64,000 nt of DNA from Oscillospiraceae bacterium (GTDB lineage Bacteria > Bacillota > Clostridia > Oscillospirales > Acutalibacteraceae): positions 672,420 to 736,419 of the forward strand of contig JBKEEO010000002.1 in NCBI GenBank assembly GCA_047777415.1, read 5' to 3'. Shown one piece after another: positions 1 to 64,000 of this stretch. The notes beneath the pieces were generated by a model, which saw only the letters and a program-made list of their open reading frames with translations, was not told where the DNA came from and made no database searches. Within the stretch, counting starts at the first letter, position 1; every line of letters begins with the position of its first letter. The position numbers and the translations under genes are program-made.

Positions 1-937
1 ATTCAATTTTATCGCTGTTCTCTAAAAATTCAGCAACAGCCAAGGCATTGGAGCAATGGCGCTGAACACGAAGTGCAAGCGTTTCCAAACCTAAATTCAA
101 CAAAAAGGCATTCATGGGTGAGGACTGCGCACCAAGGTCGCGCATTAAATGCACACGTGCTTTTACAATATAGGCACTGTTGCCGAAATCTTTGGTATAG
201 ACTGTTCCATGATAAGATTCATCCGGTTCAGTCAGCATCGGAAACTTTCCGTTATTCCAGTCGAATTTACCGCTGTCTACAATGACACCGCCAACTTGTA
301 CCGCGTGCCCATCCATATATTTTGTGGTTGAATGTACCACAATATCTGCTCCGAATTCAAACGGGCGGCAGTTTACCGGTGTTGGGAAAGTGTTATCCAC
401 AATCAGCGGAACACCGTGCGCATGTGCTGTTTTCGCAAACAATTCCAAATCCGTCACAACAAGTGCCGGATTGGACAAAGTTTCCGCAAACACACAGCGT
501 GTATTCTCGCGAAATGCTGCATTGAGTTCCTCTTCCGAGCAATCTGCCGAAACAAAAGTACATTCAATGCCCATTTCTCGCATCGTCTTGTTAAACAAAT
601 TGAATGTTCCGCCATAAATTGCGCTGGACGCAACCAAATGATCCCCTGCGCGGCAGATATTCAGAACGGCAATCAAAGAAGCAGCCTGCCCCGCGGAAGT
701 TAACAGCGCTCCAACCCCGCCTTCTAAAGCGGCAATTTTCTTTTCAACCACGTCAACAGTTGGATTGCCGATTCTGGAGTAAAAGAAACCGTCCGCTTTC
801 AGGTCAAAAAGTTCTCCCAGTGTCTGTGCACTGTCGTATTTAAAAGTTGTGCTTTGTACAATCGGGGTGACACGAGGTTCTCCATTTTTGGGCTCGTATC
901 CTGCATGGATACATGCTGTATCTATATGATATGGCAT
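1..937 (-). CDS. metY: O-acetylhomoserine aminocarboxypropyltransferase / Cys-Met metabolism PLP enzyme (3' end runs off the window)
   Basis: Manual translation from ATG at 937: MPYHIDTACIHAGYEPKNGEPRVTPIVQSTTF...YSRIGNPT...HSTTKYMDGHA (PLP-lysine motif). Absent from the ORF track because there is no stop in the window. Confidence 0.85.
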   Translation of the reverse strand, partial: MPYHIDTACIHAGYEPKNGEPRVTPIVQSTTFKYDSAQTLGELFDLKADGFFYSRIGNPTVDVVEKKIAALEGGVGALLTSAGQAASLIAVLNICRAGDHLVASSAIYGGTFNLFNKTMREMGIECTFVSADCSEEELNAAFRENTRCVFAETLSNPALVVTDLELFAKTAHAHGVPLIVDNTFPTPVNCRPFEFGADIVVHSTTKYMDGHAVQVGGVIVDSGKFDWNNGKFPMLTEPDESYHGTVYTKDFGNSAYIVKARVHLMRDLGAQSSPMNAFLLNLGLETLALRVQRHCSNALAVAEFLENSDKIE

Positions 938-970
938 AAAACAAACTCCTTTTTAAACTTTAGATTGATT

Positions 971-1477
971 CTATATAAAAATTGATTTTAAAAAATTAAC
1001 AAATTGATCCGTAAGATTGACAACAACAGTAACTAACCCAAGAAACAGAATAGCGGTCATAATTCGAATAAAGGCCTGTTTAGCATGATTCTTATTTGAC
1101 TCCTGTTTGTCCTTATTTTTGTCAATCCCCGAAATACTGTTGTTTTCGCCCGGTACCCCAATTTCCTGCAAAATTTCCTTGCAGCGCTCCACTGCTTGGA
1201 ACGGTACGAAGATACGATAGTTTGAATATGGCACTTTCCCGTACAGAATGGAAGGTGGCGCACCGAGCCCACACATTCGTTCTTCATGTGGGATCCCATT
1301 TTCATCCAATGCGACACATATTCTGTCACGATCGGACTCATTTGCCGTATAAAACAAAACAGGGTCATTGTGCCCTACCTCGCGCAGTTTTTTCGCTCCG
1401 CAGGAAGGGCACACTTTCCCTGTGTGAACTAACATCTGACAATTTGAACAGTAAAGCATTGCAGGTTTCACTTCCAT
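971..1477 (-). CDS. Hypothetical membrane protein: N-terminal zinc ribbon (CxxC..CxxC), DUF2007-like middle, C-terminal TM helix
   Basis: 168 aa ORF with CSNC/CPSC and a hydrophobic C-terminus; the start may be MLYCSNC at 1459; candidate promoter directly upstream. Confidence 0.7.
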   Translation of the reverse strand: MEVKPAMLYCSNCQMLVHTGKVCPSCGAKKLREVGHNDPVLFYTANESDRDRICVALDENGIPHEERMCGLGAPPSILYGKVPYSNYRIFVPFQAVERCKEILQEIGVPGENNSISGIDKNKDKQESNKNHAKQAFIRIMTAILFLGLVTVVVNLTDQFVNFLKSIFI

Positions 1478-1486
1478 TCTTTTAAT

Positions 1487-1515
1487 ATGATAACAAGTTT
1501 TGATTTTATTTTCAA
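1487..1515 (-). promoter_or_regulatory. sigmaA-type promoter
   Basis: Minus strand TTGAAA-17 bp-TATCAT with a TG extended -10. Confidence 0.55.
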
Positions 1516-1532
1516 GTTATACTTTTATATTT

Positions 1533-2105
1533 CTATCGCCAAACGGGCTGCAGTTGTTTTCCTTCTAACGCCGCAAGGGCTGTTGGGAGAATCAGGCTGA
1601 AATCTGCTACAGCAGAATGCGGTTTTTTTTCAGGATTATCCTGCCGCATGGGCACAAAATAAATATCCTTTACATTCATCAGTCTGCCAAGATTCTGTGC
1701 GGAGGCCGCCAAGGCATCATTAGTTGCAGGAGCCAATACAACCGGAATACCGATTCTCAAACAGGATTTTACAGCCATTGTCACTGCTGTATCTGTAATG
1801 CCGTTTGCAAGTTTGGCAAGCGTATTACCCGTACAGGGTGCGACTATCATCAAGTCAACAAGTTTCTTCGGTCCAATTGGTTCGGAACCCACAATGTTGG
1901 TAATCACATCCCGACCGCAAATATCGCTGACTTGCCAGATGAAATCTTTTGCACGGCCGAAGCGGGTATCTGTGGAAGATGCGTTTTCCGACATAATCGG
2001 CAGTAGACGATACCCTTTCTTCGCAATTTTTCTCATTTCATCCAGTACTTTATCAAATGTGCAAAAGGATCCGCACATGGCGAATCCGAAAGTAATCTCA
2101 TTCAA
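1533..2105 (-). CDS. dpaB: Dipicolinate synthase subunit B
   Basis: GFAMCGSFCTF, APCTGNTLAKLA, KPHSAVADF motifs; overlaps the dpaA stop. Confidence 0.93.
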   Translation of the reverse strand: MNEITFGFAMCGSFCTFDKVLDEMRKIAKKGYRLLPIMSENASSTDTRFGRAKDFIWQVSDICGRDVITNIVGSEPIGPKKLVDLMIVAPCTGNTLAKLANGITDTAVTMAVKSCLRIGIPVVLAPATNDALAASAQNLGRLMNVKDIYFVPMRQDNPEKKPHSAVADFSLILPTALAALEGKQLQPVWR

Positions 2106-2970
2106 AACCGTGTCCCTCCTTCAAAATATTGAAAATGGTTTCTTTGATGATTTCTCCCGCCGCCTTTGGTGCCACTTTTCCGGGCAGGGACAAAGCCTGA
2201 ATAACACGAATTCCAAATTCATCCGCAGCCTGTAGATCTACACCGCCGGGCAGTGATGCAAGATCAATAAGAAGTGGACGGTACTGCATTTTTCTCAGCA
2301 CAGAGTGGCTAAACACCTGCCTTGGAATCGTGTTAAAGATGATATCGTACTCTCCCTCACCCACATGTTCAGTTAAAACGGCAGAGTAACCATAGGAGCA
2401 AATCCATGCTAGGTCCGCTTGCTTTCTTGCGCTGACCGTCACCATTGCGCCGATGCCGCGCAACATCCATGCAAGCACTTTCCCGATTCGGCCGAATCCC
2501 GCAACCAAGCATCGGCTGCCGTTTAATGTGCCGGGATATTCTTGTATTGCAATTCCGATTGCCCCTTCCGCGGTTGGAACCGCATTTTTGACGGCAAATT
2601 CCTCTCTTAAGCTGAAATCATGGGTATTGATACAATCCCACAGCCTGCTTGTCTGAAAAAGCTTCTCCATTTTTCCGCCGAACACCTGTTTGTCACGCAG
2701 TAATTTGGCAAAATCGTCATTCAGAATAACCTGCTCTTTGCTGTAATCCATTTTCAGATGAATTCCGTCCGATGTAACCGGCAAGGGCAAAATGATGTTT
2801 TTATGATTCCTGACTGTTTCGGTTAATCCGGATTTTATGATGCCGCTTGAAAAGCTGACATTGTCAAAACCATAAACAGATACTGAATATCCATCTGCAG
2901 CTATGGATTCCGCCATGGCGATTTGGCGCCTGTCTCCACCCAATACGCCGAAGCTGCCGCCGTTTTGCAT
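2098..2970 (-). CDS. dpaA: Dipicolinate synthase subunit A (SpoVFA)
   Basis: GVLGGDRRQ, NAVPTAEGAI, GFGRIG, DLASLPGGVD, LSLPGKVAP; start reassigned to ATG 2970 behind SD GGAGGG. Confidence 0.92.
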   Translation of the reverse strand: MQNGGSFGVLGGDRRQIAMAESIAADGYSVSVYGFDNVSFSSGIIKSGLTETVRNHKNIILPLPVTSDGIHLKMDYSKEQVILNDDFAKLLRDKQVFGGKMEKLFQTSRLWDCINTHDFSLREEFAVKNAVPTAEGAIGIAIQEYPGTLNGSRCLVAGFGRIGKVLAWMLRGIGAMVTVSARKQADLAWICSYGYSAVLTEHVGEGEYDIIFNTIPRQVFSHSVLRKMQYRPLLIDLASLPGGVDLQAADEFGIRVIQALSLPGKVAPKAAGEIIKETIFNILKEGHGFE

Positions 2971-2998
2971 GAATAATCCCTCCATGATTGGTCTTTTA

Positions 2999-3027
2999 CA
3001 TATTATGGAAGGCTCCGATTGTGTGTG
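2999..3027 (-). promoter_or_regulatory. sigmaK-like sporulation promoter for dpaAB
   Basis: Minus strand CACA-16 bp-CATAATAT matches the sigmaK consensus (AC..CATA---T); spoVF is sigmaK-dependent in B. subtilis. Confidence 0.55.
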
Positions 3028-3156
3028 ATTCTCAAGAAGTAATATAAAACTGTATTTTCTGTTGCATATATTCAAAAAGATGATTATTATAAATATGTTT
3101 GGCAATATATTTATTTAAGCGATATTTTTTTATTAAATGGTAAGGAGTATTTACAA

Positions 3157-4548
3157 ATGAACGATATTGATATCCTGTCAAAGGTAAAGAAGATACATTT
3201 TGTTGGCATCGGCGGTTCCGGCATGTGTCCAATTGCTGAAATCTTGCTTCGCAGAGGATATAAGCTAACCGGATCCGATATTAATGAGTCCGATACGCTT
3301 GAGAGGGTTCGCTCTCATGGAATTCCGGTTTTTATGGAACAGAAAGCTGAAAATATTGACGGAGCAGAACTGGTGGTTTATTCTGCCGCCGTAAAGCAAG
3401 ATAATCCTGAACTTGTGGCTGCACGGGAAAAGAAGATTCCAACGGTGGAACGCTCCGTCATGCTAGGAATGGTAGCACGCCATTATAAAAATACTGTTGC
3501 AGTTTCCGGAACGCACGGCAAAACAACAACAACCGCTATGATTACTCAGATTTTGCTGGGAGCCGGAAAAGACCCTTCCGCTGTCATTGGCGGTAAATTG
3601 CCGTTAATCGGCGGAAACGGCCGTGCTGGACATTCTGATACCATGGTATGTGAAGCCTGCGAATACGTCGACACGTTTTTGCAGCTGTATCCATCCGTTT
3701 CCGTTATTTTGAATATCGACAACGACCACCTTGACTATTTCGGCACCGTGGAAAATATCATCCGCTCCTTCCATCAATTTGCCAAGCAGACGTCCCGTTT
3801 AATTATTGTGAACGGCGATAACGAAAACGCCAAAAAAGCTGTCGATAATATCAATGGCCCGAAAATAGTTACTTACGGCTTTCACAAAGATAATGATTAT
3901 TACGCTGACGACATCTGCGACACCGTACGTGCACGCGAAAAATTCAACGTATATCGCCATGGTGAAAAAGTAGCAGAAATTAATCTGAGCGTGCCGGGCA
4001 AACACAACATCTACAATGCTCTTGCCGCTTTCGCCGTTGCAGATTCTTTCAATATTGCTCCCGATATCATTGCCGAGAATTTGCATCGGTTCACCGGAGT
4101 GCACCGCCGTTTTGAACTTCTGGGTGAATTTAATGGAATTACAATAGCGGACGATTTTGCACATCATCCAACCGAGATAGCTGCCACGCTTACCGCGGCA
4201 AAACAAATGGGTTTTTCTCGCGTTTGGGCGGTGTTTCAGCCGCATACGTATTCCAGAACATTTAATCTGCTCAATGATTTTGCGAAAGTGCTGCAGATTG
4301 CAGACAAAGTTGTGCTTTCCGAAATTTTGGCGGTGCGTGAAACAAACACCTACAATATCTATGCTAAAGATCTGGCCGATAAAATTCCCGGCTGTGTCTG
4401 GTTTAAAACCTTTGATGAAATTGCAGCGTATGTAACGGCTCACGCTCAAGACGGTGATTTAATTTTGACCCTCGGCGGCGGCGACGTTTACAAATGTGCC
4501 AATTTAATCGTTCAAAAATACCGTCGGCAAGAGAAAAATGCCAACTGA
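3157..4548 (+). CDS. murC: UDP-N-acetylmuramate--L-alanine ligase
   Basis: IHFVGIGGSGM, GTHGKTTTT, EACEY, DDFAHHPTEI, FQPHTYSRT; SD AAGGAG. Confidence 0.95.
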   Translation: MNDIDILSKVKKIHFVGIGGSGMCPIAEILLRRGYKLTGSDINESDTLERVRSHGIPVFMEQKAENIDGAELVVYSAAVKQDNPELVAAREKKIPTVERSVMLGMVARHYKNTVAVSGTHGKTTTTAMITQILLGAGKDPSAVIGGKLPLIGGNGRAGHSDTMVCEACEYVDTFLQLYPSVSVILNIDNDHLDYFGTVENIIRSFHQFAKQTSRLIIVNGDNENAKKAVDNINGPKIVTYGFHKDNDYYADDICDTVRAREKFNVYRHGEKVAEINLSVPGKHNIYNALAAFAVADSFNIAPDIIAENLHRFTGVHRRFELLGEFNGITIADDFAHHPTEIAATLTAAKQMGFSRVWAVFQPHTYSRTFNLLNDFAKVLQIADKVVLSEILAVRETNTYNIYAKDLADKIPGCVWFKTFDEIAAYVTAHAQDGDLILTLGGGDVYKCANLIVQKYRRQEKNAN

Positions 4549-4573
4549 CATTTCTGCCTTAACTGCATAAAAA

Positions 4574-4600
4574 AGATGGAATCCTTTTTTGATTCCATCT
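4574..4600. repeat. Left copy of a 27 bp target-site duplication, equal to the murC/uvrA terminator hairpin
   Basis: AGATGGAATC-CTTTTTT-GATTCCATCT, repeated with one mismatch at 10065-10091. Confidence 0.9.
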
Positions 4601-4781
4601 CAGATTGTCGAATAACCCATCCAACGCATTAAGCGAAGGATGGGTTATAGTTTTGCAGAAAGCAAAAAAGCAATGAAACATCCAAAAGTAAAGTGGAAGG
4701 ACGAGATAGGGGCCTGCGGACATTTTATTGGATTATATGGCTAATCCTATTCTGATTCTATATTCTGCTGGACTTAAATTC

Positions 4782-6111
4782 GATAGAGTACAATAAAGTT
4801 CGCAATTTCATAAAAGCATAGAAAAGTCTTGGGACTCCAATAAAATGAATGGCGATAAGACATTCAAAGAAGGAGAGATACCCAATGACTCACAAAAAGG
4901 ATACCACAGATTTGACAGAATTGCTACTAAAATGTATGGCGCAGCCGGATCCAATGCTGTCGATGCTGGAATGGCTGTGTACCCGTCTAATGGAAGCAGA
5001 GGTCTCCGGTATTATTGGCGCAGAAAAGAATGCACACAATCCATCCCGCCGTGATTACCGCTGCGGCTATCGGCCGCGTCGATTGGATACTCGTATGGGG
5101 ACGATGTATCTGATGGTACCAAAACTCCGAAATCAGGGCTATATCCCGTTTTTCGTAACAGAACGCAAGCGCAGTGAAGCAGCGCTGATTCAAGTGGTTC
5201 AAGAAGCGTTTGTGCAGGGTGTATCTACGCGAAAGATGGAGAAACTAGCTCGCAGTCTTGGAATTGAAAATCTTTCTCGCAGTCAAGTCAGTGAAATGAC
5301 GAAAGGTCTTAACGAGCAGGTACAGTACTTCCGCAGCCGGCCTCTGACGGGTCGCTATCCTGTCATTTGGACAGATGCACTGTATGAAAAAATTCGTATG
5401 GATGGCCGGGTCGTCAGCATGGCTGTGATGGTAGTTTGCGGCGTCAATGAACAGGGACATAGGGATATCATTGCTGTAGAGCCAATGCTGGATGAATCTA
5501 AAGAAAGTTATTCTCAATTTTTCAAAGTCTTCTAGATCGTGGTCTGAAAACACCGCTCCTGGTGGTTTCAGACGCGAATAAAGGGCTGATTGCAGCCGTC
5601 CGTGAGAGTTTTCCGGGAGCCTCTTGGCAACGGTGCAAAGTCCATTTTATGCGAAATATTTTGGCTCATGTACCCCAGAAGGAAAAAGAATCCTTTGCGG
5701 CTCAGTTAAAAGAAATTTGGTTAGCACCTTCCGCTAAAATAGCTAGACAACGCGCAGAGCAAATATCAGAACAGTATGGAAAACGCTTTCCAAAAGCAAT
5801 TGAGCTTCTGCAAGATGGGCTGGAAGATTCTCTAGCTTTCTACGCCTTTCCGGAACTCGACGCCCGCAAAATTTCCTCGACCAATATGTTGGAACGACTG
5901 AACAAGGAAATCCGCCGCAGAACCAGTGTAGTCGGAATATTTCCTAATCCGGATTCCTACCTACGGCTGGTAACAACATGTCTCATGGAATATGCGGAGG
6001 ACTGGTCTGTTTCCAGAGCATACTTAAACCCGAAATCCATTCTTTCACTGTTAAACGTAGCCTAATTCATTTTTCGGAGTCCCGAAATTGCGAACTTCCC
6101 TTGACACTAGG
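4782..6111 (+). mobile_element. IS256-family element, 1330 bp
   Basis: 8 bp TSD TTAAATTC at 4774-4781 and 6112-6119; IR core AAGTTCGCAATTTC at both ends. Confidence 0.88.
4885..6065 (+). pseudogene. IS256-family transposase, frameshifted near 5523
   Basis: GYRPRRLDTRMG, GVSTRK, WTDALYEK, QRCKVHFMRN, STNMLERLNKEIRRR; adding one C at TTC(C)AAAGT joins the two ORFs. Confidence 0.88.
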
Positions 6112-7497
6112 TTAAATTCCAAGAGATATTTTGATTCTCATATCCCGATACCATACCATGTAAGTTTCATCTGCTGCATAAAATCCTCTACTGTGATACC
6201 TTGCCAAGAACGGCCGCAGAACATCTCATTCTTCATTCTTCCCAAGAAAACTTCACAGGCTGAATTGTCCGGTGAGCACCCCTTCTGAGACATTGACCTG
6301 ATCAATCCTGCCTTCCGGGTTCGATCTATCCAGCTTGGCCATCGGTAGTGACAGCCTCGATCTGAATGAATAATCAGTCAGCCACTTCTGATTTGGCTTG
6401 TCAGCTCTGAAATTTCTCTGAATAACATTTGGTACTTCAGGGCTAATTTCCCCTTTGTAAGAGCAGTATTTCCTTGCTCTTCTGCCTTTCACAACCAAGC
6501 CATTTTCACGCATAATTTGACGTATCACCTTTTCGGATAGGGTATAGCCCTCTCGGTTCAATACTATTTTAATCCTACGATATCCATATCTTTCCTTATT
6601 GTTATGGAATATGGTCGCAACAGCTTGATAATCATCTTTATGCTTCTTTGCAAAACTGACACGTTTGTTTTGATAGTAATAGCTGCTCTTGGCCAGTTTG
6701 AGCTTTTTTATCAATACAGACAGTGGATACTTCTTTTTTAGGGCATCAACAATCACTGCCTTCTCCCTGTTGTTCAAGGGACTCTTGTTGACGCCGGGGT
6801 CTTTTTTTAGCACATCAATTGTTTTTTCAGAATGTCAATTTCTAACTGCATATCTTGTTACCGATTTCGTTTCTGCATAAACTTCCAGGGCTTTGCGATA
6901 TTGTTCCTCTGAATACATCCTCTATCTCCTTCCTGAGTGTATTTAGTCCAACTTTTTGTCCGCACCCCCCTATCACGAAGTGCTGCCAAAGGTTGTGTAT
7001 CTTAATAGAAAAATGAAGGTTGAAAAAGAATGGACGGCGTACTTAACGGTACTTTCAGAAATTGTAACAAAGGGCTACAAAATAGGGGCTTAATGCTCTG
7101 GAGGAATGGCTGGTGGACAGTGAGTTGGGAATATAGATTAAGGAAGGATGTAGGCGTTAAGGAAGGAATGCGAAATTCGTTGCTCATAATCCTTTTGCAT
7201 AAATTTGATTCCTTACCTGACAATCTATACTTTGCTATTACAAATTAACAAAATGAGAATATTTTAATGGAGTGGCTTAGGAAGGTTTCAGGTATCAATT
7301 CCATAGACGAACTAGAGAAAATGGTGTTTAGTAGAAATTGAATAAATCCTCCTTTACCCTTATTGCCCTTAAACCTCCTATTCCCTAAATCCCTATAATA
7401 TTATGTATATTAGTTGAGATGAGGAAAGGCAGATATTTCAAGGAATTGAAAGTGTTTTAAGGCGACAAAAATTTTAGCAAACTTTATAAATTTGGAC

Positions 7498-7526
7498 TAG
7501 ACAAATTTTTTTGTGCGCGCTATAAT
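7498..7526 (+). promoter_or_regulatory. sigmaA-type promoter of the cargo gene
   Basis: TAGACA-17 bp-TATAAT. Confidence 0.65.
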
Positions 7527-7564
7527 TATCTTATAAATTTATATTACACAGGGGATGATTATCA

Positions 7565-7765
7565 ATGAAAAAGAAAATAAATATTATACTTAATATAGTA
7601 ATACCGACCGCAGTTGCATATATAGTATTTTTCTTGCTTTACTATTTATTCGAAAAAACATTTTTCGAATACAGATGGCTGGGAATAATACCGTTTCTGA
7701 TAGTCACAGGGTTTATTATTTTAGAAAATAGAAAAGAGTGGAAGATGTTAAAGCAACAGAGATAA
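7565..7765 (+). CDS. Small two-TM membrane protein (66 aa), function unknown
   Basis: Own promoter, SD-like AGGGG, two hydrophobic stretches, basic termini, terminator hairpin over the stop. Confidence 0.7.
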   Translation: MKKKINIILNIVIPTAVAYIVFFLLYYLFEKTFFEYRWLGIIPFLIVTGFIILENRKEWKMLKQQR

Positions 7766-7783
7766 GGGAAACCTTATCTCTGT
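7756..7783 (+). terminator. Terminator hairpin of the cargo gene; U-tract replaced by an IS1182 end
   Basis: ACAGAGATAAGG-GAAA-CCTTATCTCTGT, a perfect 12 bp stem; the IS end starts at the next base. Confidence 0.75.
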
Positions 7784-7838
7784 CAGATTGTCGAATAACC
7801 CATCCAACGCATTAAGCGAAGGATGGGTTATTTTTGCA

Positions 7839-9218
7839 GGCTCTATGTCAATAGTTGGGGTAACCCAAAATGGAAACACCGGATGGAGCGGCGTTAAGCT
7901 GCTCCATTTTTCGTTGAATGATGGAACATGTGAAGAATACGATTGCGGAAGCGACGAAAATTACGATAACCGTAGGCATTGCGTTTGAGTACCTTAATCT
8001 TGTTGTTAACCCCTTCGGTAAAACCATTGGTGTAAGGACAATCAAACGAATTTAGAATACCTTTTGACCAGCGAACCATAGTATTTCCACAAGCAACAAA
8101 TTTCAAAAGGCCACTGTTTTGTGCGGCCATAATCCAATGGGATAGCGCTGTCCGTGCAGACACGCTGTCAGAAGATTCAAGGACTTTGAAAAACTGTTCT
8201 TTCAGAGAGTAGGCTGTCAGCAGACGGTTACTGGCATAGAGCATAAGATCGACCTGTTGCTTTTGCTCAGGAGTGAGAAATTGATATCGCTTGTTCAGCA
8301 AGATTCGGGAGCGTTTAAAATGAATTCTTCGGGTTTTGCTGAATTTTTTCTGTTCTTCCTTGCGAACGGCTTCAAAGGCCCAAAATACTTGGCGAATGTA
8401 ATGATATTTGTCAATGACATAATTGGAATTTTTAAAATATGTTTGGGCAATACCGGCATATGTACTCCACATATCGCTGACGAAATGCTTCGTTTTAGAA
8501 CGGTCAAGCTGGCCGAAATATTCTGTCAGTTTGTGGTTGTATCGAGCAGGAAGAATATCAAGAATTCGGTGACGGACCGGATCGGTCAGAATGCACTGAT
8601 ATTTCTCGCCGCTTGTATTGCCTTTAAACTCATCAATCGATACAACTTCAGGTAATTGCTGCGGTTTTCCATAATGGATACAATCGAAAAGACGGATAAT
8701 AGTTGAAACAGATAGATTCACCTCACATGCTACACTGGTAAAAGAACGCACGTCGGAAAGCTTTGAAATGATATATACGGCTAAACGGTTTGTCATGCGG
8801 TGATATCTAGGCAAAAACGAATTATCCTCAAAGAAACGCTTTCCACAAGAATGGCAGCGATATCGGCGCTTTCGTAGAATCAGGGAGGTATGTTTGCCAA
8901 AAGCGGGAATGTCTTTCACGGTTTGACAACGGTAATCATGAACGTAGCTGGTTTGATGGCCACAACAGGGGCAAACATGCGGCTTTCTCGGTAACTCAAT
9001 AAAAATTTCCGTTTTATCAGGCAATTGCCTCACATTTTTTACGATTACCCCTTTTAATCCAAGCAATTTTTCGATAGAATGAGTACAGAGCATATCGATG
9101 ACCTCCCAAATGGTGGTGTGGTAATCTCCATTTTAAAGTTTTTTCATCGAATATGCTCTACTTTTTTGCTCTTTTTTCGCAGGCCTATTCGTCACACCCC
9201 AACATTTATTATAGAGCC
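7839..9218 (-). mobile_element. ISL3-family element copy 1, 1380 bp
   Basis: Ends GGCTCTA...GTTGGGGT in inverted orientation; 8 bp TSD TTTTTGCA (7831-7838, 9219-9226). Confidence 0.95.
7894..9093 (-). CDS. ISL3-family transposase (intact ORF)
   Basis: CPCCG/CHSCG zinc finger, SIDEFKG, SDMW, IDKYHY, TNGFTEGVNNKIKVLKRNAYG. Confidence 0.95.
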   Translation of the reverse strand: MLCTHSIEKLLGLKGVIVKNVRQLPDKTEIFIELPRKPHVCPCCGHQTSYVHDYRCQTVKDIPAFGKHTSLILRKRRYRCHSCGKRFFEDNSFLPRYHRMTNRLAVYIISKLSDVRSFTSVACEVNLSVSTIIRLFDCIHYGKPQQLPEVVSIDEFKGNTSGEKYQCILTDPVRHRILDILPARYNHKLTEYFGQLDRSKTKHFVSDMWSTYAGIAQTYFKNSNYVIDKYHYIRQVFWAFEAVRKEEQKKFSKTRRIHFKRSRILLNKRYQFLTPEQKQQVDLMLYASNRLLTAYSLKEQFFKVLESSDSVSARTALSHWIMAAQNSGLLKFVACGNTMVRWSKGILNSFDCPYTNGFTEGVNNKIKVLKRNAYGYRNFRRFRNRILHMFHHSTKNGAA

Positions 9219-9989
9219 TTTTTGCAGAAAGCAAAAAAGTGATATGATATCCAGACAAAAGTGGAAGGATGACCATCCCTCCACTTCCACATTGCCAGCT
9301 TTTTGAGATTCATGGCAGCAAACTTAAGCTTAACCCAATTTGTCACTTGAGTTAAGCCCCGGTAGAGCGTGTATCGCATTCCATACTTTTCTTTTGCATC
9401 AGCAAATACACGTTCAATAGTTTCTTTTCGCTTTTGATAGAGCTTTTTGTATTTTGGAGTATGCCGAATGTCCTCCGCTAGTTCTACATAATTTTGCCAC
9501 ACATGCCTTGTCACAGTTTTCGTATAGCTTTTGCTGTTTGTGCAGCGGGAACGGGACGGACATTTTTTGCAAATATAACTTCTACTTTTGTATTCTCAGT
9601 ATCCTTCACAATTGGTTGTGGCATAGTGCAAAACTTGATATTAAGAGCACAGTACATAGTCATAATATTCGTCATATACATATTTCCACCATTGAAGATG
9701 GCCAGCTTTGGTCATCGGTCTTTTGTATGCTGTAGATAGTACTCGCTTGTCATCAAAGACCCGTTTGCAGATATGCGGTGTTTTGTAGGCAGCGTCCGCC
9801 ACCACCGTCTCAATTTCAGGAAACTGTCTTGTCACTTTGTCATAGACTGCATCGAATGCCACACTGTCGTGCACATTTCCGGGAGTCACCTCAACTCCTA
9901 GAACAAAATTGTGATAGGGCCTGCGGCACCAATAGGTCTATATTGACAAATTCTACTGCATTCCTGTGCATTTTTCCTCGTTCCAGCAT
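9219..9989 (-). pseudogene. IS1182-family transposase pseudogene
   Basis: MLERGKMHRNAVEFVNIDLLVPQ fused by deletion to HNFVLGVEVTPGNVHDS; DAAYKT; in-frame stops; RKETIERVFADAK. Confidence 0.87.
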
Positions 9990-10026
9990 CTTTCATCACC
10001 CATTTCTATTTTACCATCTTACAATC

Positions 10027-10054
10027 AAAAAGCCCAGCTTTCGCTGGACTTTTT
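10027..10054 (-). terminator. IS-borne terminator facing incoming uvrA transcription
   Basis: Minus strand AAAAAGTCCAGC-GAAA-GCTGGGCTTTTT (one G-U pair) ending in a U run. Confidence 0.65.
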
Positions 10055-10064
10055 CGACAGGCTG

Positions 10065-10091
10065 AGACGGAATCCTTTTTTGATTCCATCT
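10065..10091. repeat. Right copy of the 27 bp target-site duplication
   Basis: AGACGGAATCCTTTTTTGATTCCATCT, 26/27 identical to 4574-4600. Confidence 0.9.
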
Positions 10092-10167
10092 TTTTTATGA
10101 TACTTTTGCACTCTGAGCAAATGTTAGCTAAATTTCCAAACACACACGATAAGTGTTGCTTTATTCA

Positions 10168-13011
10168 TTACGACTCTGCGGAATGTTCTTCTGACAGCAT
10201 TTTTTTCAGATACTGTCCCGTATAAGACTCTGGAACCTTTGCAATCTCTTCTGGTGTTCCGGTTGCCACAACCTGCCCGCCGGCATCTCCGCCTTCCGGG
10301 CCAAGGTCAACAATGTAATCAGCCGTTTTAATGAGGTCAAGATTATGCTCAATCACAAGGACAGTATTTCCCCCATCCACCAATTTTTGCAGCACTTCAA
10401 TCAGTTTATGAACATCTGCAATATGCAAACCTGTGGTAGGCTCGTCCAAAATATAGATGGTACGCCCTGTTGAACGTTTTGCAAGCTCGGCCGCCAATTT
10501 GACACGCTGCGCTTCCCCGCCGGAAAGAGTTGTTGCGGGCTGACCTATTTTTATATATCCAAGGCCTACGTCCTGAAGCGTTTGTAATTTGCGGGCTATG
10601 TGCGGAATTTCTGAGAAAAATTGGAGACCTTCCTCTACGGTCATTTCAAGAACATCGTAAATACTTTTGCCTTTGTATTTGATTTCCAGTGTTTCTCTGT
10701 TATAGCGTTTTCCCTTGCACACATCGCAGGGAACATAAACGTCCGGCAGAAAATTCATTTCAATCTTGATAATGCCGTCGCCCTCGCACGCTTCGCATCT
10801 TCCGCCTTTTACATTGAAGGAGAAACGCCCCTGTGTATAACCGCGCAGCTTTGCATCCGGCGTAGAGGCAAACAATGCCCGAATATCGGTAAAGACGCCC
10901 GTATAGGTTGCCGGGTTAGAACGGGGTGTGCGTCCAATAGGAGATTGGTCAATCTGAATGACTTTATCCAACGCGTTAAGCCCAGTAATTTTCCGAAAAG
11001 CTCCCGGCCGTGATTTTGCACCGTTAAGTTCCGCCGCAAGATATTTATAAAGAATTTCATTAATCAGTGAGGATTTTCCCGATCCGGATACACCGGTAAC
11101 ACAGATAAATGTGCCAAGCGGAAAGGTTACGTTAATATTTTTTAAATTGTTTTGTGATGCTCCGATAATGGATAGCTTTTTCCCGTTTCCCTTGCGGCGA
11201 ACAGAGGGAATTTCCACTTTTCTGCGGCCGCTAAGGTAGTCACCGGTAATGGAATTTTTGCATTTTAAAAGATCTTGAACCTTGCCGCTGAAAACGATTT
11301 TTCCTCCATGCACACCGGCTCCGGGACCTATGTCCACAATGTGGTCGGCAGCCAACATAGTTTCCTCATCGTGTTCTACAACAATGACTGTGTTTCCAAT
11401 GTCCCTCAAATGTTTCAGAGTATCCAGTAGTTTGGCATTATCCCTCTGATGCAAACCAATACTCGGTTCGTCCAAAATATACAAAACACCGGTAAGGGAG
11501 GAACCAATTTGAGTTGCCAGCCTGATACGTTGACTCTCCCCGCCTGACAGTGTTCCCGCTGAGCGAGAGAGAGTCAGATACTCCAATCCTACATTTTTTA
11601 AGAAGCCAAGTCGACTGCGAATCTCACGCAAAATCAAACGGGCTATCATGTTTTCACGGTCTGTGAGTTTCAGATGATCAAAAAAATTAAGCGCTTCTGT
11701 GATAGATTTATCGCACAGATCTGCAATATTAATACCGCCAACCGTAACAGACAGACTCGCGGGAGACAGTCTTTTGCCGTGGCAAGCATCGCAGGGAATT
11801 GCACTCATATAGGACTGAATCTCTTCCTTAATCCAGTTGCTCTGTGTATCCCTGTAGCGACGTTCCAAATTGTTGATGATGCCTTCAAACGTTGTTTGAT
11901 AAACACTGTGCGCAAATTCTGTGCTGCGTTCTACTGTTATTTTTTCACCGTTTGTACCATACAGCAAAATATCTATAATCTTTTTGGGCAACTTTTTAAT
12001 CGGTGTATCAAGCGAAAAATGATAGTGCTTCGCAAGTGCACGGAAATACATTGACGCAATGGAGTTGCCTTCCATTGCCCATCCGCTCGCCTTGATCCCG
12101 CCTTGATTGATGGAAAGGGATTTATCCGGAATAATGCGGTCGGGGTCAATTTTCATAAAAACACCGAGTCCAGCGCATTTTGGACAAGCACCAAATGGAC
12201 TGTTGAAAGAAAACATTCTTGGCGCAAGTTCTTCCATGCTGACACCGTGCTCCGGGCAGGCGTAGTTCTGCGAAAACACATGATCCTCTCCGTCGACAAC
12301 GCTGATAACAGTCAATCCTCCTGCAAGACTGGAGGCAGTTTCTATCGAATCTGCCAAACGAGAACGGACGCTTTGGTGAATAACAAGCCGGTCAACTACA
12401 ACTTCAATGGTATGCTTCTTGTTCTTTTCCAACTTGATTGTCTCGGATAAATCATAAATCATACCGTCCACACGGACACGAACATAACCGCTTTTGCGTG
12501 CAGCCTCCAGCGTTTTAAGATGTTCGCCTTTTCGTTCACGCACAACCGGTGCAAGGACAAGAATTTTAGAATTCTCCGGCAAACTTAGCACCTGGTCGAC
12601 AATCTGGTCCACTGTCTGCTGCCGGATTTCTCTGCCACAGACCGGGCAGTGCGGGATTCCGATTCTGGCATACAAAAGCCTCAGATAGTCATAGATTTCC
12701 GTTACAGTTCCCACCGTAGAACGCGGATTTTTTGAGGTTGTCTTTTGGTCAATGGATATGGACGGAGAAAGGCCATCAATAGAATCAACATCCGGCTTAT
12801 TTGCCTGTCCGAGGAACTGACGTGCATAGGCTGACAGCGACTCCACATATCTTCGCTGACCTTCAGCATAGATTGTGTCAAACGCAAGCGAGGACTTTCC
12901 GGAACCGGAAAGTCCAGTAAAGACAATCAGCTTGTCACGCGGAATTTTTAAATCGATGTTTTTTAAATTGTGCTCTCTTGCACCTTTGATCAATATATTT
13001 TTTGCTGGCAT
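10168..13011 (-). CDS. uvrA: Excinuclease ABC subunit A
   Basis: GLSGSGKSS and GVSGSGKSS Walker A motifs, two LSGGE motifs, zinc fingers, 947 aa. Confidence 0.98.
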
Positions 13012-13028
13012 AATACCTCCTATTTACG

Positions 13029-14996
13029 CTATTTTCCGCTGCTGAGTTCTTTGATGCGGTCGCGCAGCCACGCGGCGTGTTCAAACTCCAACAACTTTGC
13101 AGCCGCTTTCATTTCTTTGGTTAATTGTTCTATCATTCGCTTTCTTTCGGAAGCCGTTAGGCGCCTTTTCTTTTTCACCGCCCCGGTTTCTTCCTCTTTA
13201 TGCGTACTAATTTCCAGAATTTCGGGAACATTCTTGATAATTGTTTTAGGCGTAATCCCATGTTCCTTGTTGTATTTCATCTGAATATCGCGCCTGCGCT
13301 GCGTTTCCCGAATAGCAGCTTCCATAGACGGTGTGACGGAATCCGCATACATAATTACTTGACCATTTGCATTTCGTGCTGCACGGCCAATAGTCTGAAT
13401 CAGCGACCGCTCACTGCGCAAGAAACCTTCTTTATCCGCGTCTAATATGGCTACCAATGATACTTCCGGAATATCAAGCCCTTCACGAAGCAAGTTGATG
13501 CCCACCAGAACATCAAATTCTCCAAGCCGAAGGTCGCGGATTATTTCCATCCGTTCAATGGTATCAATGTCATGGTGCATATACCGAACACGAATTCCCA
13601 TTGACTCCAGGTAGGCAGTTAAGTCCTCCGCCATTTTTTTGGTAAGCGTAGTGACTAGTACGCGTTCTTTCTTTTCGGTTCTCATGTTAATCTCGGAAAT
13701 GAGGTCATCAATCTGGCCGTCCGTCGGTTTTACGATGATTTCCGGATCAACCAATCCAGTTGGACGGATAACCTGTTCTACAATTTGAGCCGATTTTTCT
13801 TTTTCCAAATCGCCCGGTGTCGCACTGACAAAGATGACTTGATTTACATGACGGTAAAATTCGTCAAAATTTAATGGCCGGTTATCAAATGCTGATGGCA
13901 GGCGGAACCCAAAGTTTACCAGAGTTTCTTTTCTGGCTCTGTCACCCGCGTACATAGAACGCACCTGCGGCAGGGTTACATGGGATTCATCGACAAACAT
14001 CAGAAAATCCTTTGGAAAATAATCAAGCAGCGTAAACGGTGAACTGCCCGGTTTGCGGCCGGAAAGAATTCTGGAGTAATTCTCAATACCCTTGCAAAAG
14101 CCAATCTCTGACAACATCTCCATATCATAGCGAGTTCGTTCTTCAATCCGCTGTGCCTCTATGAGTTTGTTCTGACTTTTAAACAGGGCCACTTGTTCTT
14201 CCATTTCCCGATTGATTTCCTCAATGGCACGCTGCATTTTCTGTTTCGGTACAATATAGTGTGATGCAGGGTAGATTGCAATATGCTTCAGGTCTGATTT
14301 TACTTCCCCTGTTACGGGATTAATTTCTCGGATTCGGTCTATTTCATCGCCAAAAAATTCAACTCGTACAGCGGTATTGTTGGATTGCACCGGAAAAATC
14401 TCCACTACATCGCCGCGAACACGGAATTTGTTTCGGATAAAATTGACATCATTGCGCTCATACTGGATTTCAACCAGTTTTTTTAACAGCTCGTCCCTAT
14501 TCTTCTTCATTCCGGGACGCAAAGAAATGACCATGGTGCGGTAGTCAATCGGGTCTCCAAGGCTGTAAATGCACGAAACACTTGCGACAATAATCACATC
14601 GCGCCGCTCCGAAAGTGCGGAAGTGGCAGAGTGTCTCAGTTTATCAATTTCATCATTAATTGCGGAGTCTTTTTCAATGTAGGTATCCGTTGTGGGAATA
14701 TACGCTTCCGGCTGATAATAATCATAATAGCTTACAAAATATTCTACGGCATTTTCCGGAAAAAACTCACGAAATTCCGAGCAAAGCTGAGCGGCAAGCG
14801 TCTTGTTATGAGCCAAAACCAGCGTCGGCCGGTTCATTTGGGCTATCACGTTTGCCATAGTAAACGTCTTGCCGGAACCGGTCACACCAAGCAAAGTCTG
14901 TTCTTTATCTCCTCTTTTTAAGCCTTCCACCAACTGCTGAATCGCTTTTGGCTGATCCCCTGTCGGCTTATATTTTGAAACTAATTTAAAATCCAT
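13029..14996 (-). CDS. uvrB: Excinuclease ABC subunit B
   Basis: [31 protein letters not shown]-terminal UVR motif. Confidence 0.98.
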
Positions 14997-14999
14997 ATC

Positions 15000-15743
15000 T
15001 TACTCCAGTTCAGGATTAAACAACTCTGGCATTAATTTGCTTTTTGCAATGGAAAGATAATCATTTCCGCTGACGATAATATGATCAATCAGCCGAACTT
15101 CCACTGTATCCAGTGCTTCATAAACCCAGCGGGTTGTACTGAGATCCTGCTTAGAAGGAAGACAGTTTCCGCTTGGATGATTATGGGATAAAATTGCATA
15201 GGATGCATTGTACTGCACAGAAAGTCTTACGATTTTTTTAATATAAATATTCGCTGAATTAACGGATCCCTCATCCACAACATCACAATACAAAATGCGA
15301 GTTTGGCTGTCAAGCAGCATCAGTATAACAACTTCGTTCTGCCGCCCGATAAATTTATGAATTAATTGCTTTCCTGCTTCCTCGTAACTGTAAATCACTG
15401 TTTTATCCCGGTCGAGATCCTCTTCGTACCGGCGGCAAAGTTGTGGAATCAGCTTAATCAGTGTCGCAGCTGATTTGCCGATTCCATCTACTTCTAAGAG
15501 TTCTTCAAAAGGAGCATCGAAAGTTCCGGAAAGGGAGCCGAATTTCTGTATCAGCCTATGCGCAATGGGATTGGTATCTTTGAGTGGGATTGCGTAATAT
15601 AAAAGAAGTTCCAAAACAGAATGAGATTGAAAAGAGTCAAGCCCAGACTTAAGAAACTGATTTTTCACTCGTTCCCGATGTCCGCTGTGCAAAGATTTTG
15701 TTTTGAGCGGTTTTTCTTTTTTTGTAATGGTGTCCTGTTTCAA
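15000..15743 (-). CDS. radC: RadC family JAB-domain protein
   Basis: GHRERV, LELLLYYAIP, HhH motif, HNHPSG..PSKQD, DHII; TTG start at 15743 behind AAGGGAG. Confidence 0.88.
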   Translation of the reverse strand: MKQDTITKKEKPLKTKSLHSGHRERVKNQFLKSGLDSFQSHSVLELLLYYAIPLKDTNPIAHRLIQKFGSLSGTFDAPFEELLEVDGIGKSAATLIKLIPQLCRRYEEDLDRDKTVIYSYEEAGKQLIHKFIGRQNEVVILMLLDSQTRILYCDVVDEGSVNSANIYIKKIVRLSVQYNASYAILSHNHPSGNCLPSKQDLSTTRWVYEALDTVEVRLIDHIIVSGNDYLSIAKSKLMPELFNPELE

Positions 15744-15766
15744 AATAGCCGCTCCCTTTATCGAAA

Positions 15767-16345
15767 TCAGCTCTTTCTGCTTCCAGGTTTTTCCGGAGCA
15801 GGGGCCCCTGCTTTGCACAGGGGGCAGTCCTGCGGTTCCCATGACTCTACTTCCATAGACACAACCGCCTGATACGGTACCCCAAAATCGATTTTTCCGC
15901 CCGTTCTGTCCACAATGGAACCAACGCCAACAACAATTCCGCCGCTCTGCTTGACAAGTTCAATTACTTCACGTACAGAACCACCGGTTGTAACAACGTC
16001 CTCAACCACCAAAACACGCTGCCCCGGTTTGACGGCGAAACCTCTGCGCAAAGCCATTTTTCCATCTTGGCCGCGTTCGGTAAAAAAGTTTTCACATTCA
16101 AGCGCCCGACTGACTTCATACGCCATCTGTACAGCGCCCATTGCAGGACCAATGACAATTTCGATATTGTCATTTTGATACTTTTCCGCAAGTGCTGCGC
16201 AGAGTTCTTCGCTGTATTTTGTATTGCGAAAAATTTTCGCACATTGCAGGTAGCGATTACTATGCCGTCCAGAAGTCAAAAGAAAATGGCCTTCCAACAG
16301 CACACCAGCGTCTTTAAATATTTCAAAAGCCCGTTCCTGTGTCAT
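15767..16345 (-). CDS. pyrE: Orotate phosphoribosyltransferase
   Basis: GHFLLTSGRHS, VVEDVVTTGGS PRPP motif, KPGSR. Confidence 0.93.
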   Translation of the reverse strand: MTQERAFEIFKDAGVLLEGHFLLTSGRHSNRYLQCAKIFRNTKYSEELCAALAEKYQNDNIEIVIGPAMGAVQMAYEVSRALECENFFTERGQDGKMALRRGFAVKPGQRVLVVEDVVTTGGSVREVIELVKQSGGIVVGVGSIVDRTGGKIDFGVPYQAVVSMEVESWEPQDCPLCKAGAPAPEKPGSRKS

Positions 16346-16421
16346 TCATGAAATCTCCTTTGTCCCTACTATTTTCCCTATTATATACTAAATTATTTTT
16401 TTTGAAAAGCCTTTCAATATT

Positions 16422-16450
16422 TTCGATGTTTCTAAAATTTATGCTATAAT
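16422..16450 (+). promoter_or_regulatory. sigmaA-type promoter
   Basis: TTCGAT-17 bp-TATAAT with TGn. Confidence 0.5.
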
Positions 16451-16490
16451 AAACTACAATAAAGCAAACCATTGCAGGGGTATCAAGTAT

Positions 16491-17450
16491 ATGAAAAAAG
16501 TGATTATCGGTGCAAACGATGCAGGGCAGCGACTGGATAAGTTCTTGACAAAATCTTACCCAAATCTACCGCAGTCAATGCTATATAAAAGTATTCGGAA
16601 GAAAAATATCAAACTGAATGGCAAACGCTGTACCAATTCAACCCGACTGGCAGAAAATGACGTCTTAACCATGTATTTAAAAGACGAATTTTTTCAGACG
16701 AAACCGAAACAATATGATTTTTTGAAAGCACCAAACAGGCTGAACATTGCGTATGAGGATGAAAATTTGCTGGTGCTGGACAAGCAGCCCGGCTTAATCG
16801 TTCATCCGGATGAAACTTATCATTTTGATTCCTTAATTGCGCGCGTTCAGCATTATTTGTTTGAGAAAGGAGAATATCGGCCCGACGAAGAAAATTCTTT
16901 TGCTCCGGCTTTAATCAACCGCATCGACCGCAATACAGGAGGTCTTGTTCTGGCGGCAAAAAACGCAGAAACACTACGGATTATGAATGAGAAAGTAAAA
17001 CAACGGGAATTGCAGAAATTATATCTTTGCGTTGTCTGCGGTAAACTTCAAAAAAAAGAAGCCACGCTGGAAGGATTTTTGCAAAAAAACGAGAAACAGA
17101 ATCGTGTTTATATTTCCCAAAAGCCCATGCGTGATGCCAGAACAATCCGAACCCGTTACCGAGTTTTGGCTGAACGAAAAGCATTCAGCTTGCTGGAAGT
17201 GGAACTGTTGACCGGACGCACACATCAAATCAGGGCACATCTTGCTTCCATCGGCCATCCGCTTGCCGGTGACGGCAAATATGGAACCAATGCCATGAAC
17301 AAGGTTTCGGGTTTTCCCTATCAAGCACTATATTCCTATCGTTTAAAGTTCCGTTTTACAACGGACGCCGGGATTCTCGAATATCTAAACGGCAAGGAAA
17401 TAGAGGCAAAAAATATTTGGTTTTTAGATGAGTTTTATCGCTTTCCATAA
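16491..17450 (+). CDS. RluA-family pseudouridine synthase with S4 domain (RluC/RluD-like)
   Basis: QRLDKFL, DKQPGLIVH, NRIDRNTGGL catalytic Asp, TGRTHQIRAH, GDGKYG. Confidence 0.92.
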   Translation: MKKVIIGANDAGQRLDKFLTKSYPNLPQSMLYKSIRKKNIKLNGKRCTNSTRLAENDVLTMYLKDEFFQTKPKQYDFLKAPNRLNIAYEDENLLVLDKQPGLIVHPDETYHFDSLIARVQHYLFEKGEYRPDEENSFAPALINRIDRNTGGLVLAAKNAETLRIMNEKVKQRELQKLYLCVVCGKLQKKEATLEGFLQKNEKQNRVYISQKPMRDARTIRTRYRVLAERKAFSLLEVELLTGRTHQIRAHLASIGHPLAGDGKYGTNAMNKVSGFPYQALYSYRLKFRFTTDAGILEYLNGKEIEAKNIWFLDEFYRFP

Positions 17451-17463
17451 TAGAATTGAGAAA

Positions 17464-18843
17464 GGCTCTATAATAAATGTTGGGGTGTGACGAATAGGCC
17501 TGCGAAAAAAGAGCAAAAAAGTAGAGCATATTCGATGAAAAAACTTTAAAATGGAGATTACCACACCACCATTTGGGAGGTCATCGATATGCTCTGTACT
17601 CATTCTATCGAAAAATTGCTTGGATTAAAAGGGGTAATCGTAAAAAATGTGAGGCAATTGCCTGATAAAACGGAAATTTTTATTGAGTTACCGAGAAAGC
17701 CGCATGTTTGCCCCTGTTGTGGCCATCAAACCAGCTACGTTCATGATTACCGTTGTCAAACCGTGAAAGACATTCCCGCTTTTGGCAAACATACCTCCCT
17801 GATTCTACGAAAGCGCCGATATCGCTGCCATTCTTGTGGAAAGCGTTTCTTTGAGGATAATTCGTTTTTGCCTAGATATCATCGCATGACAAACCGTTTA
17901 GCCTCATATATCATTTCAAAGCTTTCCGACGTGCGTTCTTTTACCAGTGTAGCACGTGAAGTAAATCTATCTGTTTCAACTATTATCCGGATTTTCGATT
18001 GTATCCACTATGGAAAGCCACAGCAATTACCCGAAGTCGTATCAATTGATGAGTTTAAAGGCAATACAAGCGGAGAGAAATATCAGTGCATTCTGACCGA
18101 TCCGGTCCGTCACCGAATCCTTGATATTCTTCCTGCTCGTTACAACCACAAACTGACAGAATATTTCAGCCGGATTGACCGTTCTCAAACCAAACATTTT
18201 GTCAGCGATATGTGGAGTACATACGCCGGTATTGCTCAAACATATTTTAAAGATTCAATTTATGTCATTGACAAATATCATTACATTCGCCAAGTATTTT
18301 GGGCCTTTGAAGCCGTTCGCAAGGAAGAACAGAAAAAATTCAGTAAAACCCGAAGAATTTATTTTAAACGCTCCCGAATCTTACTGAACAAGCGATATCA
18401 ATTTCTCACTCCGGAGCAAAAGCAACAGGTCGATCTTATGCTCTATGCCAGCAACCGTCTGCTGACAGCCTACTCTCTTAAAGAACAGTTCTTCAAAGTC
18501 CTGGATTCTCCCGATAGTCAATCTGCACGGACAGCGCTATCCCATTGGATTATGGCCGCACAAAACAGTGGTCTTTCAAGATTTGTTGCTTGTGGAAATA
18601 CCATGGTCCGCTGGTCAAAAGGTATTCTAAATTCGTTTGATTGTCCTTACACCAATGGTTTTACCGAAGGGGTTAACAACAAGATTAAGGTACTCAAACG
18701 CAATGCCTACGGTTATCGTAATTTTCGTCGCTTCCGCAATCGTATTCTTCACATGTTCCATCATTCAACGAAAAATGGAGCAGCTTAACGCCGCTCCATC
18801 CGGTGTTTCCATTTTGGGTTACCCCAACTATTGACATAGAGCC
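17464..18843 (+). mobile_element. ISL3-family element copy 2, 1380 bp
   Basis: GGCTCTA...TAGAGCC ends; 8 bp TSD TTGAGAAA (17456-17463, 18844-18851). Confidence 0.95.
17589..18788 (+). CDS. ISL3-family transposase (intact ORF)
   Basis: 399 aa, near-identical to 7894-9093. Confidence 0.95.
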   Translation: MLCTHSIEKLLGLKGVIVKNVRQLPDKTEIFIELPRKPHVCPCCGHQTSYVHDYRCQTVKDIPAFGKHTSLILRKRRYRCHSCGKRFFEDNSFLPRYHRMTNRLASYIISKLSDVRSFTSVAREVNLSVSTIIRIFDCIHYGKPQQLPEVVSIDEFKGNTSGEKYQCILTDPVRHRILDILPARYNHKLTEYFSRIDRSQTKHFVSDMWSTYAGIAQTYFKDSIYVIDKYHYIRQVFWAFEAVRKEEQKKFSKTRRIYFKRSRILLNKRYQFLTPEQKQQVDLMLYASNRLLTAYSLKEQFFKVLDSPDSQSARTALSHWIMAAQNSGLSRFVACGNTMVRWSKGILNSFDCPYTNGFTEGVNNKIKVLKRNAYGYRNFRRFRNRILHMFHHSTKNGAA

Positions 18844-18848
18844 TTGAG

Positions 18849-18884
18849 AAAAAGCACCGAGGCAAATGATATCGGTGCTTTTTT
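18849..18884. terminator. Bidirectional terminator (rluA or IS versus hisE)
   Basis: AAAAAGCACCGA-11 nt-TCGGTGCTTTTTT. Confidence 0.8.
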
Positions 18885-18885
18885 A

Positions 18886-19212
18886 TTACGTATTTTTATC
18901 TACCTGATGAAATTTTTTTAGGTTTCCTGTTTTTTGACTTCGCTTGTTAAGCTCCGCTTCCACTTCTTCCGGAGAAATTCCCTCGTTTACCATCAAAACG
19001 GTCAAATGATACAGCAAATCCGATATTTCTGCAACCGTATCAGCATTTTTGCCATTCTTCGCAGCGATAATCACTTCACTGCATTCTTCTCCGCATTTTT
19101 TCAAAATTTTATCTAATCCCTGCTCAAACAGATAACAAGTATAGGAACCCTCGCGATGTTCGGATTTTCGGCTTAACACAGTCTGATACAAATTCCGCAG
19201 TACATCATTCAT
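18886..19212 (-). CDS. hisE: Phosphoribosyl-ATP diphosphatase
   Basis: [29 protein letters not shown]; ATG 19212 overlaps the hisI stop. Confidence 0.93.
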
Positions 19213-19564
19213 CGGTATCCCTCCAAATTTCATTAAAAAAACAACTATGTGAACCTGTATGACACGCCGCACCAGTTTGCCGGACAATAACGAGCAAAGT
19301 GTCGCTGTCACAGTCCCCAAAAATTCGTGTTACTTTCTGTACGTGGCCGGACGTTGCCCCTTTATTCCACAACTCTTTGCGCGACCGGCTGTAAAACCAA
19401 GTGTAACCTGTTTCCAGTGTCTTTCTCATAGATTCCCGATTCATATAGGCCAGCATTAAAACTTCGCCGGTCGATTCTTCTTGTATAATGGCCGGAAGTA
19501 GGTCTGCTTTTTGAAAAAAAGGTTCAATATCTTCATCACGGATTTTAGTTCCATGCAAATTCAT
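19205..19564 (-). CDS. hisI: Phosphoribosyl-AMP cyclohydrolase
   Basis: [37 protein letters not shown]. Confidence 0.95.
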
Positions 19565-20301
19565 TCTGTTTTTAGATCCCCTTTCGTTTCACTGCAAAGA
19601 GCAATGGCTTCTTCCAGCCGAAGTGTTCCTGCGTAAAGTGATTTACCGCAAATTGCACCATACAGTCCTAAATTAGATAAGTCTGAAATATCTTGCAGGC
19701 TGCGAATCCCGCCGCTGGCTATAATTTGACAAGAAACACTTTGCTGAAGCTGTTCCAGCATGGTAAGATTCGGTCCGGACAGCATCCCGTCACGCGATAT
19801 ATCTGTAAAGATAATATACTTTACGCCTACCTGTTCCATTTTTTTTGCCATCGTAAGATAATCCACACTGGAAGTCTGAGTCCATCCCTGCTGTGCCACC
19901 ATGCCATTACGCGCATCAATACCAACCGCAATTTTATCCCCGTATTTCTCTACGGCTTCTACAACCAGTTCCGGATGATTTACCGCGGCCGTGCCTAGAA
20001 TCACCCGGGAAATCCCATTTTGAAGATAAAAATCAATCGTAGAGATATCACGGATTCCGCCGCCAACTTCAAGTTTTAGGTCAGTTTTCCTTTGAATTTG
20101 AAACATCAAATCTGCATTCACAGGTTTGGCACTTTTCGCACCGTTTAAGTCGACAACATGCAGCCACTCGGCGCCTGCCTGCTGAAACGAATGCGCAGTC
20201 TCAACCGCATCCTCTGCAACACGATGTGCAGTACTATAATCGCCTTGAAACAAGCGCACACATTCCCCGTCTTTTAAATCGATTGCCGGCAATAATACCA
20301 T
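19561..20301 (-). CDS. hisA: ProFAR isomerase
   Basis: [31 protein letters not shown]; start reassigned to 20301. Confidence 0.95.
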
Positions 20302-20317
20302 GGCATATCCTCCTGAC

Positions 20318-20893
20318 TTACAAACTTCCTTTTGTCGAAAGCGGCCCCTTTCCTGAAGGTGTGACAGCAAGGCGTAGAGCATGCCCTAAAGCCTTAAAAA
20401 CAGCTTCCGTCTGGTGATGAGCATTTGTTCCGTATTTGACCGACACATGAAGGGTAATTCCAGCGTTAAAGGCGAATGCCCTTAAAAATTCCTCCGTCAG
20501 ACAGGAATCATAATCTCCTATTCTTTCCTGGCGGAAATCGGCATCAAAAACCAGAAATGGGCGCCCGCTGATATCAACTGCGGCAAAGGCCAGTGCTTCA
20601 TCCATTGGCACATAAAAATTACCAAATCTTGCTATGGAGGAGCGATCGCCAACAGCCTGTGCGAATGCTTTTCCTAAAACAATACCTGTATCTTCGACCG
20701 TATGATGTCCATCCACATGTAGGTCACCTGAAACGGAGACCTGCAGCCCGAATCCACCGTGAACCGCAAATGAATGAAGCATGTGATCGAAAAAACCGAT
20801 TCCTGTGGAAATCTCAACTAATCCGCCGTCTAAATTCAATTGCACAGAGCAATCCGTTTCCTTTGTCTTTCGTGTCTGATTGCCAACCCTCAC
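20318..20893 (-). CDS. hisB: Imidazoleglycerol-phosphate dehydratase
   Basis: TGIGFFDHML, DGHHTVED, PMDE, HHQTEAVFKA, STKG. Confidence 0.96.
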   Translation of the reverse strand: MRVGNQTRKTKETDCSVQLNLDGGLVEISTGIGFFDHMLHSFAVHGGFGLQVSVSGDLHVDGHHTVEDTGIVLGKAFAQAVGDRSSIARFGNFYVPMDEALAFAAVDISGRPFLVFDADFRQERIGDYDSCLTEEFLRAFAFNAGITLHVSVKYGTNAHHQTEAVFKALGHALRLAVTPSGKGPLSTKGSL

Positions 20894-20908
20894 CGTAACA
20901 CCCCCAAG

Positions 20909-21958
20909 TTATAACGCAGCTTCAAAGTGGTTGAAAAATTCTATATTCTCTTCGGGGGTACCTGCGGTGATACGAAGATAGTCCCCCAAAAATCGGACGA
21001 CAATCCCGGCTTTCAGAAGATTTTCAAACACACGTTTGCTGTCTTTGACGCGAACAAGCGTAAAATTAGTCACACTATCGTAAACCTTAATTTGATCTTT
21101 ATGGTTATGTTCGAGTGAGCGCAGCATGGCAAAAAGCTCTCTTTGGGATTTCTTAATCTCTTTCAGCCCCGAATAAATCCAATCTTTTTCCTGTAAGACA
21201 ACGGATCCGATTTTCTGCGAACACGCATTGACGTTATATGGGGACTTGACTGCGCGAATTGCATTGGTCAGGGACGAATTAGCTACTGCAAATCCCAAAC
21301 GCAGTGCTGCCATTCCGATGACTTTAGAGCAAGTACGGAGAATAATCAAATTCTCAAACTGGTCTGCTTCCTTTAACAAAGATTGATCCCAAAAATCCAT
21401 ATATGCTTCATCCAAAACAACCAGTGCATCAACGGAGCGAACCAGTTTCCGTACTTCTTCTCTGGTCAGTCCCTTGCCTGTTGGATTGCAGGGATTAGAA
21501 AAAATCAAAGCTTTTACGTCATATTCTTTAATCAGAGAAATCAGTTCGTCCAAATCAACGGAAAAATCCGGCTTTTTCTGGTATTCAAGACATTTTACCT
21601 CATTTAAATGACCATAAAAGCGGTACATGGAAAAATCAGAAGAGAGAGTCATAATCGCCTCACCCTTCATGACAAAGGCACCAAGAATCACAGAAATCAG
21701 TTCATCGGAACCATTCCCCGCAGTGACATTCGAGACGTCAATTCCATACAAATCTGCAAAACTGCGGCATAGTTCCTTTGCATACGGATCCGGATAGCGA
21801 TTAAAAACAACGTCTGCCGAAGCTTTTTTGATTTTGGCAATCATCTCGTCCGTAGGTTTGCGGAACGATTCATTTGCGTCAAGCCGAATGGGATAATTTC
21901 CTTGTATTGGCGTGTAGGGTTGCAAATCTCTGATTTTTGCGTTTAAACTATAAGCCAT
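20909..21958 (-). CDS. hisC: Histidinol-phosphate aminotransferase
   Basis: RLDANES, RYPDP, GNGSDE, NPCNPTG, DEAY, RTCSK. Confidence 0.93.
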   Translation of the reverse strand: MAYSLNAKIRDLQPYTPIQGNYPIRLDANESFRKPTDEMIAKIKKASADVVFNRYPDPYAKELCRSFADLYGIDVSNVTAGNGSDELISVILGAFVMKGEAIMTLSSDFSMYRFYGHLNEVKCLEYQKKPDFSVDLDELISLIKEYDVKALIFSNPCNPTGKGLTREEVRKLVRSVDALVVLDEAYMDFWDQSLLKEADQFENLIILRTCSKVIGMAALRLGFAVANSSLTNAIRAVKSPYNVNACSQKIGSVVLQEKDWIYSGLKEIKKSQRELFAMLRSLEHNHKDQIKVYDSVTNFTLVRVKDSKRVFENLLKAGIVVRFLGDYLRITAGTPEENIEFFNHFEAAL

Positions 21959-23243
21959 TTTGATTCCTCACCCTAATTGAATTTGCATGTGCTGTCAAGC
22001 CTTCTGCCTCGGCAAGTGCTATAATTTCGTTTGCCACCGGGTTTAGTGCCGTTTTCGTGTAGTAGAGAAAACTGGATTTTTTGATAAAACTGTCCACTGA
22101 AAGCGGGGAGAAAAAGCGTGCAGTTCCGCTTGTTGGCAGTACATGATTCGGTCCCGCAAAATAATCTCCAAGTGGCTCCGGGGAATATTCGCCTAAAAAT
22201 ACCGAACCGGCATTGTCTATCCTGCCCAAGTATTCCATAGGCTTTGATACGCAAAGTTCCAGATGTTCCGGGGCAAGTTCATTTGCAAATGCCACGGCGT
22301 TCTCCATATTTTTGCAAACCACGACAGCACCGAAGGTTTGCAGTGACTCTTCGATGATTTCACGGCGGGAAAGAGTCTGAATCTGACGTGCTATTTCATC
22401 AAGCGTTTGCTCAGCAATTTTTCGAGAAGTTGTCAAAAGAATCGAAGATGCAAGGACATCATGTTCGGCTTGGGACATTAAATCTGCGGCCAAAAAAGCA
22501 GGGTTAGCGGTTTCATCCGCTAAAATCAGGATTTCGCTTGGCCCTGCTACCATATCGATTCCAACTGTACCGTAAAGCTGTTTTTTTGCGGTAGCCACAT
22601 AGATATTGCCCGGCCCTACAATCTTGTCTACCATCGGAATGGAATCTGTTCCGAATGCCAGCGCGGCAATTGCTTGCGCGCCGCCAACTTGAAACACCCT
22701 GTCCACCCCGGCGATATATGCGGCTGCAAGAATGTTTGGATTCGGTTTTCCGTTTTTGCCCGGCGGGGTTGTCATGACAATTTCTTTCACACCGGCAATT
22801 TTAGCCGGGATGGCATTCATCAGCACAGAGGATGGATAAGCCGCCGTACCTCCGGGAACATAAATTCCCACGCGGGCAAGCGCACGAACTCGTTGCCCCA
22901 TCATCACACCGTCCGGGCGTGTTGTAAACCAGCTTTGTTGTTTCTGTCGATTGTGAAAATCCCTTATGTTTTCCGCTGCACGCTTTAGTGCGTTTAAAAA
23001 TGTACTGTTACAGGACAGTGCCGCTTGCTTTAGCTCATCGCTGCCAATTTCCATTGGCTCAGGCAAAGCACCGTCAAATTTTAAGGTGTATTCGCGAACA
23101 GCTGCATCACCGGATACACGAACATCCTCAATAATCTGTGCAACCGCATGTTCAATTTCCGGATTTGATTTTTGGCTGCGTCTTTTGAGCTGTAAAATTA
23201 ACTGCTTTCCAAAAGTTCCGTCATCTTCCAAAATCTTCAGCAC
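21948..23243 (-). CDS. hisD: Histidinol dehydrogenase
   Basis: YVPGG, GGAQAI, GPGNIYV, AGPSE, SQAEH, APEHLE, NHVLPT. Confidence 0.97.
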   Translation of the reverse strand: MLKILEDDGTFGKQLILQLKRRSQKSNPEIEHAVAQIIEDVRVSGDAAVREYTLKFDGALPEPMEIGSDELKQAALSCNSTFLNALKRAAENIRDFHNRQKQQSWFTTRPDGVMMGQRVRALARVGIYVPGGTAAYPSSVLMNAIPAKIAGVKEIVMTTPPGKNGKPNPNILAAAYIAGVDRVFQVGGAQAIAALAFGTDSIPMVDKIVGPGNIYVATAKKQLYGTVGIDMVAGPSEILILADETANPAFLAADLMSQAEHDVLASSILLTTSRKIAEQTLDEIARQIQTLSRREIIEESLQTFGAVVVCKNMENAVAFANELAPEHLELCVSKPMEYLGRIDNAGSVFLGEYSPEPLGDYFAGPNHVLPTSGTARFFSPLSVDSFIKKSSFLYYTKTALNPVANEIIALAEAEGLTAHANSIRVRNQNGL

Positions 23244-23899
23244 GCCTTTTCCTCCTCCCCGCCTTTTGCAGACTTATTAATGAATTTCTCCATACGGTCT
23301 GTTAATAGTTCAATTTCCGACTTTCGCAGTTTCATACTGGCTGCGTTTACAATCAGCCGTGCGGAAACACCACAGATAGTTTCTATAACCTTGAGTCCAT
23401 TTTCTTTTAATGTGGTACCCGTTTCAACAATGTCTACAATCGCGTCGGAGAGGCCAAGCAGGGGCGCCAGTTCAACAGAACCCTCAATTTTAATAATTCG
23501 GACATCCATTGCTTTACGATCAAAATAACTGCGAGCAACCCTGGGATATTTGGTTGCAATCGTTTTAGCTGAGTAACCGCTGAAAAAATTAGTTCCATTG
23601 GGCCCGGCCAATGCAAATCGACATTTACCAAAACCGAGGTCAAGCACTTCGTAAAAGCTTCCGCCTTTTTCCAGAATAGTATCTTTGCCCACCACTCCGA
23701 GATCACAGACACCGTATTCCACATACGTAATCACATCAGCCGCTTTTGCGAGAACGACTTCCAGTCCGTCGTTAACAGGCAAAATCAATTTTCTGCCCTT
23801 GTTACGCACTGCCGAACAGTCATAACCAATCTGCTCAAATAAATTCACTGTGCTATCTTCAAGCCTGCCCTTTGTAAGGGCAATTCTTAATGGTTTCAT
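23237..23899 (-). CDS. hisG: ATP phosphoribosyltransferase, short form
   Basis: IALTKGRL, DLGFGKC, ATKYP, GSVELAP, DIVETGTTL. Confidence 0.96.
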   Translation of the reverse strand: MKPLRIALTKGRLEDSTVNLFEQIGYDCSAVRNKGRKLILPVNDGLEVVLAKAADVITYVEYGVCDLGVVGKDTILEKGGSFYEVLDLGFGKCRFALAGPNGTNFFSGYSAKTIATKYPRVARSYFDRKAMDVRIIKIEGSVELAPLLGLSDAIVDIVETGTTLKENGLKVIETICGVSARLIVNAASMKLRKSEIELLTDRMEKFINKSAKGGEEEKAC

Positions 23900-23910
23900 T
23901 TTTACCAGCC

Positions 23911-25107
23911 TTATATCAGATTTATTGTTTTCACGGTTTCACCCACGAAATCAACTCGTTTAATGCCGCTTGACTGCGCATAAGCGACCGCTTCATCCTG
24001 CGTTGAAAATACGCTGGTTTCACACCGCAGACCTTTCGCAATCAAATCGGCAGCATATTCGAGCGCTTTAACTTCGTAATTAGTTTCACCGTGAACCAAA
24101 ATATCCATTGGAAGAACCGGACATACATTTCCGCGGTCAATCAGTGCTTTCGCAATTGCGTCCACATTGACTGCAAATCCGATTGCCGGCATGGGCTGCC
24201 CAAAATGCCCCAGCAAATTATCATAACGGCCGCCCAGCAATACCGCATCTCCAATTTCTTCCACATACGCGCTGAACACAATGCCCGTATAATAATCATT
24301 ACGTTGAACCAATCCCAAATCAATCATCAGCTGTCCGCTTTGCTCCAGTTGGGAAAGTGAGCGAAAAATTTTTTGCAAATAGTCAAGCGTCGCGGAAAGT
24401 TGCGCATCTCCTCGCAGAAGTGATGCACGTTCAAACACTTCTTCCCCTCCGAAGAGTCTTGGCAGCTCCCGCAGGGTACGGATATGATCATTTTCCTCAA
24501 AGCTGTCTAACAGCTCATGCAAACGTGCATAATTTTTCGTTTCTATCGCCGTTCGAATATCTTCTCTCAGATCTTCATCTGCGGGTACGTGTTCCATCAG
24601 AGAGCGGAAAAAATCCGCATGCCCTATTTCCAGCCGATATCCCGGAACACATTTTCCCAGAGCTTCCACCGCCGTAGAAATCACGTCCAAATCAGCGCGT
24701 ATTCCCCCGGCGCCCAAAAGCTCAATCCCGGTCTGCACGGATTCATCGCTTCGACCGGTTAAACCCGGATTGTTTCTGTAGATAGGCTGCGTGTAATACA
24801 GTCGAATCGGTCTTGGAAGATTCTGAAGACGTGTTGCTGTCAATCGCGCAATCGGAAGCGTTGAATCCGGGCGCATCACAATCAGCCTGCCGCGTTTATC
24901 CGTCATCTTGTACATGACTTCCTGAGATATCCCGGAAAAATCAGGGTCAAACACATCATAGAATTCCAGTCCAGGAGTAACTACTTCATGAAAGCCATGG
25001 GAAGAAAAGACATCGCTGATTGTTTTTTCAATATATCGTCTGGTCAGGCATTCTTCAAACAAAAAGTCTTTTGTGCCTTCGGGTGTAATTCGATTGTTTT
25101 TCTTCAT
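23911..25107 (-). CDS. hisZ: ATP phosphoribosyltransferase regulatory subunit
   Basis: HisRS-like fold motifs (PEGTKDF, MRPDST, YYTG, GGRYD), adjacent to a short hisG. Confidence 0.93.
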   Translation of the reverse strand: MKKNNRITPEGTKDFLFEECLTRRYIEKTISDVFSSHGFHEVVTPGLEFYDVFDPDFSGISQEVMYKMTDKRGRLIVMRPDSTLPIARLTATRLQNLPRPIRLYYTQPIYRNNPGLTGRSDESVQTGIELLGAGGIRADLDVISTAVEALGKCVPGYRLEIGHADFFRSLMEHVPADEDLREDIRTAIETKNYARLHELLDSFEENDHIRTLRELPRLFGGEEVFERASLLRGDAQLSATLDYLQKIFRSLSQLEQSGQLMIDLGLVQRNDYYTGIVFSAYVEEIGDAVLLGGRYDNLLGHFGQPMPAIGFAVNVDAIAKALIDRGNVCPVLPMDILVHGETNYEVKALEYAADLIAKGLRCETSVFSTQDEAVAYAQSSGIKRVDFVGETVKTINLI

Positions 25108-25136
25108 GAATGCCGCTCCTTAGTTATTTTGCAGCG

Positions 25137-25156
25137 CGCTTTATCGTGCTAACATG
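25137..25156. promoter_or_regulatory. Candidate HisR (YerC/TrpR-like) operator
   Basis: CGCTTTA-TCGTGC-TAACATG resembles the YACTTTA-N6-TAAAGTR palindrome (recalled consensus) and overlaps the his promoter -10/+1. Confidence 0.5.
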
Positions 25157-25182
25157 ATATCATACTAAAATATTCTTGTCAA
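25154..25182 (-). promoter_or_regulatory. sigmaA promoter of the his operon
   Basis: TTGACA-17 bp-TATCAT with TGn. Confidence 0.75.
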
Positions 25183-28100
25183 CTAAAACAGGGAAATCTG
25201 ACTGCTTTTTGGAAGATCTTTTAATACGCCTGCAGCCTCCATTGTCTCAATGACAGATTTGGAAACCTTAGCCCTCGCCTGTAAATCATCCACAGAGATA
25301 TATGGTCCCTTTTTCCCGGCCTCCGCCAAGCTTTTCGCCGCTGCCTCTCCCACTCCGGAGAGGGACAGAAACGGGAGTCGAATCTTGTTGTCTTCCACCA
25401 AAAACTTTTTTGCGTCGGATTTATAAAGGTCAACCGGAAGAACTTCAATGCCCCTTGCAAGCATTTCGTTGACAATCTGAAGTGTAGCGTAGGCGGCTTC
25501 TTCTTTTGCGGTAGCCTCTTTGCCCTTCATGACAATTTCATTCATTTTGCGCCGGACTGCATCCCTGCCCTGCATAACGAGCGCACCGTCAAAATCCTCA
25601 CCGCGTACGGTAAAATATGCGGCGTAATATTCCACAGGGCGATGGACTTTATACCAACCAAGACGAAGCGTAGAAATCATATAGGCCGCGGCATGCGCTT
25701 TTGGGAACATATATTTAATCTTCATGCAGGAATCAATGTACCACTGAGGTACACCGTGCTCCTTCATCGCTTGGATGTAATCTTCCGTGAGCAATTTTGG
25801 CGCCTTACCTTTTCGCGTAATTTCCATAATCTTAAACGCCATTTTGGGTTCTAAACCTTTGTGAAGCAGATAAGTCATGATACTGTCACGCGTACCGATT
25901 ACTTCGGAAATTGTACAAGTTCCGTTTTTAATCAGTTCCTGTGCATTGCCAAGCCAGACATCCGTACCGTGGGACAAACCGGAAATCTGCAAGAGGTCTG
26001 AAAATGTTTTGGGTTTCGATTCAACCAACATCTGACGGACAAAACTGGTACCTACCTCCGGCAGAGAAAAAGTTCCGGTTTCTGAATCAATATCTTCCGG
26101 CTTTACTCCAAGTGCCTCTGTGGAAGTAAACAGGGACATCACCTGCGGATCACTCATGGAAACGTTCATCACCGGAATACCGGTGTAGTCTTCCAAATAG
26201 CGGTATATGGTTGGAACATCGTGTCCCAGCTCATCCAGCTTGCAGATGGTGTCATGGATGGAATGAAAGTCGAAATGCGTTGTGATGCTGTCTGAATTCT
26301 GGTCATTAGCCGGGCGCTGTACGGGACAGAAATCATAAATTTCCTTTCCTTCCGGCACAACAACCATTCCGCCGGGGTGCTGTCCCGTTGTTCGTTTGAC
26401 ACCGGTGCAGCCTGCCGCAAGGCGGAGTTCTTCTGCACGGTGCAGTACAATTCCTTTTTCCTCTTCATACTTTTTGACGAAACCAAGCGCCGTTTTATCG
26501 GCGACTGTGGAAATAGTGCCGGCTTTAAACACGTGATCCTTACCAAAAAGTTTTTCCGTGTAGCGGTGAGCACTGGATTGGTATTCTCCGGAAAAGTTGA
26601 GGTCAATATCAGGTGTTTTGTCCCCATCGAAACCGAGAAAGGTTTCAAATGGTATCGTATGTCCGTCCCGATTGTATTCTGCCCCACATATGGGACATTT
26701 TTTCGGCGGAAGGTCAAATCCACTGCCAACGCTGCCGTCTGTAATAAATTCACTGTGTTTGCAGTTTGGGCAAACATAGTGCGGTTCCAGCGGATTTACT
26801 TCTGAAATACCCGCAAGGTTTGCGACAAAGGACGAACCAACCGAACCACGCGAACCGACCAAATAGCCATGTGCGACGGAATCGGCAACCAATTTTTGCG
26901 CAATCATATATAGAACGGAAAAACCATGTTTTGTAATGGAGCCTAGTTCCCTCTCCAATCGGTTTTTAACCAATTCCGGCAGCGGGTCGCCGTAAATTTC
27001 TTTTGCACGCGTCCAAGTGATATTGGTAAGCTGTTCTTCCGCCCCCTCAATAAACGGAGGAAATGTCCCTTCCGGAATTGGACGGATTTCTTCCACCATA
27101 TCGGCAATCCGATTCGGATTCGTAACGACAACTTCATAGGCTTTTTCCTTGCCCAAATATTCGAATTCTTTCAGCATCTCCGGTGTTGTTCTAAAATACA
27201 GCGGAGCCTGCTCATCAGCGTCTTTAAATCCCAGACTGTGCATTAATATTTTGCGGTATTCCGCATCCTTCGGATCCATAAAATGAACATCGCAGGTTGC
27301 AACAACGGGCAAGTTGAGCTTTTCACCCAGTTTTACCACAGTACGATTAAATTCTCTGATTTTTTCTTCATCCGGCACCATGCCTTCACGCACCATGAAG
27401 CGGTTATTTCCAACTGGCTGAATTTCCAAATAATCATAGAATGAGGCGATTTCACAAAGTGTCGTCCAAGGCTGCGCGCTAGTAATAGCCCTGTAAAGTT
27501 CTCCCGCTTCACAAGCACTGCCCACCAGAATTCCTTCTCGATGTTTTATTAATTCTGATTTTGGAATGCGAGGATTTCGGTAAAAATAATCCAAATGGGA
27601 TTTTGAAATGAGCTTATACAGATTTTTCAGACCAATTTGATTTTTTGCAATCAATATCATGTGGTAGGACTTCATCTTTTTGATATCGCCGCCGGCTAGG
27701 CTGCTATTGATATCCTGCACAGTTTTTGCACCGGTATCCTCAATCAGGCGCTGAATCAGCCGTAAAAATATCTGGCCAAGAACTGCGGCGTCGTCACAAG
27801 CGCGATGATGCTGGAACGGGTCAAGTTTTAAATATTTTGCTACCGTATCCAACTTTGCGTTTTTTATGCCTTTTAAAAGCGACCGACACATTGGAACGGT
27901 ATCTATGTAAGTATTCGAAAATTCAAAGCCGCATCGTTCGGAGGCTACACGAATAAACGAAGTATCAAAATCAGCATTGTGGGCGATTAAAACCGCATCT
28001 TTGCCGCAGAACTGAAAAAAACGTTCCAGGGCCTCTTTCTCAGAAGGAGCGTCCTTCACCATTTCGTCCGTGATTCCAGTCAGTTCTGTAATTTTAGCTG

Positions 28101-29526
28101 GAATACTGCGTTCCGGATTGACAAAGGTATCAAAAGAATCCTTCACTTCTCCGTTCACAATTCGCACCGCACCGATTTCCGTGATGCGGTCCATTGTTGG
28201 ACTTAATCCGGTTGTTTCAATATCAAACGAGATAAACTCCCCGGACAGTTCTCGGTTGTCGTTACCTTTAACGGCAGGAACAAGGTCATTGACAAAATAA
28301 GCCTCCGTACCGTACAGAATTTTGATCGGCTGCCCCTTCTTCTTCAGCTCTTCTGCCGTGTTCATCGCATCAGGAAACGCTTGTACAACTCCGTGATCCG
28401 TCACAGCTATCGCTTTATGTCCCCAGTTTGCTGCTCGACGGATTAATTCCGAGACAGGAGTAACCCCATCCATTGCGGACATATTGGAGTGAAGGTGCAG
28501 TTCCACGCGCTTGTCCTGTGCGTCATCCGTCACTTGCACCTGTTTTACGGTCGCGATGCTTTTGGGACGCAGAACAATTTCATGGTCATATTTGTCGTAT
28601 TCAACATTCCCTCTGACCAGCACGGACATCCCTTTTGCAAGCGTATCGAGCATCTTACACTGGGTTGCCATCTCGATAACTTTCAAAGTAATGGAACTGG
28701 TATAATCCGTTACATTGATTGAATAAATTTTGCGCTGTCTGTCACGTGTTGCTTTTTGTTCAATGGAAAAAATTTCACCCCAGATGGTTGCGCTTCCAAT
28801 ATCGGGAGTGATTTTAGCAATTGGAATTGGCTTGGCACGGGGCATATGACCGTAGATTTCTCTGGCACTGTCTAAAACAATCGTTGGATAAAGTGTTTCC
28901 CCTTCACGCACGCTGATGGTTTTCGGAGTCGTTTTTCTTTGATGCAATTTCTCTTCCGATTCCACCATGTCTGCAATCGCCTGCCTGCGGCGGGTTTCTT
29001 CCTTGACTAATTTACGGTTAATAAATTCGGTAGCTCCCTGTTCTGCCTTTAGAACACCGTTAAACTCAACTGTAAGATGAATGCCAAACTTTTCGCGAAT
29101 CAGTTCGGCGATCATTCGGTCAATATGGCGGGCTTTTAGAATATTACCGCCGCCATGTTTTAAGGTAATTAATAATTTTCCATCTTCCAATGTTGCCTGA
29201 GAATCTGTGAAGGTTCCGTTTAAACTTGCTTCACGTTGTTTTAGTTCTGCAATAATGCTTGGAAAATAATCCGTTGAAAAGGAAGCCTGCGGAAAGGTTG
29301 GTTTCACGCAGGCTTTGGAGAGGCGGAGCTTTTTACAGGAAACAATACTTTGCTCCACCTGCTTTATTACGTTCCACTCGATCAAAGCAGGAAAACAGAC
29401 TTTCGCCGTAATCATTCTTTCGTTGGAATTAATTTGCAGGGAAGTGATCGTACCTTCACGAACCGGTTCTGGAAACCGAGAAATATCTTCTATATACTCA
29501 TGAAAAAATTCCCCAAACTTTTTCAA
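25183..29526 (-). CDS. polC: DNA polymerase III PolC-type alpha subunit
   Basis: OB fold, PHP (ELHLHS), inserted exonuclease (FDIETTG), GRGS-type GSRGSVGSS, PDIDLNF, FPKAHAAAY; 1447 aa. Confidence 0.98.
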   Translation of the reverse strand: MKKFGEFFHEYIEDISRFPEPVREGTITSLQINSNERMITAKVCFPALIEWNVIKQVEQSIVSCKKLRLSKACVKPTFPQASFSTDYFPSIIAELKQREASLNGTFTDSQATLEDGKLLITLKHGGGNILKARHIDRMIAELIREKFGIHLTVEFNGVLKAEQGATEFINRKLVKEETRRRQAIADMVESEEKLHQRKTTPKTISVREGETLYPTIVLDSAREIYGHMPRAKPIPIAKITPDIGSATIWGEIFSIEQKATRDRQRKIYSINVTDYTSSITLKVIEMATQCKMLDTLAKGMSVLVRGNVEYDKYDHEIVLRPKSIATVKQVQVTDDAQDKRVELHLHSNMSAMDGVTPVSELIRRAANWGHKAIAVTDHGVVQAFPDAMNTAEELKKKGQPIKILYGTEAYFVNDLVPAVKGNDNRELSGEFISFDIETTGLSPTMDRITEIGAVRIVNGEVKDSFDTFVNPERSIPAKITELTGITDEMVKDAPSEKEALERFFQFCGKDAVLIAHNADFDTSFIRVASERCGFEFSNTYIDTVPMCRSLLKGIKNAKLDTVAKYLKLDPFQHHRACDDAAVLGQIFLRLIQRLIEDTGAKTVQDINSSLAGGDIKKMKSYHMILIAKNQIGLKNLYKLISKSHLDYFYRNPRIPKSELIKHREGILVGSACEAGELYRAITSAQPWTTLCEIASFYDYLEIQPVGNNRFMVREGMVPDEEKIREFNRTVVKLGEKLNLPVVATCDVHFMDPKDAEYRKILMHSLGFKDADEQAPLYFRTTPEMLKEFEYLGKEKAYEVVVTNPNRIADMVEEIRPIPEGTFPPFIEGAEEQLTNITWTRAKEIYGDPLPELVKNRLERELGSITKHGFSVLYMIAQKLVADSVAHGYLVGSRGSVGSSFVANLAGISEVNPLEPHYVCPNCKHSEFITDGSVGSGFDLPPKKCPICGAEYNRDGHTIPFETFLGFDGDKTPDIDLNFSGEYQSSAHRYTEKLFGKDHVFKAGTISTVADKTALGFVKKYEEEKGIVLHRAEELRLAAGCTGVKRTTGQHPGGMVVVPEGKEIYDFCPVQRPANDQNSDSITTHFDFHSIHDTICKLDELGHDVPTIYRYLEDYTGIPVMNVSMSDPQVMSLFTSTEALGVKPEDIDSETGTFSLPEVGTSFVRQMLVESKPKTFSDLLQISGLSHGTDVWLGNAQELIKNGTCTISEVIGTRDSIMTYLLHKGLEPKMAFKIMEITRKGKAPKLLTEDYIQAMKEHGVPQWYIDSCMKIKYMFPKAHAAAYMISTLRLGWYKVHRPVEYYAAYFTVRGEDFDGALVMQGRDAVRRKMNEIVMKGKEATAKEEAAYATLQIVNEMLARGIEVLPVDLYKSDAKKFLVEDNKIRLPFLSLSGVGEAAAKSLAEAGKKGPYISVDDLQARAKVSKSVIETMEAAGVLKDLPKSSQISLF

Positions 29527-29539
29527 TAGTCTTCATCCT

Positions 29540-30580
29540 TTACATTTGATCGATTTCCTGCAGCAGGGCTTCGACCAACTCGTTTTCCGGTACCCTGCGG
29601 ACAATTTCTCCTCTTTTAAAAATCAGGCCTACACCATCTCCGCCGGCAATCCCAATATCAGCTTCTCTGGCTTCACCCGGTCCGTTGACCGCACAGCCCA
29701 TAAGCGCTACGGTCAAATCTTTCTTTAGGCCAGTCAGTCGTTTTTCCACTTCTTCTACAATGGGAATCAGATCAATCCGTGTTCTGCCGCAAGTTGGGCA
29801 GGACACAATCCGTATGCCTCCGCGCAGAGAAAGTGCTTTCAACAGGTCGATTCCTGCTTCCACTTCACGTACAGGATCCGCCGTCAGTGACACACGGATG
29901 GTATCACCGATTCCACGCTGCAATAGTGACCCAATACCAATTGCGGACTTTATGATGCCCATCCGTTCGCTTCCGGCTTCCGTCACGCCTAGATGAAGCG
30001 GATAATCACATTGGGATGAAACCAGTTCATTCGCCTTAATCATGCAATTTACATCCGATGATTTAATTGAGATGACAATATCATCAAAATGGAATTTTTC
30101 CAATAATGACGCATGATACAAAGCACTTTCCGCAAGTGCCTGCGGAGTAGGTCCGCCGTACTTTTTTAACAGATCTTTTTCCAGAGAACCGGAATTTACA
30201 CCGATTCGGATTGGAATTTTTCTGTCGGCACAAGCGGCAGCCACCTCACGTACGCGTTCATCGGAGCCGATGTTTCCGGGGTTTATACGAATTGCATCGA
30301 CTCCAGCTTTCACGCAAGCAATTGCCAGCCGATAATCAAAATGAATATCAGCAACCAACGGAATTTTAATTGCCTTTTTGATTGCAGGCACCAGTTCCAC
30401 CGATTGTGAATTCGGAACTGCAACGCGTAAAATTTCACATCCTGCCATCTCCAGAGTTTTTGCCTGCTCTATGTTTCCATGGACATCCTCTGCGGGTTTA
30501 TTCAGCATGGACTGCACTGTAATTTTGGATCCGCCGCCGACGGCAACGGATCCGACAAACACTTTTTTTGATGTTCTCAT
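29540..30580 (-). CDS. ispG: HMBPP synthase
   Basis: ADIHFDY, RINPGNIG, HLGVTEAG, CPTCGR, MGCAVNGPGE. Confidence 0.97.
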   Translation of the reverse strand: MRTSKKVFVGSVAVGGGSKITVQSMLNKPAEDVHGNIEQAKTLEMAGCEILRVAVPNSQSVELVPAIKKAIKIPLVADIHFDYRLAIACVKAGVDAIRINPGNIGSDERVREVAAACADRKIPIRIGVNSGSLEKDLLKKYGGPTPQALAESALYHASLLEKFHFDDIVISIKSSDVNCMIKANELVSSQCDYPLHLGVTEAGSERMGIIKSAIGIGSLLQRGIGDTIRVSLTADPVREVEAGIDLLKALSLRGGIRIVSCPTCGRTRIDLIPIVEEVEKRLTGLKKDLTVALMGCAVNGPGEAREADIGIAGGDGVGLIFKRGEIVRRVPENELVEALLQEIDQM

Positions 30581-31659
30581 GCGCCGCCCAATCCTTTCCC
30601 TGTAATCAGGCGCAGAATATCACTATAGGTCACAATAATCATAAAGCCCATCAGCAACACAAATCCTGCTGTTTCCACAATTCCAACATACTTTTGCTGC
30701 AGAGGTTTGCGTCTGACGGCTTCAACAAGCAAAAACAATACTTTTCCGCCGTCCAATGCCGGGAACGGCATTAAATTTACCACACCGAGGTTGACCGTAA
30801 GGACCATGGTCATATAGAGGACATTATTCAAACCATCCAAAAAGCTCCGAGCAAGACCGGCAGAAGCTGCTTGGTTAATGGCACTGACTGCGCCTACCGG
30901 TCCAGCAACATCATTAAACCCAAATTTTCCAGTAAGAAGTCCAATCAAACTGTACCATATCATACGAACAGTGGATACTGTATCTTGTACAGACTTCGTG
31001 ATTAAAGTGCCAAGATTCTTTTCGATCGGCATAACATAAAAGTCAAGAGTCAAATAACTTTTCCCATTGACGGTTTGAGTATTAAATTTGATATCGTTAA
31101 ATGTGAGAATTTCTCCGTTTCTCAAGACTTCAATATCGACAGACTCAGGATTGGCCGTGGCCAGTGCAAAACTGAGATCGCGATCGCCATAGATGCGGTA
31201 ATGGTCTACGGAAACAAACTCATCGCCTCTTTGCAAACCGGCCTGCGCAAGAGCGGAATTTGATTCAAACTGAGAAATTGTTGTGGAAGAAAATGCGGTT
31301 TCTTGCCCAAGAATGATCATCATCAAGACAAGCCCAAAAACGATATTCATGACAGCACCCATTATAACAACCAAAAGGCGTTTCCATACGGGCTTTTTCC
31401 CAAAGGCCCTTTCATCACTGCTTTCTTGATCCTCACCTTCCATGGCGCAAAAACCGCCAATTGGCAGCAAACGAAGAGAATAGCGGGTTTCTTTTCCCTG
31501 AATATGAAACAGAGTCGGACCCATGCCAATTGCAAATTCATTGACACGAATTCCACATAGCTTTGCTGTAAAAAAATGACCGAATTCGTGAATAAAAATC
31601 ATAAATCCAAATAGCAAAACTGCAATAAGAATCAGACTTGCTTTGATAATAATAATCAC
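30577..31659 (-). CDS. rseP: RIP metalloprotease (site-2 protease with PDZ)
   Basis: HEFGH, NLMPFPALDGG. Confidence 0.93.
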   Translation of the reverse strand: MIIIIKASLILIAVLLFGFMIFIHEFGHFFTAKLCGIRVNEFAIGMGPTLFHIQGKETRYSLRLLPIGGFCAMEGEDQESSDERAFGKKPVWKRLLVVIMGAVMNIVFGLVLMMIILGQETAFSSTTISQFESNSALAQAGLQRGDEFVSVDHYRIYGDRDLSFALATANPESVDIEVLRNGEILTFNDIKFNTQTVNGKSYLTLDFYVMPIEKNLGTLITKSVQDTVSTVRMIWYSLIGLLTGKFGFNDVAGPVGAVSAINQAASAGLARSFLDGLNNVLYMTMVLTVNLGVVNLMPFPALDGGKVLFLLVEAVRRKPLQQKYVGIVETAGFVLLMGFMIIVTYSDILRLITGKGLGGA

Positions 31660-31662
31660 CCC

Positions 31663-32817
31663 TCAGGTATTTACTGCGTTTAAAACGTAACTGCGAGCCT
31701 GCGCGTCTGCATGTAAAATGTCGTCAACACTGGAAACCTGGTCCACATCCGGCTGATGTTCCATCGCTTCCCATACCAAATCGCCAATATCACGAAAGGA
31801 TATTTTATGATTTAAAAACAGCCGAACGGCAACTTCATTAGCTGCATTGGCAGCTGCGGGCGCAAGACCTCCTCGGCGCAAAGCACGCCGGCAAGCAGCG
31901 AGACACCGAAATGTTGTTTCATCCGGCCGGGCAAAGGTCAGTTTTCCATATGCCGCCAAATCCAGTTCATCTGTATCCATGTCAAGGCGTTCGGGATATG
32001 TGATGGCATATTGAATCGGTAAATGCATATCCGGAACCCCAAGCTGCGCGATGACCGATCGATCTTCAAATTCCACCATGGAGTGAATTACGCTTTCCCG
32101 TTGCACCAATACGTCGATTTTTTCATCCGGCATATCGAACAACCAGGAAGCCTCAATAATTTCCAAACCTTTATTCATCATGGTGGACGAGTCTATTGTA
32201 ACCTTTGGCCCCATATTCCAGTTTGGATGTTTGAGCGCTTGCTCAGGCGTAACATCATTTAATTCTTCCAAAGTTCTTCCAAAAAACGGGCCACCGGAAG
32301 CCGTTAGAATAATGCGGCGTACGGATTTTTTCCCCGGGCTGCCCTGCAGACACTGAAACACAGCAGAATGTTCACTGTCTACGGGAAGAATTTTGACATG
32401 ATGTTTCTTTGCCTCCCTCATAACCAAATTCCCGCCGGCAACAAGTGTTTCTTTGTTGGCAAGGGCAACATCTTTGCCAGCATGGATAGCGGCAAGCGTA
32501 GGCTCAAGCCCAACCATCCCTACAACAGAATTGCAAACGAGGCCTGCCGTTGGCAGGCAGGCCGCTTCGCATAAGCCGTCCATCCCCTGCACTATTTTAA
32601 CAGGCAGGTCTCTGACCGCTATTTTCAGTTGTTTTGCTGCAGCAGGGTCAAAAACAGATGCAATCTGCGGACGAAACTCTCTTATTTGTTTTTCCAGCAA
32701 ATCAATATTTTTTGCTACCGCCAACGCACAGACTTTTAAACGCAACCTGCGTGCTACGTCCAAAGTTTGTGTTCCGATGGAACCGGTGGAACCCAGTACG
32801 GATAAACATTGTTTCAT
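31663..32817 (-). CDS. dxr: 1-deoxy-D-xylulose-5-phosphate reductoisomerase
   Basis: GSTGSIG, LANKE, PVDSEH, HPNWNMG, NAANE. Confidence 0.97.
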   Translation of the reverse strand: MKQCLSVLGSTGSIGTQTLDVARRLRLKVCALAVAKNIDLLEKQIREFRPQIASVFDPAAAKQLKIAVRDLPVKIVQGMDGLCEAACLPTAGLVCNSVVGMVGLEPTLAAIHAGKDVALANKETLVAGGNLVMREAKKHHVKILPVDSEHSAVFQCLQGSPGKKSVRRIILTASGGPFFGRTLEELNDVTPEQALKHPNWNMGPKVTIDSSTMMNKGLEIIEASWLFDMPDEKIDVLVQRESVIHSMVEFEDRSVIAQLGVPDMHLPIQYAITYPERLDMDTDELDLAAYGKLTFARPDETTFRCLAACRRALRRGGLAPAAANAANEVAVRLFLNHKISFRDIGDLVWEAMEHQPDVDQVSSVDDILHADAQARSYVLNAVNT

Positions 32818-32866
32818 TATTATTCACCAATAGCCTCGATTATTGCAGTCAATAAAAAAATAACTT

Positions 32867-33691
32867 TCACTTTAAAACAATTGGAAAAATTTGAACCAGA
32901 AAATACACAAAGGGTGCTTCAAAAATTACGCTGTCAAAGCGGTCCAGAATACCTCCATGTCCCGGTATCATTTCGCCGAAATCCTTAATATGGCAACTCC
33001 GCTTAATCAGTGAAAAGCTCAGGTCACCCAATATGGATATAACTGTTCCAAATATACCGATTAGAAACAGAGGAAGATACGATATTTCAACACTATAAGC
33101 ATAATAAATGGCATGGAACAGATAGCCAAATACCAACATGGCAGCAACGTTTAACAAAAGTCCTCCTACTGCGCCCTCCACTGTCTTATTAGGACTGATG
33201 TTTGGACACAATTTGTGCTTTCCTAAAAAAGTTCCGGCAAAATAAGCACCAACATCCGCGGTCCAAGCAGAAAATATACCGATTATAACATAAAACATAC
33301 CGTGCTCGCCGCCGATTTCTCGCAGACTGATAATGGTTCCAAGCGCCGAAGGGATTAACAGCGACATACTGTAGATGACGCCAACTTCACGAAATGTAAT
33401 ATCAGAGTGGTAAAAGATCAACGCGGAAAAGATGACAATGGTATATAAAAAATAAGCGACGCCATACCAATACTGTGCTGTCAAAAATGGAAGCGCCGCC
33501 GAAAATAGCAGGCTGGGAATCAGAAGAATCAAATTTTTTGCAAGACCCAGCGCAGTAATAATTTCGTTTACTGCTAAAACAGAAATCAGGCCGATTGCAA
33601 AATTTAAAGCAAGCGGTACCACACCGTTGCAAATGACAATAGCGGCCAAGAATACTATCAAGGTGATTGCCGAAGCAATTCTTGTTTTCAA
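32867..33691 (-). CDS. cdsA: Phosphatidate cytidylyltransferase
   Basis: Multi-TM; SPNKTVEG, IKDFGEMIPGHGGILDRFDS. Confidence 0.95.
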   Translation of the reverse strand: MKTRIASAITLIVFLAAIVICNGVVPLALNFAIGLISVLAVNEIITALGLAKNLILLIPSLLFSAALPFLTAQYWYGVAYFLYTIVIFSALIFYHSDITFREVGVIYSMSLLIPSALGTIISLREIGGEHGMFYVIIGIFSAWTADVGAYFAGTFLGKHKLCPNISPNKTVEGAVGGLLLNVAAMLVFGYLFHAIYYAYSVEISYLPLFLIGIFGTVISILGDLSFSLIKRSCHIKDFGEMIPGHGGILDRFDSVIFEAPFVYFLVQIFPIVLK

Positions 33692-34399
33692 TCAAATCCC
33701 TCCGAAGCGCCTGTTGCGGGCGGCATAGAGTTCCAGAGCACGGTCCAAATCCTTCGGTTTAAAGTCCGGCCAAAGGATATCCATAAATACAAATTCTGTA
33801 TATGCGGATTGCCATAAAAGGAAATTGGAAATTCTCTGCTCTCCGCTTGGGCGGATGATTAAGTCGGGATCCGGCTGACCTGCGGTATATAATTTTCCCG
33901 AAAACACATCTTCGTCAATATCATCAGGCGACAAAATACCATTTTGAACATCACGCGCCAAACTTTTTGCTGCTCTTAGAAGTTCTGCCCGTCCGCCATA
34001 ATTCAAAGCGATATTTAAGACCATCCCTGTCTTATCTTTAGATACGCGAACAGTTTCGTCAATCAATTCTCTCAGCCGCGGATCAAAAACAGTTTCATCG
34101 CCAAGAAAATGAACCTGAATATTTTCATCCAAAAAATTAGTCAATGCATCGGTAAGATATTGTTTAAACAGCTTGATTAAGGTAAGAACCTCATCCTGAG
34201 GACGTTTCCAGTTCTCCGTTGAAAAAGCGTAAACTGTTAAATACCGAATCCCGATTTTGCTGCAATAGCGAACGATATTCTTGAAAACCGCTGCACCGGC
34301 CGCGTGACCGGCAGAGCGGGGAAGCCCCCGCCTTTTGGCCCAGCGACCGTTGCCATCCATAATAATTCCCACATGTGAAGGCAGAACATTCTTCGCCAT
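33692..34399 (-). CDS. uppS: Undecaprenyl diphosphate synthase
   Basis: IMDGNGRWA, AFSTENWKRP, RPSGEQRISNFLLWQ. Confidence 0.96.
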   Translation of the reverse strand: MAKNVLPSHVGIIMDGNGRWAKRRGLPRSAGHAAGAAVFKNIVRYCSKIGIRYLTVYAFSTENWKRPQDEVLTLIKLFKQYLTDALTNFLDENIQVHFLGDETVFDPRLRELIDETVRVSKDKTGMVLNIALNYGGRAELLRAAKSLARDVQNGILSPDDIDEDVFSGKLYTAGQPDPDLIIRPSGEQRISNFLLWQSAYTEFVFMDILWPDFKPKDLDRALELYAARNRRFGGI

Positions 34400-34402
34400 T
34401 GA

Positions 34403-34957
34403 TTAAATCTCCAAAATTTCCTTTTTCTTTTCTTCGAAAATTCGATCCGTTTCCTTACAGTATTTGTCGGTTAACTCCTGCGTATGCTTTTCCGCTTTCT
34501 TAAGATCGTCTTCCGTCAATTCAGAATTCTTCTTCTTCGTCTTCAATTTTTCCATCGCGTCACGCCGAATGGAACGGATTGCAACCTTGCATTCTTCTCC
34601 CATTTTGCTGATCTCTTTGACCAGATCGCGCCTTCTTTCTTCAGAAAGCGGCGGGAATGTAAGACGAATGACTTTTCCGTCACTCTGCGGGTTGATGCCT
34701 AAATCGGACATTTCAATCGCACGTTCCACGGCTTTGCAAACAGAGGCATCCCACGGTTGAATCGTCAAAACACGGGCTTCACTGACGGAAATAGCGGCCA
34801 ACTGATTAATGGGAGTCGGAGTACCATAATAATCCACCCTGATTTTATCCAGTACGGCAGGATTTGCCCTGCCAGCGCGAATCGCAGCGTAATTGCTGGT
34901 AAGAACTGAAATACTTTTTTTCATTCGATTTTCTGCATCGGTTAAAATGTCTTTCAT
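34403..34957 (-). CDS. frr: Ribosome recycling factor
   Basis: IRAGRANP, YYGTPTP, LSEERRRDL. Confidence 0.97.
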   Translation of the reverse strand: MKDILTDAENRMKKSISVLTSNYAAIRAGRANPAVLDKIRVDYYGTPTPINQLAAISVSEARVLTIQPWDASVCKAVERAIEMSDLGINPQSDGKVIRLTFPPLSEERRRDLVKEISKMGEECKVAIRSIRRDAMEKLKTKKKNSELTEDDLKKAEKHTQELTDKYCKETDRIFEEKKKEILEI

Positions 34958-34959
34958 GA

Positions 34960-35688
34960 CTAATCCTCCTTCACATCATTAACAATGGTTCCGATCGGTT
35001 CACCACAAACCGCCTTCACAATGTTCTCGGGCTGGTCAATGTTGAACACCAAAATTGGAATATGATTATCCATGCAAAGTGATGCGGCCGTACTGTCCAT
35101 CACCTGCAGTCCCCGGTTCAGAACATCCAAAAAAGACAGGGAGCTGAATTTCACAGCATTTGTATTTGTTTTTGGGTCCCTGTCATAGACGCCGTCCACC
35201 ATAGTGGCTTTTAAAACAATATCGGCGTCAATTTCAGCGGCTCTAAGTGCCGCTGCCGTATCGGTGGAAAAGAAAGGATTACCAGTGCCGCAGCCGAACA
35301 CAACGACTCTTCCCTTTTCCATATGGCGTACAGCGCGGTTGCGGATATAAGGTTCTGCAATCTGTCTCATTTCAATAGCAGTCTGTACACGAACCGGAAC
35401 GCCAAGTTGTTCTAACGCATCCGCTACACCGAGGGCGTTGATCGTGGTTGCCAGCATACCCATATGGTCAGCACGAGTGCGGTCCATTTTTCCGCTGCTG
35501 CGGCCGCGCCAGAAATTTCCGCCGCCTACTACAATGCCAATCTGCACGCCTAGGTCAGCACATTGCTTCACCGGTCTGCAGATCTCCAGAACTTTGTCAA
35601 AATCAATGCCGTGTGTTTTCGTACCGGCAAGACTTTCTCCGCTGAGTTTCAGCAATACTCTTTTATATTTTGGCTGCAATTCCAACAC
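34960..35688 (-). CDS. pyrH: UMP kinase
   Basis: [35 protein letters not shown]. Confidence 0.97.
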
Positions 35689-35817
35689 TCCTATTCAGTT
35701 TATCTTATTTTACATGATGTACCGTACAAAGTAAAGCGTTTCATAGGCAAAATCGCTATTCTTTACGGGCACAACAAAGAAAATATAATCTGTATTCAAT
35801 GTTACAAACCATAAAAA

Positions 35818-35851
35818 CAGCCGCCCAACTTTCCAAGCAAATGGCGGCTGA
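35818..35851. terminator. Terminator-like hairpin downstream of nrdR
   Basis: CAGCCGCC-17 nt-GGCGGCTG preceded by AAAAA (U run on the minus strand). Confidence 0.55.
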
Positions 35852-35885
35852 ATTTCCGCTTTATAAGCGGCTTGTATCAATGATG

Positions 35886-36350
35886 TTATTTATTCGATTT
35901 GCTCTTAATAATGCGATTAAGCTCGTCCAAAAAAATGTTAATATCCTTAAACTGACGATAAACCGAAGCAAAGCGTACATATGCGACTTCATCAACGGTT
36001 TTCAGTTTTTCCATTGCATATTGGCCAATTAAACTCGACGGAACTTCGCGATCCAACGAATTCTGAAGCATATTTTCAATTTCATCAACAATCTTCTCTA
36101 AGGTCTCAATCGAAACGGGACGTTTTTCACATGCCCGCAAAAGGCCATTTAAAAGCTTGTTGCGGTCAAATGCTTCTCTTGATTTATCTTTTTTTATGAC
36201 AACGATAGGTACCGTCTCAATGACTTCATAGGTGGTAAAACGTCTGGAACATTTTAAACATTCCCTGCGCCTGCGAATTCGTTCCCCTTCGTCTGTGGGA
36301 CGGGAATCAATCACTTTGCTTTCTGCATATCCACAATACGGGCATTTCAT
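35886..36350 (-). CDS. nrdR: Transcriptional repressor NrdR
   Basis: MKCPYCG, RRRREC..C..RFTTYE, ATP cone, AYVRFASVY. Confidence 0.97.
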
Positions 36351-36383
36351 CAGTCCGTCACCTCGAATATTTCCTTCTGTTGT

Positions 36384-36412
36384 ATTATATCAATTTTCCT
36401 AATTTATATCAA
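36384..36412 (-). promoter_or_regulatory. sigmaA promoter of nrdR
   Basis: TTGATA-17 bp-TATAAT with TGn. Confidence 0.7.
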
Positions 36413-36427
36413 GTATATCAAGCAAAT

Positions 36428-37222
36428 TCACCAAACCTTTTCAATGAGTTCATCCACGATTCGTTTAGCAGACAAAAGTTCTTTCAATTCATTAAAATTT
36501 TTTCGGTAAACTTCAATAATTAAATCTCCATCAAACTGAAAGCCTTTCAGCATTTGTATCAAGGCAGGATAATCCATTGTCCCACTGCCTGGAAGAAGAC
36601 AGTCAAAATTTGGTTTATTGTCATTTATATGTACATGTACGATTTTATCCCCCATGGCGTCACAGACTTCAAATGGATTTTTTCCGCCGCGAACGGCCTG
36701 TTTAATGTCCAGAACAAATGCACAATCCTGACCGCAGTATTGTTTCATTTTTACAATCAAATCTGCGTCGTTACTTATAAATTGATTAACATTTTCCTGT
36801 GCAACTGTAACACCGAATGTTTGACCAACACGGTACAGCGTACTGTATCGCTTGAAATACTGTTCATCCAAAGCAGGGGAGCGTTTCAGGCTACGCTTAC
36901 CATGCAGAACTAAGATATCTGCCCCGAGCAGATTGCAGACTTCAAAATAACGCTTATAAAACTCAAGGCCGTCTAAAAATCGCCGCTCATAATCTGAAAA
37001 CAACAAAAAGCTTTCATACCCGGAGGTAAATGGGTGCAGCGATTTAACATGGCTGCCGGTATCCTCCATCTTTCGGCGAAGTTCCCTAACAAAATCCGGT
37101 TTCATTTCGCTGAATGTATTAATAAAAAGCTCAAATTCGTGAAATTCTAATTGCAGCAGTGTCGTAAAAGCATCTTCCAACAACATGGGATACAGACAAG
37201 CCGTAGAAATGCCGGCCTTCAT
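36428..37222 (-). CDS. Sugar-phosphate isomerase/epimerase (AP endonuclease 2 TIM-barrel family)
   Basis: Metal-ligand pattern QENV, LDIKQ, HVHIND, IIEVY. Confidence 0.8.
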   Translation of the reverse strand: MKAGISTACLYPMLLEDAFTTLLQLEFHEFELFINTFSEMKPDFVRELRRKMEDTGSHVKSLHPFTSGYESFLLFSDYERRFLDGLEFYKRYFEVCNLLGADILVLHGKRSLKRSPALDEQYFKRYSTLYRVGQTFGVTVAQENVNQFISNDADLIVKMKQYCGQDCAFVLDIKQAVRGGKNPFEVCDAMGDKIVHVHINDNKPNFDCLLPGSGTMDYPALIQMLKGFQFDGDLIIEVYRKNFNELKELLSAKRIVDELIEKVW

Positions 37223-37296
37223 AAAATCACCTCTCAGACATTATATTCCTGCCAAACGGAAAAGTCCAGAAGCAGAGAGAGGAAAGGAGAATTACC

Positions 37297-37734
37297 ATGC
37301 AAAATGGCAAAACAGAACACTTTCTTGCAGGCAAGCTGTTTTGGGTTTCTCGTCTTAGTATGGAAGCAGCGGAGCAAATCATGCCAATGATTCGTGATGA
37401 AACAATGAAGCTTCAGGTAAGCCGTCAGCTGGAAACATACCGAACCATTGCTGCGCGGTCGGCAGAAATCCTGCAAAAATATGGGCTGGATCCCGTCGAG
37501 AAAGCGGGTTTAATGGATTGGTTGCTTCGAAAATCCATCGAAATGGATACCTCATGGAATCAAAGCACCTCGCACCTAGCCAAAATCGCAATTCACTGCA
37601 CAGATGCCGCAATGAATAACCTTATAAAGACCATAAACAAAACTGCAGCTGATGATCTGGAAATTAATATACTTGCGGAAAAGTATTTGGATGAAGGACA
37701 AAAGGACATTGAATTTTTGAAAAAGTACATTTAG
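37297..37734 (+). CDS. Hypothetical helical-bundle protein
   Basis: 145 aa with strong SD GAAAGGAG; SHLAK motif and LKKYI end resemble a clostridial hypothetical family (recollection only). Confidence 0.65.
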   Translation: MQNGKTEHFLAGKLFWVSRLSMEAAEQIMPMIRDETMKLQVSRQLETYRTIAARSAEILQKYGLDPVEKAGLMDWLLRKSIEMDTSWNQSTSHLAKIAIHCTDAAMNNLIKTINKTAADDLEINILAEKYLDEGQKDIEFLKKYI

Positions 37735-37754
37735 GATAGGCATATTTTGTTTGC

Positions 37755-37783
37755 TTGATTTCAAACAGCAATTTCGTTATAAT
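37755..37783 (+). promoter_or_regulatory. sigmaA promoter of the ABC-F gene
   Basis: TTGATT-17 bp-TATAAT. Confidence 0.6.
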
Positions 37784-37849
37784 GATTGGAACGGAAAGCA
37801 AAAGTTCCATACTTTCTGCAATGGAGCAATACATATAGAAGGGTTCTGT

Positions 37850-39754
37850 ATGGGGTTAATAAGCGTTGGTAATTTGGCAAAATCGTTCGGAACTCAAACC
37901 GTTCTGAACGGAGTTTCTTTTGAAATACAGGAAAATGATCACATCGGTCTGATCGGCGGTAACGGTTCTGGCAAAACCACACTGCTCAAATTGTTAACAG
38001 GAGAACTGTTTCCTGATTCGGGAACCATTTCCGTTGCGGGAAAAACAACAATCGGCTATATGGAACAGCATGTATGCCGAGATCTTGAACGAAGTGCTTT
38101 GGATGAAGTATTGACTGTTTTTTCCCCTCTTCTTGCTCTGGAACAAAAGCTGGAAGAAATCGGGCAGATTCTTCGCAGCGGTCTTTCTGAAAACATTGAT
38201 GCTGTTGTAGAGCAGCAGACCCTTCTGAATGAAAAATTTATTGCGGATGGTGGACTGACTTTTCGCAGCCGCGCCCGCTCTGCTTTGCTTGGCCTTGGTT
38301 TTAAAGAGGAAGAAACATCCACACCCGTTGGTAAATTAAGTGGTGGACAAAGAGCAAAACTGCAGCTAGCGAAACTTTTGCTCAGTGATGCCAACCTAAT
38401 GTTGCTTGACGAACCAACAAACCATCTTGATTTATCATCCGTAGACTGGCTGGAAGAATTCCTCCGTTCTTCCAAAGCGGCTTTTTTGGTCATTTCGCAT
38501 GACCGTTATTTTTTGGACAGGGTGACAAATCGCACCTTTGAATTAACAAATCACAAGCTAAACCTTTACAAAGGAAATTATACTGCTTATTTGTCACAGA
38601 AAGAAAACAAAGAACTTACTTTAAAACGCAAGTATGAAAACACACAAAAAGAAATCAGCCGACTAGAGGGAATCGTTGAGCAGCAGCGCCGTTGGAACAG
38701 AGAAAAAAATATCAAAACCGCTGAAAGCAAAGAGAAAATGATCGCCCGGTTAAAGCAAACACTGGTAAAACCGGAAGCACAGCAAAACACGCTCCATTTT
38801 CATTTTGGCGTCGATGTCCGCAGCGGAAACGATGTCCTTGCAGTAAAGGATCTTTCACTTTCTTTTGGGCAAAAGCATCTATTTCAAAATGTTTCATTCC
38901 AGATTACACGCGGCGACAGAGTCTTTTTGATTGGACCAAATGGCTGCGGTAAAACATCTCTTTTTAAAATCCTTCTTGGTAAAATTAGACCCGACAGTGG
39001 CAGTTATCGCTTGGGTACGGGTGTCAAAATAGGGTATTATGACCAACTTCAAACAGGATTGCGTCCCGAAAAGCGTGTCATCGATGAAATCTGGGATTAT
39101 TATCCTCATATGACGGAAACGCAGATTCGAAATGCACTTGCAGTTTTTCTGTTTCAGGGAGACGATGTTTTTAAGCAGGTTAGCTCACTCAGCGGCGGCG
39201 AAAGGGCAAGAATTCTATTACTTCGGCTGATGCTTTCCCGTGACAATTTCCTCCTCCTCGATGAACCGACCAATCATCTGGATCTTCCATCCTGCGAGGC
39301 ACTGGAAAATGCACTCAAGGATTACGAAGGAACTCTTCTGGTTATTTCACACGACCGATATTTCATCAATAAAATTGCAAATCGCATCTATGCTTTAAAA
39401 AAGGATGGTCTAGAGAACTGCGGCGCAAATTATGCGGAATACCTGGAAAAGCAAAAAAATGAGCAGGCTAAAATGCCTACTCATAAAATGCACAAAGAAA
39501 ATGATTATATCAACAGAAAGAAACAAGCATCCGCTTTGCGTAAACGAAAAGCAGCGATTTTAAGGCTGGAACAGCAAATTGAACGAAATGAATCGGCAAT
39601 TGCAGAATTGGAAGAAAAGTTGTGTGACCCGTCAACTGCAAGTGATTATCAGGCGGCAATGGAACTGTCAGACAAAATCGACGCGCTGAAAGCTGAAACT
39701 GAAAATCTCTTTTTGGAATGGAGTGAACTTTCCGAAAAGCAGGAGAATGCATAA
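37850..39754 (+). CDS. ABC-F family ATPase with C-terminal coiled coil (Uup/YdiF-like)
   Basis: Two NBDs (GGNGSGKTT, GPNGCGKTS; LSGGQ/LSGGE; DEPTNHLD), no TM; start reassigned to MGLISV. Confidence 0.92.
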   Translation: MGLISVGNLAKSFGTQTVLNGVSFEIQENDHIGLIGGNGSGKTTLLKLLTGELFPDSGTISVAGKTTIGYMEQHVCRDLERSALDEVLTVFSPLLALEQKLEEIGQILRSGLSENIDAVVEQQTLLNEKFIADGGLTFRSRARSALLGLGFKEEETSTPVGKLSGGQRAKLQLAKLLLSDANLMLLDEPTNHLDLSSVDWLEEFLRSSKAAFLVISHDRYFLDRVTNRTFELTNHKLNLYKGNYTAYLSQKENKELTLKRKYENTQKEISRLEGIVEQQRRWNREKNIKTAESKEKMIARLKQTLVKPEAQQNTLHFHFGVDVRSGNDVLAVKDLSLSFGQKHLFQNVSFQITRGDRVFLIGPNGCGKTSLFKILLGKIRPDSGSYRLGTGVKIGYYDQLQTGLRPEKRVIDEIWDYYPHMTETQIRNALAVFLFQGDDVFKQVSSLSGGERARILLLRLMLSRDNFLLLDEPTNHLDLPSCEALENALKDYEGTLLVISHDRYFINKIANRIYALKKDGLENCGANYAEYLEKQKNEQAKMPTHKMHKENDYINRKKQASALRKRKAAILRLEQQIERNESAIAELEEKLCDPSTASDYQAAMELSDKIDALKAETENLFLEWSELSEKQENA

Positions 39755-39787
39755 AAAAAGCAGCGTTGATCTTTTCAGACGCGCTGC
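39754..39787. terminator. Terminator between the convergent ABC-F and HPr-like genes
   Basis: AAAAAAA-GCAGCG...CGCTGC. Confidence 0.55.
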
Positions 39788-39796
39788 AACTTATGT

Positions 39797-40045
39797 TTAC
39801 GATCTTACCGCTACGGGATCACACTGAAACTGCTGTAACTGTTTAATAAAACTATCCGCATTGTCGCTTTCAACTTCAATTTTCAGTGGCTTGGACAAAT
39901 CGAGACTAAAAATTCCCATGATTGATTTTGCATCGATTTTGTATTTATCGGTAACAAGATTAATCGGAAAATTATAACTGTTTGTCAATGTCACAAATTT
40001 TTTCACTGCTTCAATGCTGGAAAGAAGAATCGAAGTCGTGTACAT
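39797..40045 (-). CDS. HPr-family protein lacking His15
   Basis: DAKSIMGIFSL (Ser46 motif); no His in the N-terminal region; promoter TTGACC-17-TATATT at 40078-40106. Confidence 0.85.
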   Translation of the reverse strand: MYTTSILLSSIEAVKKFVTLTNSYNFPINLVTDKYKIDAKSIMGIFSLDLSKPLKIEVESDNADSFIKQLQQFQCDPVAVRS

Positions 40046-40174
40046 ACAGTTACCTCCCTGGTTTATTTATCTCTACAAATATATCTCAAATTATCAAGAA
40101 GGTCAATGTTCATATTGCCTATAGTTTTTTCACTATAGCAAAACAAAATATCTATTTTTATAAAAGGTGTACAA

Positions 40175-41467
40175 ATGAAAGTATCTGTAATTACACTAGG
40201 ATGTAAAGTAAATCAATACGAATCGCAAGTTTTGCTCAACCGTCTGCAGTCGGCCGGTTTTACTGCTTGTGACCCATCAGAGGAAAGCGATGTAGTCATT
40301 CTAAATACCTGCACCGTAACATCCACAAGCGACCGTAAGGCCCGTCAATTATTGCACCGGGTACGCAGACAAAATCCAAAAGCGGTATTGGTTGTAACGG
40401 GTTGTCTTCCGCAGGCGTTTCCTGAGGCGGCGAACAAACAACTTGCCGAGGCTGATATTGTCCTTGGTAATTCCAATCGCTCTTCCCTTCTGACCGACAT
40501 CGAAAGATTTCTGGCAACCCGGCAAAGAATTGTTGACATTGTACCCCACACATCCGGAGAACCGTTTGAACCCATGAGCACGGATCGATTTTTTGAACGG
40601 ACACGTGCTTTTTTAAAAATTGAGGACGGCTGCAATCGATACTGTTCCTACTGCATCATCCCTTATGCGCGCGGTCCGGTAAGGTCTAAGCCTCTGGATG
40701 ATTTAAAACGCGAATTAGAGCAAATCGCTGCAAAAGGTTATCCAGAAGTAGTGTTAACCGGTATCAATCTTTCCTCATATGGTCAGGAACTGGGCCTGAC
40801 ACTCTGTGACGCTGTGGAAGCGGCCTGTGCCGTGGAAAAAATTCAGCGCGTCAGGCTGGGGTCCTTGGAACCTGAACGGCTGGATGAGGAAGTGATTGCG
40901 CGGCTGAAACGCCAGAAAAAACTCTGTCCTCAGTTCCATCTTTCCCTGCAAAGCGGATGTGATGAAACTTTAAAACGCATGAACCGTCATTACAATACCG
41001 AAGAATACCGAAGAATTGTCCATAATTTGCGCCAAGCATTCAACAATGCTGCCATTACAACTGATATTATGGTTGGTTTTCCGGGCGAAACGGAAGAGGA
41101 ATTTGAAAAATCAAAAGCATTTCTTGAGGAAATTCAGTTTGCAAAAGCTCATGTCTTCTCTTATTCGCGGCGTCCCGGCACCGTTGCAGACCAATCTCCG
41201 GAGCAAGTGGATCCGAAAGTCAAAGAAGAGCGAAGCCATCGTATGATCGATGCGGCCCGAAAAACACGAGCCGCTTTTCTGCAAAGCCAATGCGGACTGA
41301 CAGAGTTTGTTTTGTTCGAACAAAAAAGTGCCACAGGTGTTTATGAAGGCTATACGACAAATTACACGCCTGTGAAAACACACAGCGCCGAAGATCTTTG
41401 CGGAAAAATTTTGCCGGTACACATCACAGCAGCAACGGATGACTTCTGCCTAGGTGAACTTGTTTAA
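40175..41467 (+). CDS. mtaB: tRNA t6A37 methylthiotransferase
   Basis: TLGCKVNQYES, NTCTVT, EDGCNRYCSYC, SLQSG, VGFPGET, YSRRPGT. Confidence 0.92.
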   Translation: MKVSVITLGCKVNQYESQVLLNRLQSAGFTACDPSEESDVVILNTCTVTSTSDRKARQLLHRVRRQNPKAVLVVTGCLPQAFPEAANKQLAEADIVLGNSNRSSLLTDIERFLATRQRIVDIVPHTSGEPFEPMSTDRFFERTRAFLKIEDGCNRYCSYCIIPYARGPVRSKPLDDLKRELEQIAAKGYPEVVLTGINLSSYGQELGLTLCDAVEAACAVEKIQRVRLGSLEPERLDEEVIARLKRQKKLCPQFHLSLQSGCDETLKRMNRHYNTEEYRRIVHNLRQAFNNAAITTDIMVGFPGETEEEFEKSKAFLEEIQFAKAHVFSYSRRPGTVADQSPEQVDPKVKEERSHRMIDAARKTRAAFLQSQCGLTEFVLFEQKSATGVYEGYTTNYTPVKTHSAEDLCGKILPVHITAATDDFCLGELV

Positions 41468-42771
41468 GATACATTTTTTAAGACTTTCATAACATTCTGA
41501 ACCTCTTGCTTCGTCTGGTCTGTATCTAAATAATCCGCGGAATAAAACATGAAACCATCGCAGGAGATTTCGCGTCCAAATTTCACTTGGGTAGCCAAAA
41601 TATTGCTGGAGTTTTTCCATGTTCCGCTGTCCGTTTCTGACCCGGCTTTATAAACAGCAAGTCCAAAATACAGCTTTACATTTTGATTTGTAACCATTTC
41701 TCGCCATGTCTTTGCTGCTGTATCGAAGGGCAAAACCGGATTTTCAAAATTTACATAAAGCTGTGGACAAATGTAATCTACATACCCGGAAACGGAACAC
41801 CACTCGGTTACGTTCGCGCCCATTGCTAAATCATTCTGTATGTTTCCCTGCGGTGCAATTCCAAATTGCAGTGACGGTCTGACTGATTTTATCTCTTGGT
41901 AAACGAGCGATACCATCGCGCTGATATTGGCACGTCTCCAGTCGGAAAGACTCATTGGCGTACCAGTTTGCTCTGCAGTTTTGCAATAAGCATCATAAGC
42001 TGTCTGATCAAATGAGGAATCCTGCGTTGGGTAAAAATAGTCGTCAAACTGAATTCCATCCACATCATATTTCTCAGCAATTTCTTTAGCTCCGTCTGCT
42101 ATCAATTTTCTAACTTCGGCATAGGCCGGGTTAAAATACTTTCCATTTTGAAAATCTACAACCCAGTCGGCTTTTTCGGGGGCATTTTTCCATGTATTAT
42201 AGATGTTTCCCACCGCAAGAATGGATGGAGTATTTGAAATTTGAATCCGTAACGGGTTGATCCATGCGTGGATTTTCAGCCCTTCTTGATGACAAATCTT
42301 TACCATGTCCGCTAACGGATCATACCCGGGATTCACCCCCTGCGTACCTCCTACCACATGGCTCCATGGGAAATAGGAGGATGGATATAAAGCATCCGCA
42401 AATGGCCGAACTTGAACAATCAGTGTATTCATGCCACATTTTTTAGCATTGTTGACAATCGTATTAAATTTCTTTAAAAATCCCTGTTCGCTCCTGTCAT
42501 CTTCACGGCTCATATTTAAGCTAAGATACGGAACCCAAACAGCCCTCATTTCATCATCTACTTCTGTAACTCGAATCGTGGACGAAACACCAACTGCACT
42601 GGTTGCAGAATTTAATTTCACTGATGCTGTTTGTGCGGGTGGGCTGCGATTAAAATTGACTGCCATTGTAATGGCGATAACAACTATAAGTACGAATATA
42701 CAAACAATCATGCTATGCCTGTGAAACAATTTGACTACCATTTTTTTCATCCTTTCCAACAGAAACATCAT
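41464..42771 (-). CDS. Glycosyl hydrolase-like 10 (DUF187/YddW-like) with an N-terminal anchor
   Basis: EMRAVW, VQVRPFADALYPS, HAWINP, VDGIQFDDYFY, DYICPQLY. Confidence 0.85.
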   Translation of the reverse strand: MMFLLERMKKMVVKLFHRHSMIVCIFVLIVVIAITMAVNFNRSPPAQTASVKLNSATSAVGVSSTIRVTEVDDEMRAVWVPYLSLNMSREDDRSEQGFLKKFNTIVNNAKKCGMNTLIVQVRPFADALYPSSYFPWSHVVGGTQGVNPGYDPLADMVKICHQEGLKIHAWINPLRIQISNTPSILAVGNIYNTWKNAPEKADWVVDFQNGKYFNPAYAEVRKLIADGAKEIAEKYDVDGIQFDDYFYPTQDSSFDQTAYDAYCKTAEQTGTPMSLSDWRRANISAMVSLVYQEIKSVRPSLQFGIAPQGNIQNDLAMGANVTEWCSVSGYVDYICPQLYVNFENPVLPFDTAAKTWREMVTNQNVKLYFGLAVYKAGSETDSGTWKNSSNILATQVKFGREISCDGFMFYSADYLDTDQTKQEVQNVMKVLKNVS

Positions 42772-42810
42772 TTTGCAAAAGGCCGCTTGTTATAAAATTC
42801 ATTTTCAGAG

Positions 42811-43185
42811 GTGGAAAAAATGTTTTTTATCATCGGAATTACCAGTTCAACGACAGAGATTGGTATGCGACGCTTTGTTTATTTCCCGTGCTGTTCTCTG
42901 CGGGGGAATAGTGCGCTTGTAACCTGCGCTTATCAACAGTTCACCTTTTTCTTTTTGCCTCTGTTCCGGTTTGGAAAAAGATATTTTGTATCCTGCCCAA
43001 ACTGCGGCGCTGTTTACGAAATAAACCGAGATGAAGGCAAACGAATTGAACACGACGCCGAAGCTCAAATCAACCCGGACCAGATGTTTCGAGTATCGGG
43101 ACGAGCCGCAAGATTCTGTCCCAATTGCGGTGCACGAGTCAATCCGGGAAGCAGTTTTTGCCCATACTGTGGTACAAGGCTGTAA
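42811..43185 (+). CDS. Multi zinc-ribbon protein
   Basis: FTFFFLPLF, CPNCG twice, CPYCG. Confidence 0.75.
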   Translation: MEKMFFIIGITSSTTEIGMRRFVYFPCCSLRGNSALVTCAYQQFTFFFLPLFRFGKRYFVSCPNCGAVYEINRDEGKRIEHDAEAQINPDQMFRVSGRAARFCPNCGARVNPGSSFCPYCGTRL

Positions 43186-43206
43186 AAATTTTAGAAGGGG
43201 TAAATT

Positions 43207-43476
43207 GTGTCTGATTATATATATTGCATTAGTTACCTGATTATTATGAATTTTGTGGCAGCCGTTGTGACAATATTGGACAAACACAGGGCAAAACGAC
43301 ATTTATGGCGTGTTTCGGAAAATAAACTTTTGCTACTTGCTTTGCTCGGCGGCTCCCCTGCGATGCTTTTGACCATGCTTTTCATTCACCACAAAACACG
43401 GCATGTAAAATTCATGGTGGGAATTCCAGTTATTTTCTTTTTGCAAATGTGTATATTTTTAAAATTTATGATATAA
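43207..43476 (+). CDS. DUF1294 family membrane protein
   Basis: DKHRAKRHLWRVSE, LLGGSPAML, HHKTRH. Confidence 0.85.
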   Translation: MSDYIYCISYLIIMNFVAAVVTILDKHRAKRHLWRVSENKLLLLALLGGSPAMLLTMLFIHHKTRHVKFMVGIPVIFFLQMCIFLKFMI

Positions 43477-43505
43477 ATTATTTCCTGTAAACTGTAATAA
43501 AACAG

Positions 43506-43541
43506 GGGAAGGCCACGGACGAGTCCGCTTTGCTTTCCCCT
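43506..43541. terminator. Hairpin between the convergent DUF1294 and MATE genes
   Basis: GGGGAAGGC...GCTTTCCCC with inner CGGAC/GTCCG. Confidence 0.55.
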
Positions 43542-43562
43542 TATGTTTTATGATTTCTATTT

Positions 43563-44864
43563 TCATATCTTTTTTAAACTTAGCATCCAAAAACGGGAAA
43601 CCAGAAAAAACAAAACTTCTGTGATAACGAAAGAAAGCCAAACACCATCTGTACCAAAAATCATGCTAAAAAACAAAACAAACGGAACTAAAAATACACA
43701 ACTGCGTAAAACCGATAAAAGCATAGCCGGCTTAGAACGAGAAACAGCGCTCAAAAAAGCGATGAATACAATATTTACCCCTGCAAAAAAATAACCTGTA
43801 AAATATATCTTTAGTCCAGAACCTGCAATCTCTGCAAGGATGTTGTTTCCCTCACTGTTAAAAATAGCAACAATGGGATCGGAAAAAAGAAACACGACTG
43901 CATACATTATAAACGCCAAAACAATGCATGTTATCGTTCCTAATCGTGAGATAGCTCTGATAGAACCGATATCTCCTTTGCCGTAATACTCGCTTGCTAA
44001 AGGCTGAATTCCTTGCGCAGCTCCCGTAAAGACAGCTGTGGCAATCAGGGCAATGTTCGCTATGATGCCATATGCTGCAACCCCGGTATTCCCTGCAAGC
44101 TTTAAAATGACTAAATTGAATGTAAAAAGAGAAATTGCAGATGCAAGTTCTCCAATGAAAGAAGACAATCCAAGCAAAATAATATCGACAAATTCGGAAA
44201 TATGGATTTTAAACTTGCAAAGGTGAAATCCTTGTTTCTTCTGAATAAAATGTATGGATAACACACACAAGCTGATTATAGGTGAGAAACCAGTAGCCAC
44301 TGCCGCACCTAAAATCCCCAGTGACAAAGGAAATATAAAAATATAGTCCAGAATAATGTTTGAAAAACTGCTGATTAACATCGCAGCCATTGACAGTTTT
44401 GGATTATTATCATTCCGAATAAACGCCAGTAAAATGTTGTTCATGACAAAAAAAGGAGAAAATCCCAGTATTGTGGACAAATACACTTTTGTAAGAGGTA
44501 AAGTGATTTCATCCGCGCCAAGAATCCTTGACAATGGTGTAGTAAAAAATATAGAGATGATTACAAAGACAAGAGCAACAAAGCCACCCATGATCAAGGA
44601 ATGCATGTAAACGATGCTTTGCTTTTTCTGACTGCTGTCAGTCTTTAAAATAGAAAAGCGTGTTGCCCCGCCTATACCTATCATCAATCCCAATCCCTGC
44701 AATATGCTGAAAAATGAAATGCTAAAGTTAAGCGCCGCCAGTCCATTTCTTCCTAACGCATCTGCAATAAAAAATGTATCCGCCAAAATATAACAGGAAA
44801 ATCCAATCATTGCGATAATGTTAAAACTCACGTATTTTAAAAATCTTTTTGTTAGATGCTGCAT
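43563..44864 (-). CDS. MATE family efflux transporter (MepA-like)
   Basis: About 12 TM; ADTFFI, NIILDYIFI..LGILGAAVAT, GAAQGIQPL. Confidence 0.92.
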   Translation of the reverse strand: MQHLTKRFLKYVSFNIIAMIGFSCYILADTFFIADALGRNGLAALNFSISFFSILQGLGLMIGIGGATRFSILKTDSSQKKQSIVYMHSLIMGGFVALVFVIISIFFTTPLSRILGADEITLPLTKVYLSTILGFSPFFVMNNILLAFIRNDNNPKLSMAAMLISSFSNIILDYIFIFPLSLGILGAAVATGFSPIISLCVLSIHFIQKKQGFHLCKFKIHISEFVDIILLGLSSFIGELASAISLFTFNLVILKLAGNTGVAAYGIIANIALIATAVFTGAAQGIQPLASEYYGKGDIGSIRAISRLGTITCIVLAFIMYAVVFLFSDPIVAIFNSEGNNILAEIAGSGLKIYFTGYFFAGVNIVFIAFLSAVSRSKPAMLLSVLRSCVFLVPFVLFFSMIFGTDGVWLSFVITEVLFFLVSRFWMLSLKKI

Positions 44865-44881
44865 GATACCTCCTAGGAGAC

Positions 44882-44958
44882 AAAAAGTGCCTAAACCATT
44901 CCTTCTAAGACCTAACGGAATGGAAAGGCACTTCGATTATTTACCCGGTGGCAAATAA
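44882..44958 (-). ncRNA. Guanidine-IV (mepA/GGAM-1) riboswitch, transcriptional ON switch
   Basis: P1 UUAUUUGCC-ACCG-GGUAAAUAA (CCACCGGG core); P2 terminator AAGUGCCU..CCAUUCC-GUUAGGUCUUAGAA-GGAAUGG..AGGCACUU-UUU; loop ACC/GGU complementarity; upstream of a MATE gene. Confidence 0.85.
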
Positions 44959-45020
44959 CTTTAAACTGTTAAATTGTATTTAGTAAAAACCTTTGATAAA
45001 ACACGCAATAGCTGGAAGGA

Positions 45021-45560
45021 TTAATTCTTTACGGACTCTCCAATAACTTCTATTTGCACGCCTCGCATAACATCCAGTGCCTTCTGATGCATGTTCTCGT
45101 CAGCACTGGCGGTACAATCCGCATCCACAATGATTTTTGCTTCAGGAAGCGCTGCTTTGGCAAGAATTGCATTAGAAAGAACGCAAATATTAGAAACTAA
45201 CCCGACTAGTTCCACCAAATCGTAGTTCTGTTTTGCAAGATATTCAGCAAGTTCAAGGGAACCAAATGTTTTCTTTTCAAAACATTTATCGGAATCAGCG
45301 CGAGCGGCAAAAACCTTACCGTACAAATTCCATCCATCAGTGTTTTTCAGACAATGCGGAACAGGGAGTTTTTGTCCTTCTTGAGTTTTTAAATAGTTGT
45401 CTTCATGGGTATCAAATGTAAAGATGATGTCCCCGTCGGTACGCCGATATTCCTGGATTTTCTCTACAATCCTGTTTTCCAACAAAACAGCTTTTGAAAA
45501 GCCAAGGCTTCCGGTGACAAAATCATTTTGATAATCCACAACAATCAAAGCTTTTTTCAT
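45021..45560 (-). CDS. Cysteine hydrolase, nicotinamidase/pyrazinamidase-like (isochorismatase family)
   Basis: VVDYQNDF, DTH and PHC metal ligands, EKKTFGS, NICV catalytic Cys. Confidence 0.85.
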   Translation of the reverse strand: MKKALIVVDYQNDFVTGSLGFSKAVLLENRIVEKIQEYRRTDGDIIFTFDTHEDNYLKTQEGQKLPVPHCLKNTDGWNLYGKVFAARADSDKCFEKKTFGSLELAEYLAKQNYDLVELVGLVSNICVLSNAILAKAALPEAKIIVDADCTASADENMHQKALDVMRGVQIEVIGESVKN

Positions 45561-45612
45561 GCGGATATTCTCCTTCCTAATACTGTTTTAAACTGTTTTA
45601 TGCGAATATCCG

Positions 45613-45640
45613 AAAAAGGCCGTTCCGCAAAGAAACGGCC
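45613..45640 (-). terminator. leuS terminator
   Basis: Minus strand GGCCGTTTC-TTTGCG-GAACGGCC-TTTTT. Confidence 0.75.
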
Positions 45641-45648
45641 AAATTGTA

Positions 45649-48054
45649 TTATCTGACAACAAAATTGATTAATTTGGATGGAACATAAATTTCCTTTACA
45701 AGTGTCTTTCCTGCAAGTTCTGCAGCAATCTTTCCATTAGCCTTAGCCTGTGCAAGGGCATCCTCTTTTGATATATCCGAAGGAACCGTGAGATGTGCCC
45801 TTACCTTGCCGTTTACTTGAATAACAATTTCAATGGTTTTATCTACACATTTGCTTTCATCGTATTTTGGCCACTCTTGCTGGCAAGCCATTCCGCCGAA
45901 GTTTTGGAGCTCCCATACTTCCTCGCAGACATGCGGCGCAAACAGATTCAGCAAAAGCGTAAAGATGCGAAGTTCACCCCGTGTAATAGAGCCAACCGCT
46001 GTAATATCGTTCATAAGCGACATCAAAGCCGCGATTGCTGTATTGAACTTTAGGTTTTCAACGTCTTCTCCAACTTTTTTAATCGTCTTGTTAAATGCAA
46101 CTTCCAATTCACTCCGGATATTTTCTCCGTCGCAGAGAATATTCTGCAAATTCCAATAACGTTCTACAAAACGGCGGCAGCCTTTAATACCGTTCGTACT
46201 CCACGGAGCAGCCTTTTCAAAATCTCCGATGAACATCTCATAAAGCCGCATTGTGTCGGCACCATATTCTCGTACAATATCATCCGGGTTTACCACATTA
46301 CCGCGGGATTTGCTCATCTTTTCTCCGTTTTCACCGAGAATCATGCCATGGCTAGTGCGTTTCGCATACGGTTCCGGAGTGGGCACTACACCAATATCGT
46401 ACAGGAATTTATGCCAGAAGCGGCTATACAGCACATGCAAAGTTGTATGTTCCATACCGCCGTTATACCAATCGACGGGAGTCCAGTATTTTAATGCTTC
46501 CGGTCCTGCAAGTGCTTTGTCGTTATGAGCATCGGTATACCTAAGGAAGTACCAGGACGAACCCGCCCACTGCGGCATGGTATCGGTTTCACGCTTTGCA
46601 GGGCCGCCGCAATGCGGGCACGTGGTATTCACCCAGTCAGTCATATGAGCAAGCGGCGATTCTCCGTTATCGGTTGGCTCATACGATTTTACATCCGGCA
46701 AACGAATGGGCAATTCACTTTCCGGAACAGGTACATACCCACACTTTGGACAATGCACAATCGGGATTGGTTCTCCCCAATAGCGCTGGCGTGAAAATAC
46801 CCAGTCACGCAGTTTGTAATTGACCTTTGCTCTTCCAATACCTTTTTCTTCGAGGTATGCAATTATCTTTTTCTTTGCTTCTTCAACCGTTAAGCCATCT
46901 AAAATTCCGGAGTTTACAAGAATACCGGTTGCACAGTCTGTAAATGCCTCTTCCTGCACATTTCCGCCTTTGACAACTTCGATAATGGGCAAATCAAACT
47001 TTTTTGCAAACTCCCAGTCACGGGTATCGTGTGCCGGCACAGCCATAATTGCGCCGGTTCCGTAGGATACCAGAACATAATCGGAAATAAAAATCGGAAT
47101 TTCTTTGCCGTTTACCGGATTGATTGCATTGACACCATCCAAACGGACACCGGTTTTTTCCTTTGCCACTTCTGTTCGCTCAAAATCGGATTTTTTGGAA
47201 GCAGCTTCCTGATAGGCTACTACTTCATCCATATTTTTGATACTGTTCTTCCACTTTTTCAGAAGCGGATGTTCAGGAGATACGACCATATAAGTTACAC
47301 CATAGAGAGTGTCCGGCCGAGTGGTATAAACTGTCAGTATGTCTCCAACCGATGTTTTAAAATCGACTTCCGCACCCGTGGAGCGGCCAATCCAGTTAAT
47401 CTGCTGTGCTTTAACACGATCCGGATAATTGACCAAGGCAAGGTCATCGATGAGGCGCTGTGCATACGCCGTGATTTTCAGCATCCATTGTGATTTAACT
47501 TTACGCACAACTTCGCTTCCGCAGCGTTCGCACACACCGTCAACGACTTCTTCGTTTGCAAGAACACATTTGCAGGATGTACACCAGTTAACTGCCATCT
47601 CTTTTTTGTAAGCAAGACCATGTTTAAACAGCTGCAAGAAAATCCACTGCGTCCATTTATAATACTCCGGATCAGTCGTATTAATTTCGCGTGTCCAGTC
47701 AAAGGACAGACCCAAAGATTTTAGTTGCTGTTTAAACCTTGCAACATTCTTTTTTGTTACTTCAGCCGGATGGACATGATTCTTAATAGCATAGTTTTCA
47801 GTTGGCAACCCAAAAGCGTCCCACCCAATTGGATACAGCACATTATAGCCCTGCATGCGGCGTTTGCGTGCAATGATATCCATTGCCGTATAAGACCGTG
47901 GGTGACCTACGTGAAGTCCCTGACCGGACGGATACGGGAACTCGATGAGTGTGTAGTATTTCGGCTTATCGTGGTCATCGGAAGCGTGGAACACGCCAGC
48001 TTCCTCCCAACGATCTTGCCATTTCTTTTCAATCTTCTTGTGATCATATTTCAT
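45649..48054 (-). CDS. leuS: Leucine--tRNA ligase
   Basis: [13 protein letters not shown] (HIGH), KMSKS, RQRYWG, editing domain. Confidence 0.98.
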
Positions 48055-48115
48055 TGATTCATACGCCCCTAAGTTATATCATTTTCGCAGTGAAAAAATT
48101 TACCGCGTTTTTCAG

Positions 48116-48469
48116 TCAATTCAGATATTTGGACAGATCCACAATTTCACCGTCCTGCCACAGCCTGTCCAAGTCATAAAACTTTCTGGACTCCTCGGTG
48201 AAAACATGGACCACTACATTTCCGTAATCCAGCAGAACCCAAGAATTTGAGCGGTAGCCTTCCTTGTGCCCAGGTTGAAATCCCAGTTCTTCAAGTTGGA
48301 ATTCCGTTTCGTCCGCTAATGATTTCACATGAGTGCTGCTTGTACCTGTAGCAAGTACAAAATAGTCCGCAATAATTGAAACGTCCCGAATCCCAATGAC
48401 CTTGATATCCTTTGCTTTTTTACTGTCCAATACTTTCGCAGCCTGTACGGCTAGTTCCAGTGAAGTCAT
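48116..48469 (-). CDS. rsfS: Ribosome silencing factor
   Basis: DSKKAKDI, ADYFVLATG, WVLLDYG, YDLDRLW. Confidence 0.95.
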   Translation of the reverse strand: MTSLELAVQAAKVLDSKKAKDIKVIGIRDVSIIADYFVLATGTSSTHVKSLADETEFQLEELGFQPGHKEGYRSNSWVLLDYGNVVVHVFTEESRKFYDLDRLWQDGEIVDLSKYLN

Positions 48470-48496
48470 TCTCAACAACCTTCCTGATTCCTTTTT

Positions 48497-49066
48497 CTAG
48501 CTCTGGTTTTTCAAAATAATATCATTATAGGCCGCAATCGTGTCTGGATGTATGGGCCGTTTCGCATCCGCCAACTCCTTAATGGTAAAAACGATTCCTT
48601 CAACCATAGTTTTTTCCAGACTATTCATCGCAGATTCCCGCAGCGTTTGCACGCCGGGGTAGTCTCTGTCGTCCGATATAAAATCAGCAATAAACAGGAC
48701 TTTTTCTAAAAGTGTCATATTTGCTCGTCCTGTCGTATGATATCGCACTGCCTGCAAAATTTCCTCATCCGTAACATTCAGTTCCCTGCGGATATATTCC
48801 GCGCCAAGAATTGCATGCCACAGTTTTGGGGAGCTTTGCTCCAATTGCGTAAGCTGAATTCCATACTGCTGCATACGCTTTTTTTGTTCATCGGGCGGTA
48901 AATCCTTCATAATATCATGGAGAATCCCGGCAATTTCAGCCTTTGTTTCATCCGCACCATACAGACAGGCTAGCTGCACGGCCGAACGTGACACACAAAG
49001 AGAATGATGATAACGTTTATCACCTAGTAGGCTCCTGATTGCTGTTTGATAGGATTCAAGATTCAT
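48497..49066 (-). CDS. yqeK: HD-domain Ap4A hydrolase YqeK
   Basis: RYHHSL, LHDIMK, LWHA, HTTG, ADFI; start reassigned to 49066. Confidence 0.9.
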   Translation of the reverse strand: MNLESYQTAIRSLLGDKRYHHSLCVSRSAVQLACLYGADETKAEIAGILHDIMKDLPPDEQKKRMQQYGIQLTQLEQSSPKLWHAILGAEYIRRELNVTDEEILQAVRYHTTGRANMTLLEKVLFIADFISDDRDYPGVQTLRESAMNSLEKTMVEGIVFTIKELADAKRPIHPDTIAAYNDIILKNQS

Positions 49067-49670
49067 TTTGTTCCTCCATATACAGATGATGTTTACAGAT
49101 ATAGTCGGCAACCTGCCTTGGAACATAGGCAAGAAGATTCTCTCCTCGACGTACTGCATTGCGAACCATGGTGGAAGAAACAGGAAGATAATCAATATTG
49201 CAAATCATCGTTTTTGCTCCCTTTTTACCGACTTTTTCCGCGTATTGATTCAATGCCGTGCACCCATTTCTGCTGCGCGGGGCAGCACAAATTGTTGCCA
49301 GTGAATAAACGAGTTCCGGATTATGCCATTCTTCCAGGGTCAAAAACATATCCTCACCGGTGATAAAAAAAAGTTCTGAATTCGGATATATCTGTTTTAA
49401 TTCCAGCAAGGTATCCGATGTATAACTTGGCCCTTCTCTCCTGATTTCCATATCGCTGACTTCAAAACCATCCGGCTCTGCCGCAAGACGGCACATTTGA
49501 AGCCTGTCCTGCGCAGGTGCCAAATCCGGCGCGGCTTTATGGGGTGGAATTCGGGTGGGAATCAGCAAAACTCGATCCGCTTGAATCATTTGAGAAAACC
49601 GACGAACCAAATGCAGGTGTCCGTTATGAATCGGATTAAAGGTACCACCTAAGATTGCTATTTTCTGCAT
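49056..49670 (-). CDS. nadD: Nicotinate-nucleotide adenylyltransferase
   Basis: GGTFNPIHNGH, PPHK, SYTSDT, SSTMVR. Confidence 0.96.
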   Translation of the reverse strand: MQKIAILGGTFNPIHNGHLHLVRRFSQMIQADRVLLIPTRIPPHKAAPDLAPAQDRLQMCRLAAEPDGFEVSDMEIRREGPSYTSDTLLELKQIYPNSELFFITGEDMFLTLEEWHNPELVYSLATICAAPRSRNGCTALNQYAEKVGKKGAKTMICNIDYLPVSSTMVRNAVRRGENLLAYVPRQVADYICKHHLYMEEQNES

Positions 49671-49705
49671 GGCTACACCCAATTATCCCTTGTCTTTTTA
49701 TCATA

Positions 49706-50011
49706 TTACTTTTTCCTTTGTTTGGGAAGTGTAATTTTGGGTTCTTTTTCATTTTTACGGTATAAAACGAATTTAGAACCAATGACTTGCACCGATTCCG
49801 CATGAATTGCACCGGCAATTTGATCCGCTGCTTCTCTTGCGGAAACAGGGGACGTTTCCAGCACGCGTCCCTTAATCAGCTCCCTTGCAGTGAGTGCGTC
49901 ATCGGCCTGTTTGAGCAAATCAGCCCCAATTCCGGATTTTCCAACAATCAGTATTGTTTCCATTGAATTAGCAAGCGAACGCAAATAAGCGCGCTGTTTT
50001 TCATTCAGCAT
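49706..50011 (-). CDS. yhbY: YhbY/CRM RNA-binding protein
   Basis: QRAYLRSLA, VGKSGI, ARELIKG, QVIG. Confidence 0.92.
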   Translation of the reverse strand: MLNEKQRAYLRSLANSMETILIVGKSGIGADLLKQADDALTARELIKGRVLETSPVSAREAADQIAGAIHAESVQVIGSKFVLYRKNEKEPKITLPKQRKK

Positions 50012-50592
50012 TTTGATTGCTCCTCATATTCTTTCAATTTTTCGGCAAACTGACGCAAAGCTCGGCCACGATGGCTGATTGCGTCCTTTTCCTCCCCGGG
50101 CAGTTCAGCAAACGACTTCTCTCCAACCAAAAACAGTGGATCGTAACCAAATCCCCCTGTACCGCGCGGTGCAAATGCGATAACGCCTGGACATTCCCCG
50201 CGTGCCGTAATACGGTCACCGTTTGGGAACACACAGCAAATGGTACAGACAAATTTGGCGTTTCTTTGCTCCTTTGGAACATCTTTCAGCTGTGCTAGCA
50301 GCTTTTTGTTGCACGCTTCACTGCTTGCACCCTCCCCGGCATATCGTGAGGAATAAACGCCCGGCTCTCCATTGAGTGCATCCACCATCAGTCCGGAATC
50401 ATCCGCCACAGCCGGAAGGCCCGTGGCGCGGCAGGCAGCTTGAGCTTTTAACAGCGCATTTTCCTCAAATGTCCGTCCGGTTTCCTCCACTTCTTGCAAA
50501 TGGGCTGTCGCAACTTCTACACCCAGTGGTGATAAGATTCTCTGAAACTCTTCTATCTTATGCTGATTATGCGTCGCTATGATCAGTTTCAT
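50005..50592 (-). CDS. rdgB: dITP/XTP pyrophosphatase (RdgB/HAM1)
   Basis: ATHNQHK, ETGRTFEENA, DDSGL, GFGYDPLF, SHRG; start reassigned to 50592. Confidence 0.95.
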   Translation of the reverse strand: MKLIIATHNQHKIEEFQRILSPLGVEVATAHLQEVEETGRTFEENALLKAQAACRATGLPAVADDSGLMVDALNGEPGVYSSRYAGEGASSEACNKKLLAQLKDVPKEQRNAKFVCTICCVFPNGDRITARGECPGVIAFAPRGTGGFGYDPLFLVGEKSFAELPGEEKDAISHRGRALRQFAEKLKEYEEQSKC

Positions 50593-51511
50593 TCGATTCC
50601 TCCCGTCTTTCAAACAGCGCCTGTGCAAACTGGTCCGCGTCAAATGGCTGCAGGTCATCCACCTGCTCTCCGACCCCGATAAATTTAACCGGTAGACCGA
50701 GATCTTCCTTGATGGAAAGAATGACACCGCCTTTTGGTGTACCATCCAGTTTTGTTAAAACAATGCCGGTAATATCAGCAGCAGACTTGAATTCCCTTGC
50801 TTGATTGACAGCATTCTGTCCGGTTGCAGCATCCAAAACTAAAAGCACTTCGCGGTCAGCGTCCGGGGCTTCCCGTTGAATGACGCGGTTAATTTTGGCA
50901 AGTTCCTCCATTAAATTCTTCTTATTATGAAGCCGACCTGCTGTGTCACAGATGACGACGTCTGCGCCGCGCGCCTTTGCAGCTGCGATGGAATCAAACA
51001 CCACGGAAGCTGGGTCACTGCCCTGTGACTGTTTGACAAGCTCCGCTCCGGAGCGTTCAGCCCAGACTTCGAGTTGCTCAATCGCTGCCGCGCGGAACGT
51101 ATCCGCTGCGCCAAGAATCACCTTTTTGCCCTGATTTTGCAGCATTGCAGCCAGCTTACCTATGGTAGTTGTTTTTCCAACCCCATTGACTCCAATGACA
51201 AGTATTACAGAAGGCTTTGTCCCGATTTTCAGTTCCTCACCACCGCGGAGCATATCCGCGACAATGGAGCGCAACAAACTGTAAACGGCATCCGGATCCG
51301 TTACTCCCTGTGCTTTAACTCTGCGCCGAAGTTCGTCACAGATTCGGCTGGAAGTTGCCGCTCCAACATCTCCCATAATCAGCAGCTCTTCGAGTTCTTC
51401 ATACAGTGATTCATCTATTTTAGTGAAAGAATGAAGCATCGCTGAGACAGAAGCGCTCATACTTTCTCTGGTCTTTTTAAGACCTTCCTTGATTTTAGAA
51501 AATAGACCCAT
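50567..51511 (-). CDS. ftsY: Signal recognition particle receptor
   Basis: GVNGVGKTTT, DTFRAAA, DTAGR, TKLDG. Confidence 0.97.
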   Translation of the reverse strand: MGLFSKIKEGLKKTRESMSASVSAMLHSFTKIDESLYEELEELLIMGDVGAATSSRICDELRRRVKAQGVTDPDAVYSLLRSIVADMLRGGEELKIGTKPSVILVIGVNGVGKTTTIGKLAAMLQNQGKKVILGAADTFRAAAIEQLEVWAERSGAELVKQSQGSDPASVVFDSIAAAKARGADVVICDTAGRLHNKKNLMEELAKINRVIQREAPDADREVLLVLDAATGQNAVNQAREFKSAADITGIVLTKLDGTPKGGVILSIKEDLGLPVKFIGVGEQVDDLQPFDADQFAQALFERREESNETDHSDA

Positions 51512-51531
51512 ACGTTTCCCCTTTCCGCCCG

Positions 51532-54500
51532 TTAGGGCCTGATTCCCATTTTGGTTTCAATTTCAGACACCGGCATTTCCAGCATTTTGGAAACACCCTC
51601 CTCCTGCATGGTAACACCATACAAGACATCAGCTTCCTCCATACTGCCGCGGCGGTGTGTAATAACAATAAATTGCGTGTTCTGCGTCATTCTGCGCAGG
51701 TACGCGGCAAAACGATTCACATTGACATCGTCAAGAGCCGCCTCGATTTCGTCCAATACACAGAATGGAGGCGGATTGACTTTCATAATGGCAAAATACA
51801 GTGCGATAGCAACTAAAGCCTTTTCTCCTCCGGAAAGCGCTTCCAAATGCGAAACAATCTTACCGGGGGGCTGAACGGAAATTTCAATTCCTGAGCCAAG
51901 CACATCATCCGGTTCACTAAGGGAAAGTGACGCTTTGCCGCCGCCAAAAAGTTCACGGAATGTCTCAGAAAAATATCGGTTGATTTGTTCAAACCGAGCT
52001 GAAAAAAGATCTTTCATACGAGCCGTAAGTCCGTGTATCAGTTTTTTTAATTCGTCCCTCGACTGTTCAACATCGGCAATCTGCGCTTTCATAAACTCAT
52101 ATCGTTCGGAAACTTCTTTGTATTCCTCCACAGCGGATAGATTCACAGTCCCCAACGATTTAATTTGGCTCTTCAGTTCACTTAACCTGCGCTGAGTTGC
52201 CTTCGGGTCGGATGCAGGTTCCGCTTCCTGTTCTGCTTCGCGGCGCGTCAATTCATATTCTTCCCATAAACGCGCAATGATTTCATCGTATTCCCTTTGC
52301 AGACTGTTTCGGCGTTCTTCCAAACGAGCCAGCTCATGGCCGATTCTTTCTTTTTCCTCCGTCTTTTCCCGTTCCAAAGTGCGAAGTTCCACCGACTTTT
52401 TCTCAAGTTCCAAACGCTCCTGATTGAGATTTTCTACCCTTTGGGCTGCCTGTTTGGATTTTAGCCTTAACTCTGCAGCCTCGTTGCCGAGTTTCTCGAT
52501 TTTGGCGTTGAGATCCGCGGTTAGAGCGTTCAGTTCTTTGATTTTGTTCGCAAGCACTTCTTGTCGCTCATTCTGGCCCAATCTTCGCTCATGCAAATCT
52601 TGAATATTTGCTCGGATGGACTGCACATCTTTTTGAGCGGAAAGCCTGTCCATCTCAATCTGCTTTAAGGCGTCGGTCAGTTCGTTCAACTTTGCGTTGA
52701 GTTTTTCGCGATTACCTCCGACTTTTTCCAGTTCTTCCTTCAAGGACTCTATCTGTACATTCAACTCCGCAGACTTTCGCTGCGCGTCTTGAACGATGTT
52801 CTCTTGTTGTATCAAGCGCGTGTTTGCCGCCGTTTCCTCCTGCTGAAGGTTCTCCAAATTTTTCCTCGCGGAATGCAGTTCCGCTAAAATTCTGCGGTGT
52901 TCCGCATCGGCATGTACTTTTTCCTCCTGCGCGGTGACAAACTCACCTCTTGCGGCGGACAGGGCCGCTTCTTCAGCAGAAACTTCTTGCTCCGCCGATT
53001 TTAGCGCCTCGGCAGCGTTTGCTGCTTTTTCTTGGAGAATTTCCGCTTTCTTTTTCAAAGCGTCAATTTCGGCCGCCCTGCTGAGCAATCCTGAATTTTT
53101 CACAAGGGAACCGCCTGTTAACGAACCACCGGTGTTTACAACTTGACCATCAAGTGTGACAATACGGAAACGGTAGCGGAATTTACCCGCAATCTGAACT
53201 GCAAAATCTAGATTTTCTGCGACGACAATTCGGCCAAGGAGTGAATTTAAAATCTCTTGATATTTTGCGTCGCAAGAGCATAATTCCGATGCAATCCCCA
53301 CAAAACCGGGGCAATCGGAAAGACCAGTCTCAGAAAGAATACGCCCCCGAATCACGGAAAGAGGCAGGAAAGTGGCACGGCCGGCATTTTTATTTTTTAG
53401 TAGCGCGATGGCACGTTTTGCATCCTGTTCCGTACCGACAACAATATTCTGCATGGCGGCACCAAGCGCCGTTTCAATTGCCACGGAGTACTCTTTCGGC
53501 ACACGAATCAGACGCGAAATTGGACCATGTATCCCACTTAATGCACCGCGTCCTGCTTCTTTCATTACCACCTTAACGCTTTGAGCAAATCCTTCCAGAT
53601 TGCGTTCCAAATCTTCCAGCAGGCGTGCTCTGCGCAAGTGTTCTTCCAAATCAAGCCGCAGTGTTTCACTTTGCTTTCTAGAAGCCTCAAGCCGATTCCT
53701 GCGAGCTTTCAGGCGCAGCTCGTGGCCTTGCACCGTATTACCAAGTGACTCGATTCGCTGGGTTAATTTTTCCAGTTTTTGTTGATATTCTGCCTCTTTT
53801 TTTTGAAGTGATTCACATTTTGCGCTAATTTCTTCCACATTTTTATGTATTTCATGCAGGCGAAGCCGAATTTCGGCCATGGAAGTGGATGCAGTCATTT
53901 CTCGCATTTTTAAATCCGTGACTTGCGAAGATAATTTCGTCATTTCACGGGTAAAGCCGTCCATCCTGCCCGCTGTTTCATTCAGACTATTCTTTAGTTG
54001 TTCCAGTCGTGCGGAACAGTCGGCAAAATCTGCGTCTTTTGATTTAATATACTTGGTCTTTTCAGAGATTTGCTGTTCTTTTTCTTGAATCATTCTGAGC
54101 AGTTCTTCCCCGGAAAGACGGTTTTGCTCAATTTCAGAACGAAGTCGTTCTATATCTTCTTCGTTATGCGAAATATCATTTTTAAGAACTGAGGATTCTG
54201 CATCCTTTTGAGCGGCGCTTTCATCTAAAGAAATACTCTCTCTTCTAGCTTCATCAATTTGAGCAGAACACTGATTGGATCGGCTGAAAATTTGCTCCAG
54301 TTCTGCATCTATCTTGTTCACTGCCTGTTCTGCAGAATCATATTGGGATTTCGCCGATAAAATTTTATCTTCTTGTTCCCTCAGAACAAGAGAGGATTGG
54401 TTCAGCGTTCTCAGCCACAGGCTGATTTCCAGCTTTCTTTTTTCCTCGGAGAGTTTCAAATATTCCTTTGCTTTCTCGGCCTGTTCCTCCAAAGGCCCCA

Positions 54501-55104
54501 CACGGCTTTCCAATTCAGCCAAAATATCGTTAAGGCGCAGGAGATTTTCTTCCGCCTGCGAAAGGCGGCGTTCGGATTCTGCTCTGCGGTAGCGGAAACG
54601 GGAAATTCCCGCAGCTTCCTCGAAAATCTGCCGTCTATCTTCACTGCGAGCCGAAACAATTGCATCAATTTTGCCTTGACCAATCATGGAATATCCGTCG
54701 CGTCCAAGGCCGGTATCCATGAACAGTTCATTGATATCTTTTAATCTAACATTTGTTTTATTAATCAGATATTCGCTTTCGCCGGAACGATAATAACGCC
54801 GTGTGACAGAAATTCTGTCGGCATCGTAGGGAAGCTGACGCCCAGTATTGTCGATATTTAGGGTAACCTCCGCAAAACCGAGCGGCTTGCGCGCCGGTGT
54901 TCCGCCAAAGATAACATCCTCCATTCTCGTACAGCGCAGGGTGCGCACGGACTGTTCCCCCAGCACCCAGCGAACCGCATCGCTGATATTGCTTTTTCCG
55001 CTTCCGTTTGGTCCTACAACTGCTGTAATACCGTTGTGGAAGGTCAGCTTAGTTCGGTCCGGAAACGTTTTAAAACCCTGAAGTTCCAGCGATTTCAGCA
55101 GCAA
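51532..55104 (-). CDS. smc: Chromosome segregation protein SMC
   Basis: GPNGSGKSN, coiled coils, hinge, LSGGE, LDEIEAALD; TTG start behind GGAGG. Confidence 0.97.
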   Translation of the reverse strand: MLLKSLELQGFKTFPDRTKLTFHNGITAVVGPNGSGKSNISDAVRWVLGEQSVRTLRCTRMEDVIFGGTPARKPLGFAEVTLNIDNTGRQLPYDADRISVTRRYYRSGESEYLINKTNVRLKDINELFMDTGLGRDGYSMIGQGKIDAIVSARSEDRRQIFEEAAGISRFRYRRAESERRLSQAEENLLRLNDILAELESRVGPLEEQAEKAKEYLKLSEEKRKLEISLWLRTLNQSSLVLREQEDKILSAKSQYDSAEQAVNKIDAELEQIFSRSNQCSAQIDEARRESISLDESAAQKDAESSVLKNDISHNEEDIERLRSEIEQNRLSGEELLRMIQEKEQQISEKTKYIKSKDADFADCSARLEQLKNSLNETAGRMDGFTREMTKLSSQVTDLKMREMTASTSMAEIRLRLHEIHKNVEEISAKCESLQKKEAEYQQKLEKLTQRIESLGNTVQGHELRLKARRNRLEASRKQSETLRLDLEEHLRRARLLEDLERNLEGFAQSVKVVMKEAGRGALSGIHGPISRLIRVPKEYSVAIETALGAAMQNIVVGTEQDAKRAIALLKNKNAGRATFLPLSVIRGRILSETGLSDCPGFVGIASELCSCDAKYQEILNSLLGRIVVAENLDFAVQIAGKFRYRFRIVTLDGQVVNTGGSLTGGSLVKNSGLLSRAAEIDALKKKAEILQEKAANAAEALKSAEQEVSAEEAALSAARGEFVTAQEEKVHADAEHRRILAELHSARKNLENLQQEETAANTRLIQQENIVQDAQRKSAELNVQIESLKEELEKVGGNREKLNAKLNELTDALKQIEMDRLSAQKDVQSIRANIQDLHERRLGQNERQEVLANKIKELNALTADLNAKIEKLGNEAAELRLKSKQAAQRVENLNQERLELEKKSVELRTLEREKTEEKERIGHELARLEERRNSLQREYDEIIARLWEEYELTRREAEQEAEPASDPKATQRRLSELKSQIKSLGTVNLSAVEEYKEVSERYEFMKAQIADVEQSRDELKKLIHGLTARMKDLFSARFEQINRYFSETFRELFGGGKASLSLSEPDDVLGSGIEISVQPPGKIVSHLEALSGGEKALVAIALYFAIMKVNPPPFCVLDEIEAALDDVNVNRFAAYLRRMTQNTQFIVITHRRGSMEEADVLYGVTMQEEGVSKMLEMPVSEIETKMGIRP

Positions 55105-56119
55105 TCCTATTTCCTCCAATATCCAAAATTTGAAATTCTCCTTTTCTTAATGCTGAGTCATACTCCAGCGACACATCATAACCAAGCTTCAATAAAGTTT
55201 TCAAGTTGCATTTTTTCTGCCCAACCGCAACAGATGCATTTGCGGGATGAACACGAACAATCGTCTTGCCTTTTGCCACCTTGTTCGCTGTCAGAGTATC
55301 GACAATCTTCGTAAGCATGCGTCTGCTTTCACAAAGTTGGCGGAAAGCAGGATGCCACGGTCCAGCCAATCTGTCCCGTTCCAGTTCCGGAGAAGCATGC
55401 AAACCGAGTCGAATTACCGGAATGTTCCTGCTTTCAAAAAAGTCAAGCAAATCAGCACATAAAGCAACAGTCTCTTCTAGTCCTGGCGGAGTATATCGCC
55501 CCTGCAAAAACAGCTCACCTAGTCGAGTTCCTTTGATGACAATGGTAGGGTAAATTCTGACACAATCGGGATGCAATGCAGCAAACTGTTCCGCGGTGTT
55601 TTTCGCTCCGGACAGCGTGTCCCCATACAGGCCAGTCATCATCTGAAGTCCCAGAGAGAATCCGCTGGAATGGATTAACTTTGCAGCGGTGCGCACCTGT
55701 TCTGCAGTATGTCCTCTTTCGTTTAATTGAAGAACGCGGTCGTCCATGCTTTGAGCACCGAGTTCAATGGTTGTAACACCGTAATCCTTTAATATTGAAA
55801 GGACTTCCGGGTCTATCGCATCCGGCCGAGTGGAGATTCGGATTCCAAAAAAGGAACCGTTTCGAACATAGTGCGCCGCCGCTTCCAACAGTGAAATCAT
55901 ATAGCTTCGTTTCAGTGCAGTAAAGCTGCCGCCGAAAAATGCAATTTCTGCAGATTGCGAATCCGACCCCAAATGCGTCAACGCCGTTTCCGCCGCAGAC
56001 ACCACATCTGCCGGAGTTGGCTGAACCGCTTTTCCCGTGATGCTTTTCTGGTTACAAAAACTGCACGCATGCGGGCAGCCGTTATTGGGCACAAAAAGTG
56101 CAACATTTGCGTGCCGCAT
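55070..56119 (-). CDS. Radical SAM protein (Elp3/HemN-like)
   Basis: CPHACSFC motif, FFGGSFT, STRPD, ELGAQS, RIYP. Confidence 0.88.
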   Translation of the reverse strand: MRHANVALFVPNNGCPHACSFCNQKSITGKAVQPTPADVVSAAETALTHLGSDSQSAEIAFFGGSFTALKRSYMISLLEAAAHYVRNGSFFGIRISTRPDAIDPEVLSILKDYGVTTIELGAQSMDDRVLQLNERGHTAEQVRTAAKLIHSSGFSLGLQMMTGLYGDTLSGAKNTAEQFAALHPDCVRIYPTIVIKGTRLGELFLQGRYTPPGLEETVALCADLLDFFESRNIPVIRLGLHASPELERDRLAGPWHPAFRQLCESRRMLTKIVDTLTANKVAKGKTIVRVHPANASVAVGQKKCNLKTLLKLGYDVSLEYDSALRKGEFQILDIGGNRIAAEIAGTSGF

Positions 56120-56793
56120 CAGTAACCCATCAATTCCAGCGCCTCACGCGCCGCCTGCTGCTCAGCTTCTTTTTTGCTGCGTCCCCCGCCTTTTCCGATG
56201 ACATTGTTATCCAGCCGCACCTCTACTGTAAAATGCTTGTCATGGTCGGGACCGCTTTCCCCGGTCAAAACATATTCCAGTGTTTCCTCCGGATTTTTTT
56301 GTACAATTTCCTGCAGGGAGGTTTTGTAATCCTTAAACACGCGCGGTTTCGTATCTTTTAAGAGAGGCAGAACAAAACGCAGAACAAATTTACGGCTTTC
56401 CTCCATACCGCCGTCCAGATAAATAGCAGCGGTAATAGATTCAAACGCATCCGCAAGAATGGAAGAACGGTTTCTTCCGCCTGAGTTCTGTTCTCCCCGG
56501 CTTAACAGAAGATACTTGCCTACATCAAGCTGACGGGAAAAACCGCAGCATGCCTTTTCGCAGACCAACGCCGCCCTCTTTTTGGTAAGGTCCCCCTCGG
56601 GAAGGTTAGGAAAGTGTTTGAACAGATAATCGGCAACCACCAGTCCAAGAATGGAATCTCCCAGGAATTCCAGCCTTTCGTTGCTTCCTCCCGGGATCTT
56701 ATGTTCATTCGCGTAGGAAGAATGCGTCAATGCGGTTTTCAAATAATTGCGATTTTTAAATCGGTAGCCGATTTTTTCTTCCAGTTCAGTCAA
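56119..56793 (-). CDS. rnc: Ribonuclease III
   Basis: NERLEFLGDS, DAFES, dsRBD; TTG start behind GGAGGTG. Confidence 0.97.
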   Translation of the reverse strand: MTELEEKIGYRFKNRNYLKTALTHSSYANEHKIPGGSNERLEFLGDSILGLVVADYLFKHFPNLPEGDLTKKRAALVCEKACCGFSRQLDVGKYLLLSRGEQNSGGRNRSSILADAFESITAAIYLDGGMEESRKFVLRFVLPLLKDTKPRVFKDYKTSLQEIVQKNPEETLEYVLTGESGPDHDKHFTVEVRLDNNVIGKGGGRSKKEAEQQAAREALELMGY

Positions 56794-56824
56794 CAGATCC
56801 ACCTCCAGCATTCTGAATATTTTG

Positions 56825-57835
56825 TTATAGCTTCTTTTCAGGAGAACTGTATTTTGCAACGTTGGCGGCAACTTCGGATACAACATTGCCTTCCACATAA
56901 GACTTAGTTAATCGCAGCGCATTGTAGAATGTCTTTGCTTTTGCACTGCCGTGTGCCTTAAATACCGGTTTAGCGCAGCCCATCAGCGGAGCTCCGCCAT
57001 ATTCATTATAATCAAAATTCTTCTTCAATGCTTTCACATCGCTAAGAATTGCCGCTGCCGCCAGTTTGTTTTTGAAACTGCTTGTAAAAATTTCTTTTAA
57101 TTTTCCCATCAGCATCAGTGCAACGCCTTCATAGAGTTTTAGAATCACGTTGCCCGTAAAACCATCCGCGACGATAACATCCCCTGCATCATTGGGTATA
57201 TCCCGTGCTTCAATATTTCCGATAAAGTTTAAACCTGATTTTTTCAGCAGTGCAAATGCATTGTGCTGAAGTTCTCCGCCCTTGTGTTCTTCCACACCGA
57301 TATTCGCAAGCGCGACTCGTGGATTCCGGATTCCCATGACCTTTTCCATGTAAATGGAACCCATGATTCCGAACTGCTGCAGCATTTCCGGTTTGCAGTC
57401 CACGTTCGCCCCACTGTCAATCAACATGAAACAACCCTTATCTTTCGGCATAACAGGAGCAAAAGCAATGCGCCGCACACCTTTAATGCGTTTGACAATC
57501 AATGTGGCTCCGACAACCAATGCACCGCTGTTTCCCGCGGAAACAAAGGCATCCCCTTTTCCCTGCGCCAGCAGACGCAGTCCGACTGCCATGGAGGATT
57601 TCGATTTCGACTTCATAATGTCACCGGCAGAATCTTCCATCGTAATGACGTCCGGTGCATCGCAAATTTCCATTCGCTCTAAGGATATCCCGTTTTTTTC
57701 GGCTGTACTGCGGATTTCCTGTTCCCTGCCGGTTAGAAGAATGTCCACATCCAAACCCTTTACAGCATCTGCGCACCCCTTAATGATTTCCAGTGGAGCA
57801 TTATCTCCGCCAAATGCATCGACGATAATTTTCAT
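56825..57835 (-). CDS. plsX: Phosphate acyltransferase
   Basis: VDAFGGDNAP, SAGNSGA, DSGAN, ADGFTGN, KAHGS. Confidence 0.96.
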   Translation of the reverse strand: MKIIVDAFGGDNAPLEIIKGCADAVKGLDVDILLTGREQEIRSTAEKNGISLERMEICDAPDVITMEDSAGDIMKSKSKSSMAVGLRLLAQGKGDAFVSAGNSGALVVGATLIVKRIKGVRRIAFAPVMPKDKGCFMLIDSGANVDCKPEMLQQFGIMGSIYMEKVMGIRNPRVALANIGVEEHKGGELQHNAFALLKKSGLNFIGNIEARDIPNDAGDVIVADGFTGNVILKLYEGVALMLMGKLKEIFTSSFKNKLAAAAILSDVKALKKNFDYNEYGGAPLMGCAKPVFKAHGSAKAKTFYNALRLTKSYVEGNVVSEVAANVAKYSSPEKKL

Positions 57836-57850
57836 ATCCAGCACCTCGAT

Positions 57851-59173
57851 TCAAATGAGCCTTTGTTTTTCTTCCGCTAAAGTTCTTTCAAGATCTTTGA
57901 GTGCGCGAGCAGCAAGCGCAGCATAACGTTCCCGCTTGTCTCGAATTCGTTCCTCAAGAGGAGGTATTACACCGAAATTTGCCCCCATCGGCTGGAAATC
58001 CCCGGCTCCTCCGGATTCCACATAACGGCTTAGGGCGCCTATCATAGTCGTTGCAGGCAATGTGAGCGGCTCGATTCCACGCACACGCCTTACAGCATTT
58101 ATACCTGCCATAATTCCCGACGCCGCGGATTCCATATAGCCTTCCACACCTGTTATCTGACCCGAGAAAAACAGATTGGGATTTTCTCTGAAAGCGAAAC
58201 CAGAAGTCAAAACTTTTGGAGAATTTAGGAATGTGTTGCGGTGCATAACTCCATACCGCATATACTCAGCATGTTCCAGACCGGGAATGAAACCGAACAC
58301 ACGCTTTTGCTCCGGAAATTTCAAGTTGGTCTGAAAACCTACTAAATTATACATGGTTCCCTCTGTGTTTTCACGCCTTAACTGAAGAACCGCCCACGGC
58401 CGGTGGCCTGTCTTTGGATCGCGCAAACCCACCGGTTTCATCGGCCCAAACCGCAAAGTATCCGGTCCTCGGCGAGCCATAACCTCAATCGGCATACATC
58501 CCTCATACACCTTCGGGTCGGCTGTATCAAGCGCGTGAACAGGGGCCCGTTCTGCGGAAATTAATTCCGAATAGAATGTTTCATATTCTTCACGGTTCAT
58601 TGGGCAATTGAGATATGCGCTATCTTCTCCTCTGCCATAACGGGAAGCAGCAAAGATTCGTTCCATATTTAAGCTTTCGGCTGCTACAATCGGCGCCGCT
58701 GCATCGAAAAAGCTGAGACTTCCGCCGCACAAACGGAAGATTTTTTCCGCAAATGCGTCAGAGGTCAGCGGTCCTGTTGCAATCACCGTAATCCCGTCCG
58801 AAGGAATTTCTGTGACTTCCTCATGATGGATGTGTATGAGGGGATGGGCATGGATTTTTTGCGTGACAGCTTCCGAAAAAGCGGTTCTGTCAACTGCAAG
58901 CGCCCCTCCGGCGGGAACGCGGCAGGAATCCGCACACAAAAGCGTTAACGAACCTAATTTTCGCATTTCTTCTTTCAAAAGTCCTGCGGCACTTTCCAAT
59001 CGCTCCGCCTTAAAGGAATTGGAACACACCAGTTCCGCAAATTTCTCACTCCGGTGCGCCGGAGAAAAGCGGATAGGCTTCATCTCATACAGTTCCACCG
59101 GATAACCGGTTTGTGCAATCTTCCATGCTGCCTCGCAGCCGGCCAGACCTGCTCCTATAACCTGAATGCTCAT
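57851..59173 (-). CDS. trmFO: tRNA m5U54 methyltransferase, FAD/folate-dependent
   Basis: GAGLAGCEAA, ELVCSNS, VGFQT, GVMHRNTF, GQITGVEGY. Confidence 0.96.
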   Translation of the reverse strand: MSIQVIGAGLAGCEAAWKIAQTGYPVELYEMKPIRFSPAHRSEKFAELVCSNSFKAERLESAAGLLKEEMRKLGSLTLLCADSCRVPAGGALAVDRTAFSEAVTQKIHAHPLIHIHHEEVTEIPSDGITVIATGPLTSDAFAEKIFRLCGGSLSFFDAAAPIVAAESLNMERIFAASRYGRGEDSAYLNCPMNREEYETFYSELISAERAPVHALDTADPKVYEGCMPIEVMARRGPDTLRFGPMKPVGLRDPKTGHRPWAVLQLRRENTEGTMYNLVGFQTNLKFPEQKRVFGFIPGLEHAEYMRYGVMHRNTFLNSPKVLTSGFAFRENPNLFFSGQITGVEGYMESAASGIMAGINAVRRVRGIEPLTLPATTMIGALSRYVESGGAGDFQPMGANFGVIPPLEERIRDKRERYAALAARALKDLERTLAEEKQRLI

Positions 59174-61251
59174 TCGTCCTCCATCTTTTCAAAACCGCAA
59201 TCGGGCGTTACGCAGTATAGTTTAGGATGCTTTCCCTTTTTCTTCAGAAGAGTTTTGCCGCATTTGGGACACTTTTCTTTTGAAGGTTCATCCCAAGACA
59301 CAAAATCACAATTGGGATAATTGGAACAACCGTAAAACACGCGTCCTTTTTTGGTCTTCTTCACAATTACTTTTCCGCCGCATTTGGGACATTCGGCTCC
59401 GGTTTCCTGCACATATTTCTTAACATTTTTACATTCCGGATATCCGGGACACGCTAAAAATTTACCGTAACGGCCAGTTTTGATGACCATATTTCTTCCG
59501 CATTTTTCACAGATGACGTTAGTTACATCTTCCTTTAGCTGGATTTTAACGCCTTTCATCTCTTCTTTTGCGGTTTTTAAAGTTTTGTCAAAGTCCCCAT
59601 AAAATTCTTCCAACGTTTGTACCCAATCGGTCTTTCCACTTTGAACTTCATCTAGGTTGCTTTCCACCTGTGCTGTGAATTTTACGTTGACGATTTTTGG
59701 AAATCGTTCTTTCATTAAGGTGGTGACGGTTTCCCCTAACTCCGTTGGTTTAAGAGTTTTTCCTTCACGTACAACATATTCTCTTGCGGTTATGGTTGAA
59801 ATCGTTGTGGCATAAGTGGAAGGACGACCAATGCCGTTTTCTTCCAGAGCCTTGATTAACGACGCTTCGGTATATCGCGGCGGCGGCTGCGTAAAGTGTT
59901 GACTGCCAGAAATTTCTTTTAGTTTCAAGGGCATTCCTGTTTCTAAATCCGGAAGAGCAACACTCTTCTCATCCTTTTCATCCTTCGCTTCTTCGTAAAG
60001 AACAGTAAAGCCGTCAAATGCAACCGTATATCCGGATGCTTTAAAAATATAATTTTTAGCTTGAATATCGGCCCGGGTGGTACTTTGTATGCAATTTGCC
60101 ATTTGACATGCCAAAAATCGTTCCCAAATCAGTTTATACAACTTATACTGGTCGGAAGACAAACTGTCTTTTACTTTTTCCGGCGGAAGAGAAGGCATGG
60201 TTGGCCGAATGGCTTCATGCCCATCTTGAGCATTTGCCCGGGATTTATAATGTCGTGGTGAATCCGGAAGATATTTTTCGCCCCAACGTTCGCGGATATA
60301 TTCTCTCGCTTCTTCCAGTGCATCATCTGAAATGCGAAGCGAGTCCGTTCTCATATAGGTAATTAAACCAACCGCTCCAAGGCCAGGAATTTCTACACCT
60401 TCATACAGTTCCTGGGCGGCTTTCATCGTCCGTCTTGCCTGAAAGCCCAGACGGCGGGAGGCCTCCTGCTGGAGCGTTGAGGTAATAAAAGGAGGAGCAG
60501 GCGATTTACGCCTTTGGCCTTTTTTTACTTTAACAACATTAAAATCAGCATCTTTTAAATCTTCCAGAATACGGTCGGATTCCTCTTTACTGGAAATTTT
60601 TATTTTACCGTTTGTATCGCCGTAAAAACTTGCGGCGAAGGATTTTCGGGAGCCTTTTGGCACAAATTTCGCATCAATGGTCCAATACTCTTCCGGCACA
60701 AAATTGCGAATCTCGTTTTCACGGTCTACAATAATGCGGACTGCAACGGACTGCACCCTTCCTGCGGAAAGGCCGCGTCTGATTTTTTGGGACAAAAACG
60801 GACTGAGCTTATAACCGACTAATCGGTCCAGAATACGACGTGCCTGCTGGGCATTCACCAGGTTAAGATCGATGCTCCTGGGATTCTGCATTCCATGTGT
60901 CACGCCCGCTTTTGTGATTTCGTTGAAAGTAACCCTATTTTTTTCATTCATATCAAGGCCGAGAATATATGCAAGATGCCAAGAAATCGCCTCGCCTTCT
61001 CGGTCCGGGTCGGTGGCAAGCAAAATAGAGTCACTTTTATCTGCACGTTCCTTTAGCTCTTGCACCAATTTTTCTTTGCCTTTAATGATTTCGTATTTTG
61101 GTTTAAATTTATTTTTAACGTCAACACTTAAACGGCTTTGAGGTAAATCTCTTACATGGCCCATTGATGCTACAACCTCAAAACCGGTTCCTAAATATTT
61201 CTGAATCGTTTTTGCTTTAGCCGGAGATTCCACGATCACCAGCTTGGACAT
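59170..61251 (-). CDS. topA: DNA topoisomerase I
   Basis: VESPAK, ATDPDREGE, ITYMRTD, zinc ribbons. Confidence 0.98.
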   Translation of the reverse strand: MSKLVIVESPAKAKTIQKYLGTGFEVVASMGHVRDLPQSRLSVDVKNKFKPKYEIIKGKEKLVQELKERADKSDSILLATDPDREGEAISWHLAYILGLDMNEKNRVTFNEITKAGVTHGMQNPRSIDLNLVNAQQARRILDRLVGYKLSPFLSQKIRRGLSAGRVQSVAVRIIVDRENEIRNFVPEEYWTIDAKFVPKGSRKSFAASFYGDTNGKIKISSKEESDRILEDLKDADFNVVKVKKGQRRKSPAPPFITSTLQQEASRRLGFQARRTMKAAQELYEGVEIPGLGAVGLITYMRTDSLRISDDALEEAREYIRERWGEKYLPDSPRHYKSRANAQDGHEAIRPTMPSLPPEKVKDSLSSDQYKLYKLIWERFLACQMANCIQSTTRADIQAKNYIFKASGYTVAFDGFTVLYEEAKDEKDEKSVALPDLETGMPLKLKEISGSQHFTQPPPRYTEASLIKALEENGIGRPSTYATTISTITAREYVVREGKTLKPTELGETVTTLMKERFPKIVNVKFTAQVESNLDEVQSGKTDWVQTLEEFYGDFDKTLKTAKEEMKGVKIQLKEDVTNVICEKCGRNMVIKTGRYGKFLACPGYPECKNVKKYVQETGAECPKCGGKVIVKKTKKGRVFYGCSNYPNCDFVSWDEPSKEKCPKCGKTLLKKKGKHPKLYCVTPDCGFEKMEDE

Positions 61252-61311
61252 AAAACCACCTCACATCTATAAACATTTTCCATCCTGCAACCGTACATAC
61301 GAATGGAAACA

Positions 61312-62484
61312 TTAACGCGGCAAGCTGTACCGCCTGCCAGAATGGGATTCAATAGCGCCCTCCAATTCCAATTCCGTAATGGCAGAAAGCAGCCTCGCCG
61401 CCGGAATCTTTGTAATCTCAATCAATTCAGCAATCGGGCGAGGAATATTGGTTAAACTGGACAATAGTATTTGCGCATCCGGGGAAAATTTATCCGCGCT
61501 CGGTATAACCTGTTTCGAATATTCCTCAAATGAATTACTATTTGCGCTATTCTCTTCTATAATAACATTTGTTTTAGCATCGTCAAGAAAAAATTTGCTT
61601 TTTCTCCACTCAGGATATTCTTCAAGAATCTCTTTTGCTCCGCTGACAGGCTTTGCTCCGGACTTAATCAAGTTGTTGACTCCGGCCGAAACAGGGCTAG
61701 ATATACTGCATGGAACCGCAAAAACATCACGACCCTGTTCCAGTGCGTAGTCCGCTGTAATTAGGGATCCGCTTCTTGCGGCAGCTTCTACCACAAGCGT
61801 TCCGAGCGACAATCCAGAAATAATCCGATTTCGAATTGGAAAATTTGAAGCAGTTGCCTGTGTCTGCGGCGGAAACTCGGAAATGAGTGCTCCTTTCAGC
61901 GCAATGGTATCCCGAAGAGAAGCATTTGTCACCAAATAGTCCGTATCAATGCCGCATCCAAGAACACAAACCGTTTTGCCTCCGGCCTGAAGAGCACCCT
62001 GATGAGCGGCAGTATCGATGCCCAAAGCACCCCCGCTCACAACTACGACGCCATTTTTTGCAAGCTCATACGCAAAACTTCGTGCGGCAGCCTTTCCGGT
62101 TTGCGTTGCTTTTCTGGTTCCAACAATCGAGATAGCCGGTTCCCTGTTAAAATCAGGCAAATGTCCTTTTACATACAGCGCACACGGCGCATTGCGGATT
62201 TGGCGCAGCGGAGCCGGGTACTCGTCACAGTCAGGGGTAACAACTGCTTGTCCGATTTTTTCACAATATTCCAGCAGAGCTTGTGCATCGGACAGCGTAT
62301 AAGTTTCCATATTTCGAATTTCTTTTGGCGTGAAATATCCCTCCAGAAGCCACGCTTCCTTACCCCCGGCATAAAAATCCTCCAGGCTTTTCCAACTTTC
62401 AAAGATTCGATTCTGTTTGGAACTGCCCGCACCAAGCGCATGCTGCAGCCAAAGCCAGAAAACCCTCGGATCATATTGACTCAT
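61312..62484 (-). CDS. dprA: DNA processing protein DprA
   Basis: IVGTR, VSGGALGID, FPIRNRIISG, SGSLITA; start at ATG 62484. Confidence 0.94.
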   Translation of the reverse strand: MSQYDPRVFWLWLQHALGAGSSKQNRIFESWKSLEDFYAGGKEAWLLEGYFTPKEIRNMETYTLSDAQALLEYCEKIGQAVVTPDCDEYPAPLRQIRNAPCALYVKGHLPDFNREPAISIVGTRKATQTGKAAARSFAYELAKNGVVVVSGGALGIDTAAHQGALQAGGKTVCVLGCGIDTDYLVTNASLRDTIALKGALISEFPPQTQATASNFPIRNRIISGLSLGTLVVEAAARSGSLITADYALEQGRDVFAVPCSISSPVSAGVNNLIKSGAKPVSGAKEILEEYPEWRKSKFFLDDAKTNVIIEENSANSNSFEEYSKQVIPSADKFSPDAQILLSSLTNIPRPIAELIEITKIPAARLLSAITELELEGAIESHSGRRYSLPR

Positions 62485-63293
62485 AAAGCAGCCCCTCCTG
62501 CTTGATTTTTCATTATTTCCCAAATTAAAATTGCCGCCGCAGCAGATGCATTTAAAGATTCCGCCCGACCCAGCATAGGAATGGTAACCTCTATGGAACA
62601 AGCCTTTCTTGTTTCCTGTGTCAAACCGTTCCCTTCATTTCCGACAACCATTACGCATTGATGGGAATGTATATTTGTTATGGGCTGCGCATTGCTGTCT
62701 GGGACGGCAGCTGCTGTAACAAATCCGCACTGATTTAAGCCGGATAAAAAATCAGGAAGATCTTCCGCAATGCAAAATGGCAGGCGAAACACGGCCCCCA
62801 TCGATGCACGTAGAACCTTTGGGGAATAGATATCACAGCAGTTGCCGCCTAAGACAATCCCGCTCACGCCAAGTGCTTCCGCCGTACGGAGTATGGTTCC
62901 CATATTAGCAGGATCCTGTAAATTTTCCAGTGCAAGATAGGCACCCGGCGCCGCTATATTGTATTCACTGGCCGTTTTGGGCGGCATTGCGCAAATGCAA
63001 AAAATACCCTGGGGCGTTTTGGTGCACGACAAAGCCTTCGCGGCCTGCGGTCCTACAAGATAAATTTCCTGTGCTTGTTCCATAACCGGACGAAGATATT
63101 GCTGATACTTTTGCGCAGCGTGTTCCGTATACAGCAATGTGTGAATGATAACACCGCTGTATGCGGCGTCCGCACACAGACGTGCCCCTTCCAAAAAATA
63201 CAGCCCACATTCTGTACGATACTGAGCGGAACTGGATAACCGCACAGCTTTTTTGATCATGTCGTTACTGCGGCTTAAAATCATTTTAGGCAT
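62481..63293 (-). CDS. TrmH/SpoU family RNA methyltransferase
   Basis: LENLQDPANMGTILRT, VGNEGNGL, ESLNAS. Confidence 0.92.
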   Translation of the reverse strand: MPKMILSRSNDMIKKAVRLSSSAQYRTECGLYFLEGARLCADAAYSGVIIHTLLYTEHAAQKYQQYLRPVMEQAQEIYLVGPQAAKALSCTKTPQGIFCICAMPPKTASEYNIAAPGAYLALENLQDPANMGTILRTAEALGVSGIVLGGNCCDIYSPKVLRASMGAVFRLPFCIAEDLPDFLSGLNQCGFVTAAAVPDSNAQPITNIHSHQCVMVVGNEGNGLTQETRKACSIEVTIPMLGRAESLNASAAAAILIWEIMKNQAGGAAL

Positions 63294-63357
63294 TCGGCAA
63301 GAACTCCCAACGGATAAAATGAGCGCCCGGGGCCATCCGGGCGCAATGTATGGTTTA

Positions 63358-63711
63358 TTAAACTGCAGATTTTGCCTTTTCCACCAAGCTCTTGAATGCA
63401 GCTTCATCTGCAACAGCAATTTCCGCGAGCATTTTTCTGTTCAGCGTAATCCCTGATTTTTTCAGACCGTTCATGAACACGGAATAACTGACGCCATTGG
63501 CACGGCATGCGGCCGAAATTCTGGTAATCCAAAGGCGGCGAAAATCTCTTTTTCTAGCCTTGCGGCCAATAAACGCATAATTTCCGGATTTCATAACGGC
63601 CTGTTTGGCCATTTTAAAGTGACGGCTTTTGGCACCGAAATAACCTTTTGCAAGTTTTAACGTCTTTTTTCTTCTTTTGCGCGTCATCAGCGCACCTTTA
63701 ACACGTGCCAT
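63358..63711 (-). CDS. rplT: 50S ribosomal protein L20
   Basis: [24 protein letters not shown]. Confidence 0.98.
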
Positions 63712-63759
63712 TCTATTACCTCCAAATTAATGGTAAATTTCCGATTTCCGAGCAGTCTG

Positions 63760-63957
63760 TTACTGATAGGGAATCAGCTTTTTAATGCTTGCCACATTTG
63801 TTTTGTCGGCAACAACTGTTTTGCGCAATCCACGCTTACGTTTTGTTGTCTTTTTGTTCAGAATGTGCGATTTATTCGCATGAGCGCGGATAACCTTACC
63901 GTTTTTAGATAGTTTAAAGCGCTTTTTTGCACCGGTATGTGTTTTAATCTTAGGCAT
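63760..63957 (-). CDS. rpmI: 50S ribosomal protein L35
   Basis: [15 protein letters not shown]. Confidence 0.98.
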
Positions 63958-64000
63958 GACTGCCCCTCCTTATAGAAACTTTACTTTACGGGTTTGGAGG

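Follow-up and report, generated by a model that had tools for sequence, protein, structure and literature searches.

An IS1182-family insertion with two direct left ends, one right end and enclosed foreign DNA in a duplicated murC/uvrA terminator hairpin

How does a dead insertion sequence come to hold a second copy of one of its own ends, with foreign DNA between the two copies? The question is raised by a block at positions 4601-10064 of the window, by which we mean the whole 64,000-nucleotide stretch of Oscillospiraceae DNA that was analysed. In this block a dead IS1182-family element is accompanied by a duplicate of one of its ends, the two copies of that end enclose 0.8 kb of foreign DNA, and the whole sits in a duplicated terminator hairpin between murC and uvrA. 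Transposition of the block as a unit and its construction in place by ordinary recombination would be predicted to leave the same sequence.

The insertion site is flanked on the left by murC (3157-4548, plus strand; Pfam Mur_ligase domains), whose product is 84% identical to the Caprobacter/Caproicibacter MurC, and on the right by uvrA (10168-13011, minus strand; UvrA Pfam domains). The exact MurC sequence was retrieved from the source contig only. To the left of murC, a 190-aa ORF with a flavoprotein domain lies on the minus strand (1533-2105); its start is probably TTG. The murC/uvrA intergenic hairpin is a bidirectional terminator with a perfect 10-bp stem, and it is present in two 27-bp copies, at 4574-4600 (-7.8 kcal/mol, z -6.3) and 10065-10091, which agree at 26 of 27 positions, the right copy carrying one T-to-C change in the stem. 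Because relatives with a 93%-identical MurC (L008, L009 and L013) keep a single empty hairpin between murC and uvrA, 4601-10064 is an insertion; among these nearest relatives, the hairpin is either empty or has an ISL3 element beside it. An Rfam scan of 4300-10400 gave no match.

Within the insertion, the IS1182 left end occurs twice in direct orientation, at 4601 and 7784, and the right end once, at 10064. An earlier note, made from the letters of this DNA, had claimed two direct left ends with one opposite end, a 27-bp target site duplication (TSD) around the outer pair, a loss of similarity between the left ends by about 100 bp and an empty murC/uvrA site to be sought in relatives, and on each of these points it is borne out. 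The insertion into the murC/uvrA hairpin is bounded by the outer left end on one side and the single right end on the other. The first 48 nt of the two left ends (4601-4648 and 7784-7831) are identical at 48/48 positions, or 49 if the preceding T is counted, and this 48-mer has no third copy in the 64 kb, with none expected by chance. When the nested IS3 and ISL3 elements are removed, the alignment runs through the shared positions 1-48, a 2-bp indel and 20 more shared bases, past which the two ends differ at 10 of ~34 positions up to 4704. The outer remnant (4601-4704, plus strand) comprises a terminal 11-mer, a hairpin of 37 nt (4612-4648) and a transposase C-terminal tail that has diverged. 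Identity to the standard element is 85%, over a match of 104 bp that ends at 4704, and the tail retains the C-terminal reading frame of the transposase; the outer end is a true sibling end and no look-alike. ISEcp1 and other IS1380-type elements mobilize adjacent DNA via a weak chance look-alike lying beyond their normal end. A move of DNA beside an IS by an alternative end would be common to both cases, but the end in the window is a genuine sibling with 48 identical bp and a diverged transposase tail; of the surrogate end proposed earlier, the extra outer end exists and its surrogate character falls away. We also considered the abrupt change from 48/48 identity to a diverged tail as a recombination breakpoint and rejected it, as the terminal module is conserved and the tail hypervariable among all copies: the comparison with the T. 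melissae copy gave 42/48 for the terminal module and ~60% for the tail, and L062 was likewise compared.

The single right end (10038-10064, minus strand) has one match in the window and agrees at 146/146 positions with L004, a full sibling copy of 1515 bp bounded by CAGATTGTCGAA and CAGCCTGTCGAA; the window has the same ends. These terminal 12-mers are identical at 10/12 positions, with a stable hairpin in the subterminal position after each. An exact 22-nt left-end pattern found no match in viral and metagenome contig collections (the source sample series is evidently outside both). The gene of L004, present as two frameshifted halves, scored 143.7 and 234.5 bits against NCBIfam NF033551 (profile positions 6-149 and 202-488), each half singly falling below the cut-off of 270 bits. 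Matches to the IS1182-type profiles (NF033551; Pfam DUF772, DDE_Tnp_1 and DDE_Tnp_1_6) were obtained, the window copy retaining the C-terminal domains only, and terminal inverted repeats surround the 1515-bp element, which lies within the ~1.3-2 kb characteristic of IS1182. In T. melissae, the homologue bears the annotation IS1182 family transposase. Direct target repeats in the IS1182 family vary in length from 0 to 60 bp (ISfinder). Here the repeats of the window and of L004 are both 27 bp long and those of L003 and L006 35 bp, and each is a whole hairpin; whole-hairpin duplication is a property of this IS1182 group. In two of five sibling copies checked, L062 (on the same contig) and the T. 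melissae plasmid copy, different hairpins stand on the two sides, and mismatches are distributed patchily between copies. IS1182 copies seem to recombine with one another commonly, although the differing hairpins could have another cause, such as an insertion in the gap between neighbouring hairpins. No full element with the outer type of tail was present among the best 120 of 2206 transposase matches or in the 90% cluster.

The enclosed foreign DNA derives from a second, older IS1182 insertion site. It is made up of a 3' fragment of a 290-307-aa gene, a 66-aa ORF and this module's own hairpin, which abuts the second IS1182 left end. The first part (6975-7564, plus strand) contains the decayed gene fragment, starting at about codon 172, and an intergenic region in which a promoter scan placed a promoter-like site at 7498-7526; it has in-frame stops, and intact genes in L019, L033, L057 and others match it at 70-88% nucleotide identity. 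An intact homologue of the 290-307-aa gene has no Pfam, NCBIfam or PHROG match, and a reading of the 290-aa gene as Rpn/YhgA-like, made from the sequence, was dropped on that ground. The second part is the intact 66-aa ORF (7565-7765, plus strand), which reads as a small membrane protein. The "cargo gene" of the earlier note comprises this one small ORF and a gene fragment. Proteins 92-94% identical to the 66-aa product occur in Geosporobacter, Caloramator, Acidilutibacter and Clostridium MAGs, and the exact protein occurs in one contig, the source, among ~15 billion proteins. The module is widespread in Clostridia, under the label 'MULTISPECIES [Clostridia]' and with 92-94% protein identity across families, and in relatives it always stands beside a recombinase (tyrosine or serine) and variable defence genes or cassettes. 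On these grounds the module looks mobile. The cargo gave no match in PLSDB plasmids.

The hairpin of the module (7756-7783) has a 12-bp stem and -11.3 kcal/mol, and no second copy of it was detected in the window with up to 3 mismatches allowed. Relatives read ...GGGATAAGGGAAACCTTATCTCTGT|TTTGTTAGGGGG at this point, with no IS, and the hairpin follows the 66-aa ORF in this IS-free state in ~45 homologous loci, none of which has an IS1182 adjoining the module. The partnerless hairpin had been recognized before, as had a first insertion of the IS at the cargo's terminator, and the inner end is indeed the mark of a genuine IS1182 insertion that took place earlier at the hairpin belonging to the cargo ORF.

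That inner element (7784-10064, minus strand) has ISL3 inside it and is an 893-bp deletion derivative made up of 7784-7838 and 9227-10064. Its transposase gene is a minus-strand pseudogene with the C-terminal ~270 codons left, two stops and remnant DDE_Tnp_1 and DDE_Tnp_1_6 domains; nothing in the block can now transpose autonomously. Relative to the full copy (L004:4405-5919), an ATAGGG filler at 9914-9919 replaces ~627 bp, which cover most of the transposase gene's N-terminal half. The junction GTG-ATAGGG-CC(T/C)GCGG is common to window positions 9911-9926 and to L062, a second copy ~230 kb away on the same contig that is 96% identical over 893 bp. Because the junction is identical in L062, the deletion was inherited from a repeated deletion derivative and did not arise by local decay; the same internal deletion at different loci is what a non-autonomous derivative displays. 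Against the standard element, the inner element shows 96.7% identity at 9219-9913 and 100% at 9920-10064. We dropped a mosaic reading of this contrast, which is uninformative because mismatches are patchy throughout (positions 92-426, for example, have 2 in 335 bp). L062 also carries the T30 and GAAAGC variants, which are therefore lineage variants. The inner copy combines a tail (71-91) like that of the standard element with a body bearing the L062-lineage variants and the deletion, as a hybrid copy would, and weakly suggests such an origin.

IS3, IS256 (which entered IS3 afterwards) and ISL3 are later arrivals in the block, and the earlier note had identified all three. The IS3-family element (4705-6974, minus strand; HTH_21 domain) has two internal deletions and is 93-96% identical to L003:880-2347; a transpos_IS3 score was obtained for the full copy. 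Within it lies an IS256-family element (4782-6111, plus strand) with an 8-bp TSD, TTAAATTC, a stop-split gene with Transposase_mut in two ORFs, and 97% identity to the L003 copy. The ISL3-family element (7839-9218, minus strand) has an intact 399-aa transposase with Pfam and NCBIfam ISL3 matches and an 8-bp TSD, TTTTTGCA, at 7831-7838 and 9219-9226; a second copy is located at 17461-18844, its ends and its own 8-bp TSD being read from the sequence. IS3 is flanked by ACGA at 4701-4704 and 6975-6978. On the right, the ACGA belongs natively to the cargo gene, relatives reading AAT/AAC-GAA there, and at the left position every other IS1182 copy reads ATGA. With ACGA on both sides, and a left one such as would be expected if the cargo-side sequence had been copied, IS3 has the look of a simple insertion made later. 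The IS3-free junction of the block reads AAAGTGGAAGGACGAAGTGCTGCC, and a further block junction CCTTATCTCTGTCAGATTGTCG.

What process, then, brought the outer end and the cargo together? We slightly prefer, with a probability of roughly 0.4, an assembly of the block by recombination of a circle-borne IS1182 with a resident IS1182, followed by deletion. A resident copy, the source of the outer left end, would have occupied the murC/uvrA hairpin, and a second copy would have sat at the hairpin of the 66-aa ORF on a dispensable circular element. By homologous recombination between these copies, the circle would be integrated and left bracketed by two IS copies with hybrid flanks. One illegitimate deletion would then remove all else, its endpoints being position ~101 in the left copy and codon ~172 in the 290-aa gene. 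Such a course would need no unusual transposition, and the 27-bp TSD would be the resident IS's own. We count in its favour the empty hairpin of the relatives, the duplication of whole hairpins by this group, the unoccupied native hairpin of the cargo, the mobile look of the cargo, the apparent recombination among IS1182 copies, the hybrid-like inner copy and the apparently simple insertion of IS3. Against it, the deletion must remove a whole circular element while sparing 0.8 kb, and no strain with a plain IS1182 at the murC/uvrA hairpin was found among the relatives compared. In IS26 pseudo-compound transposons, a translocatable unit inserts beside a resident IS26 by a targeted conservative reaction of its own transposase, leaving two full IS copies. 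The likeness lies in a cargo circle that joins a resident IS, whose TSD then flanks the larger structure, but the window would owe its structure to host homologous recombination and keeps 104 bp of the second copy.

Transposition of the block as one unit, which the earlier note had put first, is possible but doubtful. Here a donor locus would have held a sibling's remnant left end 0.8 kb upstream of the copy at the 66-aa ORF hairpin, and an IS1182 transposase acting in trans would have paired this orphan end with the right end of the downstream copy, carrying the gene fragment and the expressible 66-aa ORF into another gene's terminator hairpin and making the 27-bp TSD there. The layout is that of a three-ended element, two like ends in direct orientation and one opposite, with the TSD flanking exactly the outer left end and the right end; a classical compound transposon would have two complete IS copies around the cargo, and the outer copy here amounts to 104 bp only. 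The terminal module of 48 nt is complete in the outer end and matches that of the inner end at every position, so that the outer end should be a competent substrate. Intact 470-aa transposase genes and near-identical IS1182 copies are present in related genomes, a copy of the intact type running off the start of L004; the occurrence of the 893-bp derivative at two loci fits mobilization in trans, and two direct IS1182 copies lie just 4 kb apart in L004. Tn1721/Tn1722 is a three-ended Tn3-family transposon of replicative mechanism, in which the mobility of both units is proven experimentally. As in the window, a complete inner element and a third end with a truncated transposase remnant bracket a passenger, and both units have valid end pairs; the differences are another, replicative transposase family and a mobility that for the block in the window is putative. 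Within the family, IS1272L has two direct left ends 25 bp apart, that is, a tandemly duplicated left end, with no cargo and one right end, and a new insertion had the larger form (PMC5678879). It resembles the window in its ends but differs in their spacing, which in the window is 3.2 kb (~0.9 kb without the nested IS) and encloses foreign DNA. IS1272 itself also targets a stem-loop, which is reported to be replaced with no TSD (PMC5678879), whereas the group in the window duplicates the whole hairpin (25-35 bp).

The search for the same unit elsewhere speaks against such a move. The unit is single-copy, the exact 66-aa protein being confined to the source contig; no other locus joins the cargo to an IS1182 end or offers further copies with other TSDs; neither a second copy nor a donor locus was found in the loci compared, where the best cargo match was 88%; and none of the ~45 module loci has the donor configuration. 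An earlier deletion joining sibling position ~101 to the middle of the 290-aa gene would be required as well. Because the three-ended transposition predicts the same final sequence and nothing beyond it, our preference for recombination rests on the plausibility of the processes and not on a discriminating observation; the circle recombining into a resident IS, which the earlier note had offered as its alternative, would be at least as likely as the unit move.

Import by IS3 is very unlikely and largely refuted. Cargo and part of an IS1182 would have lain between two IS3 copies; recombination of IS3 with IS3, or movement as an IS3 compound transposon, would have brought them into a plain resident IS1182, with the IS3 at 4705 as the left joint and the IS3-like filler at 9914 as the right one. 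The IS1182 homology of the outer remnant does end 0-3 bp from IS3, the cargo homology to relatives begins at its other side, and the filler (G-ATAGGG-CCTGCGG) resembles the IS3 end GATAGGGGCCTGCGG. However, filler and deletion junction recur in L062, hence they are no local joint and no IS3 footprint of imported DNA, and the ACGA on both sides, with the left one departing from the ATGA of all other IS1182 copies as copied cargo-side sequence would, fits a simple insertion.

Improbable to a slightly greater degree is a two-ended sibling with internal cargo at murC/uvrA, into whose internal hairpin a second copy inserted before recombination deleted the second right end and the second hairpin copy. 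The group does insert in hairpins within sibling elements (L003, L005 and L006), and direct repeats of 0.9-1.5 kb readily recombine, but this course takes the most steps of any, no such IS1182 appeared among the closest 120 of 2206 transposase matches or in the loci compared, and the cargo starts mid-gene. An artefact, in which a metagenome assembler joined two IS1182 sites via a repeated nested IS, is prompted by the 1.14-Mb metagenome contig and the multi-copy ISL3, IS256 and IS3 (1.3-1.5 kb full-length) and is just as improbable given the matching TSD and seamless resumption at each nested IS, the synteny of both flanks with relatives and left ends that share only ~70 bp, too short to mislead a long-read assembler.

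Had the block moved as a unit, a hairpin-targeting IS1182 could ferry small passenger genes from terminator to terminator via orphan ends, a Tn1721-like form of gene capture by a family whose insertion in terminators leaves genes undisrupted; IS1272L, which has no cargo, hints at such a route. If built by recombination, the block would be an ordinary IS nest. The locus exemplifies how the TSD of a resident IS can mimic the signature of unit transposition, and it is a worked example of whole-hairpin duplication by an IS1182 subgroup in caproate-type Oscillospiraceae, of IS1182 elements inserting in each other's subterminal hairpins and of a deletion derivative present at two loci.

The initial 27-mer of the IS1182 left (L) end, for which no occurrence is expected by chance, is found at just two places in the 64-kb window, 4601 (outer) and 7784 (inner), both on the + strand, and a repeat finder extends the identity to 48–49 bp. 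The window has a single opposite (R) end, at 10038–10064. The 27-bp sequences flanking the outer L end (4574–4600) and the R end (10065–10091) match at 26 of 27 positions and fold with a perfect 10-bp stem. The inner L end adjoins another hairpin, with a stem of 12 bp (7756–7783), and no second copy of it was found in the window with up to three mismatches allowed. With the nested insertion sequences removed, the two L ends have positions 1–48 in common, followed by a 2-bp indel and 20 further common bases; beyond these, 10 of ~34 positions differ up to 4704. The structure described in an earlier note on this DNA is thereby confirmed, from the directly repeated end with a single partner, the target site duplication (TSD) around the outer pair and the unduplicated inner hairpin to the fading of similarity by about 100 bp.

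MurC is 84% identical to that of Caprobacter/Caproicibacter, placing the organism near these genera. In contigs with 93%-identical MurC (L008, L009 and L013), uvrA directly follows murC, and a single hairpin, AAAAAATGATGGAATCGGGAAAATGATTCCATCATTTTTT, stands alone between them. This empty site indicates that 4601–10064 was inserted into a bidirectional terminator, as the earlier note had proposed; none of these three contigs carries the cargo there without IS ends. In two further 93%-MurC relatives (L007:9420–10790 and L010), an ISL3 with the 8-bp TSD AAAAAATG lies immediately beside the murC/uvrA terminator hairpin. The intergenic region is thus a place where IS have landed repeatedly.

A search with the C-terminal 238 residues of the transposase pseudogene retrieved a 95%-identical protein on many sister-sample contigs. 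The full element (L004:4405–5919, 1515 bp) ends in CAGATTGTCGAA and CAGCCTGTCGAA, with a subterminal hairpin after each, and lies between the two perfectly matching copies of a duplicated 27-bp hairpin. Its transposase is encoded in two frameshifted halves, and the match to NCBIfam transpos_IS1182 spans the whole profile; a neighbouring L004 copy has an uninterrupted 470-aa gene. The two copies (L004:1–400 and 4405–5919), in the same orientation around 4 kb with GH25/Big_2 and CoA-transferase genes, are a potential compound transposon in which the second copy carries a TSD of its own. At L003:4913–5975, and likewise in L005 and L006, an L004-type IS1182 interrupts the IS1182-like L end of another element (CAGATTGTTAAA plus hairpin) within its subterminal hairpin, all 35 bp of which are duplicated. 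Together, the 27-bp and 35-bp duplications indicate that whole-hairpin target duplication is a property of this IS1182 subgroup. These elements target one another's end hairpins, and insertion into a sibling's end hairpin by itself yields two left ends in direct orientation. Similarly, IS1272, an IS1182 relative, uses stem-loops as targets, and in its IS1272L form the left end is duplicated (PMC5678879), as in the window block. An 84%-identical element annotated as IS1182 family, present on a Thermocaproicibacter melissae plasmid (L015:1–1526 with L016; NZ_CP101828.1), adjoins a type III-A cas10 gene and has two different flanking hairpins, AGAGAAGAATTCCAAAGAATTCTTCTCT and GGCTGATAACATAATGTTATCAGCC, with no TSD.

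Compared with the full copy, the inner element (7784–10064) lacks ~627 bp, most of the N-terminal half of the transposase gene, replaced by the filler ATAGGG (9914–9919). A second, 890-bp deletion derivative ~230 kb away on the same source contig (L062:4830–5745; Ga0642476_0007, ~694–705 kb) carries the identical junction GTG-ATAGGG-CC(C)GCGG and is 96% identical over 893 bp, with three substitutions in each terminal 11-mer. The inner element is thus a member of a repeated deletion-derivative lineage, its deletion older than this locus, and the filler is not a local IS3 footprint. The L062 derivative, like the T. melissae copy, has different hairpins on its two sides, suggestive of recombination between copies. 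A 60-bp patch at 9653–9712 (inner-element positions 427–486) has 9 mismatches to the standard copy and 8 to L062, against ~1–3% elsewhere in the element body, and resembles a short tract converted by a diverged, unseen copy.

All 0.8 kb of cargo (6979–7783) aligned at 70–88% identity to loci encoding 92–94%-identical homologues of its 66-aa ORF in Geosporobacter, Caloramator, Acidilutibacter and a caproate-reactor Clostridium MAG; the ORF is also present in many bioreactor metagenomes. At these loci an intact 290–307-aa gene, without a match in Pfam, NCBIfam or PHROG, lies upstream; the window keeps just its 3' part, from ~codon 172, with stop codons. The hairpin at 7756–7783 is native to the cargo module; its counterpart in relatives leads into TTTGTTAGGGGG and a second small ORF, without any IS. 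The module's neighbours are a recombinase of the tyrosine or serine type and a varying set of defence genes, among them HsdR of type I restriction, GmrSD, and an OLD-type nuclease with a UvrD helicase; this setting suggests that the module resides on a mobile, probably circularising, element. The search for a donor locus, proposed in the earlier note, ended at 88% identity among the loci compared, and the exact window 66-aa ORF was found in no other contig.

The boundaries of the nested elements were all checked against other copies. An IS3-family element (4705–6974), 93–96% identical to L003:880–2347 with two internal deletions, contains an IS256-family element (4782–6111; 8-bp TSD TTAAATTC, split transposase gene). 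Within the inner L end lies an ISL3-family element (7839–9218; 8-bp TSD TTTTTGCA), whose ends agree with those of a second ISL3 copy (17461–18844; 96.3% identical, own 8-bp TSD TTGAGAAA). Homology of the outer remnant to IS1182 stops at 4704, and that of the cargo to its relatives starts at GAAGTG, directly after the IS3, which has ACGA on either side (4701–4704 and 6975–6978). Since the cargo's relatives have AAT-GAA or AAC-GAA here, the right ACGA belongs to the cargo itself; all other IS1182 copies have ATGA in place of the left ACGA, which fits a duplicated IS3 target. On this basis we read the IS3 as a simple insertion that came late, into a junction which an illegitimate deletion would already have made. 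That it landed 0–3 bp from the older remnant/cargo junction is a coincidence without an explanatory mechanism.

Three-ended transposition and recombination each take four events, one of them a deletion of the same kind, and both predict the observed sequence exactly. We tentatively favour (probability about 0.4) recombination of a resident IS1182 with a copy on a circular element. The resident would have sat in the murC/uvrA hairpin and the second copy at the 66-aa ORF's hairpin on the circle; their recombination would give a cointegrate with two hybrid-flank copies, and one deletion would start at ~position 101 of the left copy and reach into the 290-aa gene. This slight preference rests on how often a copy's two flanks differ, the resemblance of the cargo module to part of a circular mobile element and the single-copy state of the outer end–cargo–inner element unit. 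That last observation also weighs against three-ended transposition, in which the orphan outer L end and the downstream copy's R end were used together, which we consider only slightly less likely, and for which IS1272L is a family precedent. Of the earlier note's two proposals, the block moving as one unit is not singled out by the sequence, and the circle entering a resident IS gains only the slight preference. The 48/48 L-end identity, which reflects a conserved terminal module beside a hypervariable tail, does not discriminate between the routes. Variants common to both L ends were rejected as a discriminator, being lineage variants also found in L062, as was the mismatch pattern to the standard element, which is patchy throughout. 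IS3-mediated import (which L062 largely refutes), nested insertion into a cargo-carrying IS, and misassembly share the rest of the probability, together about as much as three-ended transposition.

The IS1182 family is known, and both its use of stem-loops as targets and the duplication of left ends have precedents; other families provide examples of three-ended transposons and of cargo joined to a resident IS. The block is a real structure. It is inactive and present in a single copy, ordinary processes can account for it, and its significance is modest unless mobility of the unit is demonstrated.

Across Clostridia (L019 and L042–L061; ~45 loci in all), the 290–307-aa protein gene is followed by the 66-aa ORF, whose product reads as a membrane protein, the hairpin and the second small ORF. 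Without exception, this conserved pair lies upstream of a tyrosine/serine recombinase and of defence cassettes that vary (OLD with UvrD, GmrSD, type I restriction-modification, TnsA-like); it resembles the constant border of a recombinase-driven defence island or mobile element. At L045:5432–7451, an IS21-type element (rve plus IstB) sits just past the 66-aa ORF's hairpin, so that this downstream spot draws other IS families too.
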